35,933 nt of DNA. It comes from an archaeon (lineage in GTDB: Archaea > Nanobdellota > Nanobdellia > WJKC01). The stretch spans positions 1 through 35,933 of the forward strand of contig WJKC01000005.1 of assembly GCA_014729335.1 (NCBI GenBank). The letters are read 5' to 3'. Under the pieces are notes generated by a model. It did no database searches and had not been told where the DNA came from. It saw nothing but the letters and a program-made list of their open reading frames with translations. Below are positions 1-35,933 of the stretch, in pieces; the first letter of the stretch is position 1, and every line of letters starts with the position of its first letter. Both the position numbers and the translations under genes were made by a program.

Positions 1-144
1 CTTGACGGCAACATTGGCCAGAACCAGATTGAAACATTAGACATAACAGATTTTGGCAACGTGATGGTCCAGAACGATACTTATGGTATTAAGATAACAC
101 TGCCCGGCGGAGTCGAGGGAACAAGCGACTGCATTGCACAGTAA
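1..144 (+). CDS. 3'-terminal fragment of an ORF running off the window start (hypothetical, probably part of the pilus-type locus)
   Basis: Frame 1 is open from base 1 to TAA at 142-144 (LDGNIGQNQIETLDITDFGNVMVQNDTYGIKITLPGGVEGTSDCIAQ*). It is on the same strand as, and 40 nt upstream of, the next gene. It is absent from the ORF track because it has no start inside the window. Confidence 0.4.
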   Translation, partial: LDGNIGQNQIETLDITDFGNVMVQNDTYGIKITLPGGVEGTSDCIAQ

Positions 145-184
145 CTGTAAACTTATTAAATCCTAGGGTATTCATTATCTATTA

Positions 185-1084
185 ATGAGGGGTCAGTCCG
201 CAATAATCAGCACCGTCTTACTAAGCGGTATAATCCTTGCCATTGTAAGCGCTACTTTCATCTGGGGTCAGCCGTTGGTTCAGAAAACAACTGATAAGGT
301 TAAGATTGACACTATAGTTGATGACTTAACACTGATTAAGGATAATATAGAGCATACGCAGCAGACTGGCAGCCCGTCAGTTGTTAACTTAAACATCCAG
401 GACGCTACTTATCACATCATGCCTGATGAGAATGGAATTGTGGTTAGGACTACTACTCTAATACCTGTCATAACCTCTTATACTTACATACCTATTAGTT
501 ACACTGAGTTAGCTTATGAAACAGAGTTAACTGACGTGGACACATCTCAAACAATCACTGGGGTCAGCACGCCGCCCGGCTATGACGGCGGCGACATACA
601 CTTTGGCAACGTGACGCTTGAAGGAACTCTTTATAACGTGACTGTCTACGTCACTGATAACACTGTTTATGACCACGTCTGCATTTATCAGGGAAGTGAT
701 ATTAGTGACTTAAACACTGAATGCGCAGAGGAGCTTGGGTCAATTAACAAGGCAGGCACTGATTTTACAATCTCATGGGTTAACAGTGACGGCAACGAGG
801 TAATAATCAGCGGTGGTGAGAAAGAGAACATTGGCATTCTTGGAAGCGATCCTGCAGGGATTATTGCAGGCAAGAGCCAGCCGGTCAGCAACCAGCAGCA
901 GGTCAGTCTTAAACTAGCTTACAGGTCATTAAAGGATGCTAATAATCGTAATTATAAGACTTTTATTGAATGCAGTGTTGGGTGCAGGGCTACAACAGGT
1001 GTTCATCGGTTAAGAATTGAGCGGACAAGGGTTGAGCGAACATCCAATAATACTTATTACTACGTCAAAGCTTACTTTGAGTAA
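185..1084 (+). CDS. Prepilin-like (class III signal peptide-type) secreted protein, 299 aa
   Basis: The N-terminus MRG/QSAIISTVLLSGIILAIVSATFIW has a short basic leader, a Gly, then about 22 hydrophobic residues. This is the archaeal prepilin pattern. The rest is Thr/Asn/Val-rich with no further TM segment. A TATA-like ttattaaa at 153-160 lies about 27 nt upstream of the ATG. Confidence 0.6.
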   Translation: MRGQSAIISTVLLSGIILAIVSATFIWGQPLVQKTTDKVKIDTIVDDLTLIKDNIEHTQQTGSPSVVNLNIQDATYHIMPDENGIVVRTTTLIPVITSYTYIPISYTELAYETELTDVDTSQTITGVSTPPGYDGGDIHFGNVTLEGTLYNVTVYVTDNTVYDHVCIYQGSDISDLNTECAEELGSINKAGTDFTISWVNSDGNEVIISGGEKENIGILGSDPAGIIAGKSQPVSNQQQVSLKLAYRSLKDANNRNYKTFIECSVGCRATTGVHRLRIERTRVERTSNNTYYYVKAYFE

Positions 1085-1151
1085 CAATAAAAGTACTTAA
1101 ATCAGGAAATTTTTAATAAATAATAAGTTTGAGGGAGCTGAAGCACTAATT

Positions 1152-3104
1152 ATGGCAAAGGATTTTTATAAAAAATTATCAGAAAGGCTTAAGAAGGCTA
1201 AGGAAGAATTAGAAAAGAGTAAAAAAGAAGCCCCTCCAAAGAAAGAAGAAGCAGAGGTTCCTGAGAAGCCCTCACTGCCTCCATCTCTGCCTAAAAAACC
1301 ATCCATGCCTTCAGTTCAAGCGCCTCAGATGCCGGTCAGGACTCCTAGAGTGGTTGAGCAGCCTAAAATATTAGTAGCTCCTCCTCAGCAAGCCCCTGCG
1401 CCGCAGGCGCCAACTATTGCTCCTACAAAGGGTCCTGCCAAGCCCAGTATTGTTAAAGAAAGAGAGATGGGCGGCATAAGTGTCACAGAGTTGGAGGGAG
1501 AGGCGCCAACAACCATTAAGTATAAGCCGATAAGCATGGAGATGCCTGAGGAATTCGAGGCTGGGGGCGGGGGCGAAGTAGTTGCCAAGGAGTACATCCA
1601 GAAGCTTAAAAAAGTTGATGACAGGTTCCCGTTGATTAATCTTACAATTAAAGGGGAGAAGGTGACTGTTGCCTGGGGCCGTATCAGCTGGCATGATGAG
1701 ATAAACAACCTTGTCTACGAGGTTAATGAACCGCCATTGAATGATAAGTTAAAAAAAGTGCTTCAGGAATCAAAGACTCTTTTAAGGCAGAAACTTGACA
1801 TTGACTTTACTAAGATAAGGGTTGAGAAGGCTTATGAGTACTTAATGAACCGTTTTGATGAGATAAGTAATGAGATAGCGCCTGACATCACTTCTAAGGA
1901 TAAGATAGTGCTTCAATACTACGTGTTCAGGGATTTTATCGGCCTTGGCAGGATTGAAGCACTGCTCCATGACCAGAACATTGAGGATATTCACTGTGAC
2001 GGTTTCAACATTCCATTATTCATCACTCACCGAAACCCTACTTATGGCGAACTGCAGACCAATATTCTCTTCCAGACCAAGGAGGAACTGGATTCATTCG
2101 TCCTTAGGCTAGCTCAGAAGTGCGGCAAGGCTTTAAGCGTTGCCGAACCTTTAATGGACGGCAGCCTGCCTGACGGCAGCCGAGTTCAGATAACTTACGG
2201 CACTGATATCGCAATGAGGGGAAGCAACTTCACTATCAGGAAGTTCACTGAGAAGCCTATAACACCTGTTGACGAGCTGGACTTCGGCACTGCCAGCCCC
2301 GAGATATGCGCTTATTTGTGGATGGCTGTGGAGTCAGGCTTGTCTATAATGGTTGCTGGTGCAACTGCTACTGGTAAGACCAGTTTCCTGAACGCTCTAT
2401 CATTATTTATTAAACCTGAGTTAAAAATCATCAGTATTGAGGACACGCCTGAGTTAAGGCTGCCTCACCCTAACTGGATTCCAGTGGTTGCCAGAGGCGG
2501 GTTCGGGGTTAAGGGTTATGGCGAGGTAACGATGTTTGACCTGCTTAAAAGCGCTTTAAGGCAGCGGCCTAACTTCGTAATCGTTGGCGAGGTCAGGGGC
2601 AAGGAGGCTTACGTCATGTTCCAGGGAATGGCGACCGGCCACCCAAGCATGGGGACCCTGCACGCTGACAGCCTGCCAGCAGTTATTGACCGTTTGACCA
2701 CTGAGCCTATTAACATTCCTAAACCAATGCTTGAGAACCTTGACTTAATAGTTTTCCTGGTTCAGACCAAGCGCAAAGGAGAGTATGTTAGAAGGGTTAA
2801 CGAAACAGTTGAGATTGTCGGCTATAATCCTCAGAATAGGAACTTAATCACTAATCGTTCGTTCAGATGGGATTCTGAGAACGACCGGTTCTTATTGTTA
2901 AAAAGCATACTACTAGATAAGATTAGGGAGAAAATGGGTTACTCAGTTGGTGAGTTAAAATCCGACCTGGTTAGACGAATTAAACTGCTTAAGTGGCTTC
3001 AGGAAAACCGGGTTAAAGATTACCGGGAAGTCGCTAGGTACTTCAACTTGTATTACACTAATCCAGAAAGGGTTGAAAAACTAGTGAGGCGCAGCAAGAA
3101 ATGA
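1152..3104 (+). CDS. Type II/IV secretion-family ATPase (archaeal pilus/archaellum assembly ATPase, FlaI/EpdL/TadA-like) with a long Pro-rich N-terminal extension
   Basis: Walker A is VAGATATGKTSFLNAL, Walker B-like is PNFVIVGEVRGKEA, and the His-box-like motif is GMATGHPSMGTLHADS. The gene is followed directly (ATGA overlap) by T2SSF-like membrane proteins. Confidence 0.85.
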   Translation: MAKDFYKKLSERLKKAKEELEKSKKEAPPKKEEAEVPEKPSLPPSLPKKPSMPSVQAPQMPVRTPRVVEQPKILVAPPQQAPAPQAPTIAPTKGPAKPSIVKEREMGGISVTELEGEAPTTIKYKPISMEMPEEFEAGGGGEVVAKEYIQKLKKVDDRFPLINLTIKGEKVTVAWGRISWHDEINNLVYEVNEPPLNDKLKKVLQESKTLLRQKLDIDFTKIRVEKAYEYLMNRFDEISNEIAPDITSKDKIVLQYYVFRDFIGLGRIEALLHDQNIEDIHCDGFNIPLFITHRNPTYGELQTNILFQTKEELDSFVLRLAQKCGKALSVAEPLMDGSLPDGSRVQITYGTDIAMRGSNFTIRKFTEKPITPVDELDFGTASPEICAYLWMAVESGLSIMVAGATATGKTSFLNALSLFIKPELKIISIEDTPELRLPHPNWIPVVARGGFGVKGYGEVTMFDLLKSALRQRPNFVIVGEVRGKEAYVMFQGMATGHPSMGTLHADSLPAVIDRLTTEPINIPKPMLENLDLIVFLVQTKRKGEYVRRVNETVEIVGYNPQNRNLITNRSFRWDSENDRFLLLKSILLDKIREKMGYSVGELKSDLVRRIKLLKWLQENRVKDYREVARYFNLYYTNPERVEKLVRRSKK

Positions 3105-3964
3105 ATTACGGGGAGTTCAGTTACAAGTTATTCCACGATTTTTCAAAAAAGTACTCTTATTTATTCAAGGATATTCAAGAGGACCTGTTAGAATCAAACA
3201 TTAAATACTCTGTTCAGGAGTACTTCGCTTCAATGGTGATGACCCTGATAATATCAACACCACTGATAGCTGTTTTCACAATAGGTTTATTCATATTAGT
3301 TAGTGACTTATTAATCTCAATAATAGGCGCCTTAATCTTCTATTCACTGGTTGCAGCAGGCATCATAGCCTTATTCTACTTATACCCATCCCAGCAGGCA
3401 TCTAGTATTGAGAAGCGGATTGAGAACGCGCTTCACTTCGCGGTTATTTATATGGAAACGCTCGCCGGCACCGGAGCGCCGCCACACTTATTATTCAGGA
3501 TTCTGGGCTCGTTTGAGGAGTTCAGCGAGATTTCAAAAATCTCCCGCAAGATAAGCAGGGATATTGAGATATTCGGTATGGACCCTGCTGAGGCTATCAG
3601 CAAGGCAGCTGAGAAGACGCCTTCACCTAACATGAAAGAACTGTTATGGGGTATGAAGGCCACCATCACTTCAGGCGGCGACTTAAAATTATACCTTAGT
3701 GAGAAGGCAAGGGCTTTTGCAAATGATTACAGGCGGAAACTAGAGGAGTTCACCCAGATATTAGCGGTCCTATTAGAGATTTACATCACCATAGTTATTG
3801 TTGGAAGCGTATTAATATTAGTGCTGACAACCATTATGAGCTTATTAAGCGGGGGGATAGCAGGGCTTGCAGAACTGCAGTTAGTACTTGTGACTATAGG
3901 CTTGCCATTCATGTCAGTAATCTTCATATTATTAATTAAGTCATCAAGCCCGTCAGAGGTGTAG
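3101..3964 (+). CDS. Pilus platform membrane protein 1 (single T2SSF/TadB-TadC/FlaJ-like domain)
   Basis: Polytopic protein with a central soluble helical segment (ALHFAVIYMETLAGTGAPPHLLFRILGS...SPNMKELLWGMKATITSGGDL) flanked by TM helices, as in T2SSF domains. Its ATG overlaps the ATPase stop (ATGA). Confidence 0.7.
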   Translation: MNYGEFSYKLFHDFSKKYSYLFKDIQEDLLESNIKYSVQEYFASMVMTLIISTPLIAVFTIGLFILVSDLLISIIGALIFYSLVAAGIIALFYLYPSQQASSIEKRIENALHFAVIYMETLAGTGAPPHLLFRILGSFEEFSEISKISRKISRDIEIFGMDPAEAISKAAEKTPSPNMKELLWGMKATITSGGDLKLYLSEKARAFANDYRRKLEEFTQILAVLLEIYITIVIVGSVLILVLTTIMSLLSGGIAGLAELQLVLVTIGLPFMSVIFILLIKSSSPSEV

Positions 3965-3973
3965 TATGGAATT

Positions 3974-5092
3974 ATGAATAAGCGAGAGAAATTAATCTTA
4001 TTAGCAAGTGTTATCTCAGCCCTGGTGTTATTCATAGGGGGGATGTTCTTCTCAAGCTTTGATCCTCTAATCCTAGGATACCTGGGTATTATCAGCTTAA
4101 TGATAGTAATCTTTCCCTACTCACTAACCGTTTACCTGGCTGTTAGGAAGGCTAAGACAATGGAGAACTTCTTCCCAAGGTTCCTGATGGACGTTGCTGA
4201 GAGCAAGAGAGCGGGCATGACTATCCCTAAAGGAATAGAGTTAAGCGCTGAGACTGATTACGGACCGCTCACCCCTCATATTAAACAAGTAAGGAATCAG
4301 TTATCATGGGGGGTTCCTTTCCCAGAAACAATTAAACTATTATCTGAAAGAATAACACATAGTTCTTATATTAAGCGGGGGCTGGCCATCTTACTAGAAG
4401 CTTATTACTCCGGCGGCAAAGTAGCTGATACAATGGAGGCGGTTGCTGAGAGCACAAGGGTTCTTAAAGAAGTGGAGAAGGAGCGTGAGTCAATGCTTCA
4501 GCAGCAGTTAATAATCGTGTACTTAATTCACTTCATATTCGTGGGAATCCTGGTAGCTCTTTATAGAATACTTATTCCATTACTAACCTTTCAAGGAGGA
4601 GGCGGTTCAACACTAGTCACTGCTTTTGGCGGAGGCGAGGCTCCGCCGCTTAACTTTTATAAACTATTATTCTTCCTGACCATGACCATTCAGTCATTAA
4701 GCAACGGAATAGTGGCGGGTGTTACTAAGGAGGGGAGTATATCAAGCGGCACCAAGCACGCTGGTGTAATGATTACTATCTCATTATTTGTCTATACCGC
4801 TTTTATCTTCCCCCAGATGTTCACGATTAACGCTATCAGCTCTAAAGGGGAGTTAACAACTAATGAGCCAATAGAGTTTTACGGCAGCTTGACATTGGAG
4901 AATGAGCCGTTAAGCGGTGTTGAGGTAGAGGTTGATTTTGGAGGCAAGAGCGCTTCCGGAGTAACTGATGAGTACGGCGACTTTAATATCAAGATGCGTT
5001 CACCAACTGTTCCCGGCTCATATAACGTAGTACTGGAGGCTGAGTATGAGGGTCTTACAACCACGCAAACCCTTCTTGTCAACGTTAAGTAA
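3974..5092 (+). CDS. Pilus platform membrane protein 2 (T2SSF/TadC/FlaJ-like) with a C-terminal beta-sandwich-like extension
   Basis: T2SSF-like segment FPRFLMDVAESKRAGMTIPKGIELSAETDYGPLTPHIKQVRNQLSWGVPFPETIKLLSERI lies between TM helices. The C-terminal ~80 aa (LSGVEVEVDFGGKSASGVTDEYGDFNIKMRSPTVPGSYNVVLEAEYEG) resembles carboxypeptidase-regulatory/Ig-like folds. Confidence 0.7.
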   Translation: MNKREKLILLASVISALVLFIGGMFFSSFDPLILGYLGIISLMIVIFPYSLTVYLAVRKAKTMENFFPRFLMDVAESKRAGMTIPKGIELSAETDYGPLTPHIKQVRNQLSWGVPFPETIKLLSERITHSSYIKRGLAILLEAYYSGGKVADTMEAVAESTRVLKEVEKERESMLQQQLIIVYLIHFIFVGILVALYRILIPLLTFQGGGGSTLVTAFGGGEAPPLNFYKLLFFLTMTIQSLSNGIVAGVTKEGSISSGTKHAGVMITISLFVYTAFIFPQMFTINAISSKGELTTNEPIEFYGSLTLENEPLSGVEVEVDFGGKSASGVTDEYGDFNIKMRSPTVPGSYNVVLEAEYEGLTTTQTLLVNVK

Positions 5093-5831
5093 GAAGGCGG
5101 CAGTAATTGATATTGATATAATAGTAGCTTATCTTTTATTCATTTCAACAATAATCCTGATGATTAACTACGCGCTCGGGCTAACCGCTCCTTTCAGCAC
5201 TAGTATTGAATCAATTGAGAAAGAGAAGAACACTATAGCAGTAAGGGATGGGTTGAAAACCAGTTTTGGCAAGAACGAGTTTAACAGTTTATGCAATGTT
5301 GACTACATTAACCTCAGGCGCTTCAGTCTTACTTATGAAGTGATGGGTTTTGAAATGCCTTACACTGACTCTGAGCACATCACGCCCAGCCACCTTAACG
5401 GGTCAGTGGTTTTCTGGCGTGAAAACGAGGTTCTGCACGTATCAACCGGCAGCAATGCTTCATCAGAGTTCATTAGTGTTGAGGTAGTAATACCTGAAGA
5501 CGCCAGCGTCACTAACATATCATTGGAGGGCGGGGATTCTTTCAGTGTTGATTATGACTCTTTCAACAACTTACTAGTCAGTCTTGACTCAGATGTCAGT
5601 AACGGAGACGTTGATGAAATAACAATTAAGCCGGTTAGGGGTATTGTTAGTTTCAGACTCTACGGTGTTAACAAGACAAGCTGTTATATCGGGCTGATGC
5701 CGCTCAGTAATTACTGCGGCACTAAGGGGATAACAGGAGCTCGTACTAGTTTCAACCGCTATGGTTTAATGACTGATGAGCGGACAGAGTACTATGTTAA
5801 ACTATTAGGTGATATCTGGTGGACAAGCTAG
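5046..5831 (+). CDS. Pilus-locus protein with an N-terminal hydrophobic anchor (possible prepilin-like), start uncertain
   Basis: The N-terminal region ...LSKKA/AVIDIDIIVAYLLFISTIILMINY is a basic stretch followed by a hydrophobic helix. The track ATG overlaps the upstream gene by 47 nt. An in-frame TTG at 5076 would give MSTLSKKAAVI... Its 3' end overlaps the next ORF. Confidence 0.5.
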   Translation: MRVLQPRKPFLSTLSKKAAVIDIDIIVAYLLFISTIILMINYALGLTAPFSTSIESIEKEKNTIAVRDGLKTSFGKNEFNSLCNVDYINLRRFSLTYEVMGFEMPYTDSEHITPSHLNGSVVFWRENEVLHVSTGSNASSEFISVEVVIPEDASVTNISLEGGDSFSVDYDSFNNLLVSLDSDVSNGDVDEITIKPVRGIVSFRLYGVNKTSCYIGLMPLSNYCGTKGITGARTSFNRYGLMTDERTEYYVKLLGDIWWTS

Positions 5832-6808
5832 CCTTTGTTAAGACCCTGGAGGCAATACTAGCAGCGGTAGTGGCAGTATCGCTTTATAATTTTCTTCAGA
5901 CCTACTCCAGCGGACAGGTTGAAGCCTTTACCAGGCCCCCTGACACCCTGCTTAATGACTTCCTGGATAATATTGACTTAAACAGCGTGGTTAATGAATA
6001 TGACTACCTAACTCTTGACTCATTGTTTAGTAATTTGTTCTATGAAACCATTTATTATTATTTTGAACCGGTTTATCATGAAAAACTACTGGTTAGTGGT
6101 GATAATGGCTCGCCCCGCAATATCAGCTTCATCTATCACTTCCCATTAGGAGTTGATAAGAATTCTGTCAGGGTTTTCTCCAGCAACTATGAGTTAAACA
6201 CAAACGCCTTATTTAACTGGCGCCGGGTGCCGTTAAACTTTAATGAATCAATAAGTGATGAGCACCTGAAGTTCAACATAACAATTGATGAACAAGGGGT
6301 TAATAATCAGTCACTAAGATTCTTTATTAGGGGTAAAGAGTCAGTGCTGTCAATAACTGACTGGGTTGAAGGTCCTTCAACAATTAACGCTTCAATCATC
6401 AGCTACATACCTGAGCTGGCGTCAGGCGAGTTATGCTATGTTTATTACTCAACAGGGTTGTTAAACAATGCCTCTTACCCGTTACTAAGCGAGAGTAAGG
6501 AGGCTCAAGCAACTATTTATAATTCACAGGAAGCCAGGACAGCTGACGTGTTATTCAGTGCTGAGAGCCTTGGCTCTGAAACCAGCACTTACCACGTTAA
6601 GTACTCCTTGTTCAGCGAGAACCCTGATAACTATGCCGAGATAACTAATATTAATAATACGGGCGTGACCCTTGAAATAAAAGAGGATGAAATAAAGGGG
6701 GGTTCAGCGCCTTACAGCGCAACCATTAGGGGAGAGAACGCTGTTAAAAGAGTGCTGCCAATAGACAACGGCTTTGTTGAGTTAACAGTTTATGGAGGCT
6801 ACTCATGA
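5819..6808 (+). CDS. Pilus-locus protein with a prepilin-like N-terminal helix, 329 aa (GTG start)
   Basis: N-terminus MDKLA/FVKTLEAILAAVVAVSLYNFL has an F-x-x-x-L-E-type helix reminiscent of type IV pilin N-termini. It overlaps both neighbours (13 nt upstream, ATGA downstream), consistent with translational coupling. Confidence 0.5.
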   Translation: MDKLAFVKTLEAILAAVVAVSLYNFLQTYSSGQVEAFTRPPDTLLNDFLDNIDLNSVVNEYDYLTLDSLFSNLFYETIYYYFEPVYHEKLLVSGDNGSPRNISFIYHFPLGVDKNSVRVFSSNYELNTNALFNWRRVPLNFNESISDEHLKFNITIDEQGVNNQSLRFFIRGKESVLSITDWVEGPSTINASIISYIPELASGELCYVYYSTGLLNNASYPLLSESKEAQATIYNSQEARTADVLFSAESLGSETSTYHVKYSLFSENPDNYAEITNINNTGVTLEIKEDEIKGGSAPYSATIRGENAVKRVLPIDNGFVELTVYGGYS

Positions 6809-9630
6809 GGCGCAGGGGCCAGTTCTTTATTGCAACAGTGGTTTTAATAGCCTTGACACTGTCTGTCACCACTTTGAACCTGAACGTTCCAAAAGAGTTG
6901 AAGATTAGCCAGTTAATAATCACTGATGAGTCAGTCAGCAACGCCTTGTTTGTTAAGAGGACTCTGGGAGAACTGGGCAATTATTTCAGACAGAACTGGT
7001 TAATGCCTTACACTCATCGGACTGTGATAAGCACTGAGAACAACTTCACCCTGCGTGACTATACAGTAGAAGCTGTTATTAACCTGCCTGATAACGCTTA
7101 CCCTGACGCCCTGATGCTCACTGATGATAGTAACAACCCTGTCCCTTTTAATGTTGAGTGGAGCAACAGGGGTGCTCGTGAAGGAATAATCTATACCCAG
7201 TCAACTGCTAACTCGCTTGATGATAATACTTATTACTTGTACTACACAGTGACCGGCGACGGGGTTGAAGGTTTTAACCAAGAGCAGCAGGTCTTCTACG
7301 GGGAGTCAGGCAACACTATCTGGGTTAGAACCGGTAATTATTACGTTGAGATTGATAAGAACGCCGGCGGGAGCATCAGTTTATTGGAGAACTCTGAGAC
7401 CCAGGACAACCTAGTGCTTTTTGATAACATCATTACCTGTAACTCGGTTGATTATCCTCTAAGCAGCGCTGGCAACCAGGAGGTAACAATCACTGACAAG
7501 GAGTACTACATTAAAGTCGTCTTCACTGGAACCCGGTTTGTTAATGAAACCTATGAGTTAACTCAGTTATTCTTTCCCGATAAGATATTAATCATTGATG
7601 AGATGAGGATAGTATCGCCGTCTGAATGCAACTGGGGTTCAAAACTAGTGGTTGATAAGAATTACCTTATGAACTATGTTGATAGTGAAGGCAACACTTG
7701 GGAGCCGGCGCCGGTCAGGGCTGAGGAGTTCGTGACTAATGGTGAATGGTTTGAGTTATACAGGGGGGCTTATGGTCTGGGGCTGGCAGGAGACAACGCG
7801 TCCCCAATCTATGCTTCATCTGATGCTAGTGAGAACCGGGCTGTAAAGAGAATGTTTAGTTCAGAGACAACAATGTCAGGCACTTATATTAATAATATCA
7901 GTTTAATACCATTAATCAAGATTGGGTTAAACCAGACTAGACAATATAGTAAGACAACCGCCACCACTACTAATCAAGTATTCACTGAGGAGTTGAACGC
8001 TTTATTTGAATTACTTGATAATTACTTCTATGATGTTAACGCCGTGGTCACTCATAACGAGGAGATTGGGGTTTTTGATGAAGGGTATCGTAATATCACT
8101 TCATGGTTCAGCAACTATACAACCAGGAACCTGTTCTTCACCTCAGGACCTAATTCACTGGTGCCGCTTGAAACTGGTTTGTCACTAAAACAAGGGTTTG
8201 ATCCTAACTCAGTTGCTTTTTATAGCAAGGGCTTAATACCTCACCAGGTGAGCACTGATAATTATCACAACTCGTCCTGTTTTAAGTCACTTAATAATTC
8301 TATTGTGAATCACTCGTTATTATTATTCAACCCTGACGGGCAGTCGTTTGACGTCACTATCACTAAACAGGGAGCTAATGATTTAACAACCAGTATTTAC
8401 TACCCTAATGGCTCGCTAATTAATGATTTTACTTTCAACACCAGCCCTTACAGCCTTGGTTTGATTAACCCTTCTCAAGCAGGTTTTTACCAGTTTGATT
8501 TTAATGGTTCTGACACTTTCTCAATTAACTCAACCCTTCCTAAAACCATTGTGCGGACGCCGGTTGGTTTATCAAATAACAGTCCTTTAAAATTAGTTGT
8601 TGATGAAGGAGTTGACTTAATAGAAATAAACATAACTACTTACTCATCTAACACTCAATTATTTGAATTATATAACTCTCTTGGTAACAAGGTTTATAAC
8701 CTCACCCACTCAGCTCCCGGCGCTTCACAGTTTAACGTGTCAGTAACGCCCTGCATTAGCAGCTGTGCTTACGAGTTAAGAATCAGCAACCCCGGACCCT
8801 TCATGTTTAACACCTCGCCGATTAACTACGTCAGCTTCAGTGATGACTACCTGATTAACCCCGAGAGCCCTGAAATCACCCTAGTAAGCGTCAGCAAGCC
8901 AGGAACTAAGTACGTTTACTATGATACTAATACTTCAATTAACAAACCAGTTTATACTAGTGACCTGGTATACTCTGAGAGCGACTTCGAGGTTAATAAC
9001 TCTTTTATCAGCTTTGACCTTGATGACCTTGAATTCTATTACGCGGGGCGTGAATGGCTTGGGTCAAGGGGCTGGACCAGCTGCACAACAAGCTGTGTTA
9101 ACTCATTCAGTGACTTAAGGTTTGTTGAAAAGGGCAGCGAGCGGGTTGTTGTTGAAGCTGATACAAGCGTGGGGGTTAAGTACTTGTTCCACTTCTATCC
9201 TAACACTTCTTACTTTAAAATCACCACTAATGCCAGCTCCAGTCACTCTTTTGGTCCTGGGTGGAGGGTTAATAATACTGACGACCTTTACTATTCATTC
9301 AAGGACTCAGGCTCCAAGTTATTAGGAGACGCTAATAATTACTTGTTTAAACATAATCTTACTGGGCCGCGCTCTTACGTTACTAAGAGTGATGAGTCAT
9401 GCAGTGCTTCAATAATACTTGACACCAATGTCTTGGAAGCTAATAATTCAGTGAAGATTAATGACACCTCAATCATAATAAAAGCTTACAAGCCAGGCAC
9501 TTACGGCTTCCTGGTCAACGAGGGCGCTGCTGATTACCTTGAATCAGTCATCACTAACCAGTATGGCTTAAGAGTCAGGTATGTTTATGACTCAAGCACC
9601 CTGGTCATGAACGGGGACTTATTTACTTAA
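6805..9630 (+). CDS. Very large prepilin-like/adhesin-like secreted protein, 941 aa
   Basis: N-terminus MRRRG/QFFIATVVLIALTLSVTTL is a textbook class III signal pattern (basic, G, Q, hydrophobic run). The remaining ~900 aa are Asn/Thr/Ser/Tyr-rich with many N-x-S/T sequons and no other TM. It is the last gene of the operon. Confidence 0.6.
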   Translation: MRRRGQFFIATVVLIALTLSVTTLNLNVPKELKISQLIITDESVSNALFVKRTLGELGNYFRQNWLMPYTHRTVISTENNFTLRDYTVEAVINLPDNAYPDALMLTDDSNNPVPFNVEWSNRGAREGIIYTQSTANSLDDNTYYLYYTVTGDGVEGFNQEQQVFYGESGNTIWVRTGNYYVEIDKNAGGSISLLENSETQDNLVLFDNIITCNSVDYPLSSAGNQEVTITDKEYYIKVVFTGTRFVNETYELTQLFFPDKILIIDEMRIVSPSECNWGSKLVVDKNYLMNYVDSEGNTWEPAPVRAEEFVTNGEWFELYRGAYGLGLAGDNASPIYASSDASENRAVKRMFSSETTMSGTYINNISLIPLIKIGLNQTRQYSKTTATTTNQVFTEELNALFELLDNYFYDVNAVVTHNEEIGVFDEGYRNITSWFSNYTTRNLFFTSGPNSLVPLETGLSLKQGFDPNSVAFYSKGLIPHQVSTDNYHNSSCFKSLNNSIVNHSLLLFNPDGQSFDVTITKQGANDLTTSIYYPNGSLINDFTFNTSPYSLGLINPSQAGFYQFDFNGSDTFSINSTLPKTIVRTPVGLSNNSPLKLVVDEGVDLIEINITTYSSNTQLFELYNSLGNKVYNLTHSAPGASQFNVSVTPCISSCAYELRISNPGPFMFNTSPINYVSFSDDYLINPESPEITLVSVSKPGTKYVYYDTNTSINKPVYTSDLVYSESDFEVNNSFISFDLDDLEFYYAGREWLGSRGWTSCTTSCVNSFSDLRFVEKGSERVVVEADTSVGVKYLFHFYPNTSYFKITTNASSSHSFGPGWRVNNTDDLYYSFKDSGSKLLGDANNYLFKHNLTGPRSYVTKSDESCSASIILDTNVLEANNSVKINDTSIIIKAYKPGTYGFLVNEGAADYLESVITNQYGLRVRYVYDSSTLVMNGDLFT

Positions 9631-10787
9631 ATGCTTTTTATCTCATCAGTTGTTAATTCATAATTCTCTACAAAACCCTCATTCTTAGCTAATATCTTAA
9701 TAAACGGCAGTACTTCAAGAGTCTTGCTGATTGAAGCATTAATTGATGACTGCAGTTTCTGAGCTAACTGCTTCCTTAACTCCCGCCTGTGCTTGCTCTT
9801 CCATAACTTCAGTATCTTGGTTGGCTTATCATATCTTACAAAACCCGAGCTGGTTTCTTTGGAAGCGTTCACGCCCGCAGTCATGAAAAGGTTAACGTAG
9901 AAAAGGAACCGCCAGTACTGCTGCCTCATTATCCGGCCGTTAAAGACATCTGCTCTTGATAAAGCGTTGAAAGCATTAGCCAGCTCTGAGCCCTTGTTAA
10001 ACTCTTTAGCCAGGTTCTCTAACACCCACAGCATCTTGGTGCTCATGTCAAGGTTAACCTCATCCAGTGAATGAACTGCTTCAGCGAACTGCTTTGTATT
10101 AAACAGTGTCTTCAGCCCGTTAAAGATTGATACTGGTTTCCTTCTAAAACCCATGGCGTCTAGTTCGTGCTCAGTGACCTCGCCGTCGCCTGACAGCATC
10201 TCTAGGTTATTAATAGCTGCCCTGACATCACCGTTAGCATTAGATGCTATTGAGTACAAGACTGAGTCAACCACTTTAACCCCTTCTACCTCACTAATAC
10301 TCCTCAGTATCTTCTTTATAGTTGAAGCCCTAACCTTTCTTAACTCAACCATTCTGCAGTAACCTCTAAGAGTTCTTAACTTGCTGTCCCATGGGTCAAT
10401 TGCTGTCAGGAAGATTGGGGTCCGGGTCTTTTTAATACAGTTTATTAACTCAGTGATGCCGCCCCGGTCCCTGGCGTTCAACGAGTCAACATCATCTATT
10501 AGTATTATCCTCTTGCCGAACAAGCTCATAGTAACTGAGGCGTTGCCGACAATTCTTTTAATCGCGTCCCTGTTCCTTATGTTGCTGGCGTTTAACTCCA
10601 CTAACTCGTAGCCACGCTCCCTTGCCAGTGCGTGGATGCTGCAGGTCTTGCCAGTGCCGGCTGGCCCGTGTATTAACAAAGCCTTCTTCTTAGGATTATT
10701 CTCTGCGTGCTTGATAATTGGCGTCAAGTTATGTCCGAGCACTTCCTTGATAGTTTTAGGAGAGTACTTCTCAAACCAAGGCGTCAA
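9627..10787 (-). CDS. rfcL: Replication factor C large subunit
   Basis: AAA+ clamp-loader motifs: Walker A LLIHGPAGTGKTCS and Walker B ILIDDVD, plus a C-terminal helical domain. It lies immediately downstream of the small subunit on the same strand. Confidence 0.85.
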   Translation of the reverse strand: MTPWFEKYSPKTIKEVLGHNLTPIIKHAENNPKKKALLIHGPAGTGKTCSIHALARERGYELVELNASNIRNRDAIKRIVGNASVTMSLFGKRIILIDDVDSLNARDRGGITELINCIKKTRTPIFLTAIDPWDSKLRTLRGYCRMVELRKVRASTIKKILRSISEVEGVKVVDSVLYSIASNANGDVRAAINNLEMLSGDGEVTEHELDAMGFRRKPVSIFNGLKTLFNTKQFAEAVHSLDEVNLDMSTKMLWVLENLAKEFNKGSELANAFNALSRADVFNGRIMRQQYWRFLFYVNLFMTAGVNASKETSSGFVRYDKPTKILKLWKSKHRRELRKQLAQKLQSSINASISKTLEVLPFIKILAKNEGFVENYELTTDEIKSI

Positions 10788-10789
10788 TA

Positions 10790-11758
10790 TTAACCACCTC
10801 TTCCTAATAAGTAGAACTGCGCCAGCAACGCGTCGAGCTGCAAGTACTCATCCGAGCCCTCAACCATTCTGAACTCGTACTCGCCTATCCGGTCTAATAG
10901 TTTAACTTTTAATTTATTATCAAGGTCTAGTTTCATTACCATTGACTGCACTTGCTTTATTGCATCTATACCTGACAAACCGTACTTAAGCATGACGTCA
11001 AATAATAACTTCCTGGCTTGAGTAAAGGAGCCTTTAAGTGCCAGCTGCACCACTTTCTCCATCTCTTTTGGCCGGGCATAAGACGCTACCTCGTAGATTA
11101 ATGACTCGTTTATCTTTTTTGAAACACTAGCGCTTGATTGAAGAATGTTCAGAGCCTTCCGCAGGTCGCCGCCTGACACTAGGTAGACAGCTTTTAATGC
11201 TTCTTTATCAGCTTTTAACTCTTCCTTCTTTATTATCCCCTTCAGGTAGTCAATTACTGAGTTCTCATCCAATGGCTTGAATCGGAAAACCGCGCACCTT
11301 GACTGTATTGGGTCAATAATCTTTGACGAGTAGTTGCAGTCAAGGATGAACCGGCAGCTGTTAGCGTATAACTCCATTGTCCTTCTTAAGGCGTGCTGAG
11401 CATCCTTGGTTAATGAGTCAGCCTCGTCTAATAGTATGACTTTGAAATTAATATCACCTAACGGCATTGTGCGGGCAAAATCTTTTATCTTGCCCCTGAC
11501 AACGTCTATGCCTCTCTCATCGCTCGCATTGGTCTCCATGAAGTTCATGCGCCATTGGTCGCCGTATAAACCCCTGGCTATGCACGTGGCGCTCGTGGTC
11601 TTGCCAGTGCCGGCTGGGCCTGAGAATAACAAGTGGGGCATGTTCTTGTTAGAGACGAATGATTTCAGCCTCTTAACTATGCTTGTCTGACCAAAAACCT
11701 CGTTTAATACCTGAGGGCGGTATTTCTCAACCCATAATTTCATATTAGTAATTGTCAA
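10790..11758 (-). CDS. rfcS: Replication factor C small subunit
   Basis: N-terminal WVEKYRP, Walker A LLFSGPAGTGKTTSA, DEAD-type Walker B ILLDEADSLT and SRC motif IQSRCAVFRF. No intein is present. Confidence 0.9.
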   Translation of the reverse strand: MTITNMKLWVEKYRPQVLNEVFGQTSIVKRLKSFVSNKNMPHLLFSGPAGTGKTTSATCIARGLYGDQWRMNFMETNASDERGIDVVRGKIKDFARTMPLGDINFKVILLDEADSLTKDAQHALRRTMELYANSCRFILDCNYSSKIIDPIQSRCAVFRFKPLDENSVIDYLKGIIKKEELKADKEALKAVYLVSGGDLRKALNILQSSASVSKKINESLIYEVASYARPKEMEKVVQLALKGSFTQARKLLFDVMLKYGLSGIDAIKQVQSMVMKLDLDNKLKVKLLDRIGEYEFRMVEGSDEYLQLDALLAQFYLLGRGG

Positions 11759-11836
11759 TTAATATTATTCTTAAAAATATTTATGTAGGGTAGTGACCGT
11801 TATTGCAGGTAAGCTAGCCTTTATAAAGGATGAGTC

Positions 11837-11844
11837 TTTATAAA
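11837..11844 (+). promoter_or_regulatory. TATA box for tbp (tttataaa)
   Basis: tttataaa is centred about 27 nt upstream of the TTG start at 11869. A second copy, ctttataaagg, lies at 11819-11829. The same intergenic region carries taaatattttt on the minus strand about 26 nt upstream of the rfcS ATG, making this a divergent promoter region. Confidence 0.5.
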
Positions 11845-11868
11845 TGATTAATTAGGGGGGAACCTAAA

Positions 11869-12408
11869 TTGTTAAAAGATGTTAAAGTAGAGAATGTAGT
11901 TGCAAGTGTTACTTTAAGCATGGATATTCCTCTTGAGAAGATGGCGATGAGCCTGGTTAACACTGAGTACAACCCAGAGCAGTTCCCGGGCTTAGTCCTG
12001 AGATTAAAACATATTGGCATCACTGCCCTTGTGTTTAGCAGCGGCAAGCTGGTATGCACTGGAGCTAAGAGCGCTGAGATGGTTAAGGTCGGTGTGAAGG
12101 AGATACTGAAGGAGTTGAAGAAGATTGGCTTGACCACTAAGAAGGAGCCTGAGATAACCATTCAGAACATGGTTGCGAGCGGCAACATCCATATGAAGCT
12201 GAACCTTAACAAACTGGCTTTCAAGCTGCCTAATGCTGAGTACGCGCCTGAGACCTTCCCGGGCCTGGTTTATAAGGTGCCTGACTCGCACATAACCTTC
12301 CTGTTGTTCGGCACTGGCAGGATAGTATGCACCGGAGCTAAGAATGAGAAAGAGGTTGAAGAGGCAGTGAAGGACCTGAAGAAGAAGATCCAAGAAGTAA
12401 TTAAATAA
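11869..12408 (+). CDS. tbp: TATA-box binding protein
   Basis: Two TBP repeats are present: ENVVASV...FPGLVLRL...SGKLVCTGAKS and QNMVASG...FPGLVYKV...TGRIVCTGAKN. A TTG start is required because the first in-frame ATG would truncate repeat 1. Confidence 0.92.
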   Translation: MLKDVKVENVVASVTLSMDIPLEKMAMSLVNTEYNPEQFPGLVLRLKHIGITALVFSSGKLVCTGAKSAEMVKVGVKEILKELKKIGLTTKKEPEITIQNMVASGNIHMKLNLNKLAFKLPNAEYAPETFPGLVYKVPDSHITFLLFGTGRIVCTGAKNEKEVEEAVKDLKKKIQEVIK

Positions 12409-12414
12409 ATTCTA

Positions 12415-12437
12415 TTTTTTTTTCTATTATTTTTTTT
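12415..12437 (+). terminator. Oligo-T termination tract after tbp
   Basis: A T9 run (12415-12423) and a T8 run (12430-12437) lie directly after the tbp stop. Archaeal RNAP terminates at oligo-T tracts. Confidence 0.5.
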
Positions 12438-12520
12438 CTCCATTTGAAGTAAGGGACTTGCGGACTAGCAATAAATATTTATTTAAACCCGTGGCTTAAT
12501 GATTAGTGTGGGGAGGATTA

Positions 12521-14521
12521 ATGAAATTAATTAACACTTTCAAGTCGTTTATCACCAAGAACTATGGCAAGAAGGTATCTAAAGCTGTTAAGATGGGTGA
12601 CAGCTTCTTCATTGACTTCAAGGAGCTTGACCTGCAGGAGCAGGAACTAGCTGATGAACTGCTTAATAACCCTAAAGAAACGCTCCAGGCTTTTCAGACA
12701 GCTTATGACGAGCTTGAATTCTCCTTAATCCCGCGGTTCATCAACCTGCCGGAGACTAATTCAATTAAGATTAAGAACATCAGGACCAAGAACTTGAACA
12801 AGCTGATTCAGATTGAGGGGATTGTACGGCAGGCAAGCGAGGTCAGGCCAGCGAGCGCGTCAATAATATTTGAATGCCCTGCCTGTGCTCAGAAGATAAT
12901 TGAGCCGCAGGAGAGCAACCGGGTCAGCTCTCCTAAGAGGTGCCCTAACTGTGGGCGTATGGGCAAGTTCTCAGTGGTTGATAAGAAACTAATTGACACC
13001 CAGCGGTTAATCCTTGAAGAGTCGCCTGAGAAGATGGAGGGCGGTGAGCAGCCGCAGCGGATTAATATTATTTTAAAAGATGATTTAGTTGACCCAACAA
13101 TTGTTAAGAAGACCTGTCCTGGCAGCAAGGTTGAAGTCACAGGGGTGTTGCAGGAAGTTCCTATCTACCTAAGGAGCGGCGGTAAGAGCAATCGTTTTGA
13201 CTTACTAATACAGGCTAACGCTGTTAACCCAATAGAGTATGAGTTCGATGACATTGACATCTCTAAAAAGGATGAGAAGAAGATTATGAAGTTCGCCAGC
13301 AGCGGCAAGATTCATGAGAAACTAGTTGATAACATCGCGCCTAACATTTATGGTTATGAAGAGATTAAGGAGGCAATTGCTATTCAGTTATTCGGCGGTG
13401 TTCGTAAGATTAGGGATGATGGGACCAAGGTAAGGGGTGACATTCACATATTATTAGTCGGCGACCCAGGGGTTAGCAAGACCCAGATGCTTAGCTACGT
13501 AGCTCAGATAGCACCCAAGGCTCGTTATGTTAGCGGCAAGGCAAGCACTGCCGCGGGCTTAACTGCCAGTGTTGTGAAGGACGAGTTTGTTAAGGGGTGG
13601 AGTCTTGAGGCGGGCGCGTTAGTACTGGCTAACAAGGGCATCGCATTGATTGACGAGCTTGATAAGATGACCACTGAGGACCGGAGCGCTCTTCACGAGG
13701 GGCTTGAGTCGCAGACAATCACTATCAGCAAGGCTAATATCCAGGCAACGCTTAACTGCCAGACCAGCGTACTTGCAGCAGCTAACCCTAAGTTCGGGCG
13801 GTTTGACCCATTCGTCCCTATTGCTGAGCAGATTGATATCCCGCCAACACTGCTTAACAGGTTTGACCTAATTTTCCCAATGAGGGATGTGCCAAGCCCT
13901 GACCGGGACTCTAAGATAGCTTCTCACATGCTTGACTCAGCTCAGAACCCTGATAAGGAGCGGGGGGTTATTAATAACGAGTTCCTTAGAAAGTACATTG
14001 CTTATGCTAAGAGAATTAAGCCCGAGATAACTAATAGTGCTATTAAGACGCTGCAGGACTTCTATGTTACGCTGCGTAATAAGAAGATGATGGCTGAGGA
14101 TGAGGTGAGGGCTATACCTGTCAGCCCGCGGCAGTTAGAGGCGTTGGTGAGGATTAGTGAGGGCTGCGCTCGCTTAAGGCTTAGTAAGAAGGTGACTAAG
14201 AAGGATGCTGAGAGGGCTATCAGGTTATTAAAGTATTGTTTGTCAAAGGTGGGTGTTGACCCTGAAACAGGCGAGATTGATATTGACCGGTTGGTGACTG
14301 GTTTCTCTGCTAAGCAGCGGAGTGATATAATGAAGATAAAAGAAGTGATTAATGGGTTAAGTGATAAGTACGGCAACGCCATCCCCACTGATGAAGTGAT
14401 TAACAAGGCTGTTGAGTTAGGTCTTAGTGAGCAGAAAGCTGAGACCCTTATTGAGAAGATGAAGCGTGAAGGCGAGATATTCGAACCAAAGCACGGCGTG
14501 ATAAGAAAACTACCAAGGTAA
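12521..14521 (+). CDS. mcm: MCM replicative helicase
   Basis: Zn motif CPACAQ...CPNCG, Walker A LLVGDPGVSKTQML, Walker B ALIDELDKM, AAANP, arginine-finger region LLNRFDLIF, and a C-terminal winged helix. ATG 12521 is preceded by GGAGG at 12512-12516. The track's GTG at 12506 is an alternative leaderless start. Confidence 0.93.
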   Translation: MKLINTFKSFITKNYGKKVSKAVKMGDSFFIDFKELDLQEQELADELLNNPKETLQAFQTAYDELEFSLIPRFINLPETNSIKIKNIRTKNLNKLIQIEGIVRQASEVRPASASIIFECPACAQKIIEPQESNRVSSPKRCPNCGRMGKFSVVDKKLIDTQRLILEESPEKMEGGEQPQRINIILKDDLVDPTIVKKTCPGSKVEVTGVLQEVPIYLRSGGKSNRFDLLIQANAVNPIEYEFDDIDISKKDEKKIMKFASSGKIHEKLVDNIAPNIYGYEEIKEAIAIQLFGGVRKIRDDGTKVRGDIHILLVGDPGVSKTQMLSYVAQIAPKARYVSGKASTAAGLTASVVKDEFVKGWSLEAGALVLANKGIALIDELDKMTTEDRSALHEGLESQTITISKANIQATLNCQTSVLAAANPKFGRFDPFVPIAEQIDIPPTLLNRFDLIFPMRDVPSPDRDSKIASHMLDSAQNPDKERGVINNEFLRKYIAYAKRIKPEITNSAIKTLQDFYVTLRNKKMMAEDEVRAIPVSPRQLEALVRISEGCARLRLSKKVTKKDAERAIRLLKYCLSKVGVDPETGEIDIDRLVTGFSAKQRSDIMKIKEVINGLSDKYGNAIPTDEVINKAVELGLSEQKAETLIEKMKREGEIFEPKHGVIRKLPR

Positions 14522-14522
14522 A
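14483..14522. repeat. Direct repeat copy 1 (last 36 coding nt of mcm + TAA + 1 nt)
   Basis: gaaccaaagcacggcgtgataagaaaactaccaaggtaaa is identical (40/40) to 14578-14617. Confidence 0.95.
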
Positions 14523-14549
14523 AAGAAAAAAGGGAAGGGGGTAGCGTAG

Positions 14550-14577
14550 GGGGAAACCGCAGGTGTCCCCTCGTTTT
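14550..14577 (+). terminator. G/C hairpin followed by a T4 tract, inside the spacer between the mcm-end repeats
   Basis: GGGGA-a-ACC-gca-GGT-g-TCCCC (14550-14570; 5 bp + 3 bp stem with an A/G mismatch) is followed by cgtttt (14572-14577). The terminator function is inferred. Confidence 0.35.
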
Positions 14578-14617
14578 GAACCAAAGCACGGCGTGATAAG
14601 AAAACTACCAAGGTAAA
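14578..14617. repeat. Direct repeat copy 2 (non-coding duplicate of the mcm 3' end)
   Basis: Perfect 40-nt copy of 14483-14522. The 95-nt offset puts it out of frame with mcm. It is followed immediately by the TATA-like gatttaaatt of the next gene. Confidence 0.95.
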
Positions 14618-14638
14618 GATTTAAATTAGTAGAGGTTA

Positions 14639-15271
14639 ATGAGTTATACAATGTTCACAAAGAGGCACACGGCTTATAAGTTAAGGATAAAGGATATTCT
14701 TAGCAACGATTTTGTTTCAAGGGATGGTGAGAGTGATTACGTATTAGTTAATGACCAGCAGGTGTCAAGGGTTAGGGTTATGGCAACGATTGTTAACCGG
14801 TTCATTAATGATGAGCGTAAGAGCGGCTCGTTAATCATTGATGATGGTTCGGAGGTTATCAGCTTAAGGGGTTGGGAGGACCAGTTCCATATGATTGACA
14901 AAACTGCTATTGGGCAGTTAATTGATGTTGTGGCTCGGGTCAGGGAGTATAATGACCAGGTCTATTTGGTGCCTGAGATAATAAAGAAAGCAAGCCCCAA
15001 CTGCTTCGTGCTCAGGAAATTAGAGTATGATAATCATAAAGGCCCTGTTAAGACTGCTAAGCCTGAAACCAATAAGCCTGAGGAAGAGGATGACGGGTTA
15101 AAAGATAGTGTCTTTAAGAAGATTAAAGATGGCGGGAGCAAAGGTGTTAAGATGGATGAGTTAATCAAGGTCTGCGGTGACAAGAATACTTGCAAGACAG
15201 TGTTGAAGACCTTATTAGAAGAGGATATGATTTTTGAACCAAGGGCTGGCAGGTATAAAAAACTTGAGTGA
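14639..15271 (+). CDS. OB-fold plus C-terminal winged-helix protein (RPA32/Stn1-like putative ssDNA-binding protein)
   Basis: Central OB-like segment is VSRVRVMATIVNRFINDERKSGSLIIDDGSEVISLRGWED...LIDVVARVREYNDQVYLVPEII. An acidic linker follows. The C-terminal wH segment is VKMDELIKVCGDKNTCKTVLKTLLEEDMIFEPRAGRYKKLE. The gene is adjacent to mcm. TATA spacing suggests the start may instead be ATG 14651. Confidence 0.5.
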   Translation: MSYTMFTKRHTAYKLRIKDILSNDFVSRDGESDYVLVNDQQVSRVRVMATIVNRFINDERKSGSLIIDDGSEVISLRGWEDQFHMIDKTAIGQLIDVVARVREYNDQVYLVPEIIKKASPNCFVLRKLEYDNHKGPVKTAKPETNKPEEEDDGLKDSVFKKIKDGGSKGVKMDELIKVCGDKNTCKTVLKTLLEEDMIFEPRAGRYKKLE

Positions 15272-15311
15272 TTATGAATAGCATTATCTGCTAAATAGTT
15301 AATTTATGAGA

Positions 15312-15318
15312 TTTTTTT
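15312..15318 (+). terminator. Oligo-T (T7) tract after the OB-fold gene
   Basis: gagatttttttc lies 41 nt after the stop codon and is followed by the TATA-like cattataaaaag/cttaaaaag of the aIF2-beta gene. Confidence 0.4.
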
Positions 15319-15362
15319 CATTATAAAAAGTCTTAAAAAGAACCGCTCATATCCAATACTCT

Positions 15363-15782
15363 ATGGCATGGAATTATAAGTATGATGAATTATTGAAAAG
15401 GGCTCGCAAGCAGCTGCCAGACTCGGTTTTTAAGAGCGAGCGTTTCAAGGTGCCGAGGATTAAGGGCAGTGTCCAGGGCAACCACACCATTGTTAATAAT
15501 TTTAAACAAGTGGCTGATTATGTCAGGCGCGACCCGCAGCACTTGCTGAAGTTCCTTGTAGGCGAGTTAGCAACTCAGGCCCGGTTAAAGGGTTCAAGAG
15601 CTGACTTCACAGGGCGGTTCAGCAGCAGGGAGATTAATAAGAAAATTAATGACTATGTTGAAGAGTTTGTTAAGTGCCGGGAGTGCGGCAAGCCTGACAC
15701 TAAACTTGTGAAGCAGGACCGGTTAACTGTTATGACCTGCATGGCTTGCAGCAGCAAGAAACCAGTCAGGAGCCTTAAATGA
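15363..15782 (+). CDS. eif2b: Translation initiation factor aIF2 beta subunit
   Basis: Size (139 aa), conserved core LLKFLVGELATQARL and C-terminal C4 zinc ribbon CRECGKPDT...CMACSS. Confidence 0.88.
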   Translation: MAWNYKYDELLKRARKQLPDSVFKSERFKVPRIKGSVQGNHTIVNNFKQVADYVRRDPQHLLKFLVGELATQARLKGSRADFTGRFSSREINKKINDYVEEFVKCRECGKPDTKLVKQDRLTVMTCMACSSKKPVRSLK

Positions 15783-16051
15783 TTCACTTAAAGGTTATTA
15801 AATCAAAGGATTACCAGGTTAACATCTGCGACGAGGACTTGATTGGGAGGAAGATTAACAATACTACCATCAGCGAGTCATTCTATGGTGAGAGAACCAG
15901 CAGTGATAAAGCTCTGGCTGAGTTAAAGAAGGCGACACTTGTTAACGCGTTAGGGTCAGAAGCTGTAAAGCTGCTTAAGAAGGTTAAAGGCGACTTGAAC
16001 ACTATTAAAGTTAACGGCGTACCCCACGCCCAGTTCTTCTTAATTACTTAA
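15779..16051 (+). CDS. DUF424-family protein (COG2412-like)
   Basis: About 90 aa. N-terminal V.ICDEDLIGR and C-terminal NGVPHAQFF motifs are typical of the family commonly encoded next to aIF2-beta. ATGA overlap with the upstream gene. Confidence 0.65.
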   Translation: MIHLKVIKSKDYQVNICDEDLIGRKINNTTISESFYGERTSSDKALAELKKATLVNALGSEAVKLLKKVKGDLNTIKVNGVPHAQFFLIT

Positions 16052-16053
16052 GG

Positions 16054-16063
16054 TTTTTAAATA
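16054..16063 (+). promoter_or_regulatory. TATA box for the aIF1A gene (tttttaaata)
   Basis: Centred about 26 nt upstream of ATG 16084. This supports a leaderless start at 16084 rather than the track's TTG at 16069. Confidence 0.45.
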
Positions 16064-16083
16064 ACCTCTTGGTTCATTTACTC

Positions 16084-16434
16084 ATGACAGAGGATAAGAG
16101 CGCTCAGCAAAAGAAGGCGCCACTCCCCCGCACTGCTGAGGGAGAGATAATCAGGGTGCCTTTGCCAAAAAAGGATGAGTTAATGGGTGTTGTTGAGAAA
16201 CTGCTGGGCAATGCTCGAATGTACGTCCGCTGCACTGACGGTAAGAAGAGACTGGGACGAGTGCCTGGCGGCAAGAGGCGGGCGTTGTATATCAGGGAAG
16301 GCAACTTAGTGATTGTTAAGCCGTGGGAGTACGAGGAGGACACTAAGTGCGACATAGTGTATAAGTACCGCAAAGTACAGGTTAAGTGGTTAAGGAAGAA
16401 TGGTTACTTGGAGAAACTGGAAGAAGAATTTTAA
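16084..16434 (+). CDS. eif1a: Translation initiation factor aIF1A
   Basis: S1/OB core is EGEIIRVPLPKKDELMGVVEKLLGNARMYVRCTDGKKRLGRVPGGKRRALYIREGNLVIVKPWEYEEDTKCDIVYKY. Confidence 0.9.
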   Translation: MTEDKSAQQKKAPLPRTAEGEIIRVPLPKKDELMGVVEKLLGNARMYVRCTDGKKRLGRVPGGKRRALYIREGNLVIVKPWEYEEDTKCDIVYKYRKVQVKWLRKNGYLEKLEEEF

Positions 16435-16460
16435 TAAAGCAAATAATTAATCCTAATCTA

Positions 16461-17165
16461 ATGACTAGAGAGAAGTTCAAGGTTTATGAAGGAGTTTTTG
16501 ACAGGATTACTTTCAAAGCTCTTTACAAATTATACCCAAAGTACTTTGACAGGCTTAAAGGACCAATCAGTACTGGCAAGGAAGCTGATGTCTACTTAGC
16601 TGAGAAGGACGAGCATTACGTGGCGCTGAAGATTTACCGGATACTTGCCCGGATGTACAAGGGCTTTGATGTTTATATTAAAGATGATCCCAGGTTCAAG
16701 TCAGTCAGGAAGAACCCCCGTCAGTTAATCTTTGCCTGGACTAAGAAGGAGTATAAAAATCTGACAAGAGCGGCTGAGGCAGGGGTCAGGGTTCCAGAAG
16801 CGTTTGGTTTTCATAAGAACATCTTGGTAATGGAGTTCATTGGCAGGGGTGGTGCTGCTTCACCACTAGCTAAGCACCAGCCGCCAGAGAAACCCTCCCA
16901 GTGGAGGGACTTGGTGTACTCGTGGATTAAGCGTATGTGGGAGGATAAGAAGATGGTTCACGGTGACTTGAGTGAGTGGAACATCCTTAATCACGATGAG
17001 GAGCCGGTATTCATTGATATTAGTCAAGCGGTTCTTAAACAACACCCGTTAAGCTTAAAACTTCTTAAACGTGATGTTAATAACATGACTAGATGGTTTC
17101 AGAAGCTAGGAGTTGCTGATGACTCGTTAAAAAAGTGGTTGGAAGGTGTTATCAAAAATGTTTGA
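16461..17165 (+). CDS. rio1: RIO-type serine/threonine protein kinase (Rio1-like)
   Basis: Motifs: ISTGKEADVY nucleotide loop, catalytic VHGDLSEWNIL and metal-binding FIDISQAV. The start is set at ATG 16461, which has ttttaataaa at 16429-16438 about 27 nt upstream. The track's start at 16386 lies inside aIF1A. Confidence 0.88.
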   Translation: MTREKFKVYEGVFDRITFKALYKLYPKYFDRLKGPISTGKEADVYLAEKDEHYVALKIYRILARMYKGFDVYIKDDPRFKSVRKNPRQLIFAWTKKEYKNLTRAAEAGVRVPEAFGFHKNILVMEFIGRGGAASPLAKHQPPEKPSQWRDLVYSWIKRMWEDKKMVHGDLSEWNILNHDEEPVFIDISQAVLKQHPLSLKLLKRDVNNMTRWFQKLGVADDSLKKWLEGVIKNV

Positions 17166-17682
17166 GTACCAGTTATTAATCCCTAAGGAGCGAGTCGGAG
17201 CCTTGATAGGTGATAAAGGAAAGATGAAGCGGTTGATTGAGCGTAAAACCAGCACTAGCTTGCTAATCAAGCATGAGGAAGTCACTATCAAGGGTGATGA
17301 CTCTTACAAAGCGTGGATTTGCAGCCAGGTTGTTAAGGCTGTTGGCAGGGGTTTTAATCCTAAGGAGGCTTTGAAACTGATAAAAGAGGGCTACGTTTTT
17401 GAGTTAATTAACATAATGGATTACGCTCGTAACCAGAAGGATAAGTTCAGGTTAAGGGGCAGGGTTATTGGCGAGAACGGTAAGACTAAGAGGGGCATAG
17501 AAGGGCATACTGGCTGCAAGATAAGCGTCTTTGGGAAAACCATTGGTATTATAGGACCAGCAACCATGGTAGGAGACGCGATTGAAGCCGTTAAAATGTT
17601 GTTAGAAGGGGCTCAAACCAATTCTGTGCATAATTTTCTTGAAAAGAAGGCTAAAATGAGAGTTAAAAAAGAATTAATCTAG
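17158..17682 (+). CDS. KH-domain RNA-binding protein (Dim2/Pno1-like, COG1094-type)
   Basis: Two KH GXXG loops are present (IGDKGKMK and IGENGKTK). This is the conserved archaeal neighbourhood aIF1A-Rio-KH. ATG 17158 has ttaaaaaa at 17127-17134 about 27 nt upstream. Confidence 0.75.
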   Translation: MFEYQLLIPKERVGALIGDKGKMKRLIERKTSTSLLIKHEEVTIKGDDSYKAWICSQVVKAVGRGFNPKEALKLIKEGYVFELINIMDYARNQKDKFRLRGRVIGENGKTKRGIEGHTGCKISVFGKTIGIIGPATMVGDAIEAVKMLLEGAQTNSVHNFLEKKAKMRVKKELI

Positions 17683-17739
17683 AAAAAACAGTCCTAGACT
17701 TTGGAAAAGGATTTTTATGAGTATTTTTTTCAGGTAAAG

Positions 17740-17749
17740 TATTTAAAAG
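17740..17749 (+). promoter_or_regulatory. TATA box for top6B (tatttaaaag)
   Basis: Centred about 25 nt upstream of ATG 17770. This supports a leaderless start at 17770 rather than the track's TTG at 17701. Confidence 0.45.
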
Positions 17750-17769
17750 GGTTATGTTTCGCTTTAAAT

Positions 17770-19365
17770 ATGGTCACAGTTGCAGAGGACATAGCCAAAA
17801 CCATTAAGCAGACAAGCGTTGCAGAATTCTTTGAACGTAACCGCCACTTACTTGGTTTTGACTCAAAGATTAAAGCTCTAATCACGTGCGTAAAGGAAAC
17901 AGTTGATAACAGCCTGGATGCTTGTGAAGAAATGATTTACAAACATAAAAAAAAGAAAAAGGACTACTCTCTCCCTGAGATAATCGTCTCAGTTAAGGAC
18001 TTAAAAGATGATAATTACTTAATCAAGGTTATTGACAACGGGCCAGGCATTGTTAAGAAACAAGTGCCGCAGGTATTCACCCGGTTATTATACGGCTCAA
18101 AATTCCATCAATTAAAGCAGGGCAGGGGGCAGCAGGGAATAGGTGTCAGCGCTGCAGTACTATACGCCCAGTTAAGCACTGGCAAAGCAGCACACGTTGT
18201 CAGCAAGATTAACAGCAATTCACCAGCGTATTACTATGACCTAAGGATTGATACTCTTAAAAACAGGCCTGAAATAGTTAGTGAAGGCAAGCTTGAAAAA
18301 TTTGAGTTCGACCACGGAACAGAGGTAGTATTAGAGATTGAAGGCACCTACTTATCAAAAGGCGAGAAAAGTGTTTACGAGTACCTAAGGAGGACAAGCA
18401 TTGTTAACCCTCATGTTAGGATTTCATTCATCACACCTGAAGGTAAGAAGATTACCTTCCCAAGAGTAACCGAGCAAGTGCCTAAAGAAACTAAAAGCAT
18501 CAAGCCCCACCCATACGGCATTGACGTCGGCACAATGATTAAAATGGCTCAAGCAACCAAGTCAAGGACTTTCAAGTCATTCCTAATGAATGACTTCAGC
18601 CGGATGGGTGCTAAAACCGTCAACAACATTCTTAAGAAAGCTGAGATAAGCCCCCGGTACCGACCTGCAGAACTAACCCGCGAGCAGTACAGCAAGGTTG
18701 TTAAGATAATGCAGAAATCAAAAATAATGAACCCCCCAACTGACTGCCTTAGCCCTATTGGCGACGCCGCATTAAGAAAGAGCTTGAAAACAGACCTGGA
18801 CGCTGAGTTCGTGACAACCGTGAGCCGCTCACCAAGTGTTTACAAAGGCAACCCATTCCTTGTTGAAGCAGCCATTGCCTACGGCGGCAGCATGCCGTCT
18901 GAAAAGAGCGTTGACCTAATACGATTCGCTAACAAGGTGCCGTTGCAATACAACGCCGGCGCGTGCGCGACCTCAGAGGTTGTTAAGAAGATTGACTGGC
19001 GTCGTTACGGCCTCAACCAGAGCGGGGGGTCAGGCGTTCCTGTGGGACCGGCAATGATACTAGTGCACATGGCGAGCACGTGGATTCCATTCACAAGCGA
19101 GAGCAAGTCAGCAATCGCTCATTACAAGCCAATCATGAAGGAAATGAAACTGGCTGTACAGGACTGCGCCCGAGACTTAAAGAAGTACTTACGGAGAAAG
19201 AACCGGGCTCGCAGGGAGAAAATGAAGGTTAACACCTTCATCAAGTACGGTAAGGAACTGGTTAACCCCTTAGCCTTAATCAGCGAGTATAAAAAAGAAA
19301 AAGTTAACAAGATTATCAACCATTCATTAAAAGAGCGTTATGGTGACTTAATCAATGGTGAGTAA
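17770..19365 (+). CDS. top6B: DNA topoisomerase VI subunit B
   Basis: GHKL/Bergerat ATPase motifs ETVDNSLDA, VIDNGPGI and GRGQQGIGVSA, followed by a transducer domain. It overlaps the subunit A gene by 11 nt. Confidence 0.9.
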   Translation: MVTVAEDIAKTIKQTSVAEFFERNRHLLGFDSKIKALITCVKETVDNSLDACEEMIYKHKKKKKDYSLPEIIVSVKDLKDDNYLIKVIDNGPGIVKKQVPQVFTRLLYGSKFHQLKQGRGQQGIGVSAAVLYAQLSTGKAAHVVSKINSNSPAYYYDLRIDTLKNRPEIVSEGKLEKFEFDHGTEVVLEIEGTYLSKGEKSVYEYLRRTSIVNPHVRISFITPEGKKITFPRVTEQVPKETKSIKPHPYGIDVGTMIKMAQATKSRTFKSFLMNDFSRMGAKTVNNILKKAEISPRYRPAELTREQYSKVVKIMQKSKIMNPPTDCLSPIGDAALRKSLKTDLDAEFVTTVSRSPSVYKGNPFLVEAAIAYGGSMPSEKSVDLIRFANKVPLQYNAGACATSEVVKKIDWRRYGLNQSGGSGVPVGPAMILVHMASTWIPFTSESKSAIAHYKPIMKEMKLAVQDCARDLKKYLRRKNRARREKMKVNTFIKYGKELVNPLALISEYKKEKVNKIINHSLKERYGDLINGE

Positions 19366-20455
19366 GCGCAATAAAAAATTATTAGAGAACCTGGAGAACA
19401 TTGGAAATAAGGTTATCAAGGATTTTGAGAAGAACAAGAACCCCACTATTAAAATCCCTTCCAGAACACTGTCAAACGTTTACTTTGATGAGAAGAAGGG
19501 GATGCTGGCACTGGGCGATAAGATGATTGACCGTAACTACTTCAACCTATCACAGGCTAAGAAGTTCATGCAGACGCTGCTAATCGCGAGTAAATTGAAA
19601 GAAGTGCTTCAGAAAGGGAACACTGTTGGTCTGCGCCAGTTATTCTATATGAGCAAGCACACGCTTGAAGGATTAGAAGAGAACACCTTTGATAACCAGG
19701 ATGAGAGCGACCCGGTTGTTGAAGACATTGAAGGACTGCTTGACGCGCTTAGAGAAGAGCTTGGCATATTCGCTGCTACTAAAGGTAAAATGGCTGGTCC
19801 TTTAAAGATAAGGGATAAGGGAGACTTAATTAACACTAGCAAGCTGGGCAGCAGCGGCTACGGCATCCCCAGCATAGTGGAGGACCACGCCATCCAACTT
19901 GAGGACCATGACGCCAAGTTCATACTAGTCATTGAGAAAGAGCAGATGTGGAACCGATTAAACGAGGATAAGTTCTGGAAAAAACATAACTGCATCATCC
20001 TAACAGGCAAGGGACAACCAGCACGCGGTGACCGTCGTATGGTTAGGCGCTTGCATGAAGAACTGAAACTGCCTGTTTATGTCTTCACGGACATGGATAT
20101 CTGGGGCTACTACATCTACAGCGTCTATAAACAGGGAAGCATTAACCTAGCTCACTTCAGCACTAAGGCAGCAGTACCTGACGCCAAGTTCCTCGGGTTC
20201 AAGACCAGCGACATCAAACGGTTTGACATACCAAAAGAGCACTGGATTAAGATGAACAAGGGGGACTTAAAGCGCATCAGGGAGATAAAGGACTACGACT
20301 GGTTCAAGAATGATAAGAAATGGCAGAAAGAGTTCAAAGCACTAGTGAAATTCGGACACAAGATAGAGCAGGACGCACTAGTAGCTAAGGGCATTGAGTT
20401 CACGAGCAAAGACTACCTGCCAGTCAAGATTAAAGAAAAAGACTGGATAGACTGA
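19355..20455 (+). CDS. top6A: DNA topoisomerase VI subunit A (Spo11 homologue)
   Basis: Catalytic-Tyr region GLRQLFYMS, and a Toprim domain with LVIEKE and FTDMDIWGYYI acidic motifs. Confidence 0.9.
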   Translation: MVSKRNKKLLENLENIGNKVIKDFEKNKNPTIKIPSRTLSNVYFDEKKGMLALGDKMIDRNYFNLSQAKKFMQTLLIASKLKEVLQKGNTVGLRQLFYMSKHTLEGLEENTFDNQDESDPVVEDIEGLLDALREELGIFAATKGKMAGPLKIRDKGDLINTSKLGSSGYGIPSIVEDHAIQLEDHDAKFILVIEKEQMWNRLNEDKFWKKHNCIILTGKGQPARGDRRMVRRLHEELKLPVYVFTDMDIWGYYIYSVYKQGSINLAHFSTKAAVPDAKFLGFKTSDIKRFDIPKEHWIKMNKGDLKRIREIKDYDWFKNDKKWQKEFKALVKFGHKIEQDALVAKGIEFTSKDYLPVKIKEKDWID

Positions 20456-20521
20456 AAAACTCCAAAAGGTCTTCACCCCAAAATCGAGGCTGGGAGCGAC
20501 TGAACCCCGTAAATAAAAAAG

Positions 20522-20530
20522 CATTTAAAG
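20522..20530 (+). promoter_or_regulatory. TATA box for tRNA-Asn (catttaaag)
   Basis: Centred about 29 nt upstream of tRNA position +1. Confidence 0.4.
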
Positions 20531-20554
20531 TGAATTCCAATTATTCTATTCATT

Positions 20555-20627
20555 GCCTCGATAGCTCAGTAGGTAGAGCACATGGCTGTTAACCATGTGG
20601 TCGCAGGTTCGAGTCCTGCTCGAGGCG
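20555..20627 (+). tRNA. tRNA-Asn (anticodon GTT), no intron, no encoded CCA
   Basis: Hand-folded cloverleaf. Acceptor gcctcga/tcgaggc plus discriminator g. D stem gctc/gagc. Anticodon stem catgg/ccatg with loop ctGTTaa. T stem gcagg/cctgc with loop ttcgagt. Confidence 0.9.
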
Positions 20628-20691
20628 CTCCTAGCTTTATTTAACACTAAAAACAACACTTAAAAACACAAAAGTCATCCTATAAAAACAA

Positions 20692-21585
20692 ATGGTTAAG
20701 TGCCCGACCTGCGGAGGAGAAGCTACTTACGTGCAGCAATACAACCGTTACTACTGTTACAAATGCAAACAATACCTGCCGCAACAAGTTAAAGCACCGC
20801 AATCAACCAAGACTGGCCAGGCATTAAAACAGGCAAGCAAGGAGACAAAGATGCAGAATAACATCGGGGTTATTAACAGCTTGAAAAAAGGCACTAAATT
20901 ATTATTCAAGAACCCGGCGTTCTTCGTGCTAGCAGCTATTCCACTAACAGCCCAGGTATTAGCCACCCTGTTACTGCAAGCAGGCATTGGCCAATTAATG
21001 CAGACAGTAACCAACACCTTAATGACAGCGGTTACGACAATGAACATAAACACAATAATATCAATACTAATGGGCCCGTTAATAATAACCATCATAACCT
21101 ACGCGGTTATAGCTTTAGTACTAATGCCAATAGTCCACATAGGATTACTATTCGGTTCAAAGATGGCAATAACCCAAGGAGAAGTAAGCCTTGGACCAGT
21201 GCTAAAACAATCATTCAAGAAACTAGGCAGGTACTACCTGGGAATAATACTATTATTACTAATAAGCCTGATACCAATCGCTGGCATATTCATAACACTA
21301 ATAATGAGCTTCCTGCTGCAAGTACTAGTAATAGAGGATAAAGGAATAGGCGAGTCAGTCAAGCACGCCTGGAAATTAGGAGTAAAGAACATAGGGAAAC
21401 TACTAGTATTCGGCATCATAGGACTAGCCCTATTAATAGCTTCAGGACTGCTATTAAACCTGTTATCAGGGCTGGGAAACATCGGCTCAATAATCACGTC
21501 AGTAATAACCATATTAATACTATACCCATTATTCAGCTTATTCAACAACGTGTTATACCTGGAAGGCATTAACAAAGAATTCTGA
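20692..21585 (+). CDS. Zinc-ribbon-headed polytopic membrane protein (hypothetical)
   Basis: N-terminal CPTCGG...CYKCKQY zinc ribbon, a Gln/Lys-rich linker, then about 6 predicted TM helices. Confidence 0.6.
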   Translation: MVKCPTCGGEATYVQQYNRYYCYKCKQYLPQQVKAPQSTKTGQALKQASKETKMQNNIGVINSLKKGTKLLFKNPAFFVLAAIPLTAQVLATLLLQAGIGQLMQTVTNTLMTAVTTMNINTIISILMGPLIITIITYAVIALVLMPIVHIGLLFGSKMAITQGEVSLGPVLKQSFKKLGRYYLGIILLLLISLIPIAGIFITLIMSFLLQVLVIEDKGIGESVKHAWKLGVKNIGKLLVFGIIGLALLIASGLLLNLLSGLGNIGSIITSVITILILYPLFSLFNNVLYLEGINKEF

Positions 21586-22111
21586 TAAAATCCTCAAGCC
21601 TCTTAAACTCAAAACTTAATTTATCAATGTCTTTACAGAAGAATTCGAACAGAATAAAAGTATTCTCATTAGCAAAGAAGCGCTTATCAGGGAAGCCCTC
21701 TGTCAACGAGTACAAGAACGGGTTGCAGTCAATCGCAAGGTCTGCGAAATAAGAAGGGTTCCTAACCAGTAATGACAAGTCATTATCAAAAGCCTCAGTA
21801 AAAGCATCTTCTAAAGAATGATTATACAAGGATAACTCACTAATAGAACTAGTTGCTGGTTTAAGGTCAAGACCCGCGCCGTAATCACGAACAGTTAATC
21901 CCTGACCAACCAGTAAAGCCCTAACATAACTAGTTGAAACAGGCACCTTATTAGTTGAATTAAGATTAATCAAAACAGAGTTCTTAAAATACTTTAAATA
22001 AGCATCCTCTTCTTGTGCATTAATCAACTTAGGGCCCTTAAGCTTACCAGCAAATTGGTTAACTGCTTCAAGAGGGTTCTCATTATAGATAACGTGAACG
22101 TTCATTAACAA
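21569..22111 (-). CDS. Hypothetical cytoplasmic protein, 180 aa
   Basis: Long ORF with no recognisable motif. It has its own TATA-like element upstream on the minus strand. Its 3' end overlaps the convergent gene by 17 nt. Confidence 0.5.
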   Translation of the reverse strand: MLMNVHVIYNENPLEAVNQFAGKLKGPKLINAQEEDAYLKYFKNSVLINLNSTNKVPVSTSYVRALLVGQGLTVRDYGAGLDLKPATSSISELSLYNHSLEDAFTEAFDNDLSLLVRNPSYFADLAIDCNPFLYSLTEGFPDKRFFANENTFILFEFFCKDIDKLSFEFKRLEDFIRILC

Positions 22112-22140
22112 GAATTAACAGTTGAAATACTATTAAAACC

Positions 22141-22455
22141 TTATGATTCATCAGCTTTAAGACTCTTACTTAATGCCCTGACAAAAAAGAAGATTACCAA
22201 AGAGATAATCACAAAGTCAATGAGCGAGGCTATGAAAGAGCCGAGCTTGATAGCAAAGGGCCCTAACTGCAGAACATAATCCCGCCAAGCGTCAATAGTA
22301 GTGAAACCTAATAAGGGATTAAACAACGGCATTATAACATCACTCACCAGTGAAGTGACTATGTCATCAACCGCCCTGCCAAGAACAAAAGCAACAGCCA
22401 AGCTCAGAACCTCATACTTCCTTAAGAAAGTCTTAAAATCATCCCAAAAACCCAT
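22141..22455 (-). CDS. mscL: Large-conductance mechanosensitive channel MscL-like
   Basis: 104 aa. N-terminus F..FK.FL.K..VL.LAVAFVLGRAVDDIVTSLVSDVIMPL matches the MscL TM1/pore pattern. A second TM and a charged C-terminus follow. Confidence 0.7.
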   Translation of the reverse strand: MGFWDDFKTFLRKYEVLSLAVAFVLGRAVDDIVTSLVSDVIMPLFNPLLGFTTIDAWRDYVLQLGPFAIKLGSFIASLIDFVIISLVIFFFVRALSKSLKADES

Positions 22456-22476
22456 TAAGAAACACTAAACAATCCG

Positions 22477-24585
22477 TTACTTTTTTAGTTTTCGCTTAAA
22501 AAATAACACAATATTATCAGAGTACAGCCAGCCAAGAAAAGAAAAAATAAGAACTGGGTAGCCAATAACTAAAAAGAAGATAATCAACAAGTAATCAACT
22601 GCTTCATTACTAAAAGATTCAACACCCACCACGTCGCTCATACGGAAAAGAACAGAGTCGCCCGTAACCAGTGACAAATCAGCTGATAAGTCAGCAAAAG
22701 GTATGAAGACCTCGCCGTCAGTGAAGGCGGAGATAATCACTGGGGATGAATTACCAGATGAGTTAACCAGTAACTCATGACTACTGGAGTCAGGGTTAGA
22801 CACGTGAATCACCAAGCCAGAATTATTCAAATCAAAACTAACACTATTAATTGATAAGTTGCCATGAGTAACCTCATCATTAACAATAATAACAAAACTC
22901 TTTGTAAATAACTCATCAGCAACCAACCCACTAATACTCAACGGGTAAGCACCGCTGGAGATATTAGAAGGAAAAACATTCAACAAAGCACTAGCCCCAG
23001 CAGGAGGAACCACCACTTCCTCAGGAACAACAACCCACTCAGGAATACTTGACTGATTAAAAAAGACCGTGACAGGGGTTGAATAATCACTTGAGAAATT
23101 AATAGAAGAGGAAACACTAGTGCCGTTAGACTCAATTAATAACGGGAACTCAATTAATACGTCCCCGACGCTAAAAACAGGGGACTTAGACTGGTTAATA
23201 ATGAATAACTCGCTCTTAACCAATCCCTCATAACGAGCAATCACTAAAGCGTAACCGGTTAACACCTCATTAAAAGAGAAACCCCCCTGAGGGCTGGAAG
23301 TAACAGACTCCACTAACTCGCCGTCAATATATAATTCCACACTAGTAGCAAGGGGTGTGCCGTCACTAAGACCAACACTGCCGCTAATTAACGAGTCATT
23401 AACACTTGACTCCAACACTAAGTCATTAACAACTAATACGCCGTCAACAAACCCCTGATTACCAGAGTCATCAGAAACCCTAATCGTGAAATCGTAATCA
23501 CCAATAGTTAAATTAACATCAAGGAATAAGCGGTAAAGACCGCCCTCCTCAACAACCCTTAAGATACCACCAGGCAAGCCGGATAAACTAAACGAGGGTT
23601 TATCAACCACGTCATCAACACTAACAATTATAGAAGCATTCTCACCAGACAATAAAGAGGAGTCAACAACTTCAATCATTAATTCATCAGAAACAATAAC
23701 TGAAGTGTTAAAATAACCAGTATTACCACTATCCTCAGCAGCCAGGTTAATCAACCACTCACCAGGCTCATTAAACAATAAGTCCTTGCAGAAAACACTG
23801 CCGCAAGGATTTAACTGAACATTAAAAGACTCAGACTCAGGGGGGGTGACAGTCGCGTTAATAACATTACCTGCAAAAAACTCATTATTAGCATAACCAG
23901 CACTAACCCTTAAAGAATGAGAACCCATCCTGATAAAACGATCACTTTCAAGCCTTAACACCAAATTAGTTGGCAGCACGTTAAAAAACTCGACATCACT
24001 AATAACATTAAATAAATCACTTGAATGATTAACCCATACGCGCCAAGAAGATAATAAAGCGTCAACTGGTAACTCAAAAGAGCCAGAGTAGCCACCGTTA
24101 TCTTTATCCAAGTAAGCAGTGAAAGAATTAACCGAGTCATTAAGCATGAAGGGAATATTATCAATACCAGCCGAGCCATTAACAACTTCAACCCCTGCTC
24201 TAACACTAATAGTATCACCCCGGTTAAAAGAAGAATTATCAATTATCAAATCAAGAACCAAGAAGTTCTTCAGGTAAAGCAAGGCGTTGCTCTTATCAAG
24301 AATTGAGTTAGCAATCAAGTAAGCACTAGAGCCATTAACCCCTGATAAGTCAATAGAACTATTCCAGAAACCATTACTATCAGGCGGCACAGAACCGCAG
24401 AAGGTTTCAACACCAGCCGCAGGGTCATAAACTGACAGGGCAATATCACCCCCTTCATCAGTCACGCCGACAACATTAATAACCCCCCGGCTGATAATCG
24501 CTCCATTCTTAGGTGAAGAAATAATAACCTTAGAAAAAGCCGGGCTTAATAATAAGAATAATAAAACCAGAACTAGCCTGCGCAT
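22477..24585 (-). CDS. Secreted, C-terminally membrane-anchored surface protein (S-layer/adhesin-like), 702 aa
   Basis: Sec-type signal MRRLVLVLLFLLLSPAFS. The long body is Ser/Val/Asn/Asp-rich and beta-rich with many N-x-S/T sequons. The C-terminal TM is YLLIIFFLVIGYPVLIFSFLGWLY, followed by a basic tail KRKLKK. A TATA-like ttttaaa lies about 27 nt upstream. Confidence 0.7.
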   Translation of the reverse strand: MRRLVLVLLFLLLSPAFSKVIISSPKNGAIISRGVINVVGVTDEGGDIALSVYDPAAGVETFCGSVPPDSNGFWNSSIDLSGVNGSSAYLIANSILDKSNALLYLKNFLVLDLIIDNSSFNRGDTISVRAGVEVVNGSAGIDNIPFMLNDSVNSFTAYLDKDNGGYSGSFELPVDALLSSWRVWVNHSSDLFNVISDVEFFNVLPTNLVLRLESDRFIRMGSHSLRVSAGYANNEFFAGNVINATVTPPESESFNVQLNPCGSVFCKDLLFNEPGEWLINLAAEDSGNTGYFNTSVIVSDELMIEVVDSSLLSGENASIIVSVDDVVDKPSFSLSGLPGGILRVVEEGGLYRLFLDVNLTIGDYDFTIRVSDDSGNQGFVDGVLVVNDLVLESSVNDSLISGSVGLSDGTPLATSVELYIDGELVESVTSSPQGGFSFNEVLTGYALVIARYEGLVKSELFIINQSKSPVFSVGDVLIEFPLLIESNGTSVSSSINFSSDYSTPVTVFFNQSSIPEWVVVPEEVVVPPAGASALLNVFPSNISSGAYPLSISGLVADELFTKSFVIIVNDEVTHGNLSINSVSFDLNNSGLVIHVSNPDSSSHELLVNSSGNSSPVIISAFTDGEVFIPFADLSADLSLVTGDSVLFRMSDVVGVESFSNEAVDYLLIIFFLVIGYPVLIFSFLGWLYSDNIVLFFKRKLKK

Positions 24586-24619
24586 AGAACTAAACTAGGA
24601 AATCATTGTTTAAAAGGGT

Positions 24620-24880
24620 TTACGAAAAAGAGTACTTCTTCCTGATTGACTCATGAACAACCCACACGCAGCTCAGACCCTTAGGAAATACCACCCAGTC
24701 GCCTGGTCCAAAACTAACCTCTTGATTATCAGCCTTAACAGTTGCCCTGCCCTTAATGATATAACAAGTCTCCACCTCATCATAGTGCCATTCAAAAGTG
24801 CTGGGCTCACAGCTCCACTCAGGCCAGGACTCAACCTCCCTTACATCGGCCTCAGTAGCCTCTCTCACCTTTATTTTCAT
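24620..24880 (-). CDS. Small cupin-domain protein (DUF861/cupin_3-like)
   Basis: 86 aa. WSCEPSTFEWHYDEVETCYIIKGRATV...FGPGDWVVFPKGLSCVW matches the single-barrel cupin_3 pattern. Confidence 0.7.
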   Translation of the reverse strand: MKIKVREATEADVREVESWPEWSCEPSTFEWHYDEVETCYIIKGRATVKADNQEVSFGPGDWVVFPKGLSCVWVVHESIRKKYSFS

Positions 24881-24959
24881 TAAGAAACCTAAAATAATCC
24901 TTGATTTAAAAGAATATGGGAATTCTTAAATATAACCCATAACTCAGTATTAGATAAGG

Positions 24960-26015
24960 ATGGATGAATTATTATTAAGGATGATGGGCCCGTTACTAAG
25001 AGCCATATACTTAATCCCGTTCGCCAGTTTCTTCATAATTAATAAGAGGAAAAAAGAGTTTGTCTACGAAACCGCTTATGACTCAATACTAGTGGGGATA
25101 ATCTTCGGCATACTGCACATATCATCATCATTCATAGTTGAAGGATTAATATTCACCGGGTCACTGCCAATAAACAACCCTAATGACTTATCAACCTACC
25201 AATTAATACCTAACGTATTCTTATTCATCTCATCAGGCTTGTTATTAATGGCATTGTACAAGGAGAGTAAGAAGATAATATCAAAATCAGACATAATCAA
25301 CATCACAATATACATATTACTAATATCCAGTGTAACTGCTTTCACTAATGAGAACCTATTATTCAGGTTAAACATAATATTATACTTCGTAGCCATCTAC
25401 TTCCTAATAAACACCCTGGTATTAACAGGTTTTTTCCTAGAGAAATACCAGCAAGACTATTACTTCGCAATCATAGGAGCAGTTATACTAACACTTGACC
25501 CGCTAATCTACCTGACAATGTATAATACTGTCTTCAACACCTTCCCGTCTCTTGACATGTTCTATTATTACAGGTACGCCCGCTACCTGGTAGGCTCAAT
25601 AGCCATCAGCTTCTTATTAATCCCGCACCTAAGATTCGCGCTGAAGTTGAAAAAGAAGAAAATAGTTGGTTACAGTAAAGAGGATACACTGGTTGAGAAC
25701 ACTATTAAACGATTATTCAACGAGACTCAGAAAATCTACGGCAGAGCAACCGGCAAGATATTCAAGAAAAGCTGCAACTTATACAAAAAAGAATTTAATA
25801 AAAAGATAGAGTGTCATAAACCATTTGAGTTCGAGAACTTATCCTACAGGGAGCAGAAAGAGTACCTTAAACTAATACTAAACATTTATGAAGAACTGCT
25901 CAGTGATAAATTAACCACTGCCCTACTAAAATCAATAAAAGACAATAAAAATGATGGGTTAATAGCTGAATGCGCGCCAAAAAAGGACATCAAGGATATA
26001 ATACTAAAAGTTTAA
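24960..26015 (+). CDS. Polytopic membrane protein with a Lys-rich cytoplasmic C-terminal domain (hypothetical)
   Basis: About 7 hydrophobic helices in the first ~225 aa, then a ~125-aa charged soluble tail. No recognisable catalytic motif. Confidence 0.6.
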   Translation: MDELLLRMMGPLLRAIYLIPFASFFIINKRKKEFVYETAYDSILVGIIFGILHISSSFIVEGLIFTGSLPINNPNDLSTYQLIPNVFLFISSGLLLMALYKESKKIISKSDIINITIYILLISSVTAFTNENLLFRLNIILYFVAIYFLINTLVLTGFFLEKYQQDYYFAIIGAVILTLDPLIYLTMYNTVFNTFPSLDMFYYYRYARYLVGSIAISFLLIPHLRFALKLKKKKIVGYSKEDTLVENTIKRLFNETQKIYGRATGKIFKKSCNLYKKEFNKKIECHKPFEFENLSYREQKEYLKLILNIYEELLSDKLTTALLKSIKDNKNDGLIAECAPKKDIKDIILKV

Positions 26016-26665
26016 TAACTATAATCAAGAGCCACTCTAAGAACCTCTCTAAGATTACCCCATATGCTATTAATATTACTCCTTCTTAGAACTCCTTTAA
26101 CATTCATGTAAGTCCATCTTAAACCAGTCTGAGCTAAACTAACTGCTTTCTTCTTATTAAACAAGAAAAGAAAAGCAGCCATTAAGCACGCGCCCACTCC
26201 TGGAAGCGGCGCCTTAAATTTATCCCAGAAACCAATACTAGGATTTAAATCCTTAATCAAGTCCTCTCCATAAACAACTTTTCCTTCGCGCTTGATGTTG
26301 CTCCAGATAACCCCTTTAGGGATTAATAATTTAGAGAGCAACCGGCTGTCGCAGAAATTAAACCTCTTCTTACGCCAGCCCCCCTCATCAAATAAGAATA
26401 TATTCTTCTTAAAACCAATCAGGTTAAGGAAACGAGCAATCCTTAACTCAAGCCAGGTGTCACCTTCAACTGACAAGTCATCCTCTAAATCGTTAAGCTC
26501 TTTAACAAGCTCTTTAGTCTTGTCCTTAACAACCACTATCAGGTCAACATCACTGTCACCATTATAGTCGCCACGAGCATAGCTGCCAAAAACCATTATT
26601 GAAACAAGATTCTTTTTACCAACAACTTTCTTAACCTGTTTTGATAAAGTCTTCAGATTAACCAT
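26012..26665 (-). CDS. Nucleotidyltransferase-domain protein (Pol-beta superfamily, minimal NTase-like N-terminus)
   Basis: Signature is IMVFGSYARGDYNGDSDVDLIVVV (G-S...D-x-D). An uncharacterised ~150-aa C-terminal part contains one hydrophobic stretch. Confidence 0.7.
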   Translation of the reverse strand: MVNLKTLSKQVKKVVGKKNLVSIMVFGSYARGDYNGDSDVDLIVVVKDKTKELVKELNDLEDDLSVEGDTWLELRIARFLNLIGFKKNIFLFDEGGWRKKRFNFCDSRLLSKLLIPKGVIWSNIKREGKVVYGEDLIKDLNPSIGFWDKFKAPLPGVGACLMAAFLFLFNKKKAVSLAQTGLRWTYMNVKGVLRRSNINSIWGNLREVLRVALDYSY

Positions 26666-26747
26666 TAAGAACGGATTAAGAGTCTTCCTTTAAAAAGTTT
26701 TACCTATCAAAAATATTTAAAAAAGAAAGTGATAATCTAAACCTATA

Positions 26748-27800
26748 ATGTTAGGAGTATTCACTGACACATCGTCAAGAGTAGGCGGGGCTGAGCAGAG
26801 CATAAGGAACTGGTTTAAAGGGGAGCGGGTTAAGATTTTCTCCTCAAACCTTGAGAAGTTAATGAATATTAAATCAACATCTTATGACAATGAGATAAAA
26901 TATAACTTTAACTGGTTTAACTGGCCGTTAACACTAAGAAACCTTAGAAAAAGGATAAAACAACACGAGATTAACAAGGCGTTAATCAACCTGACAATCG
27001 GGCCAATAGGTATTGGCGGCTCATTATTTGTTAAGAAAAGAATAGTTAACTTTCACACTGATATAGAGTTTATAGAAAAAGCAATACCCAGGGTTTTCAG
27101 AGGAATAATTAGGCGTTCACTAAAAATAATCTGCCAGAAAGCCACTGAGTTAATAACTCCCTCAAAGCGGACTAGGGAGTTCTTAATTAACAATAACTGG
27201 CATGATAAAGTCACGGTTGTCAGCCCGGGCGTTGACATGAAGTTATTCAAAAAGGATGTTAAGAAAAGAAAACTAACCAGGCAGCGACTAGGAGTAAAAG
27301 ATGATGAGTTCTTAATGATTGACGTATCCAGGTTAACCCTTGATAAAAACCTCCCTGAACTAATCAAGACTGCTAACAAACTTGTTAATAAAAAAGTTAA
27401 GTTATTACTAGTTGGCGAAGGCAAGGAGGAGAAGATGCTAAAGGAGATAGCTGGCAGCAACGTTATATTTCAAGGATTCGTGCCCCATGAAGAGCTTGTT
27501 AATTATTATAACGCTGCTGACTTAATGACCCACCCGAGCAGTACAGAGTCTCTGGGGCTAAGCATGGCTGAGGCAATGGCCTGCAAGGTCCCTGTTATCA
27601 GCAATAAGTCAAAAGGGGCGATGGACTTAGTTAAAGGGGCAGGGGTTATCTATAAGGACTTAGAAAAAGAGGTGCTGAGGTTACTGGACGATGATAAAGA
27701 GCGCAAGAGGATTGGCAGGAAGTGCCACTCAAGGATTAAAAAAGAACACGACTTAGAGAAAGCAAAGGCTAAGATAAAGAAGGTGATTAATAACTTATGA
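26748..27800 (+). CDS. Glycosyltransferase, GT4 (group 1) family
   Basis: C-terminal GT-B motif is LLLVGEGKEE...FQGFVPHEELVNYYNAADLMTHPSSTESLGLSMAEAMACKVPVIS (E-x7-E). Confidence 0.8.
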   Translation: MLGVFTDTSSRVGGAEQSIRNWFKGERVKIFSSNLEKLMNIKSTSYDNEIKYNFNWFNWPLTLRNLRKRIKQHEINKALINLTIGPIGIGGSLFVKKRIVNFHTDIEFIEKAIPRVFRGIIRRSLKIICQKATELITPSKRTREFLINNNWHDKVTVVSPGVDMKLFKKDVKKRKLTRQRLGVKDDEFLMIDVSRLTLDKNLPELIKTANKLVNKKVKLLLVGEGKEEKMLKEIAGSNVIFQGFVPHEELVNYYNAADLMTHPSSTESLGLSMAEAMACKVPVISNKSKGAMDLVKGAGVIYKDLEKEVLRLLDDDKERKRIGRKCHSRIKKEHDLEKAKAKIKKVINNL

Positions 27801-28417
27801 TTAAATTACTTAAAAAATTTAAGAAATACAACAGGGATAAGGTTAGTTTAAAGGATTTCTACGAGATTGAGGCAACGCTTCCAGGATTCATTAAGAACTT
27901 CAGCCTGTACTTTGGCAGGGACAAATTAAAGAAGATACTATCACTGGTTAAGCTGAAAAAGGATTCATTAATACTTGACCTCGGGTGCGGCACTGGCTAC
28001 CTTACCCGGATGCTGCGGGAGAAGAATTACAAGGTTATTGGAATAGACATCTCAGAGAAGAGGATTAAAGAAGCTGGCAAGGATTTCCTAGTGGGTGACG
28101 CTTCAAAACCGCCTTTCAAGGATAAGGTTTTTGACTGCGTCATTGCCTCAGACGTTATTGAACACCTGCCAGATGATTTAAATAATATCATTAAAAGGTT
28201 AAAAAAACTAGTTAAGAAAAAGGGGAAGATGATAATATCAGTGCCCTATGGGATAGGGAATAATGACAAAGGACACATACATAGACTAAGCATCCCTGAA
28301 TGGGAATCCCTGTTCAAGAATAACAACCTAGAGATTAAAGCCAAGAAAGCAGCTAATTACTCATTATTCAACATTAAGTTACCAATAAAAATGAATCACG
28401 TGTACTTATTAAAATGA
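27797..28417 (+). CDS. Class I SAM-dependent methyltransferase
   Basis: Motif I ILDLGCGTGYLT, motif II-like FDCVIASDVIEHL. ATGA overlap with the GT4 gene. Confidence 0.8.
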   Translation: MIKLLKKFKKYNRDKVSLKDFYEIEATLPGFIKNFSLYFGRDKLKKILSLVKLKKDSLILDLGCGTGYLTRMLREKNYKVIGIDISEKRIKEAGKDFLVGDASKPPFKDKVFDCVIASDVIEHLPDDLNNIIKRLKKLVKKKGKMIISVPYGIGNNDKGHIHRLSIPEWESLFKNNNLEIKAKKAANYSLFNIKLPIKMNHVYLLK

Positions 28418-29007
28418 CATCACTACTTTACAAGTCGCCGAGACTCTACCACGCAATAATAAAATTAATCTATGGCAAGGATTTCAACAATCGTTATAAA
28501 GAAATAGCTAAGATAATCGGGAAGAACAAAAAAGTCCTTGACTTAGGGTGCGGTACTGGCGAGCTAAAAAAACACCTGGACGAGTCATGCACTTACGAGG
28601 GGTGGGACTTAAACCAGAAGTTCATCAAAGCAGGCAAAGAGAAAGGATTAAATGTTAAGCTAAAGAACATTTTCAACTTCAAAAAATACCCTGAGAGCGA
28701 CGTCATAGTAATATCTGACTTATTGCACCACGTGATACCAAGGCACATGGAGTTAATAAGAAAAGCTAAGAAAAACACGAAGAAATTAGTGATAATGGAG
28801 CCGTTCGTCACAATCAACCGTGATTCAAGGATTATGAGGTGGCTGTCAAAGCTATGGGACAGCACCCTGGGGGATAATGACGGGATAAACAGTTTTGAAC
28901 AAAGGTCCAAGTGGTTCAGGACCAAAGAAGAAGTCCACGAGTTCTTCAAGAGCTTAAACCCTGAATTAATCAAGGAAGTGGGCCCGGAATACCTAGTTGT
29001 ATTATAA
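28414..29007 (+). CDS. Class I SAM-dependent methyltransferase
   Basis: Motif I VLDLGCGTGEL, then DVIVISDLLHHV. ATGA overlap with the upstream methyltransferase. Confidence 0.75.
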   Translation: MTSLLYKSPRLYHAIIKLIYGKDFNNRYKEIAKIIGKNKKVLDLGCGTGELKKHLDESCTYEGWDLNQKFIKAGKEKGLNVKLKNIFNFKKYPESDVIVISDLLHHVIPRHMELIRKAKKNTKKLVIMEPFVTINRDSRIMRWLSKLWDSTLGDNDGINSFEQRSKWFRTKEEVHEFFKSLNPELIKEVGPEYLVVL

Positions 29008-29014
29008 AATAATA

Positions 29015-29030
29015 AAAGAAATGCTTAAAA
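29015..29030 (+). promoter_or_regulatory. Shared tRNA promoter motif aaagaaatgcttaaaa (tRNA-Ile locus)
   Basis: Identical 16-mer to 30799-30814 upstream of tRNA-Glu and contains a TATA-like cttaaaa. It ends 28 nt before the pseudo 5' end gagcctg at 29058, not before the real tRNA 5' end. Confidence 0.5.
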
Positions 29031-29056
29031 GATGATTCATACTTTGAAACTCTTAT

Positions 29057-29086
29057 TGAGCCTGGCAGCGTAAAGCAAAAGGCTCA
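29057..29086 (+). repeat. Acceptor-stem-mimicking leader of tRNA-Ile (copies of both acceptor strands around a 16-nt loop)
   Basis: tgagcctg (29057-29064) repeats the tRNA 5' end tgagcctg (29092-29099). aggctca (29080-29086) repeats the 3' acceptor strand plus discriminator (29183-29189). gagcct/aggctc can form a 6-bp helix. Confidence 0.8.
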
Positions 29087-29092
29087 TGAAAT

Positions 29093-29189
29093 GAGCCTGT
29101 AGCTCAGCTTGGTTAGAGCGCTGGTCTTATATGACCGTGTTCCAATCTAGGGAAACCAGAGGTCCCGAGTTCAAATCTCGGCAGGCTCA
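29093..29189 (+). tRNA. tRNA-Ile (anticodon TAT) with a 22-nt intron at the canonical 37/38 position, no encoded CCA
   Basis: Acceptor gagcctg/caggctc plus a. D stem gctc/gagc. Anticodon stem ctggt (29121-29125)/accag (29155-29159). Loop is c-t-TAT-a-[intron 29132-29153 tgaccgtgttccaatctaggga]-a. T stem ccgag/ctcgg with loop ttcaaat. Confidence 0.8.
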
Positions 29190-29215
29190 TAAAGAAAGGA
29201 TTGAGCTTGCTGATT

Positions 29216-29246
29216 TAACACTTTAGTGTTATTATCGGCAGGCTTA
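29216..29246 (+). repeat. tRNA-Ile trailer module: hairpin plus a copy of the tRNA 3' end
   Basis: Hairpin taacac-ttta-gtgtta (29216-29231), then tta, then tcggcaggct (29235-29244). This is identical to tRNA positions 29178-29187 (T-stem 3' strand plus acceptor 3' strand). Extended to the discriminator, 11 of 12 nt match. Confidence 0.8.
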
Positions 29247-29272
29247 ATTTATTTAATTATTAGTGTAAAGTC

Positions 29273-30007
29273 ATGAAAATCTCAGAGCACAACAAGGAAT
29301 TATATGAAAGAGAATTCTATAACTACAAAACCTATCACAAGGTTCATGGAGATAAAATAAAGAAGATGATAAGGCTGGTTAGCAGCAGTCCAAAAAAGAT
29401 TCTTGATATTGGCTGCGGTGACGGCTGGACTGGCAAGTTACTGAAGGATGAGTATAAAGCAGAGGTTCACGGGGTTGACATTGCAGAGAAAGCACTAAAG
29501 AGTGCTAAGAAGAAAGGACTTAAAACCAAGAAGTTCGACCTAGCTAAGAGCAAATGGCCCTACAAGGATGACTACTTTGACCTAATAATCGCCGGCGACA
29601 TCATTGAACACGTTTATGACACAGAGAACTTCGTAAAGGAGTGCCACAGGATACTCAAGAAAGGAGGGGAGTTGATAATCTCCACCCCTAATATTAACTC
29701 CTACCAGAACAGGTTCCTGGTATTAATAGGGAAAATGCCTTTATGGATTGACTACGCCCCAAACCTAAAATCATACAAACACTATAAAACAACTGGCCAC
29801 GTCAGGGTTTTTAACAAGAAAACACTAACAAGACTATTGGAAACATACGGTTTCAAAGTTGATAAACTAACAGGGGCGGGGTTAGTAGGCGACGCTGAAC
29901 TAATGAACCTTCCTAAAACAGTAGTAAAGATTGGTAACAAGATTGAAAAATTCTTATCACACTTCACCAGCATTGCCTCATTATTAATAATTAAGGTGGT
30001 TAAGTGA
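29273..30007 (+). CDS. Class I SAM-dependent methyltransferase (type 11-like)
   Basis: Motif I ILDIGCGDGWTG, then FDLIIAGDIIEHV and GGELIISTPN. Confidence 0.8.
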   Translation: MKISEHNKELYEREFYNYKTYHKVHGDKIKKMIRLVSSSPKKILDIGCGDGWTGKLLKDEYKAEVHGVDIAEKALKSAKKKGLKTKKFDLAKSKWPYKDDYFDLIIAGDIIEHVYDTENFVKECHRILKKGGELIISTPNINSYQNRFLVLIGKMPLWIDYAPNLKSYKHYKTTGHVRVFNKKTLTRLLETYGFKVDKLTGAGLVGDAELMNLPKTVVKIGNKIEKFLSHFTSIASLLIIKVVK

Positions 30008-30786
30008 ATAAGTACTTAGAACTAATGAGGCCGAGGCACTTAGTGGGCTGCGCTCTTATATTCTTAATGGGGGCTGCCTTGTTCTGGCGCGTTAACAACT
30101 ACCTTAACAGCAACTTAATACTAGGCTTAATCGCTTTCTTACTAACTTACTCATCAGTATACATCTATAATAATTTAATGGATATAGAGTATGATAAGAA
30201 GCACTATGTTAAATGGAAGAAGGAGAGACCGCTGCCTAAAGGATTGATTAGTGAGTCAACTGCCAAGCGAGTGATTATAACTAACCTAGTTATTGGTTTA
30301 ACTATTAGTTTCTTCATTAACTACGCCACGTTCATGGTTAATCTCGGGTTATTCACACTTAACTTTATTTACTCAGCCTTCAGGTTGAAAAATAATCCGA
30401 AGATAGGTAACATATTTATAATCAGCTCCCAGTTCCTGAAAATACTAAACGGGTGGGTGGTTAACTCAGCCAGCATTAACGGGCTGCCATTAACCATTCC
30501 ATTACTATACGCCTGCATTTACGGGTTACTAATATCAATCTACAAAAAAAAGTTCTTCAAGAGCAGAGGTCAGAAAAGAAAGTACATGCTAGTACTAGGA
30601 TTAATCACTCTGTCACTAATACCCGCCTCCATGATTATATACCCAACCACGACGGGGTTTATAAACAAAGTAATAATCCTATTAGTGATTGGAGCAGTCC
30701 CATTAAAAGTTTTCAGCAAGGATGTTAACAAATACTTCAATAAGGGTTTAAAAGTTAACTTAATTGTTAACTCAATAGTATTCTAA
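30004..30786 (+). CDS. UbiA-family polyprenyltransferase
   Basis: About 8 TM helices. First Asp-rich motif is YIYNNLMDIEYDKKH (N-x3-D-x3-D), followed by RPLPKG. GTG start overlaps the upstream stop (GTGA). Confidence 0.7.
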   Translation: MNKYLELMRPRHLVGCALIFLMGAALFWRVNNYLNSNLILGLIAFLLTYSSVYIYNNLMDIEYDKKHYVKWKKERPLPKGLISESTAKRVIITNLVIGLTISFFINYATFMVNLGLFTLNFIYSAFRLKNNPKIGNIFIISSQFLKILNGWVVNSASINGLPLTIPLLYACIYGLLISIYKKKFFKSRGQKRKYMLVLGLITLSLIPASMIIYPTTTGFINKVIILLVIGAVPLKVFSKDVNKYFNKGLKVNLIVNSIVF

Positions 30787-30798
30787 GCATTGTTATAT

Positions 30799-30814
30799 AA
30801 AGAAATGCTTAAAA
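30799..30814 (+). promoter_or_regulatory. Shared tRNA promoter motif aaagaaatgcttaaaa (tRNA-Glu locus)
   Basis: Identical 16-mer to 29015-29030. It ends 29 nt before tRNA-Glu position +1. Confidence 0.5.
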
Positions 30815-30842
30815 AGGGAAGTAAGTTTTTATTCCAATAATT

Positions 30843-30917
30843 GCTCCTGTAGTCTAGCCTGGTCAAGGACACTGGCCTTTCAAGCCAGTAACCCGGGTTC
30901 AAATCCCGGCAGGAGCA
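30843..30917 (+). tRNA. tRNA-Glu (anticodon TTC), no intron, no encoded CCA
   Basis: Acceptor gctcctg/caggagc plus a. D stem gtct/ggac. Anticodon stem ctggc/gccag with loop ctTTCaa. 4-nt variable loop. T stem ccggg/cccgg with loop ttcaaat. Confidence 0.9.
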
Positions 30918-30948
30918 GCTTACATTCACTTCACTGGTTGCGACTGAC

Positions 30949-30988
30949 GGTTCAAAAATCAATAGATTTTTGTTACCGGCAGGAGCAG
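30949..30988 (+). repeat. tRNA-Glu trailer module: GGTTCA-hairpin-TGTTA plus a 13-nt copy of the tRNA 3' end
   Basis: ggtt + hairpin caaaaatc-aata-gatttttg (30953-30972) + tta + ccggcaggagcag (30976-30988). The last block is identical to 30906-30918 (T-stem 3' strand, acceptor 3' strand, discriminator, +1). Confidence 0.85.
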
Positions 30989-31162
30989 ACCCTCTTTCTT
31001 TTAGAAAAAGAAAAAGTCTTCTAAGCCAAAAAGAAAACCACTACGCTCGAAATATACACCCAAACTGCAAAATGACGACTCTACACGCAGTGTAGTTGTC
31101 AGCAGGAGTAAAGCGAGCCAGTGGCATTAAGTTTTTAAAGCAGCCTATTAATTAAGAGATTA

Positions 31163-31831
31163 ATGAGTAATAGTATAAAAAAGGATTTCACAATAGTTGT
31201 TGGTTTAATAATCACTCTGCCACTGCCTTTTATTGGTTTCATGTTATGGGTTTACTCAGAGTTACTAAGCGGTTTATGGTTCTACTTATTTCTTCCATTA
31301 ATGCTAATGACCTGCTTCTTCACTTACCTGGTGTCAATTATTGGCTTATCAATCTTTTACTATAAACTGCAGGAGCCGTTAAAGGAGGGTGTTTTCAGCA
31401 CTGACTCTAAGGAGATGAAGTCATGGATAGCTTCACAATTAGTGCTAAACATCATAGCTTTCTTCCGCAACCTGAGGATACCGCCGCCAGCCATAAGAAG
31501 GCTTTACTGCAACACTTTCAGAACCCGCTTTGGCAACATATTAGTGCACGCAGGGTTTGTGGAGCACTCGTTAGTTGATGTAGGTGATAACGTTGTCATA
31601 GGCAACAACTCAGAAATATGGGGTCACATGATAAAAGGGGATGAGATAATCATCAAAAAAGTCAGGATAGGTAACAACGTGACTATCGGCGCTAAGTCCC
31701 TAGTGATGCCTGGAGTAGAGATTGGCAACGGGACAATAGTTGGGGCGTGCTCACTAGTGCCAAAAAACAAGAAACTAGAACCAAACTCTCTATACCTTGG
31801 TATTCCTGTAAGGAAAGTTAAGGATTTATAA
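31163..31831 (+). CDS. Membrane-anchored hexapeptide-repeat (left-handed beta-helix) acyl/acetyltransferase
   Basis: Two to three N-terminal TM helices, then LbH repeats VDVGDNVVIGNNSEIWGHMI...VRIGNNVTIGAKSLVMPGVEIGNGTIVGACSLV. Confidence 0.75.
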   Translation: MSNSIKKDFTIVVGLIITLPLPFIGFMLWVYSELLSGLWFYLFLPLMLMTCFFTYLVSIIGLSIFYYKLQEPLKEGVFSTDSKEMKSWIASQLVLNIIAFFRNLRIPPPAIRRLYCNTFRTRFGNILVHAGFVEHSLVDVGDNVVIGNNSEIWGHMIKGDEIIIKKVRIGNNVTIGAKSLVMPGVEIGNGTIVGACSLVPKNKKLEPNSLYLGIPVRKVKDL

Positions 31832-32028
31832 CCCTAATGTTTAAAAAGGAGGCGTAACTTTGTTCTCAATATGCGATTAGAATACCTGGGTGGGAACCCC
31901 TAAAAAGAAGCACAGCAGCAGGAAGTGGAAAAAGAAACACTCCTGTCGCCACAGCACTAAAAAGAACAGAATGAAGAAACGTAAGAGAAAGCGCAAGCTC
32001 AAAAAAGGATAAAAGATAAAACTTACTT

Positions 32029-32673
32029 ATGAAAATTGACTTCCACGTTCATACTGGTTACTCAATATGCTCTAATATGAAACCAGCAGAGGCGGTCAGA
32101 GCAGCTGAGCAGGCGGGCCTAGACGCTATTGCATTAATCAATCATGACCTTAAACCAGTCAAGTTCAAAGGCAGCAAGAAAGTAAAGGTTATTCATGGGG
32201 TTGAGGTAACAACTAAGGAGGGACACCTGCTAGTAATTAACACAAACAAGTCGTTCCCTAAAAAGACACCAGCCCAGGAAGTGATTAATAATGTTGAAAA
32301 AGACGCCCTGGTGATAATACCACACCCCTTTGACTTATTCAGAAAGGGTTTAAGTAAAAAATTAAAGAGCCTAACCAGCTACCACGCGGTTGAGGTTAAC
32401 GGCCGGTGCCTGCTGCCATCATTCAATGATAAAGCAAGAGCCTTTGCCAAGGAAAAAGGCAAGCCATTAACTGGCGGCAGCGACGCCCACTTCACAGGCG
32501 AGGTGGGTAATGCTTACACAATAGTTAACGCGAGAAGCATTAAAGGAGCAATCAAGAAAGTAAAACAAGGCAAGACCAAGGTGTTCATCAGGGAAAGACC
32601 AGTCACTAATAGGTTAAAATACTTCTTCAAAAGCATTGGCTTAGAAGCAGCAAGTTTTTTAAGGCAATCATAA
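32029..32673 (+). CDS. PHP-domain metal-dependent phosphoesterase
   Basis: PHP motifs: KIDFHVHTGYS, ALINHD, IHGVEV, IIPHPFD and GGSDAHF. Confidence 0.8.
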   Translation: MKIDFHVHTGYSICSNMKPAEAVRAAEQAGLDAIALINHDLKPVKFKGSKKVKVIHGVEVTTKEGHLLVINTNKSFPKKTPAQEVINNVEKDALVIIPHPFDLFRKGLSKKLKSLTSYHAVEVNGRCLLPSFNDKARAFAKEKGKPLTGGSDAHFTGEVGNAYTIVNARSIKGAIKKVKQGKTKVFIRERPVTNRLKYFFKSIGLEAASFLRQS

Positions 32674-32688
32674 CTTTCTAAATTAAAC

Positions 32689-32774
32689 GTAGGGATGACG
32701 GAGTCTGGTCAAACGTGCTGGGTTAAGGACCCAGTGGCTTAGTGCCTACGGGGGTTCGAATCCCTCTCCCTACA
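32689..32774 (+). tRNA. Type II tRNA-Leu with genomically encoded anticodon AAG, no intron, no encoded CCA
   Basis: Acceptor gtaggga/tccctac plus a. 3-bp D stem acg/cgt with a 13-nt loop (gagtctggtcaaa). Anticodon stem ctggg/cccag with 7-nt loop t-t-AAG-g-a (anticodon at 32725-32727). 15-nt variable arm tggcttagtgcctac. T stem ggggg/ccctc with loop ttcgaat. Confidence 0.75.
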
Positions 32775-32787
32775 ATAATTAAGGAGA

Positions 32788-32826
32788 GGTTCAGAAATGC
32801 CTGATTTCTGTTAATCTCTCCCTACA
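32788..32826 (+). repeat. tRNA-Leu trailer module: GGTTCA-hairpin-TGTTA plus an 11-nt copy of the tRNA 3' end
   Basis: ggtt + hairpin cagaaat-gcctg-atttctg (32792-32810) + ttaat + ctctccctaca (32816-32826). The last block is identical to 32764-32774 (T-stem 3' strand, acceptor 3' strand, discriminator). Confidence 0.85.
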
Positions 32827-32851
32827 TTAACTAAAATCTTTAGAGCCTGGA

Positions 32852-33085
32852 TTAAATAACTCCAACAGAGCGGAACAGGAAGAAAAATACTATGCCAATA
32901 ATAATAAAGCCAATAACCCCTATAATAACTGCTAGTTTCTTGTTCTCAAGAACGGACTTCTTAGCAGGCGGCTTTTGTTGAGCCTGAGCTGGCTGCTGGA
33001 ACTCCCTAGCTTGGCTCTGCGCCCGCTCCTCAGGCAACTGCTCAAGAGTCTTGAATGACCGGTGGCTTGGTTGCTGCTGCTCCAT
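32852..33085 (-). CDS. Small tail-anchored membrane protein with a Gln/Pro-rich N-terminus (hypothetical)
   Basis: 77 aa, with a single C-terminal TM LAVIIGVIGFIIIGIVFFFLF. The only support for coding is ORF length and position. Confidence 0.4.
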   Translation of the reverse strand: MEQQQPSHRSFKTLEQLPEERAQSQAREFQQPAQAQQKPPAKKSVLENKKLAVIIGVIGFIIIGIVFFFLFRSVGVI

Positions 33086-33121
33086 AAAGATATAAGTAAT
33101 AAAAACACGTATTAAAACTTA

Positions 33122-33478
33122 ATGCAATCATTAAAGGATTTCAAAAAAGACAATGAAAAAAACATGCTAAGACTATTGTTAATAAAATGGTTATGTGATG
33201 ATAATAAATGGGCAGCTAATTACATGCACGTGCTGAGCAACTTAATAGGCAGTGACTTCACAACAAAGGACCTGCCGTTCAAAAGCAGCCGCTCATACGA
33301 ACTAGCTAAAGAATGGACTGGTAAAGGATTAATCAGGGTTATTGACTACACAAGCAAGGCAAGGAAATACGCTTTCAACACCACCCTGTTCGCCAAGTCA
33401 ATAGAGAACAAAGAAGTAAGCAGGGAAGTAAAAGATGATTTGTTAAACAAACTAGATGAATTACTGCTTCCAGACTAA
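33122..33478 (+). CDS. Hypothetical small protein, possibly winged-helix DNA-binding
   Basis: 118 aa. The segment SRSYELAKEWTGKGLIRVIDYTSKARKYAFN looks like a recognition helix plus wing. This is weak pattern-level evidence only. Confidence 0.4.
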   Translation: MQSLKDFKKDNEKNMLRLLLIKWLCDDNKWAANYMHVLSNLIGSDFTTKDLPFKSSRSYELAKEWTGKGLIRVIDYTSKARKYAFNTTLFAKSIENKEVSREVKDDLLNKLDELLLPD

Positions 33479-35353
33479 GTAAGATATTGCTAACAATGAT
33501 GCGAGAGTAACTAACCATCCTAAGATAAAATAAGAAGTATCAAAGTACAAATCAAACTCCTCTAACCCGTCCAAGCCGCTGACCATTATAAACCAGTCAT
33601 CCTGGCTAACATGTAATTCCTGACCATTACTAAAAGCCCTCCACCAAGGGTGATAATTAAGCCTCAAGGTCACGTTATTAACAGACTCTCTCAGGATAAC
33701 CTTCAGGCTAACAGGGTTAATAATTCTTAAGAAGTAAGGGACTGGTTCAACCCTTGACGAGACAGCCTTGAAGTCAATGTCAATACCGCGGTATTTAAAG
33801 GTCATGGAGTCACTGGCTTCCTTACTTAAGTAAACCCATTTACTAACCCCTGACCGGTTAAGAAATTCAAAGAATAATTCTTCACCCTCAAAAGTAGGCA
33901 CCTCTCTTAACAGGGTGGTATGGCCAATATTATTAACAGTCTTAGCACCAGTTAAGTAGACAAGGCTGTTCTTAAACACTAACCGTTCATCAAACATTAC
34001 AACATCAGAGGACTTGATAAAGGAAACATCATTAAATTGAACACACCAAGTGCGCGGGTAATTCAAGGAGTTAGGGATAAACAAGGTTAAAGGGATGATG
34101 CTGATAACAACCGCGATAAAAACAAGCAGGTAATCCTTAGTGAACTTATTAAAAAATAACCTTTTCTTTGAGAAAAAGTAGATGAAAAAACCGGCAAGCA
34201 CTAATACTGAAAAAACCGGCAGGAACGCCTCATTAGGAAGAAAGTTAAGGATAAATATTAATAATGGCACTTCAAACCCATACTTAACCCTTGCAAAAAC
34301 AAAAGCTGAGAAAAGAAACAATGACATCTGAAAAAAGAAAGTAACCCTGTCAAAAGGAACGTTAACATCCAACAAGCTTATGGTTGAACATAGAAAGGTA
34401 ACAATCACTAAAGAAATAATTAATGACAAGAACAACCACTTGCCCTTAAAAGACTTGCTTTTACGAGCATAAAATAACGCAATAATAAACGTAGTTAAGA
34501 AGTAAGGCCCATAATAATAATCACTAGCAGCTGTTAAGTCAATACTTTGAATCTCAGGAATCATTAATGAGAATAAAAAAGTGTTAAGCATTTTCTCAGA
34601 ATTAAAAACAAGTGCTGAACCACTCCCGGGCAGCAATATTGACTGGAAAAATAAAGGCACGTAATAAAAAGAAGTAATTAAAGCACTAAGCAAGAAAAAC
34701 AGCCAGAGCCTAGACTTCTTTTTAATAAACAAGTAAAAAGTTACAAAAACAAAAAGTATTATTAACATGAAAAAATGAGTTGCCATTGTCAACGCAGAGA
34801 AAATAATAAACAATGAAAGATTAAGCTTATCAATCTTCTTATCAAAAACGCACTTCTGAAGATAGATTATTGTCAGGAAAAACAATGGTACGGCTGCAAT
34901 AGTATGATAACTGCCATGGACAGTGAATTGCTGGTTCATAAAACCGGATGCAATAAATAAACAACTAAAAAGGAACGAGCCGATAAGGCTGCCTTTATTA
35001 CGCCTTAGAATAATAAACAAGAAGAAGCCTGCCAAAGCGTATAATAGATTATACATTGTGAAAAAAGCAGTCCTCGCGTCAAGAAATAAACGTAGGACCA
35101 GTGGTAAAAGAAAAGGCACAGGCGAGTAAGAGAACTGGTAATAACCAAGTGAGAAATAATTAAAAGTAACCGGAAATATAGTACCGTGATTAATCAATTG
35201 TTCCTGAAATCCCAGTGAGTTAATGAAGTGGTTCTCCAAGTCACCATGAGTTGTCAAGGTGCAGTCAGGCTGGAACCATTTATGAGTGATAAAAAAACTG
35301 AAAATCAGGAGAGAAACAAGCACCAGAACAAGAGTTAATTTTGAATCTTTCAT
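33461..35353 (-). CDS. Large polytopic membrane protein with a C-terminal soluble domain (possible GT-C-type glycosyltransferase)
   Basis: 630 aa with about 13 or more TM helices over ~430 aa, followed by a ~190-aa non-membrane domain and a final TM. This architecture is typical of ArnT/PMT/AglB-like GT-C enzymes, but no WWDYG-type motif was recognised. The gene itself is well supported; the function call is weak. Confidence 0.5.
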   Translation of the reverse strand: MKDSKLTLVLVLVSLLIFSFFITHKWFQPDCTLTTHGDLENHFINSLGFQEQLINHGTIFPVTFNYFSLGYYQFSYSPVPFLLPLVLRLFLDARTAFFTMYNLLYALAGFFLFIILRRNKGSLIGSFLFSCLFIASGFMNQQFTVHGSYHTIAAVPLFFLTIIYLQKCVFDKKIDKLNLSLFIIFSALTMATHFFMLIILFVFVTFYLFIKKKSRLWLFFLLSALITSFYYVPLFFQSILLPGSGSALVFNSEKMLNTFLFSLMIPEIQSIDLTAASDYYYGPYFLTTFIIALFYARKSKSFKGKWLFLSLIISLVIVTFLCSTISLLDVNVPFDRVTFFFQMSLFLFSAFVFARVKYGFEVPLLIFILNFLPNEAFLPVFSVLVLAGFFIYFFSKKRLFFNKFTKDYLLVFIAVVISIIPLTLFIPNSLNYPRTWCVQFNDVSFIKSSDVVMFDERLVFKNSLVYLTGAKTVNNIGHTTLLREVPTFEGEELFFEFLNRSGVSKWVYLSKEASDSMTFKYRGIDIDFKAVSSRVEPVPYFLRIINPVSLKVILRESVNNVTLRLNYHPWWRAFSNGQELHVSQDDWFIMVSGLDGLEEFDLYFDTSYFILGWLVTLASLLAISYLVWKQ

Positions 35354-35407
35354 TAAAAGAAGATAAAATACTTATTCTTAAATAATTAATTAGTATTGAA
35401 TTAGACC

Positions 35408-35933
35408 ATGAAACACGTCATTTTAGACACAGACATTGGAGGAGACCCAGACGACGTATTCACCTTGTTATTTGCATTAGGAAGAAAAGACATAAAGATT
35501 GATTTAATAATCACAAATGATGAACACCAACACCACCGATTCCTTTTTGCTAAAAAACTTCTAAAACTGCTAGAAGAGGATATCCCGGTTGTGTCAGGAA
35601 TTGACTTGGGAAATGACTTAGTCTGCGTTGTCTGCAACCTAGTTAAAAAAAGAGGGGAAGTAAAGACTGATTTTGTACAGGAAATAAAAAGTGTTGTTGA
35701 AAAAAATAACAAAACTTACTACGTATGCGTTGGCGCGCAGTCAAACCTGTCAGAATTCCTTAACAAACACCCTGAACTATCAGATAAAATAACTGTTGTG
35801 ATAATGGGAGGCAGCTTCTCAATCATAAAATTCCCAGAACACAACATAAGACTAGATGCCAAAGCCGCCCAGAAAGTGCTGAAACACAATGTTAAGAAAA
35901 AATACGTGCCATTAAACCAAACTCTTAATCATA
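35408..35933 (+). CDS. Inosine-uridine-preferring nucleoside hydrolase-family protein, 3'-truncated by the window end
   Basis: Open frame from ATG 35408 to the window end (175 codons, no stop). The N-terminal signature is MKHVILDTDIGGDPDDVFTLLFAL (DTD-x-G-x-D-DD), and EHNIRLDAKAAQKVL appears later. TATA-like cttaaata at 35378-35385 lies about 26 nt upstream. The gene is missing from the ORF track because it is open-ended. Confidence 0.75.
   Translation, partial: MKHVILDTDIGGDPDDVFTLLFALGRKDIKIDLIITNDEHQHHRFLFAKKLLKLLEEDIPVVSGIDLGNDLVCVVCNLVKKRGEVKTDFVQEIKSVVEKNNKTYYVCVGAQSNLSEFLNKHPELSDKITVVIMGGSFSIIKFPEHNIRLDAKAAQKVLKHNVKKKYVPLNQTLNH

Follow-up and report, generated by a model that had tools for sequence, protein, structure and literature searches.

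We found that the mcm gene of a tiny DPANN archaeon, G000 (a 65-contig bin, 85% complete), ends in a sequence that recurs 95 nt downstream, with a hairpin-bearing spacer between the two copies. On balance, we favor the interpretation that the 95-nt block, consisting of the spacer and one repeat, is the footprint of a gene-less hairpin DNA element that inserted at the mcm/rpa boundary with duplication of its target. Such a hairpin mini-insertion seems to be a type of small insertion that has gone undescribed. The original prediction had offered three options for this locus: an att-like scar, a small hairpin element with a long target duplication, and an assembly artifact. The second is the best supported, as the spacer recurs on another contig (C61), at least 17 like sites exist in the genome, and six of them are empty in sister genera. 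Coordinates are those of the window, the whole 35,933-nt stretch of contig WJKC01000005.1 that was analysed; other contigs of G000 are cited as C1, C61 and so on.

Structure of the mcm-end locus

The locus comprises the following features, in order along the forward strand.

12521..14521, + strand: mcm, the replicative helicase gene, recognized from its translation and from homologues that are MCM proteins with MCM Pfam domains
14480..14522 (exact part 14483-14522), + strand: repeat copy 1, the last 13 codons of mcm plus the stop and 1 nt, which is the functional gene end
14523..14531, + strand: A-rich spacer leader AAGAAAAAA, whose sequence varies between G000 and the related genome G001
14532..14541, + strand: type-1 purine box GGGAAGGGGG, kept in 7/7 aligned archaeal copies and in 42/91 metagenome strand-hits
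14550..14570, + strand: core hairpin GGGGAAACC / loop GCA / GGTGTCCCC, with an identical core at C61:11387
14571..14577, + strand: element 3' end TCG, then TTTT; a TCG, TTCG or TTG end adjoins repeat 2 in all families
14575..14617 (exact part 14578-14617), + strand: repeat copy 2, non-coding here, recognized by sequence comparison
14620..14626, + strand: TATA-like TTTAAAT, ~12-19 nt before the ATG (14639) of the gene that follows, a candidate promoter element judged by its sequence
14639..15271, + strand: OB-fold (RPA-like) gene, the 3' neighbor of mcm throughout the class, with a weak Pfam tRNA_anti-codon OB domain in its orthologues

The mcm gene starts at either 12506 (GTG) or 12521 (ATG), and its TAA stop occupies 14519-14521. 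The 40-nt duplication that had been claimed was confirmed: 14483-14522 equals 14578-14617 at 40/40 positions, with an offset of 95 nt. Extended from the Phe codon, the repeat (14480-14521 versus 14575-14616) reaches 42 nt with one synonymous mismatch (TTC/TTT), and both copies encode the peptide FEPKHGVIRKLPR followed by the stop. Copy 2, which lies beyond the mcm stop codon, is out of frame with mcm as predicted, because 95 is not a multiple of 3.

The spacer between the copies, predicted to be G-rich, is 55 nt long (14523-14577) and has 55% G+C, versus 42% in the repeat. The junction of repeat 1 with the spacer reads …GGTAAA / AAGAAAAAAGG, and that of the spacer with repeat 2 reads …CCCCTCGTTTT / GAACCAAAG. 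We also recovered the proposed hairpin at 14550-14570, followed by TTTT; it has 9 pairs, one A.G mismatch and a GCA loop, and 3 nt separate the stem from TTTT. Folding of the whole spacer gave -17.7 kcal/mol, with a z-score (-1.8) that is only modest. No canonical terminator was called by a consensus scan of the locus. An intrinsic terminator has a GC hairpin directly followed by a T run; here there is a 3-nt gap in G000 and no T run in G001 or in lineages L211 and L214. In G001, copy 2 retains a Shine-Dalgarno-like GAGGTGA with 7-nt spacing to the next gene's ATG, matching the empty junctions described below. Copy 2 thus probably represents the native mcm end, which has remained upstream of the OB-fold gene.

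Occupancy of the mcm junction in related lineages

Exact-protein look-ups with the window's own MCM and RPA-like proteins returned no match, a search of genome contigs with the MCM query confirmed no relative, and an exact 21-mer of the spacer had no match in a first metagenome scan. The mcm junction was compared across 14 lineages, G000-G003 (G001 being 96% complete) and L211-L220. This comparison, which had been suggested as a check, revealed the same succession of mcm end, hairpin and mcm-end copy in G001, L211, L214 and L217. The junction states were as follows.

Type 1 hairpin at the mcm end (n=3): G000, G001, L217
Type 2 hairpin at the mcm end (n=1): L214
Type 3 hairpin at the mcm end (n=1): L211, whose spacer is ~83% identical (hand count) to the G000 spacer at C1:2290-2337
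Other repeats at the mcm end (n=1): L212
Empty mcm junction (n=8): L213, L215, L216, L218, L219, L220, G002, G003

In the MCM tree, L211 (type 3), L214 (type 2) and L220 (empty) cluster, and G001 and L217 are sisters. The type-2 and type-3 hairpins are flanked by the same 42-nt duplicated segment (TTC...stop) as the hairpin of G000, and the repeat at the mcm site is 9, 42 or 65 nt long depending on the lineage. These data demonstrate that the mcm end is a hot spot, with three hairpin families, or none, at exactly one position in close relatives.

The same assemblies bear on the suggestion that the assembler collapsed or concatenated two alleles or a repeat. G000 is a 65-contig bin, and several of its contigs end in 55-58-nt repeats, two points in favor of an artifact. 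However, the layout at mcm is shared by four other assemblies from different samples and pipelines (NCBI JBAZFG01 and JGI 3300018080, 3300009320 and 3300023207), the 40-nt repeat is shorter than the ~55-58 nt at which G000 contigs break, and contig building requires repeat-spacer junction k-mers in the reads. We therefore rejected an assembly artifact, the least probable of the explanations weighed here.

Hairpin units at other sites

Exact direct repeats of at least 14 nt within 160 nt of each other number 85 in G000 and 1 in an order-3 Markov simulation of the genome. Many of the 85 lie inside proteins, and at least 17 flank GC-rich hairpins. The repeats at these hairpin sites span 14-55 nt (lengths of 14, 18, 19, 20, 23, 24, 25, 30, 40, 48 and 55 nt were found within G000), and many of the insertion sites are gene starts or RNA gene ends. 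Six sites (C31:3758, C54:13994, C13:1655, C54:9241, C33:285 and C27:11887) are single-copy in G001, G002 or G003. Because the sister genera hold a single uninterrupted target at these six sites, we conclude that they are true insertions with target duplication.

A whole-genome search for the spacer, also proposed as a check, located a second copy at C61:11363-11408, where the neighboring 14-nt repeat consists of sequence from the 5' end of tRNA-Thr. In addition, three tRNA trailers of the window had been said to have the mcm-end layout, and each indeed carries a second, short 3' end.

29235..29244, + strand: second tRNA-Ile 3' end, 10 nt long and preceded by a hairpin trailer of 44 nt; belongs to the same structure class
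30976..30988, + strand: second tRNA-Glu 3' end, 13 nt
32816..32826, + strand: second tRNA-Leu 3' end, 11 nt

The tRNA-Asn of the window has no 3'-end copy. Among all 34 tRNAs of G000, 8 have a downstream copy of their 3' end and 5 an upstream copy of their 5' end, with 0 in the internal control. Further type-1 copies reside at tRNA-Ala 3' ends with a 20-nt repeat (G067 and G075), behind tRNA-Ala (G090), and in a tRNA-Arg intron (G295), where the element forms the 5' end of the 113-nt intron.

The flanks of type-1 units are thus the mcm end, the tRNA-Thr 5' end, the tRNA-Ala 3' end or another sequence, leaving no single att core, and for type 2 the flanking repeats include at least 8 that are unrelated to one another. 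In all hairpin families the 3' end, CCCCT(T)(C)G, is sharp and adjoins repeat 2, and the 5' leader is variable. Two candidate accounts of the left side were dropped: that the variable stretch before the hairpin is a decayed longer duplication (0/10 sites significant versus shuffles), and that microhomology with the element 3' end sets the left repeat boundary, which fits L214 and L211 (TTCG / TTCG) but not G001, C13 or C47. Behind a tRNA at C27, two spacer units form a tandem array, which indicates that repeat-mediated expansion occurs. At C47:9678, 26 nt of native gene end lie between the left repeat and the hairpin; this arrangement argues against our favored reading, as a simple target-site duplication would not give a repeat that fails to adjoin the hairpin on the left.

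G000 also contains plain tandem duplications (C53, C9, C27 and C12), whose periods are 53-63 nt, consistent with the idea that the mcm duplication is an isolated local accident, produced by slippage during replication or by a tandem duplication that took up filler DNA, and involving no mobile sequence. This idea is contradicted by the recurrence of the spacer, a conserved, dispersed motif, and by an architecture shared by many loci and many genomes; the clean empty sites speak against it as well. We regard slippage as very improbable.

Sequence differences between paired copies

The repeat differs at 10/40 positions between G000 and G001, and within genomes the two copies differ at 1/42 positions in G000 and 2/65 in G001, with long stretches exact (58/58 in the 65-nt repeat of G001). 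All differences between paired copies (12/12) are synonymous, an outcome with a chance of ~3e-9 under random change, and they cluster at the stop-proximal end. Together, these results demonstrate that the repeats are not decaying neutrally: they are identical inside a genome and divergent between genomes, and their differences are all synonymous.

This behavior bears directly on the predicted att-like scar. According to that explanation, a cassette made of the hairpin plus an mcm-end copy recombines into and out of the genome at the shared gene-end segment, in a reaction that could be site-specific (by a tyrosine recombinase) or homologous (Campbell-type); copy 1 would be the replacement end that the cassette brought, and copy 2 the native end that it displaced. 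Since the gene restored by excision terminates in copy 2, translatability would have to be preserved in both copies. The synonymous, stop-proximal differences agree with such a cassette, as does the observation that copy 2 of L214 is nearer than copy 1 to the native end of its empty sister L220 (7 versus 11 differences). Repeats of 40-65 nt of a gene 3' end are typical of archaeal att sites, and in SSV1 a tRNA 3' end is repeated over 44 bp (PMC3293823). Moreover, the segment boundaries are identical around three different hairpins, the repeats of tRNA genes begin at or near the T-loop and that of mcm at the T-loop-like TTCGAA/TTCGAG, and tyrosine recombinase genes were found in 5/5 genomes tested, one of them beside a tRNA in G001. 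However, only 28-55 nt separate the repeats, with no integrase remnant or element body, and a duplex circle of ~95 bp would be implausibly small. At the mcm junctions of G000, G001, L211 and L214, the intervening DNA amounts to 32-55 nt of non-coding hairpin sequence. The same hairpin family is found with unrelated repeats at other targets, a Campbell crossover of diverged copies should spread differences over the whole repeat and not just its distal end, and recombination between the C47:9678 repeats would not restore a native gene. The prediction of an att-like scar thus keeps partial support, in that copy 2 behaves like a displaced native end, and has against it the lack of an integrated element and of a common core. 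The synonymous, distal differences fit replacement and native att ends, and they can also be obtained by inter-lineage recombination or by selection on copy 1 alone. We consider the cassette explanation unlikely.

Two of these observations are also difficulties for the favored hairpin insertion. Duplication of the same 42-nt segment by three families (G000, L211 and L214) is not predicted by random staggered cuts; it points either to targeting of a specific site or to a single old duplication in which the hairpin was later exchanged. The synonymous-only pattern, in turn, could alternatively reflect continued use of copy 2 for coding. Such use would arise if the hairpin and one repeat were removed from the RNA by archaeal bulge-helix-bulge splicing, or otherwise skipped, so that copy 2 encodes the MCM C-terminus in part of the transcripts and experiences protein-level selection. 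Besides the synonymous-only differences, the type-1 element in the G295 tRNA-Arg intron is compatible with an intron-like insert, and we counted for it that Thermoproteales tRNA introns reportedly transpose (work attributed to Fujishima et al., 2010). Yet copy 1 ends in an in-frame stop, which makes splicing unneeded, direct repeats are unable to pair with each other, and at the many sites that are gene starts or RNA gene ends splicing would be senseless. An intron-like or bypassed insert is, in our judgment, quite improbable.

The type-1 core motif beyond this genome

The type-1 core, a purine box plus a GNA-loop hairpin, recurs in unrelated metagenome contigs whose GC content ranges over 29-77%. 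Rfam has no entry for it, and it is possibly an unrecognized, widespread structural motif. Most of the metagenome copies lack flanking repeats, which argues against the hairpin-insertion reading, and the motif may have a function unrelated to mobility. Rfam covariance models, applied with gathering cutoffs as well as permissively, detected nothing relevant on 14440-14680 at E up to 10 and only tRNAs on 30 motif-bearing metagenome loci. Plasmid and phage collections gave no meaningful match to the motif, and a literature search by its letters retrieved no paper. Covariation in the hairpin is too scant to support or refute an RNA structure, as most pairs are invariant. It is possibly a purine-triplex hairpin, with GGGAAGGGG predicted to fold onto GGGGAA. 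Some genes on the motif-bearing metagenome contigs look giant-virus-like (DUF5832, ERCC4 and GT10); the ORFs of high-GC contigs are noisy.

A model for hairpin insertion

We propose that insertion of the hairpin element at the mcm/rpa boundary would duplicate the target such that copy 1 keeps mcm complete and copy 2, probably the native end, stays directly before the next gene. Insertion may take place at the DNA level, with duplication of a target stretch of 14 to 58 nt or more, in a manner that seems unlike that of a classical transposase or a resident reverse transcriptase. Neither TnpB (PF07282) nor the reverse transcriptase domain RVT_1 (PF00078) had a match in G000 (85% complete) or G001 (96% complete), and no partner transposase was found among the families tested (TnpB and RT); RVT_1 matches are present in G067 and G295. 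That no insertion event, enzyme or free intermediate was seen counts against the model. The hairpin may act as single-stranded DNA.

In compact genomes, the only insertions to survive would be those whose duplication spans a gene boundary. Later, the repeats could mediate precise deletion (loss), array growth, and homogenization through either gene conversion or unequal recombination. Homologous recombination at the repeats may, in addition, carry the insertion allele from one related lineage to another, in which case copy 2 would retain the codons of the recipient.

A broader proposal is possible but doubtful: that hairpin units are a distinct kind of DPANN mobile DNA, each addressed by its gene-end repeat and gained, lost or exchanged among related genomes by recombination through that repeat, with both gene-end copies kept translatable. 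Primary insertion would then occur by an undescribed mechanism independent of classical transposase and reverse transcriptase, conceivably a replication-linked event that a hairpin or purine triplex in single-stranded DNA provokes, and the type-1 core would be a structural DNA motif shared across domains.

Significance

If these are real mobile insertions, DPANN archaea, whose genomes are otherwise thought nearly transposon-free, carry many tiny elements at gene and RNA-gene boundaries that leave genes unbroken and duplicate up to ~60 nt of target. No transposition mechanism described so far matches duplications of long and variable size that come with neither reverse transcriptase nor terminal inverted repeats. 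There are practical consequences as well: gene callers are misled by duplicated gene ends, pseudo-starts and extra tRNA ends, and contigs break at repeats of at least 55 nt. For regulation, it matters that a hairpin has been placed between co-transcribed replication genes. Finally, the mcm locus is a natural experiment, with 14 close lineages and four different occupants or none at one nucleotide-defined site, in which population metagenomes make gain, loss, gene conversion and lateral spread directly testable.

Comparison with known systems

Archaeal attL/attR pairs left by SSV-type and pNOB8-type tyrosine integrases resemble the mcm-end locus in their long exact direct repeat (40-65 nt) of a gene 3' end, in the rebuilding of the gene by copy 1, in the displaced native end downstream, and in the frequency of tRNA genes as targets (PMC3293823). 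The mcm-end element differs in having no integrase or cargo and merely 28-55 nt between its repeats, and hairpin elements differ in their unrelated repeats per target and in a repeat length that depends on lineage at one site.

With SINE-like retroposition by target-primed reverse transcription, the hairpin elements share long, variable target duplications and the combination of one sharp end with one variable, often A/T-rich end. In contrast to retroposons, they come with no reverse transcriptase gene detected in G000 or G001 and no sign of an RNA intermediate. A 2026 survey of archaeal transposons called some repeats SINE-like by RepeatMasker homology alone and did not describe hairpin mini-insertions (PMC13343696), and our search of the literature on DPANN, hairpins and target duplication found nothing describing this class.

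Like MITEs and other non-autonomous DNA transposons (Correia elements, Sulfolobus MITEs), the hairpin elements are small, non-coding, structured, dispersed, multi-copy and flanked by target duplications. Their duplications are variable and 14-58 nt long, whereas those of MITEs are fixed at 2-15 nt, and they are polar, the 3' end being defined and the 5' leader variable. No terminal inverted repeats were found: the spacer ends AAGAAAAAAGGG... and ...CCCCTCGTTTT are not inverted, and the internal hairpin is the only palindrome.

Rickettsia palindromic elements, the GC clusters of yeast mitochondria and the 'byp' elements of Magnusiomyces are likewise short, GC-rich hairpins in AT-rich reduced genomes that are tolerated in or near genes, although the organisms and sequences are unrelated to those studied here. 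We know of no reports in which gene ends are rebuilt by 20-60-nt target duplications around these elements. In Thermoproteales, the mobile tRNA introns of the bulge-helix-bulge type are also small structured archaeal elements tied to tRNA genes, and one type-1 copy lies in a tRNA intron; in contrast to those introns, most hairpin copies lie outside mature RNA and coding regions and are accompanied by duplications at the DNA level.

Duplication of the mcm 3' end

The window is one entire contig (C42) of an 847-kb, 65-contig genome (G000; 85% complete, 41.8% G+C), whose relatives carry the name Candidatus Nanoarchaeia (DPANN). As originally predicted, the mcm 3' end is duplicated: positions 14483-14522 match 14578-14617 at 40/40 bases, with an offset of 95 nt and a 55-nt spacer between the copies. 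If the Phe codon is taken as its start, the repeat measures 42 nt and has one mismatch (TTC/TTT); both copies encode FEPKHGVIRKLPR followed by a stop. The parts of the spacer, in order, are:

A-rich leader
Purine box GGGAAGGGGG
14550-14570, hairpin GGGGAAACC-GCA-GGTGTCCCC
TCG, then TTTT

No canonical terminator was called in the spacer, and it matched no Rfam family. A 175-aa ORF antisense to the mcm 3' end (14062-14589, - strand) extends into the spacer and is probably spurious.

Recurrence in the genome

The same layout had been claimed for the tRNA-Ile, tRNA-Glu and tRNA-Leu trailers of the window, where we located copies of the tRNA 3' ends, and the spacer itself recurs: a genome-wide search detected another copy at C61:11363-11408 (83% identity), where a tRNA containing an intron has 14 nt of its 5' end duplicated alongside. 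A genome-wide scan for exact direct repeats of at least 14 nt within 160 nt yielded 85, versus 1 in a Markov-simulated genome. Leaving aside protein-internal repeats, 17 or more of them (14-55 nt long) flank short G+C-rich hairpins, which group into families.

Hairpin families in G000
Type 1: purine box plus GNA-loop hairpin; example, the window spacer behind mcm
Type 2: GGGGTGTCGAGAGGGGC-loop-GCCCCTTCG; the commonest family
Type 3: GGTTGCCG..GGGCCGCGCTGGGGGCCC; example, C1:2290
Others: various cores

All families share one polarity, with the hairpin 3' end (CCCCTTCG, CCCCTTG or CCCCTCG) directly against repeat 2, the downstream copy; 0-32 variable nt separate repeat 1 from the hairpin core, and the period (repeat plus spacer) is 48-108 nt. 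A downstream copy of the gene's own 3' end (at least 10 nt) was found in 8 of the 34 tRNAs and an upstream copy of the 5' end in 5/34; the internal control gave 0. Similarly, the last 19 nt of the archaeal RNase P RNA gene (C27:11554-11982; Rfam E = 5.5e-14, under the gathering score) are duplicated behind a T run and hairpin insert, and this 3' end is single-copy in G001, another genome of the family.

At C27:17034-17370, one tRNA is trailed by a two-unit tandem array of its 3' end plus a 42-nt spacer, which shows repeat-mediated array growth; the tRNA after it, Arg-tcg, carries a separate hairpin together with 15 nt of its own 3' end in duplicate. At the 5' end of a tRNA-Cys, another repeat family (…TTTGGGATTGAACACTTTTCCGCTT.CGCGCAAAAG…; C24:6256-6550 and C12:1-121) has inserted with a repeat of 15 nt, and a related unit (…TTTGGGGATTGAACACCTTTCTTTCTAAGAAAGGGG…) occurs twice 3' of mcm in a relative (L212). 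Contigs end inside direct repeats of 55-58 nt at C12:1-121, C16:12673-12857 and C53:4460-4574, probably the assembler's k-mer limit. This suggests that longer duplications of the same kind exist, and these are thus probably one cause of the fragmentation of the assembly.

Empty sites in relatives

We concatenated 15 hairpin sites with their flanks and searched them against three other genomes of the family. At every site with both flanks alignable, the relatives hold a single uninterrupted target and no hairpin (C31:3758, C54:13994, C13:1655, C54:9241, C33:285 and C27:11887). Judged by these comparisons, the repeat-hairpin-repeat sites are insertions. C47:9678 departs from the usual layout: comparison with the G001 orthologue identifies the 26 nt that separate repeat 1 from the hairpin as native gene end, and repeat 2 there therefore copies a segment not adjacent to the insert. 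The idea that intervening stretches of this sort could be longer duplications with one decayed half tested negative.

The mcm junction across the class

The same OB-fold (RPA-like) gene, rpa, lies 2-56 nt 3' of mcm throughout the class. We retrieved the mcm-rpa junction of another ten close relatives (L211-L220; MCM 71-83% identical over the searched residues 300-666). The hairpin plus mcm-end copy recurs in some of them with type 1, 2 or 3.

Occupancy of the mcm junction
G000: type 1; 42-nt repeat
G001: type 1, core ~90% identical to that of G000; 58-nt exact repeat (65 nt with 2 mismatches)
L217: type 1; copy 2 shortened to ...GAGGTGA
L214: type 2; 42-nt repeat, 4 mismatches
L211: type 3; 42-nt repeat, 5 mismatches
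L212: other repeats; next called gene an unannotated 87-aa ORF instead of the RPA-like gene
L213, L215, L216, L218, L219, L220, G002, G003: empty

Since the contigs that show this layout derive from separate samples and were built with different assemblers, an assembly artefact is disposed of. The MCM tree pairs G001 with L217 as sisters and unites L211 (type 3), L214 (type 2) and L220 (empty) in one group (support 88/88); it places G000 in a clade of 11 members, not resolved internally, that also includes several empty lineages. Because tree neighbours have mixed occupants, the mcm-end site turns over quickly.

Behaviour of the paired copies

Between G000 and G001, 10/40 repeat positions differ, while long stretches are exact within each genome. 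G001 and L217 have in common the element and two distal differences (copy 1 CCA AGA TGA versus copy 2 ..G AGG TGA). Their mcm ends differ at ~8/42 positions (hand count), yet G001 copy 2 equals its own copy 1 across all 58 nt, indicating that the two lineages had already split when the proximal part was homogenised or re-made.

Among G000, G001, L211 and L214, all 12 paired-copy differences are synonymous with stops kept (P = 3e-9 under random change), and 11 lie at most 16 nt from the stop codon. These data argue that the repeats are not dead DNA. Copy 2 is probably the native mcm end: L214 copy 2 differs from the native end of its empty sister L220 at 7 positions and copy 1 at 11, and G001 copy 2 keeps a Shine-Dalgarno-like GAGGTGA 7 nt ahead of the rpa ATG, a motif lost from copy 1 via two synonymous changes. 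The differences may reflect selection on a working copy 1 beside the hairpin; the arrival of the insertion allele from a related lineage, its right-hand crossover falling within copy 2; or a coding role that copy 2 still has following excision or splicing.

Possible mechanism

We propose a first stage of DNA-level insertion that would create a long, variable target duplication, and a second of repeat-mediated dynamics. The second stage would comprise gene conversion, precise loss and the growth of arrays such as that at the C27 tRNA, and possibly also lateral spread through repeats. The shortest target duplication is 14 nt and the longest at least 58 nt, and the elements lack terminal inverted repeats. 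Neither a reverse transcriptase gene nor TnpB was found in G000 (85% complete) or G001. An att-like or cassette origin of the mcm-end duplication is unlikely, but is kept alive by the observation that weighs most against purely random insertion: three different hairpins (G000, L211, L214) are each flanked by the identical duplicated segment, which begins at the TTC/TTT Phe codon and ends with the stop. Every genome tested has a tyrosine recombinase, which could be an ordinary Xer-type enzyme.

Tyrosine-recombinase ORFs of ~390-413 aa lie at G000:C58:2795-4033, with a C-terminal zinc ribbon, and G001:C10:28197-28688, ~700 nt from a tRNA matching the C61 tRNA of G000. Integrase fragments were also seen at the ends of contigs C26 and C30, the one on C30 near tRNA-Pro.

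Distribution and form of the type-1 core

The type-1 core is conserved in three families of the class. Its targets are the mcm end, the tRNA-Thr 5' end, tRNA-Ala 3' ends (20-nt repeat) and the 5' end of a tRNA-Arg intron. The last, in tRNA-Arg(tcg) of another genome of the class (G295:C21, L078:1461-1645), is a 113-nt intron at position 38/39 that opens with a type-1 element in reverse orientation, followed by a second GC hairpin, GCGCGCTTCGCGCG. ARAGORN reports a tRNA Thr(tgt) with a 79-nt intron at C61:11152-11319 (L222:255-419, - strand), the call and intron position being uncertain; the intron holds a hairpin, GGGGGAAGTGTCCCC, similar to the type-1 stem.

A metagenome scan with GGGGAAACCNNAGGTNNCCCC matched at least 120 stretches, of which we examined 80 loci. 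The purine box GGRAAGRGG lies 2-29 nt upstream in 42/91 strand-hits from these 80 listed loci (chance ~0.4% per hit), and the loop is GNA in 37/43 copies among the matches listed. More than 40 unrelated metagenome contigs (among loci L091-L170) contain the core, composed of box GGGAAGGGG, short linker and GGGGAAACC-GNA-GGTTTCCCC; examples are L129:1050-1110, L162:1160-1215 and L098:50-110. Motif-bearing contigs span 29-77% G+C; some low-GC ones carry giant-virus-type genes, and in several high-GC ones the motif lies just 3' of tRNA genes. Flanking repeats are absent from most copies among the matches listed. Neither Rfam nor the plasmid and phage collections contain the motif, and no searchable paper has its letters. 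The type-1 core may be an unrecognised, widespread structural motif.

The purine box reversed (GGGGAAGGG) mirrors the purine strand of the stem (GGGGAAACC), a pattern expected for an intramolecular purine triplex, which box and stem are accordingly predicted to form. C-GNA-G loops are known from very stable DNA mini-hairpins, to which the type-1 loop may be likened.

Comparison with known systems

The nearest known systems include integrase att duplications, MITEs and SINE-type retroposition, for each of which at least one tested defining feature fails here, and organellar and Rickettsial palindromic inserts and mobile archaeal tRNA introns, each differing in at least one feature. Our literature search found no published description of this hairpin-insertion class. 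The contribution of the mcm locus is a hot spot defined to the nucleotide and used by several occupants, evidence of repeat homogenisation, a synonymous-only rule for paired copies and an unexpectedly wide distribution of the type-1 core.

What the first reader, a model, noticed from the sequence alone, without database searches (positions are those of the whole stretch)
30906..31110. tRNA-Glu trailer: T-loop-like GGTTCA hairpin plus a 13-nt exact copy of the tRNA 3' end, and a second degenerate module
ccggcaggagcag (30906-30918; T-stem 3' strand, acceptor 3' strand, discriminator, +1) recurs exactly at 30976-30988. It is preceded by ggtt + an 8-bp perfect hairpin caaaaatc-aata-gatttttg (30953-30972) + tta. 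About 110 nt further on, a second hairpin ctacac-gca-gtgtag (31081-31095) + ttgt is followed by cagcaggagta (31100-31110), a 9/11 match to the same tRNA end. This may be an older copy of the module. The first tRNA copy folds perfectly on its own, so these are not needed as exons. An exact 13-mer at this distance is essentially impossible by chance.
Basis: seen in the sequence. Interest (0 to 1): 0.62.

Follow-up and report, generated by a model that had tools for sequence, protein, structure and literature searches.

The report
Hairpin copies of tRNA ends
Just after a glutamate tRNA gene of a tiny DPANN archaeon lies a non-coding hairpin built from a direct and an inverted copy of the tRNA's own last 12 bases; the same module follows tRNA genes in many related archaea, which points to an undescribed way in which tRNA gene ends are copied, reshuffled and kept.

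Summary
It pairs with the second copy, so the module is a hairpin replica of the tRNA's acceptor/T-stem helix with a variable cap (z = -6.4). tRNA-Ile and tRNA-Leu in the window carry the same kind of module. So do tRNA-Glu, Gln and His genes in Woese-, Pace- and other Nanoarchaeia: 18 of 210 tRNAs have a copy of 10 nt or more downstream, none upstream. The stem is conserved and covaries across genomes. Caps are alike within a genome and unlike between genomes. Unit number differs between close relatives, copies near the tRNA are exact, and distal copies decay. The tRNA does not need the module. I found no integrase, virus match, Rfam family or RNA data. Best reading (about 0.4): a recombination-made, selection-kept hairpin module at tRNA 3' ends that works like a folded att site. 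Main rival (0.3): a co-transcribed RNA mimic of the tRNA top half. Plain decaying scar fits only the third copy.

The parts
30843..30917 (+). tRNA-Glu(UUC) gene. It is complete and has no encoded CCA.
   Evidence: ARAGORN; Rfam RF00005 at 70.7 bits.
30906..30918 (+). R1: the T-stem 3' strand, acceptor 3' strand, discriminator and the +1 base (ccggcaggagcag).
30919..30939 (+). Spacer cttacattcacttcactggtt. Its 3' part (ttcactggtt) is conserved in relative L122.
30940..30950 (+). invR: GCGACTGACGG, an imperfect inverted copy of R. The perfect complement would be GCTCCTGCCGG. The mismatches at positions 3-4 and 8 are shared with other genomes.
   Evidence: CM hit at 51.3 bits
30951..30975 (+). 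Cap: T-loop-like TTCAAAA, the 8-bp hairpin (30953-30972) and gtta. It is 21/27 identical to the cap of the Leu module and unrelated to the cap at the same site in L122.
30976..30988 (+). R2: an exact 13-nt direct copy of R1. It pairs with invR, and the helix runs 4 bp past the discriminator.
   Evidence: z = -6.4
30993..31015 (+). T-rich/A-rich palindrome ctttcttttagaaaaagaaaaag. This is the first long oligo-T after the module and a possible end of the tRNA transcript (inference only).
31081..31110 (+). Third, degenerate unit: 6-bp hairpin, ttgt, then cagcaggagta (9/11). It lies within 31045-31123, which a strain about 97% identical lacks.
31125..31139 (+). cattaagtttttaaa: a promoter-like box for the next gene, conserved in L122. 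It marks the old distal edge of the trailer.
29203..29244 (+). tRNA-Ile module: invR GAGCTTGCTGA (29203-13), cap (29214-34) and R2 TCGGCAGGCT (29235-44). It is absent from relatives L123, L124 and L254.
   Evidence: z = -9.0
32783..32826 (+). tRNA-Leu module: invR GGAGAG (32783-88), cap (32789-32815) and R2 CTCTCCCTACA (32816-26).

Best explanation
**What it is (shown).** The trailer holds one intact and one decayed copy of a non-coding 'end-copy module' of about 70 nt. This module is common behind tRNA genes in class Nanoarchaeia (DPANN). One unit has four parts:
- a spacer;
- an imperfect inverted copy of the tRNA's last 11 nt;
- a variable cap hairpin;
- an exact direct copy of the last 12 nt plus 1.

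The two copies pair, so the unit is a hairpin replica of the acceptor/T-stem helix of its own tRNA. The tRNA is complete without it.

**How it most likely works (inferred).** Units are made, multiplied, lost and homogenised at the DNA level by recombination at or between the repeated 3'-end copies. New units lie next to the tRNA. Old units are pushed outward and decay. Selection keeps the hairpin arms matched to the tRNA end. This is the behaviour expected if the folded hairpin mimics the duplex target site of a recombinase acting in trans, as integron attC sites and the CTX phage attP hairpin do. On this reading it is a cargo-less, self-propagating or domesticated att-like cassette. It is not a part of the tRNA.
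For: - **Strictly one-sided:** 18 of 210 tRNAs have a copy downstream and none upstream. By record title, 7 of 36 Woese-/Pace-/Nanoarchaeota loci have one, against 0 of about 75 other archaea.
- **Unit number differs between close relatives.** L122 has units A and B. The window has B plus a relic. L123 has one unit. L124 has a hairpin plus A and B. L254 and L255 have none.
- **The Ile module is an insertion.** It occurs only in the window. The old trailer (taatttatttaatt) now follows the distal copy, which is the layout expected from an insertion with duplication of the end.
- **Copies near the tRNA are exact and distal copies are degenerate.** This holds for the window, L122, L064 and L176. 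In L176 the distal unit still carries an older tRNA-Glu end.
- **Units are duplicated and shuffled.** L080 has two identical tandem units and a chimeric pseudo-tRNA. L057 has a shuffled array.
- **A near-identical strain lacks the third unit**.
- **The hairpin is under constraint.** The same layout, 3 bp / A.G / 3 bp / A.G / 4 bp / loop / cap, appears in 15 of 15 loci. Covariation is 0.204 against 0.107 in shuffles, 0 of 500 reaching the observed value, and slid controls stay at or below 0.11.
- **The arms follow the tRNA.** L124's copies read CCCGGTAGGAGCA like its tRNA. In L256 the arm bases opposite tRNA positions 5-7 read CCA and pair with TGG, as in its tRNA's acceptor stem.
- **Caps are alike within a genome and unlike between genomes**. 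This pattern is also reported for archaeal attC sites (PMC9668308).
- **The helices run past the discriminator into non-tRNA sequence**. That fits a DNA palindrome better than a tRNA mimic.
Against: - No recombinase was seen in the window or next to modules in seven other loci.
- No site holds a larger insert between the copies.
- The module is not found on IMG/VR viral contigs.
- A cassette that hops between different tRNAs would not bring a matching inverted arm. The way new tRNA-specific arms arise is unexplained.
- Conservation of the stem and its tracking of the tRNA are equally expected for a functional RNA.
- Tracking rests on two relatives (L124, L256), and there are counter-examples (L155, L176).
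- No experiment or read-level evidence of excision or insertion exists.
Confidence: 0.4

Rival explanations
1. **Functional RNA.** The trailer is co-transcribed with the tRNA. Its hairpin acts as a mimic of the tRNA's top half (acceptor plus T stem). Possible roles are a processing signal or decoy for tRNA enzymes, or a device that controls pre-tRNA folding by alternative pairing (invR with R1, acceptor 5' strand with R2).
For: - The stem spans 12 positions, which equals acceptor 7 plus T-stem 5.
- Structure is kept by covariation while the sequence of the caps and of hairpin 1 changes freely.
- The stem sequence equals that of the cognate tRNA and follows its changes in L124 and L256.
- Module A is about 85% identical between L122 and L124, more than the promoter.
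- The + strand folds better than the - strand in 15 of 15 loci.
- No strong oligo-T precedes the module in the window.
- The full precursor can pair its 5' acceptor strand with a trailer copy.
- Precedents, from my own knowledge: plant mitochondrial t-elements, mascRNA, and the tRNA-like element beside haloarchaeal 5S rRNA.
Against: - There are no RNA data.
- It is absent from most related genomes and from close relatives (L254, L255), so it is dispensable.
- Multiple, shuffled and decaying units are not expected of an RNA gene.
- The helix continues past the discriminator in the Glu and Ile modules, which is unlike RNase P or tRNase Z substrates.
- There is no T-loop in the Woese-type units.
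- Many loci have T-runs directly after the tRNA.
- A.C mismatches (4) are about as frequent as G.U pairs (5) in the stems.
- Rfam finds nothing.
Confidence: 0.3
2. **Neutral scars.** These are leftover att copies from tRNA-targeting integrative elements (viruses or plasmids) that have since been deleted. They have no present role.
For: Direct repeats of the tRNA 3' end behind an intact tRNA are the classical footprint of integration (PMC9897764; PMC3293823). Distal copies decay, and the third unit is polymorphic. Partial T-arm copies with inserts (module A) resemble displaced att halves.
Against: - The repeats are only 10-16 nt long and 40-110 nt apart.
- No integrase fragment or element DNA lies between them.
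- Repeated independent deletions would not leave the same architecture.
- The inverted arm, with the same two mismatches, is shared between lineages whose TopoVI-B is only about 50% identical. Neutral DNA would not keep that.
- There are compensatory changes.
Confidence: 0.12
3. **Mutational by-product.** Replication or repair template switching at the quasi-palindromic ends of highly transcribed tRNA genes creates a direct and an inverted duplication of the terminal strand. The products persist because local hairpins are harmless.
For: - The same pattern occurs at the 5' end of tRNA-Ile: TGAGCCTG, 15 nt, AGGCTCAT, GAA, then the tRNA. The promoter is spaced for the upstream copy, and the arrangement is shared with L123.
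- The Ile palindrome runs into the old trailer, with C-to-T differences on one arm.
- In L071 and L124-Leu the repeat extends beyond the tRNA end.
- The +1 base is duplicated as well.
- No recombinase is needed.
Against: It does not explain the long-term conservation of the arm with identical mismatches. It also does not explain caps that are shared within a genome, or the same roughly 50-nt insert in three different tRNA copies of one MAG.
Confidence: 0.13

Closest known systems
att direct repeats of tRNA-targeting integrative elements (SSV1, pNOB8-type, PYG1)
   Same: A copy of the tRNA 3' part lies downstream of an intact tRNA. It occurs only on the 3' side. Copies can carry mismatches or inserts, and serial events stack copies (PMC9897764, PMC3293823).
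   Different: The repeat is 10-16 nt, not about 44 nt. The copies are 40-110 nt apart, not kilobases. There is no integrase. An inverted copy and a cap hairpin lie between the repeats, and the architecture is conserved across a class.
Integron attC sites and cassette arrays, including archaeal integrons (PMC9668308); CTX phage attP(+) hairpin (own knowledge)
   Same: It is an imperfect palindrome whose outer arms are a core and an inverse core. The mismatches are conserved and the centre varies in length and sequence. [quoted passage not shown] Arrays have the core repeated at every junction and the newest unit next to the primary site. The hairpin stem reproduces the duplex target.
   Different: No IntI or Xer link is shown and no ORF cargo is present. 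The core is 11-12 nt and taken from a tRNA end, and it differs from tRNA to tRNA. Membership is not claimed; the comparison is an analogy of design.
tRNA-like processing elements (plant mitochondrial t-elements, mascRNA RF01684, tRNA-like element at haloarchaeal 5S rRNA; own knowledge)
   Same: An acceptor/T-arm-like helix stands next to a gene and is followed by an A at the discriminator place.
   Different: There are two conserved mismatches and no T-loop in most units. The helix runs past the discriminator in the window. There is no RNA evidence and no Rfam hit on the module.
Non-canonical T-loop (59/60) tRNA introns, and intron gain through mobile-element recombination (PMC3239211, PMC3293823)
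   Same: Module A, and the window's units, read T-stem 5' strand, T-loop, insert, T-stem 3' strand, acceptor 3' strand. This is the same layout as the T-loop-interrupted tRNA-Leu of relative L255. A deletion between the two T-loop copies would turn an intact tRNA plus module into such a gene.
   Different: Here the interrupted copy is redundant and lies behind an intact tRNA. No bulge-helix-bulge was seen at its borders.

Membership tests
att scar of a tRNA-targeting integrative element | Direct repeat identical to the tRNA 3' part, downstream of an intact tRNA | tested here: met
   13/13 at 30906-18 and 30976-88; 18 of 210 tRNAs downstream against 0 upstream.
att scar of a tRNA-targeting integrative element | Integrase gene (whole or split) at or between the repeats | tested here: not met
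   No recombinase Pfam hit in the window ORFs or in 20 ORFs beside modules in seven loci. The only transposase-type hit is one IS240-type DDE gene, in L080.
att scar of a tRNA-targeting integrative element | Element-sized DNA between the repeats | tested here: not met
   57 nt lie between the copies. No further copy occurs within the 5-20 kb held for 16 loci.
integron attC / cassette array | Imperfect palindrome with conserved core and inverse core, conserved unpaired bases and a variable centre | tested here: met
   Alignment A2, alifold and pair counts; folds.
integron attC / cassette array | Integron integrase with attI and promoter beside the array; cassettes with ORFs | tested here: not met
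   No integrase found. Units are 40-110 nt long and have no ORF.
integron attC / cassette array | [quoted passage not shown] | tested here: inconclusive
   Glu and Leu caps are 21/27 identical (0 of 2000 shuffles). Three tRNAs of MAG PPR_0041 share one insert. The cap differs at the orthologous site of L122. Only a few genomes were available.
integron attC / cassette array | Recombined as folded single-stranded DNA by a tyrosine recombinase | not testable with these tools
   This needs recombination assays or junction reads.
tRNA-like processing element (t-element / mascRNA type) | Acceptor plus T-arm helix with T-loop, ending at an unpaired discriminator | tested here: inconclusive
   The stem has 12 positions with 2 mismatches. 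There is no T-loop in the Woese-type units. The helix goes 4-5 bp beyond the discriminator in the window's Glu and Ile units.
tRNA-like processing element (t-element / mascRNA type) | Transcribed and cut by RNase P or tRNase Z | not testable with these tools
   No RNA run holds the trailer.
tRNA exon / BHB intron | The tRNA is incomplete without the downstream copy; bulge-helix-bulge at the borders | tested here: not met
   The tRNA scores 70.7 bits and folds by itself. No 3-nt/4-bp/3-nt motif appears in the folds (by inspection).
known RNA family (Rfam 15) | Match to a curated covariance model | tested here: not met
   Only the tRNAs match. Nothing matches on the trailer up to E = 5.

The most novel reading that the evidence does not exclude
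tRNA 3' ends in Nanoarchaeia serve as anchor sites for integron-like arrays of cargo-less hairpin cassettes. These cassettes would be folded att sites whose stem mimics the target duplex and is re-templated from the resident tRNA. The same units would be the raw material from which T-loop introns arise: a deletion between the tRNA's T-loop and the unit's T-loop copy gives a gene like the tRNA-Leu of L255. On this reading, one recombination system would link att-site duplication, tRNA-end mimicry and non-canonical intron gain.
Probability: 0.2. Interest if true: 0.85.

Novelty: new variant of a known kind. Interest (0 to 1): 0.62.

Why it matters
Short copies of tRNA ends behind tRNA genes are normally read as dead footprints of integrated viruses or plasmids. 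Here the footprint has an internal design: a direct copy, an inverted copy and a cap. Selection keeps this design across a whole class of ultrasmall archaea, it follows changes of its tRNA, and it multiplies and decays on short time scales.

If it is a folded recombination site, it is a new and very small kind of mobile or domesticated DNA. It would also offer a concrete route to the puzzling T-loop introns and disrupted tRNA genes of DPANN archaea. If it is an RNA, it is an undescribed family of tRNA top-half mimics.

Either way it affects tRNA annotation in MAGs, and it gives a marker for recombination activity in organisms that cannot be grown.

Tried and rejected
- **Chance:** rejected.
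- **Assembly artefact:** rejected, because the same architecture appears in independent assemblies from JGI, ENA, NCBI and Logan.
- **Exon or alternative 3' half, or BHB intron:** the tRNA is complete and no BHB was seen.
- **Box C/D, H/ACA or K-turn readings of the hairpins:** considered from the sequence. The CUGA lies inside the paired arm, there is no 3-nt bulge, and the pocket is too small. Dropped.
- **CRISPR-like array:** the 'spacers' recur and there are no cas genes.
- **Viral attP:** two IMG/VR scans gave only chance hits in collagen-like repeats and unrelated genes.
- **Metagenome scan for the module:** the pattern was too loose. 111 of 120 rows were chance hits in high-GC bacteria and nine were real.
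- **RNA evidence:** no run holds the window's trailer, and two metatranscriptomes cover only tRNA exons of other organisms.
- **Rfam at E up to 5:** nothing on the trailer.
- **Bacterial-type promoter and terminator scan:** uninformative for an archaeon.
- **Extra relatives through weaker protein homologues (L253, L257-L259):** no tRNA-Glu upstream.
- **Genome-wide repeat (MITE/REP):** the cap occurs only at the Glu and Leu trailers in the window, and the CM finds the module only behind tRNA-Glu in 615 kb of DPANN DNA.
- **MAFFT of whole trailers:** unreliable because units are gained and lost, so comparisons were made by eye.

Full report
**Observation.** The window carries four tRNA genes on the + strand: Asn, Ile(UAU, with intron), Glu(UUC) at 30843-30917, and Leu(AAG). 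The 13-mer ccggcaggagcag stands at 30906-18 and again at 30976-88. Its first 12 bases (ccggcaggagca) occur exactly only at these two places in the window. The 13-mer covers the T-stem 3' strand, the acceptor 3' strand, the discriminator and the +1 base. The 8-bp hairpin (30953-72), the second hairpin (31081-95) and the 9/11 copy (31100-10) are all as described.

This is the reverse complement of the copy with three changes. It pairs with 30976-86, so 30936-30992 folds into one long imperfect hairpin (-25.1 kcal/mol, z = -6.4). The third unit is weak on its own. A 2-mismatch match has about a 2% chance in this interval, and its fold has z = -1.7.

**The same thing at other tRNAs.**
- tRNA-Ile is followed by GAGCTTGCTGA, a cap and TCGGCAGGCT. 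This forms a 17-bp hairpin with z = -9.0.
- tRNA-Leu is followed by GGAGAG, a cap and CTCTCCCTACA (z = -4.5).
- The Glu and Leu caps are 21/27 identical (0 of 2000 shuffles) and occur nowhere else in the window.
- tRNA-Asn has no module.

**Host.** The window is chromosomal: it carries MCM, RFC, topoisomerase VI, a RIO kinase, pilus-type ATPase genes and sugar and methyl transferases. The best named TopoVI-B relatives are 'Candidatus Nanoarchaeia archaeon' at 75-80% identity. Woesearchaeota proteins are about 50% identical. The host is therefore a DPANN archaeon.

**Distribution.** I scanned one genome per species for the tRNA-Glu 3' end, which gave 120 archaeal loci. A second copy of the end lies 65-185 nt downstream in nine of them (L026, L035, L052, L057, L064, L071, L076, L080, L112). 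By record title, seven of these nine are among the 36 Woese-, Pace- or Nanoarchaeota-labelled loci and two are unnamed 'archaeon' MAGs. None of the roughly 75 Micrarchaeota, marine group II, Thermoplasmatota and other loci has one. Over all held sequences, 18 of 210 tRNAs (Glu, Ile, Leu, Gln, His) have a copy of at least 10 nt downstream, and none has one upstream. A metagenome scan added nine more loci, each directly behind a tRNA-Glu.

**Architecture.** In 15 of 15 loci the trailer folds the same way:
- a variable first hairpin;
- then a stem of 3 bp / A.G / 3 bp / A.G / 4 bp, which is 12 positions, the length of acceptor plus T stem;
- then a 3x3 loop;
- then a variable cap.

In an alignment of 16 units, the arms are nearly invariant and the cap and the pair that closes the stem covary: U-A 6 against C-G 5, and G-C 7 against A-U 7. 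The covariation score is 0.204, against 0.107 in shuffles (0 of 500 reach it) and at most 0.11 in slid controls. A covariance model finds the module at 47-66 bits on the + strand and only behind tRNA-Glu, in 615 kb of DPANN DNA. G.U and A.C cells are about equally common, so the strand or molecule that folds is not settled.

**Close relatives.** I reached these through the neighbouring hexapeptide-transferase gene. Percentages are amino-acid identity of that protein to the window's.
- **L122 (80%)** has two units. Unit A reads T-stem 5' strand, T-loop, a 42-nt insert and the 3' end copy. Unit B has the same ttcactggttGCGACTGACGG (21/21) but an unrelated cap.
- **L123 (61%)** has one unit.
- **L124 (50%)** has units A and B. 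Its tRNA acceptor changed to GCTCCTA/TAGGAGC, and both trailer copies read CCCGGTAGGAGCA as well.
- **L256 (49%)** has the same cap as L124 with one compensatory pair change. Its tRNA reads GCTCCCA/TGGGAGC, and its module arms read ..CCA.. and ..TG(A)GAGC.
- **L254 and L255** have no module. In L254 the tRNAs abut the next start codon.
- The Ile module is absent from L123, L124 and L254. In the window the old trailer now follows the distal copy.
- A sediment contig about 97% identical joins 31044 to 31124, so that strain lacks the third unit.

Elsewhere the picture is one of turnover. L080 has two identical tandem units at tRNA-Gln and a chimeric pseudo-tRNA. L057 has a shuffled array. L176 has two fresh copies of its present tRNA end followed by an old unit with a different tRNA-Glu end. 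Three tRNAs of one MAG (Gln, Glu, His) share the same roughly 50-nt insert at T-loop position 60/61 of their downstream copies.

**What this shows.**
- The units are dispensable for the tRNA. They are gained and lost quickly, laid down next to the tRNA, and they decay distally.
- The hairpin arms are nevertheless kept, with the same two mismatches, between lineages that are only about 50% identical in TopoVI-B. In two relatives they also follow the tRNA's own changes.
- A plain decaying scar therefore fits only the third unit.

**What was not found.** There is no integrase or other tyrosine or serine recombinase in the window or beside modules in seven loci; the only transposase-type hit is one IS240-type DDE gene in L080. 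No larger insert lies between the copies. There is no copy on IMG/VR viruses, no Rfam family and no RNA data.

**Interpretation.** I favour a DNA-level origin and upkeep (0.4). Recombination at and between the repeated ends makes, multiplies, deletes and homogenises the units. The hairpin is the selected part because it mimics the duplex target, as attC sites and the CTX attP hairpin do. [quoted passage not shown]

The helices run past the discriminator. A mirror-image duplication sits at the 5' end of tRNA-Ile, with the promoter spaced for the outer copy. Both facts fit DNA better than a tRNA mimic.

The main rival (0.3) is a co-transcribed RNA mimic of the tRNA top half. It explains the conservation and the tracking equally well, but it does not explain the arrays, the decay or the patchy presence. 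Recombinase-free template switching (0.13) and neutral integration scars (0.12) explain parts of the picture only.

**A possible link to introns.** The T-loop-interrupted tRNA-Leu of L255 has the layout that a deletion between a tRNA's T-loop and a unit's T-loop copy would produce. This suggests a route to non-canonical introns. It is in line with the mobile-element model of PMC3293823, but it was not tested here.

Noticed in passing
window 29057-29099: The 5' side of tRNA-Ile reads TGAGCCTG, 15 nt, AGGCTCAT, GAA, then the tRNA start (ATGAGCCTG). This is a direct repeat of the acceptor 5' strand with an inverted copy between, the mirror image of the 3' modules. The TTAAAA box (29025) lies 34 nt before the upstream copy, which is the same spacing as the Glu promoter to its tRNA. 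The arrangement is shared with L123 and absent in L124.
   Followed up: partly
window 29015-29030 and 30799-30814: An identical 16-mer AAAGAAATGCTTAAAA (BRE/TATA-like) lies upstream of tRNA-Ile and of tRNA-Glu.
   Followed up: no
L255 7379-7535: The tRNA-Leu of a relative (GCA_030615175.1) has an insert of about 48 nt inside its T-loop and only one 3' end. ARAGORN misses it and Rfam scores it below threshold. It is a likely true T-loop intron.
   Followed up: partly
L254 12-114 and 1671-1750: In relative GCA_053940465.1, tRNA-Ile and tRNA-Glu end 2-3 nt before the ATG of the next gene. This suggests tRNA-mRNA co-transcripts in which tRNA 3' processing would create a leaderless mRNA.
   Followed up: no
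L080 3439-6481: tRNA-Gln is followed by two identical 81-nt units. A chimeric pseudo-tRNA (the Glu 5' 25 nt joined to the Gln 3' 48 nt) sits behind a duplicated Glu promoter and carries the same unit. An IS240-type DDE transposase gene lies about 390 nt beyond the Glu module.
   Followed up: partly
L026, L035, L057, L076, L080, L112, L231 (tRNA-Glu CUC): Woese- and Pacearchaeota tRNA-Glu(CUC) genes carry a canonical-position intron of about 110 nt with conserved blocks (gtcgttgagac.., ggagaacggcg). Default ARAGORN misses these genes.
   Followed up: no
L163, L057, L052, L035, just after the last 3'-end copy: A conserved downstream motif with three imperfect repeats, GTTCACCGCAGCGAGG .. CCGCAGCAAAGCGAGGAG .. 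CCGCAGCAAGAGTGAATCA. A similar stretch follows a tRNA-Arg in L052. Its nature is unknown.
   Followed up: no
window 31045-31123: A contig from another sediment metagenome (about 97% identical over 30977-31044) joins 31044 to 31124. The 79 nt that hold the third, degenerate unit are therefore an indel between strains.
   Followed up: partly
window 26012-26665 (- strand): A 217-aa Pol-beta-type nucleotidyltransferase (NTP_transf_2) is kept in synteny with the tRNA cluster in L124 and L253. Its role is unknown.
   Followed up: no
window 6805-9630, 22477-24585, 33461-35353: Three large ORFs (941, 702 and 630 aa) have no Pfam match.
   Followed up: no

Follow-up and report, generated by a model that had tools for sequence, protein, structure and literature searches.

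The tRNA-Leu gene in this stretch of archaeal DNA is followed by a hairpin and then by a second copy of the last nucleotides of the gene. Is this trailer a functional RNA signal, the scar of an integrated element, or the product of some other process? The window, that is the whole stretch of 35,933 nucleotides analysed here, comes from a DPANN archaeon that is Nanoarchaeia/Woesearchaeota-like. Three of the four tRNA genes on the contig (tRNA-Leu, tRNA-Glu and tRNA-Ile) have a hairpin of 40–60 bases downstream, followed by an exact repeat of the final 10–13 bases. We conclude that this combination of a hairpin with a copy of the tRNA end is real and recurrent, and that it represents a kind of insertion or duplication that is apparently undescribed. 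A narrow literature search found no earlier description of the layout, in agreement with a previous sequence-only reading that knew of none.

In the descriptions below, T1 is the end of the gene, T2 its direct copy, T′ an inverted copy of the beginning of T, and x the segment between T1 and T′. The features at tRNA-Leu are:

32689..32774, forward strand: tRNA-Leu(AAG) gene (ARAGORN; Rfam tRNA, 52.8 bits)
32764-32774, forward strand: T1, the last 11 nt of the gene, CTCTCCCTACA, ending at the discriminator
32775..32815, forward strand: module spacer of 41 nt, comprising x (ATAATTAA), T′ and a type-A hairpin
32783-32789, forward strand: T′, GGAGAGG, an inverted copy of the beginning of T
32788-32815, forward strand: type-A hairpin GGTT-CAGAAAT-gcctg-ATTTCTG-TTAAT, with inner stem 32792-32798/32804-32810
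32816..32826, forward strand: T2, an exact repeat of CTCTCCCTACA (repeat-family analysis)

The 11-nt repeat and the intervening hairpin are thus all present as first described. Similarity between T1 and T2 runs on, more weakly, to 32834 (19 nt, 89% identity). The predicted RNA fold of the module has an energy of -19.1 kcal/mol (z -4.5) with an outer helix that extends into T2, and a covariance model (CM R1) matched 32781-32823 with 40.4 bits. The tRNA-Glu locus is organised in the same way:

30843..30917, forward strand: tRNA-Glu(UUC) gene (ARAGORN; Rfam)
30906-30918, forward strand: T1, CCGGCAGGAGCAG, ending 1 nt beyond the discriminator
30919..30975, forward strand: module spacer of 57 nt, comprising scaffold CACTGGTTGCGACTGACGG, T′ and a type-A hairpin
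30939-30950, forward strand: T′, TGCGACTGACGG, within the scaffold and complementary to T at 9/12 positions
30949-30975, forward strand: type-A hairpin GGTTCAAAAATCAATAGATTTTTGTTA, that is GGTT-CAAAAATC-aata-GATTTTTG-TTA
30976..30988, forward strand: T2, an exact repeat of CCGGCAGGAGCAG (repeat-family analysis)

Here the predicted fold has an energy of -22.2 kcal/mol (z -4.2), and the covariance model matched 30942-30984 with 55.8 bits. The two trailers had been proposed to be homologous, and this was borne out: the hairpin arms are identical at 20/22 positions, and both differences belong to an A-T pair in one replaced by a G-C pair in the other. The pattern GGTTCARAAAT-N3-7-ATTTYTGTTA occurs in the window only at these two places, with no match expected from 100 shuffles.

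The tRNA-Ile gene carries a module of the same architecture with a different apex, which the earlier reading had overlooked:

29093..29189, forward strand: tRNA-Ile(UAU) gene, intron-containing (ARAGORN; Rfam)
29178-29187, forward strand: T1, TCGGCAGGCT
29190..29246, forward strand: module consisting of T′, TT, hairpin, TTA and T2, with a spacer of 47 nt
29204-29213, forward strand: T′, AGCTTGCTGA, forming 10 bp with T2, two of them U.G pairs on the sense strand
29216-29231, forward strand: hairpin TAACAC-ttta-GTGTTA
29235-29244, forward strand: T2, TCGGCAGGCT

Its sense strand is predicted to fold with -23.8 kcal/mol (z -7.5), and the antisense strand with only -13.4. When the window was searched with the covariance model, the Ile module was missed and no additional modules were recovered.

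Each module reads T1 - x - T′ - apex hairpin - T2. In T2, 9–24 bp of the target are directly repeated; at tRNAs the repeat starts at about positions 61–64, in the T-stem, and reaches the discriminator or, in some cases, the flank beyond it. T′ repeats the first 6–12 nt of T in inverted orientation. The part specific to each tRNA had been placed after the hairpin, and the second copy does match the local tRNA, but the inverted copy T′ also precedes the hairpin, so that the whole module is one long stem-loop. T′, apex and T2 form a single stem-loop of 16–20 bp with a small U/UU internal loop, predicted to be 1x2 or 0x2 with the unpaired bases opposite each other, and the apex is closed by a variable tetra- or pentaloop. 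At three G.U positions of tRNA stems, T′ is the Watson-Crick complement of T. T′ is therefore not the 5′ acceptor strand of an internally deleted tRNA gene. A decayed tRNA 3′ half was likewise rejected, as alignments of spacers with tRNA bodies were not significant except for a GGTTCA motif resembling a T-loop (p = 0.01–0.09, three cases).

In a control with 4000 random positions, about 0.5% had a direct repeat of 11 nt or more shared by a flank and the 160 nt before it, compared with repeats of 10–13 nt at three of the four window tRNAs. Chance is therefore excluded as the source of the window repeats. The repeats might instead have been produced by faulty assembly, and Logan contigs of two relatives do break within the T-loop of tRNA-Leu, indicating that tRNA regions are hard to assemble. 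The same architecture was nevertheless present in more than 10 independent assemblies (NCBI, JGI, ENA and Logan), with its own locus-specific sequences in each, and the statistics against controls are strong. Chance similarity or assembly artefact, taken together, can be given practically no weight.

Related loci are designated by L numbers. An unbiased search of 185,579 genomes and JGI metagenomes with the pattern, of the kind proposed in the earlier reading, recovered the Leu/Glu hairpin at other tRNAs in contigs of Woesearchaeota/Nanoarchaeia; about 130 other matches were due to chance. In every tRNA-associated copy, T′ and T fit their own locus (tRNA-Arg in L024; tRNA-Leu in L044, L123, L039 and L095; and L063). 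The same layout was found at a protein-gene start in L053, and a 27/27-identical hairpin lay in an unrelated AT-rich contig, L167, with no clear T or T′. Across the loci there were ten type-A copies in total, eight of them at tRNA ends; the 36 kb window has two. Hairpins of a generic A5/T5 kind are frequent in these genomes, so a part of the dispersed copies may be terminators with no relation to the family. Coverage of the relatives' loci amounted to a few tens of kilobases per genome. Metagenome SRR10018917 contains the 92% and 76% relatives.

A 3′-end repeat of at least 9 nt was found in 9 of the 24 tRNAs surveyed, with repeats of 9–16 nt in relatives. Several loci contain arrays: two modules in L024 and in L071, three in L044 and in L063, and three T copies in L183. 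The number of tRNA-Glu modules varies from none (L074, L186 and L181) through one (L072) to two (L071 and L183), and the window has one module together with a degenerate third copy. Among syntenic relatives, the modules at tRNA-Leu(AAG) are confined to the window, L181 and L183, and the module at tRNA-Ile to the window. This occurrence in several tRNAs and genomes, in arrays and with presence or absence among relatives, agrees with the proposal that the module is actively or recurrently generated. Two large integrated elements decaying separately to one remnant, which had been judged improbable from the window, are not the explanation.

The sequence-only reading pointed to an A-T to G-C covariation in the stem. 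Position 7 of the arm is paired in 11/11 true copies (6 A-T, 4 G-C and 1 G-T, window Leu being G-C), compared with 49/128 (38%) of chance matches to the pattern. A purine at this position copied from the T-loop of the cognate tRNA was considered and rejected, since only 4/6 cases fit. The outer helix is paired at 78% of positions, against 59% in shuffles (maximum 69%). Additional compensatory changes were found in the wider comparison. The last Glu module has a T′ scaffold, TTGCGACTG..GG, that is common to the window, L071, L072 and L183, the 19-nt scaffold of the window being identical in L071, and the lineages that keep it have about 60% protein identity. On this scaffold the apex has changed from CTAAACT/AGTTTAG to CTGGAAC/GTTCCAG, including two compensatory pairs. 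The hairpin proposed to be conserved is a type shared by Leu and Glu; the apex is exchangeable on a conserved scaffold. The covariation itself is real; paired changes alone are not proof of RNA function, because the hairpin is also a DNA palindrome and arm-to-arm correction gives the same signal.

The copy of the tRNA 3′ end is locus-specific, as claimed, but it is not tied to the mature end of the tRNA. Repeats cross into the flank by 9–19 nt at L039, L183 and window Leu; their lengths are 23–24 nt for L183-Leu (19 nt of flank), 14 nt for L039 and 19 nt for window Leu. Nor is duplication restricted to tRNA 3′ ends: L123 and L039 have mirror modules at tRNA 5′ ends, and L053/L099 a module with a 19-nt repeat at a protein-gene start. 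L039 and L095 carry the hairpin in inverted orientation, flanked as before by T′ and T. The same hairpin was also found within a tRNA intron. The flank-crossing repeats, 5′ mirrors, protein-gene module and invertible hairpin, the identical hairpin in L167 and the one in the intron, together with presence or absence in syntenic relatives, point to an origin at the level of DNA. We therefore favour, with moderate confidence, the explanation that these are short hairpin-bearing insertion or duplication modules at gene termini, mostly tRNA 3′ ends, of Nanoarchaeia/Woesearchaeota-type genomes.

According to this DNA-level explanation, hairpin DNA of about 40–60 bp would be inserted at a gene boundary and the target duplicated alongside. 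The apex hairpins would come from a few dispersed palindrome families, of which the Leu/Glu type, GGTT-CARAAAT..ATTTYTG-TTA, is one. Recombination or slippage between T copies could expand and contract arrays and exchange apexes, and recombination between T′ and T could flip the hairpin. The functional tRNA would be kept intact, with an oligo-T terminator downstream of the last T copy; for these two reasons the module is probably co-transcribed as a structured 3′ trailer, which tRNase Z would cut off. Pairing in the stem may be kept by selection on an RNA or single-stranded DNA hairpin, or by palindrome correction. That the stem-loop is maintained after insertion is shown by the conservation of scaffolds, by compensatory changes and by a mild G.U bias on the sense strand (14 G.T cells against 7 A.C cells). 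T′ goes beyond any standard insertion mechanism and counts against the insertion view; at least one young-looking case, L183-Leu, is without T′. No recombinase, transposase or autonomous element was linked to the modules in the DNA covered.

The modules might instead be primarily functional RNA: a structured 3′ trailer of the pre-tRNA, resembling a minihelix, whose identity with the tRNA is under selection. Such a trailer might serve as a terminator or insulate against the next promoter, regulate 3′ processing (tRNase Z, CCA addition), protect against exonucleases, or act as a decoy for factors that bind acceptor stems. The earlier reading had named a processing or termination signal, a precursor-folding switch and a recombination site as candidate roles, and each may still apply. 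The window folds are very stable and beat shuffles (z -4.2 to -7.5). The sense strand folds better than the antisense in 13 of 17 modules, including all three in the window, and the excess of G.T over A.C cells has the same direction. T2 remains identical to T1, the T′ scaffold keeps the same mismatches in four lineages, and compensatory changes have occurred in the apex. Terminator-like T-rich runs follow the last T copy and not T1 (T8 in L123, T6 in L183, T5 in L063), and the Glu hairpin holds a U5 run, TTTTT in its 3′ arm; the Leu hairpin has TTTCT and the Ile hairpin no such run. A selfish or mutational origin accounts for the conserved Glu scaffold and the sense-strand bias no better, and perhaps less well, than selection on an RNA function would. 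The same tRNAs lack modules in close relatives, however, so the modules are not essential, and both apex type and module number vary. The inversion in L039 and L095 turns the internal loop from U-rich to A-rich, and the layout also occurs at tRNA 5′ ends and beside a protein gene. At gathering threshold Rfam matched only the four tRNAs in the window, and only tRNAs and one SRP RNA in 11 related loci; no family matched the modules. C/D-box and H/ACA guides were rejected, there being no box C, K-turn or ACA geometry. The modules share with tRNA-like minihelices, t-elements and mascRNA a hairpin at a transcript end whose 3′ strand is the acceptor/T-stem strand with the discriminator, but a helix of 16–20 bp with an internal loop is too long and interrupted compared with the 12-bp acceptor/T minihelix, its apex is not a T-loop, and it is dispensable in relatives. 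A primary RNA function is unlikely on this evidence.

Elements with tyrosine integrases (archaeal pNOB8/SNJ2-type elements and bacterial genomic islands) leave attL/attR repeats at tRNA 3′ ends. The modules could accordingly be scars of site-specific integration by a virus or plasmid family that uses tRNA 3′ ends as attB, T1 and T2 being the attL and attR cores and T′ with the hairpin the attP-proximal end, the element having been lost or being a minicircle. Exact repeats that begin in the T-stem and at times overrun the gene are typical of att cores; partial tRNA 3′ ends are arrayed at one tRNA, presence differs among relatives, and one hairpin type adjoins different tRNA-specific cores. The GGTTCA..(T)AT-C flanks also resemble a T-arm, and the covariance model aligns a genuine T-arm. 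Most copies are separated, however, by spacers of only 37–61 nt (41, 57 and 47 in the window), a range too tight for random deletion remnants, and the gap is filled by T′ and a conserved hairpin. Neither an integrase nor cargo lies between the copies or near them. Window open reading frames are core genes only, with no integrase or transposase domains. Three scans of IMG/VR (the hairpin pattern and two scaffolds) gave no attP partner, in a database where DPANN mobile elements are possibly under-represented. The 5′-end mirrors, the protein-gene case and the inverted copy T′ are all unexpected for att sites. We consider integration scars improbable. A viral or plasmid origin was disfavoured, as these IMG/VR scans gave only unpaired chance matches or nothing.

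Archaeal bulge-helix-bulge (BHB) intron families recur across tRNA genes (the ‘intron transposition’ of Thermoproteales), and by analogy the mature tRNA might be spliced from T1 to T2, the module being a BHB intron or alternative 3′ exon. The tRNAs of these lineages are rich in non-canonical insertions, and a hairpin of the same family lies within a D-loop insertion in L044 and L123, the insertion itself being flanked by a 5-nt direct repeat; near-identical short hairpins in different tRNA genes are also a feature of BHB families. The mature sequence would be the same from either T copy. The uninterrupted gene is nevertheless a complete, high-scoring tRNA, and the modules lie outside it, with long direct repeats at their flanks that pass the tRNA end. 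Their unpaired segments are opposed as an internal loop and not staggered, as a BHB requires, as two 3-nt bulges on opposite strands with a 4-bp helix between them. A scan joining T1 to T2 was negative but had low power, presumed true introns also being missed. We regard this reading as very improbable, mainly because of the loop geometry.

Other short repeats resemble the modules in part. REP/REPIN, PATE and MITE-type sequences are likewise short, intergenic, dispersed hairpins in both orientations whose arms evolve in concert, but the modules have a locus-specific stem extension, a strong preference for tRNA ends and no RAYT or transposase partner in the DNA covered. Their duplications, 9–24 bp and variable, are unlike those of classical transposases. 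With no fixed duplication length and no terminal inverted repeats at the spacer ends (though the hairpin arms are inverted repeats), they are not MITEs. Integron attC-only clusters (CALINs) have also been reported in Archaea. attC sites, too, are imperfect palindromes of about 45–60 nt with two helices and a small unpaired spacer, more conserved in structure than in sequence, and form arrays with a fixed site and variable content. The modules lack R″/R′ boxes (RYYYAAC/GTTRRRY), open reading frames or cassettes between them and an IntI integrase, and their outer helix consists of target sequence; attC was therefore rejected. Templated (snap-back or loop-out) insertions of MMEJ and DUP-INV-DUP template switches have the same direct-inverted-direct order over a few to about 20 nt, but a shared conserved apex and recurrent targeting of tRNA ends are unexpected from random repair.

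A bolder and rather improbable proposal is that the modules were left by a mobile or self-copying hairpin system not yet described, which would read gene termini and write direct and inverted copies of them beside a conserved hairpin, or that the transcribed modules are acceptor-decoy minihelices with a cellular or antiviral role. In such a hairpin system T′ might be a guide that matches the target, or a product of snap-back synthesis at insertion. tRNA ends would be preferred, and the same elements might give rise to the non-canonical insertions and introns in the tRNAs of DPANN archaea.

If a dedicated mechanism exists, it would be a new way for very small archaeal genomes to remodel their tRNA loci, and would bear on the old question of why interruption, splitting and flanking fragments are so frequent among archaeal tRNA genes; the hairpin family occurs outside tRNA genes, at either end of them, and within one of them. 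As functional trailers, the modules would represent a lineage-specific layer of tRNA 3′-end biology. Duplicated ends also confuse the calling of tRNA boundaries and assembly, and could pass for prophage att sites.

Two minor arrangements lie near the modules of the window:

31082..31110, forward strand: hairpin CTACAC-gca-GTGTAG and, after it, a third, degenerate copy of the Glu 3′ end (sequence reading)
29057..29098, forward strand: weak mirror arrangement in the tRNA-Ile 5′ leader, with a copy of the tRNA 5′ end, TGAGCCTG, at 29057-29064

The degenerate Glu copy, cagcaggagta (31100-31110), is identical to CGGCAGGAGCA at 9/11 positions and lies immediately upstream of the promoter-like GCATTAAGTTTTTAAAG; the last T copy of L071 occupies the same position. 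At 29080-29098, AGGCTCAT of the tRNA-Ile leader is paired with the 5′ end of the tRNA across a GAA loop.

The repeated tRNA ends and shared hairpin that the sequence-only reading had described downstream of tRNA-Leu and tRNA-Glu are real, and the modules reach well past these two loci. We find a recurrent module at gene termini of Nanoarchaeia and Woesearchaeota, with a preference for tRNA 3′ ends, in which the gene end (T) is followed by an inverted copy (T′), a hairpin and a direct copy of T. No earlier description of this T - T′ - hairpin - T layout was found in a limited literature search. The window contains four tRNA genes, every one on the + strand:

20555-20627, + strand, tRNA-Asn
29093-29189, + strand, tRNA-Ile, with intron
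30843-30917, + strand, tRNA-Glu
32689-32774, + strand, tRNA-Leu

The last 11 nt of tRNA-Leu up to the discriminator, CTCTCCCTACA, were found again 52 nt downstream at 32816-32826, and the likeness between the two copies (T1 and T2) stretches to 19 nt at 89%, 8 nt beyond the discriminator. Between them lies the predicted hairpin, GGTT-CAGAAAT-gcctg-ATTTCTG-TTAAT. In the tRNA-Glu trailer, GGTT-CAAAAATC-aata-GATTTTTG-TTA precedes CCGGCAGGAGCAG, which duplicates 13 nt of the tRNA-Glu end. The two hairpins are homologous, as had been proposed: their arms are identical at 20 of 22 positions, and both differences belong to one A-T/G-C pair. This type A pattern (GGTT-CARAAAT..ATTTYTG-TTA) matched only the Leu and Glu sites in the window, with a chance expectation of 0 matches. 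A like architecture is present at tRNA-Ile, with a different inner hairpin, or apex (TAACAC-ttta-GTGTTA), and a 10-nt copy of its own 3′ end. Among random control positions, about 0.5-2% had a flank repeat this long relative to the preceding 160 nt.

Directly 5′ of the hairpin, the locus-specific T′ is the reverse complement of the start of T2 in all three window modules: GGAGAGG at Leu, TGCGACTGACGG at Glu (9/12 complementary) and AGCTTGCTGA at Ile (10/10, with two U.G pairs). T′, apex and T2 therefore form a single long stem-loop with a small internal loop (U/UU), and the module unit is T1 - x - T′ - apex - T2, where x stands for the bases between T1 and T′. RNA folding predicted this stem-loop in all three modules, far more stable than in shuffled sequences (Leu, −19.1 kcal/mol sense, z −4.5, and −17.0 kcal/mol antisense; Glu, −22.2 kcal/mol, z −4.2, and −19.1 kcal/mol; Ile, −23.8 kcal/mol, z −7.5, and −13.4 kcal/mol). 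Three G.U pairs of the tRNA stems have a Watson-Crick base at the matching place in T′, as read from the sequences; T′ is therefore the complement of T and does not copy the tRNA 5′ strand. The tRNA-Glu trailer also contains two more hairpins, TTTCTTTT-aga-AAAAGAAA and CTACAC-gca-GTGTAG (30995-31013 and 31082-31110), and a degenerate third copy of the tRNA-Glu 3′ end (31100-31110) directly 5′ of the promoter-like GCATTAAGTTTTTAAAG of the next gene.

The pattern GGTTCANAAAT-N3-8-ATTTNTGTTA, with the variable pair unconstrained, was scanned against one genome per GTDB species and JGI metagenomes, matching 69 and 96 loci respectively. Most were chance matches in unrelated bacteria, of which only 49 of 128 had a pairable free position. 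The non-chance matches were on DPANN contigs without exception, and the free position was paired in all nine DPANN copies and both window copies, bearing out the claimed covariation. These related loci (L numbers) carry type A hairpins at a tRNA-Arg (L024), one tRNA-Leu family (L044, L123/L155, L039 and L095), a Leu/Ser-type tRNA (L063), adjoining a protein-gene start (L053/L099) and in an intergenic position (L167). T′ and T fit their own locus in every tRNA-associated copy and in L053; in L167 they are not clear. Scans of viral sequences in IMG/VR gave chance matches only, all unpaired at the free position.

A covariance model built on ten module copies detected extra modules with divergent apexes (L044-M2, L044-M3 and L063-M3, within arrays), mirror modules at tRNA 5′ ends (L123 and L039) and one hairpin inside a tRNA insertion; it found no additional module in the window. 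It also matched the genuine T-arm of one tRNA, because GG-TTCA...(T)AT-C looks like a T-arm with an expanded loop. On 20 non-redundant rows, whose alignment is model-fitted so that counts favour structure, the pair picked out by the sequence-only reading (arm position 7) was A-T in 14, G-C in 5 and G-T in 1, with 0 mismatches. In the same model-fitted rows, outer-helix columns had at most four pair types, and the outer helix was paired at 78% versus 59% in shuffles (maximum 69%). The contigs L044, L095, L039 and L123 are very rich in perfect CAAAAA(N)..(N)TTTTTG hairpins, at densities reaching about 1 per 1.5 kb; some of these lie at gene starts, and L044 and L095 have some in common by conservation. 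They may act as oligo-T terminators in both directions or form a wider palindromic repeat family that includes type A. L095 also carries an archaeal SRP RNA gene (1142-1415; Rfam RF01857, 124 bits), which has no relation to the modules.

Several tRNAs are followed by arrays of two or three modules, each closed by the same T: three copies of CCCCCAGGTTCG in L024, four of (G)CCCGCA in L044 and four of CCTTCCCTCGCA in L063. Downstream repeats of at least 9 nt of the tRNA's own 3′ end were found at 9 of 24 tRNAs surveyed. Among syntenic relatives, found via the PHP and methyltransferase genes, modules vary at the window's own tRNA loci, a difference that had been put forward as a sign of mobility. 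At tRNA-Glu there is no module in L074, L186 and L181, one in L072, two in L071 and L183, and one plus the degenerate third copy in the window. The tRNA-Leu(AAG) module is present in the window, L181 and L183 and absent from L072, L074 and L186; the tRNA-Ile module is present in the window and absent from all relatives seen. The Leu module of L181 has the window's hairpin type, and its T′ and T2 track L181's own tRNA (GCAAGAAGG...CCTTCCCTG). The last Glu module is orthologous across four lineages. The window and L071 share the scaffold GTTGCGACTGACGG and match at 19/19 nt around it; L183 has GTTTGCGACTGCAGGGG and L072 has GTTGCTAACTGCAGGGG. The apex varies between lineages: the window has type A, L071 has AAGAAC/GTTCTT, L072 has CTAAACT/AGTTTAG and L183 has CTGGAAC/GTTCCAG, the last two being two compensatory pairs apart. 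Two independent Logan contigs of the close relatives L070 (2275) and L071 (1801), with PHP identities of 92% and 76% and both from sample SRR10018917, end at one same base in the tRNA-Leu T-loop (..GGGGGTTCGAA); this could reflect downstream population heterogeneity, such as a module present or absent.

The duplicated segment can exceed the mature tRNA: the L183-Leu repeat is 23-24 nt long with a tRNA part of only 5 nt, and the L039 repeat runs beyond the tRNA (CCGCA, then GCTTTTCAT). Mirror modules 5′ of tRNAs in L123 and L039 have the order 5′-end copy, inverted hairpin, complement, and a weak arrangement of this kind is present in the window tRNA-Ile leader (29057-29098). At L053/L099 the module layout frames a small ORF's start codon and ribosome-binding site. 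The hairpins of L039 and L095 are flipped exactly between T′ and T, the expected product of recombination between these inverted repeats, and in L167 a 27/27-identical hairpin lies between two ORFs on an unrelated, very AT-rich contig. These observations are hard to square with an element existing for a role in the tRNA transcript, and fit a process in which hairpin DNA enters at gene boundaries and the target is duplicated. Our best reading, held with about even confidence, is such a DNA-level event: hairpin DNA would be inserted at a gene boundary, duplicating the target, and the module would then persist as a structured trailer, probably co-transcribed with the tRNA.

That the modules are integration scars is a less likely alternative; a standard prophage scar is rejected because most spacers are 37-61 nt long, cargo is absent and no attP partner was found in the IMG/VR scans. 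By domain content, the ORFs of the 35,933-bp window, a complete contig, are core archaeal genes (a pilus/secretion ATPase and membrane proteins; RFC large and small subunits, MCM, aIF2-beta, RIO kinase and a KH protein; topoisomerase VI A and B; glycosyltransferases, methyltransferases, UbiA prenyltransferase, hexapeptide transferase and PHP phosphoesterase), and no integrase, transposase or viral gene was found among them. The hairpin-sharing loci belong to Candidatus Woesearchaeota MAGs, and the syntenic relatives go under the name Candidatus Nanoarchaeia archaeon, so the window organism is a DPANN archaeon of the Nanoarchaeia/Woesearchaeota type. A classical MITE is rejected because the duplication varies in length and the spacer ends lack TIRs. 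An integron attC site is ruled out by the absence of R boxes, cassettes and IntI, and a BHB intron by unpaired bases lying opposite each other and a tRNA gene complete without splicing; a decayed copy of the tRNA 3′ half was also rejected. Besides the SRP RNA of L095, Rfam matches were to tRNA alone, and no family matched the module.

Related loci contain further insertions. In L039 (380-580, + strand) a hairpin-rich insert of about 200 nt separates the tRNA-Leu end from the next 17-nt copy of that end; it has several perfect stem-loops, no ORF and a 14-nt repeat (CCGCAGCTTTTCAT) at its borders, and is the largest such 'module' observed. The tRNA-Leu genes of L044 (− strand, ~3960-4030) and L123 (~3480-3540) have a D-loop insertion whose hairpin, AACAAAAATGG-gaa-CCATTTTTGAAG, belongs to this family. 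The 5-nt direct repeats bordering the insertion (CAAAC in L044, CAATC in L123) covary with the exon, and the L095 homologue is uninterrupted. Non-canonical insertions or introns in tRNAs may, on this evidence, be seeded by these same elements.

Other features bear on the modules after their origin. T2 and T1 remain identical, conservation of the imperfect T′ scaffold between lineages at ~60% protein identity extends to its mismatches, and apex changes are compensated. The sense RNA fold beats the antisense in 13 of 17 modules (mean difference 2.4 kcal/mol), and there are 14 G.T versus 7 A.C cells. At several loci T-rich runs come after the last T copy and not after T1, and the modules are therefore probably part of the tRNA transcription unit. 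This evidence for maintenance of the stem-loop is suggestive and not decisive, because the modules are partly non-independent and DNA-level palindrome correction also preserves arm complementarity. That the modules are primarily a functional RNA trailer is likewise a less likely reading, and one compatible with DNA-level insertion and duplication, the two not being mutually exclusive.

Promoter-like BRE/TATA-like motifs (AAATGCTTAAAA / AAGCATTTAAAG) are present about 25-60 nt 5′ of tRNA genes, and a related TTTTTAAAG motif 5′ of a protein gene; in the window such motifs lie at 29020-29031, 30803-30815, 20520-20532 and 31125-31140. Between the hexapeptide-transferase and PHP genes, 31890-32012 (+ strand) has ~85-95% identity in L070 and L071, far better conserved than the genes on either side. 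It contains an extremely basic 40-aa ORF, MGTPKKKHSSRKWKKKHSCRHSTKKNRMKKRKRKRKLKKG, whose product is probably a small (ribosomal-like) protein missing from the annotation.
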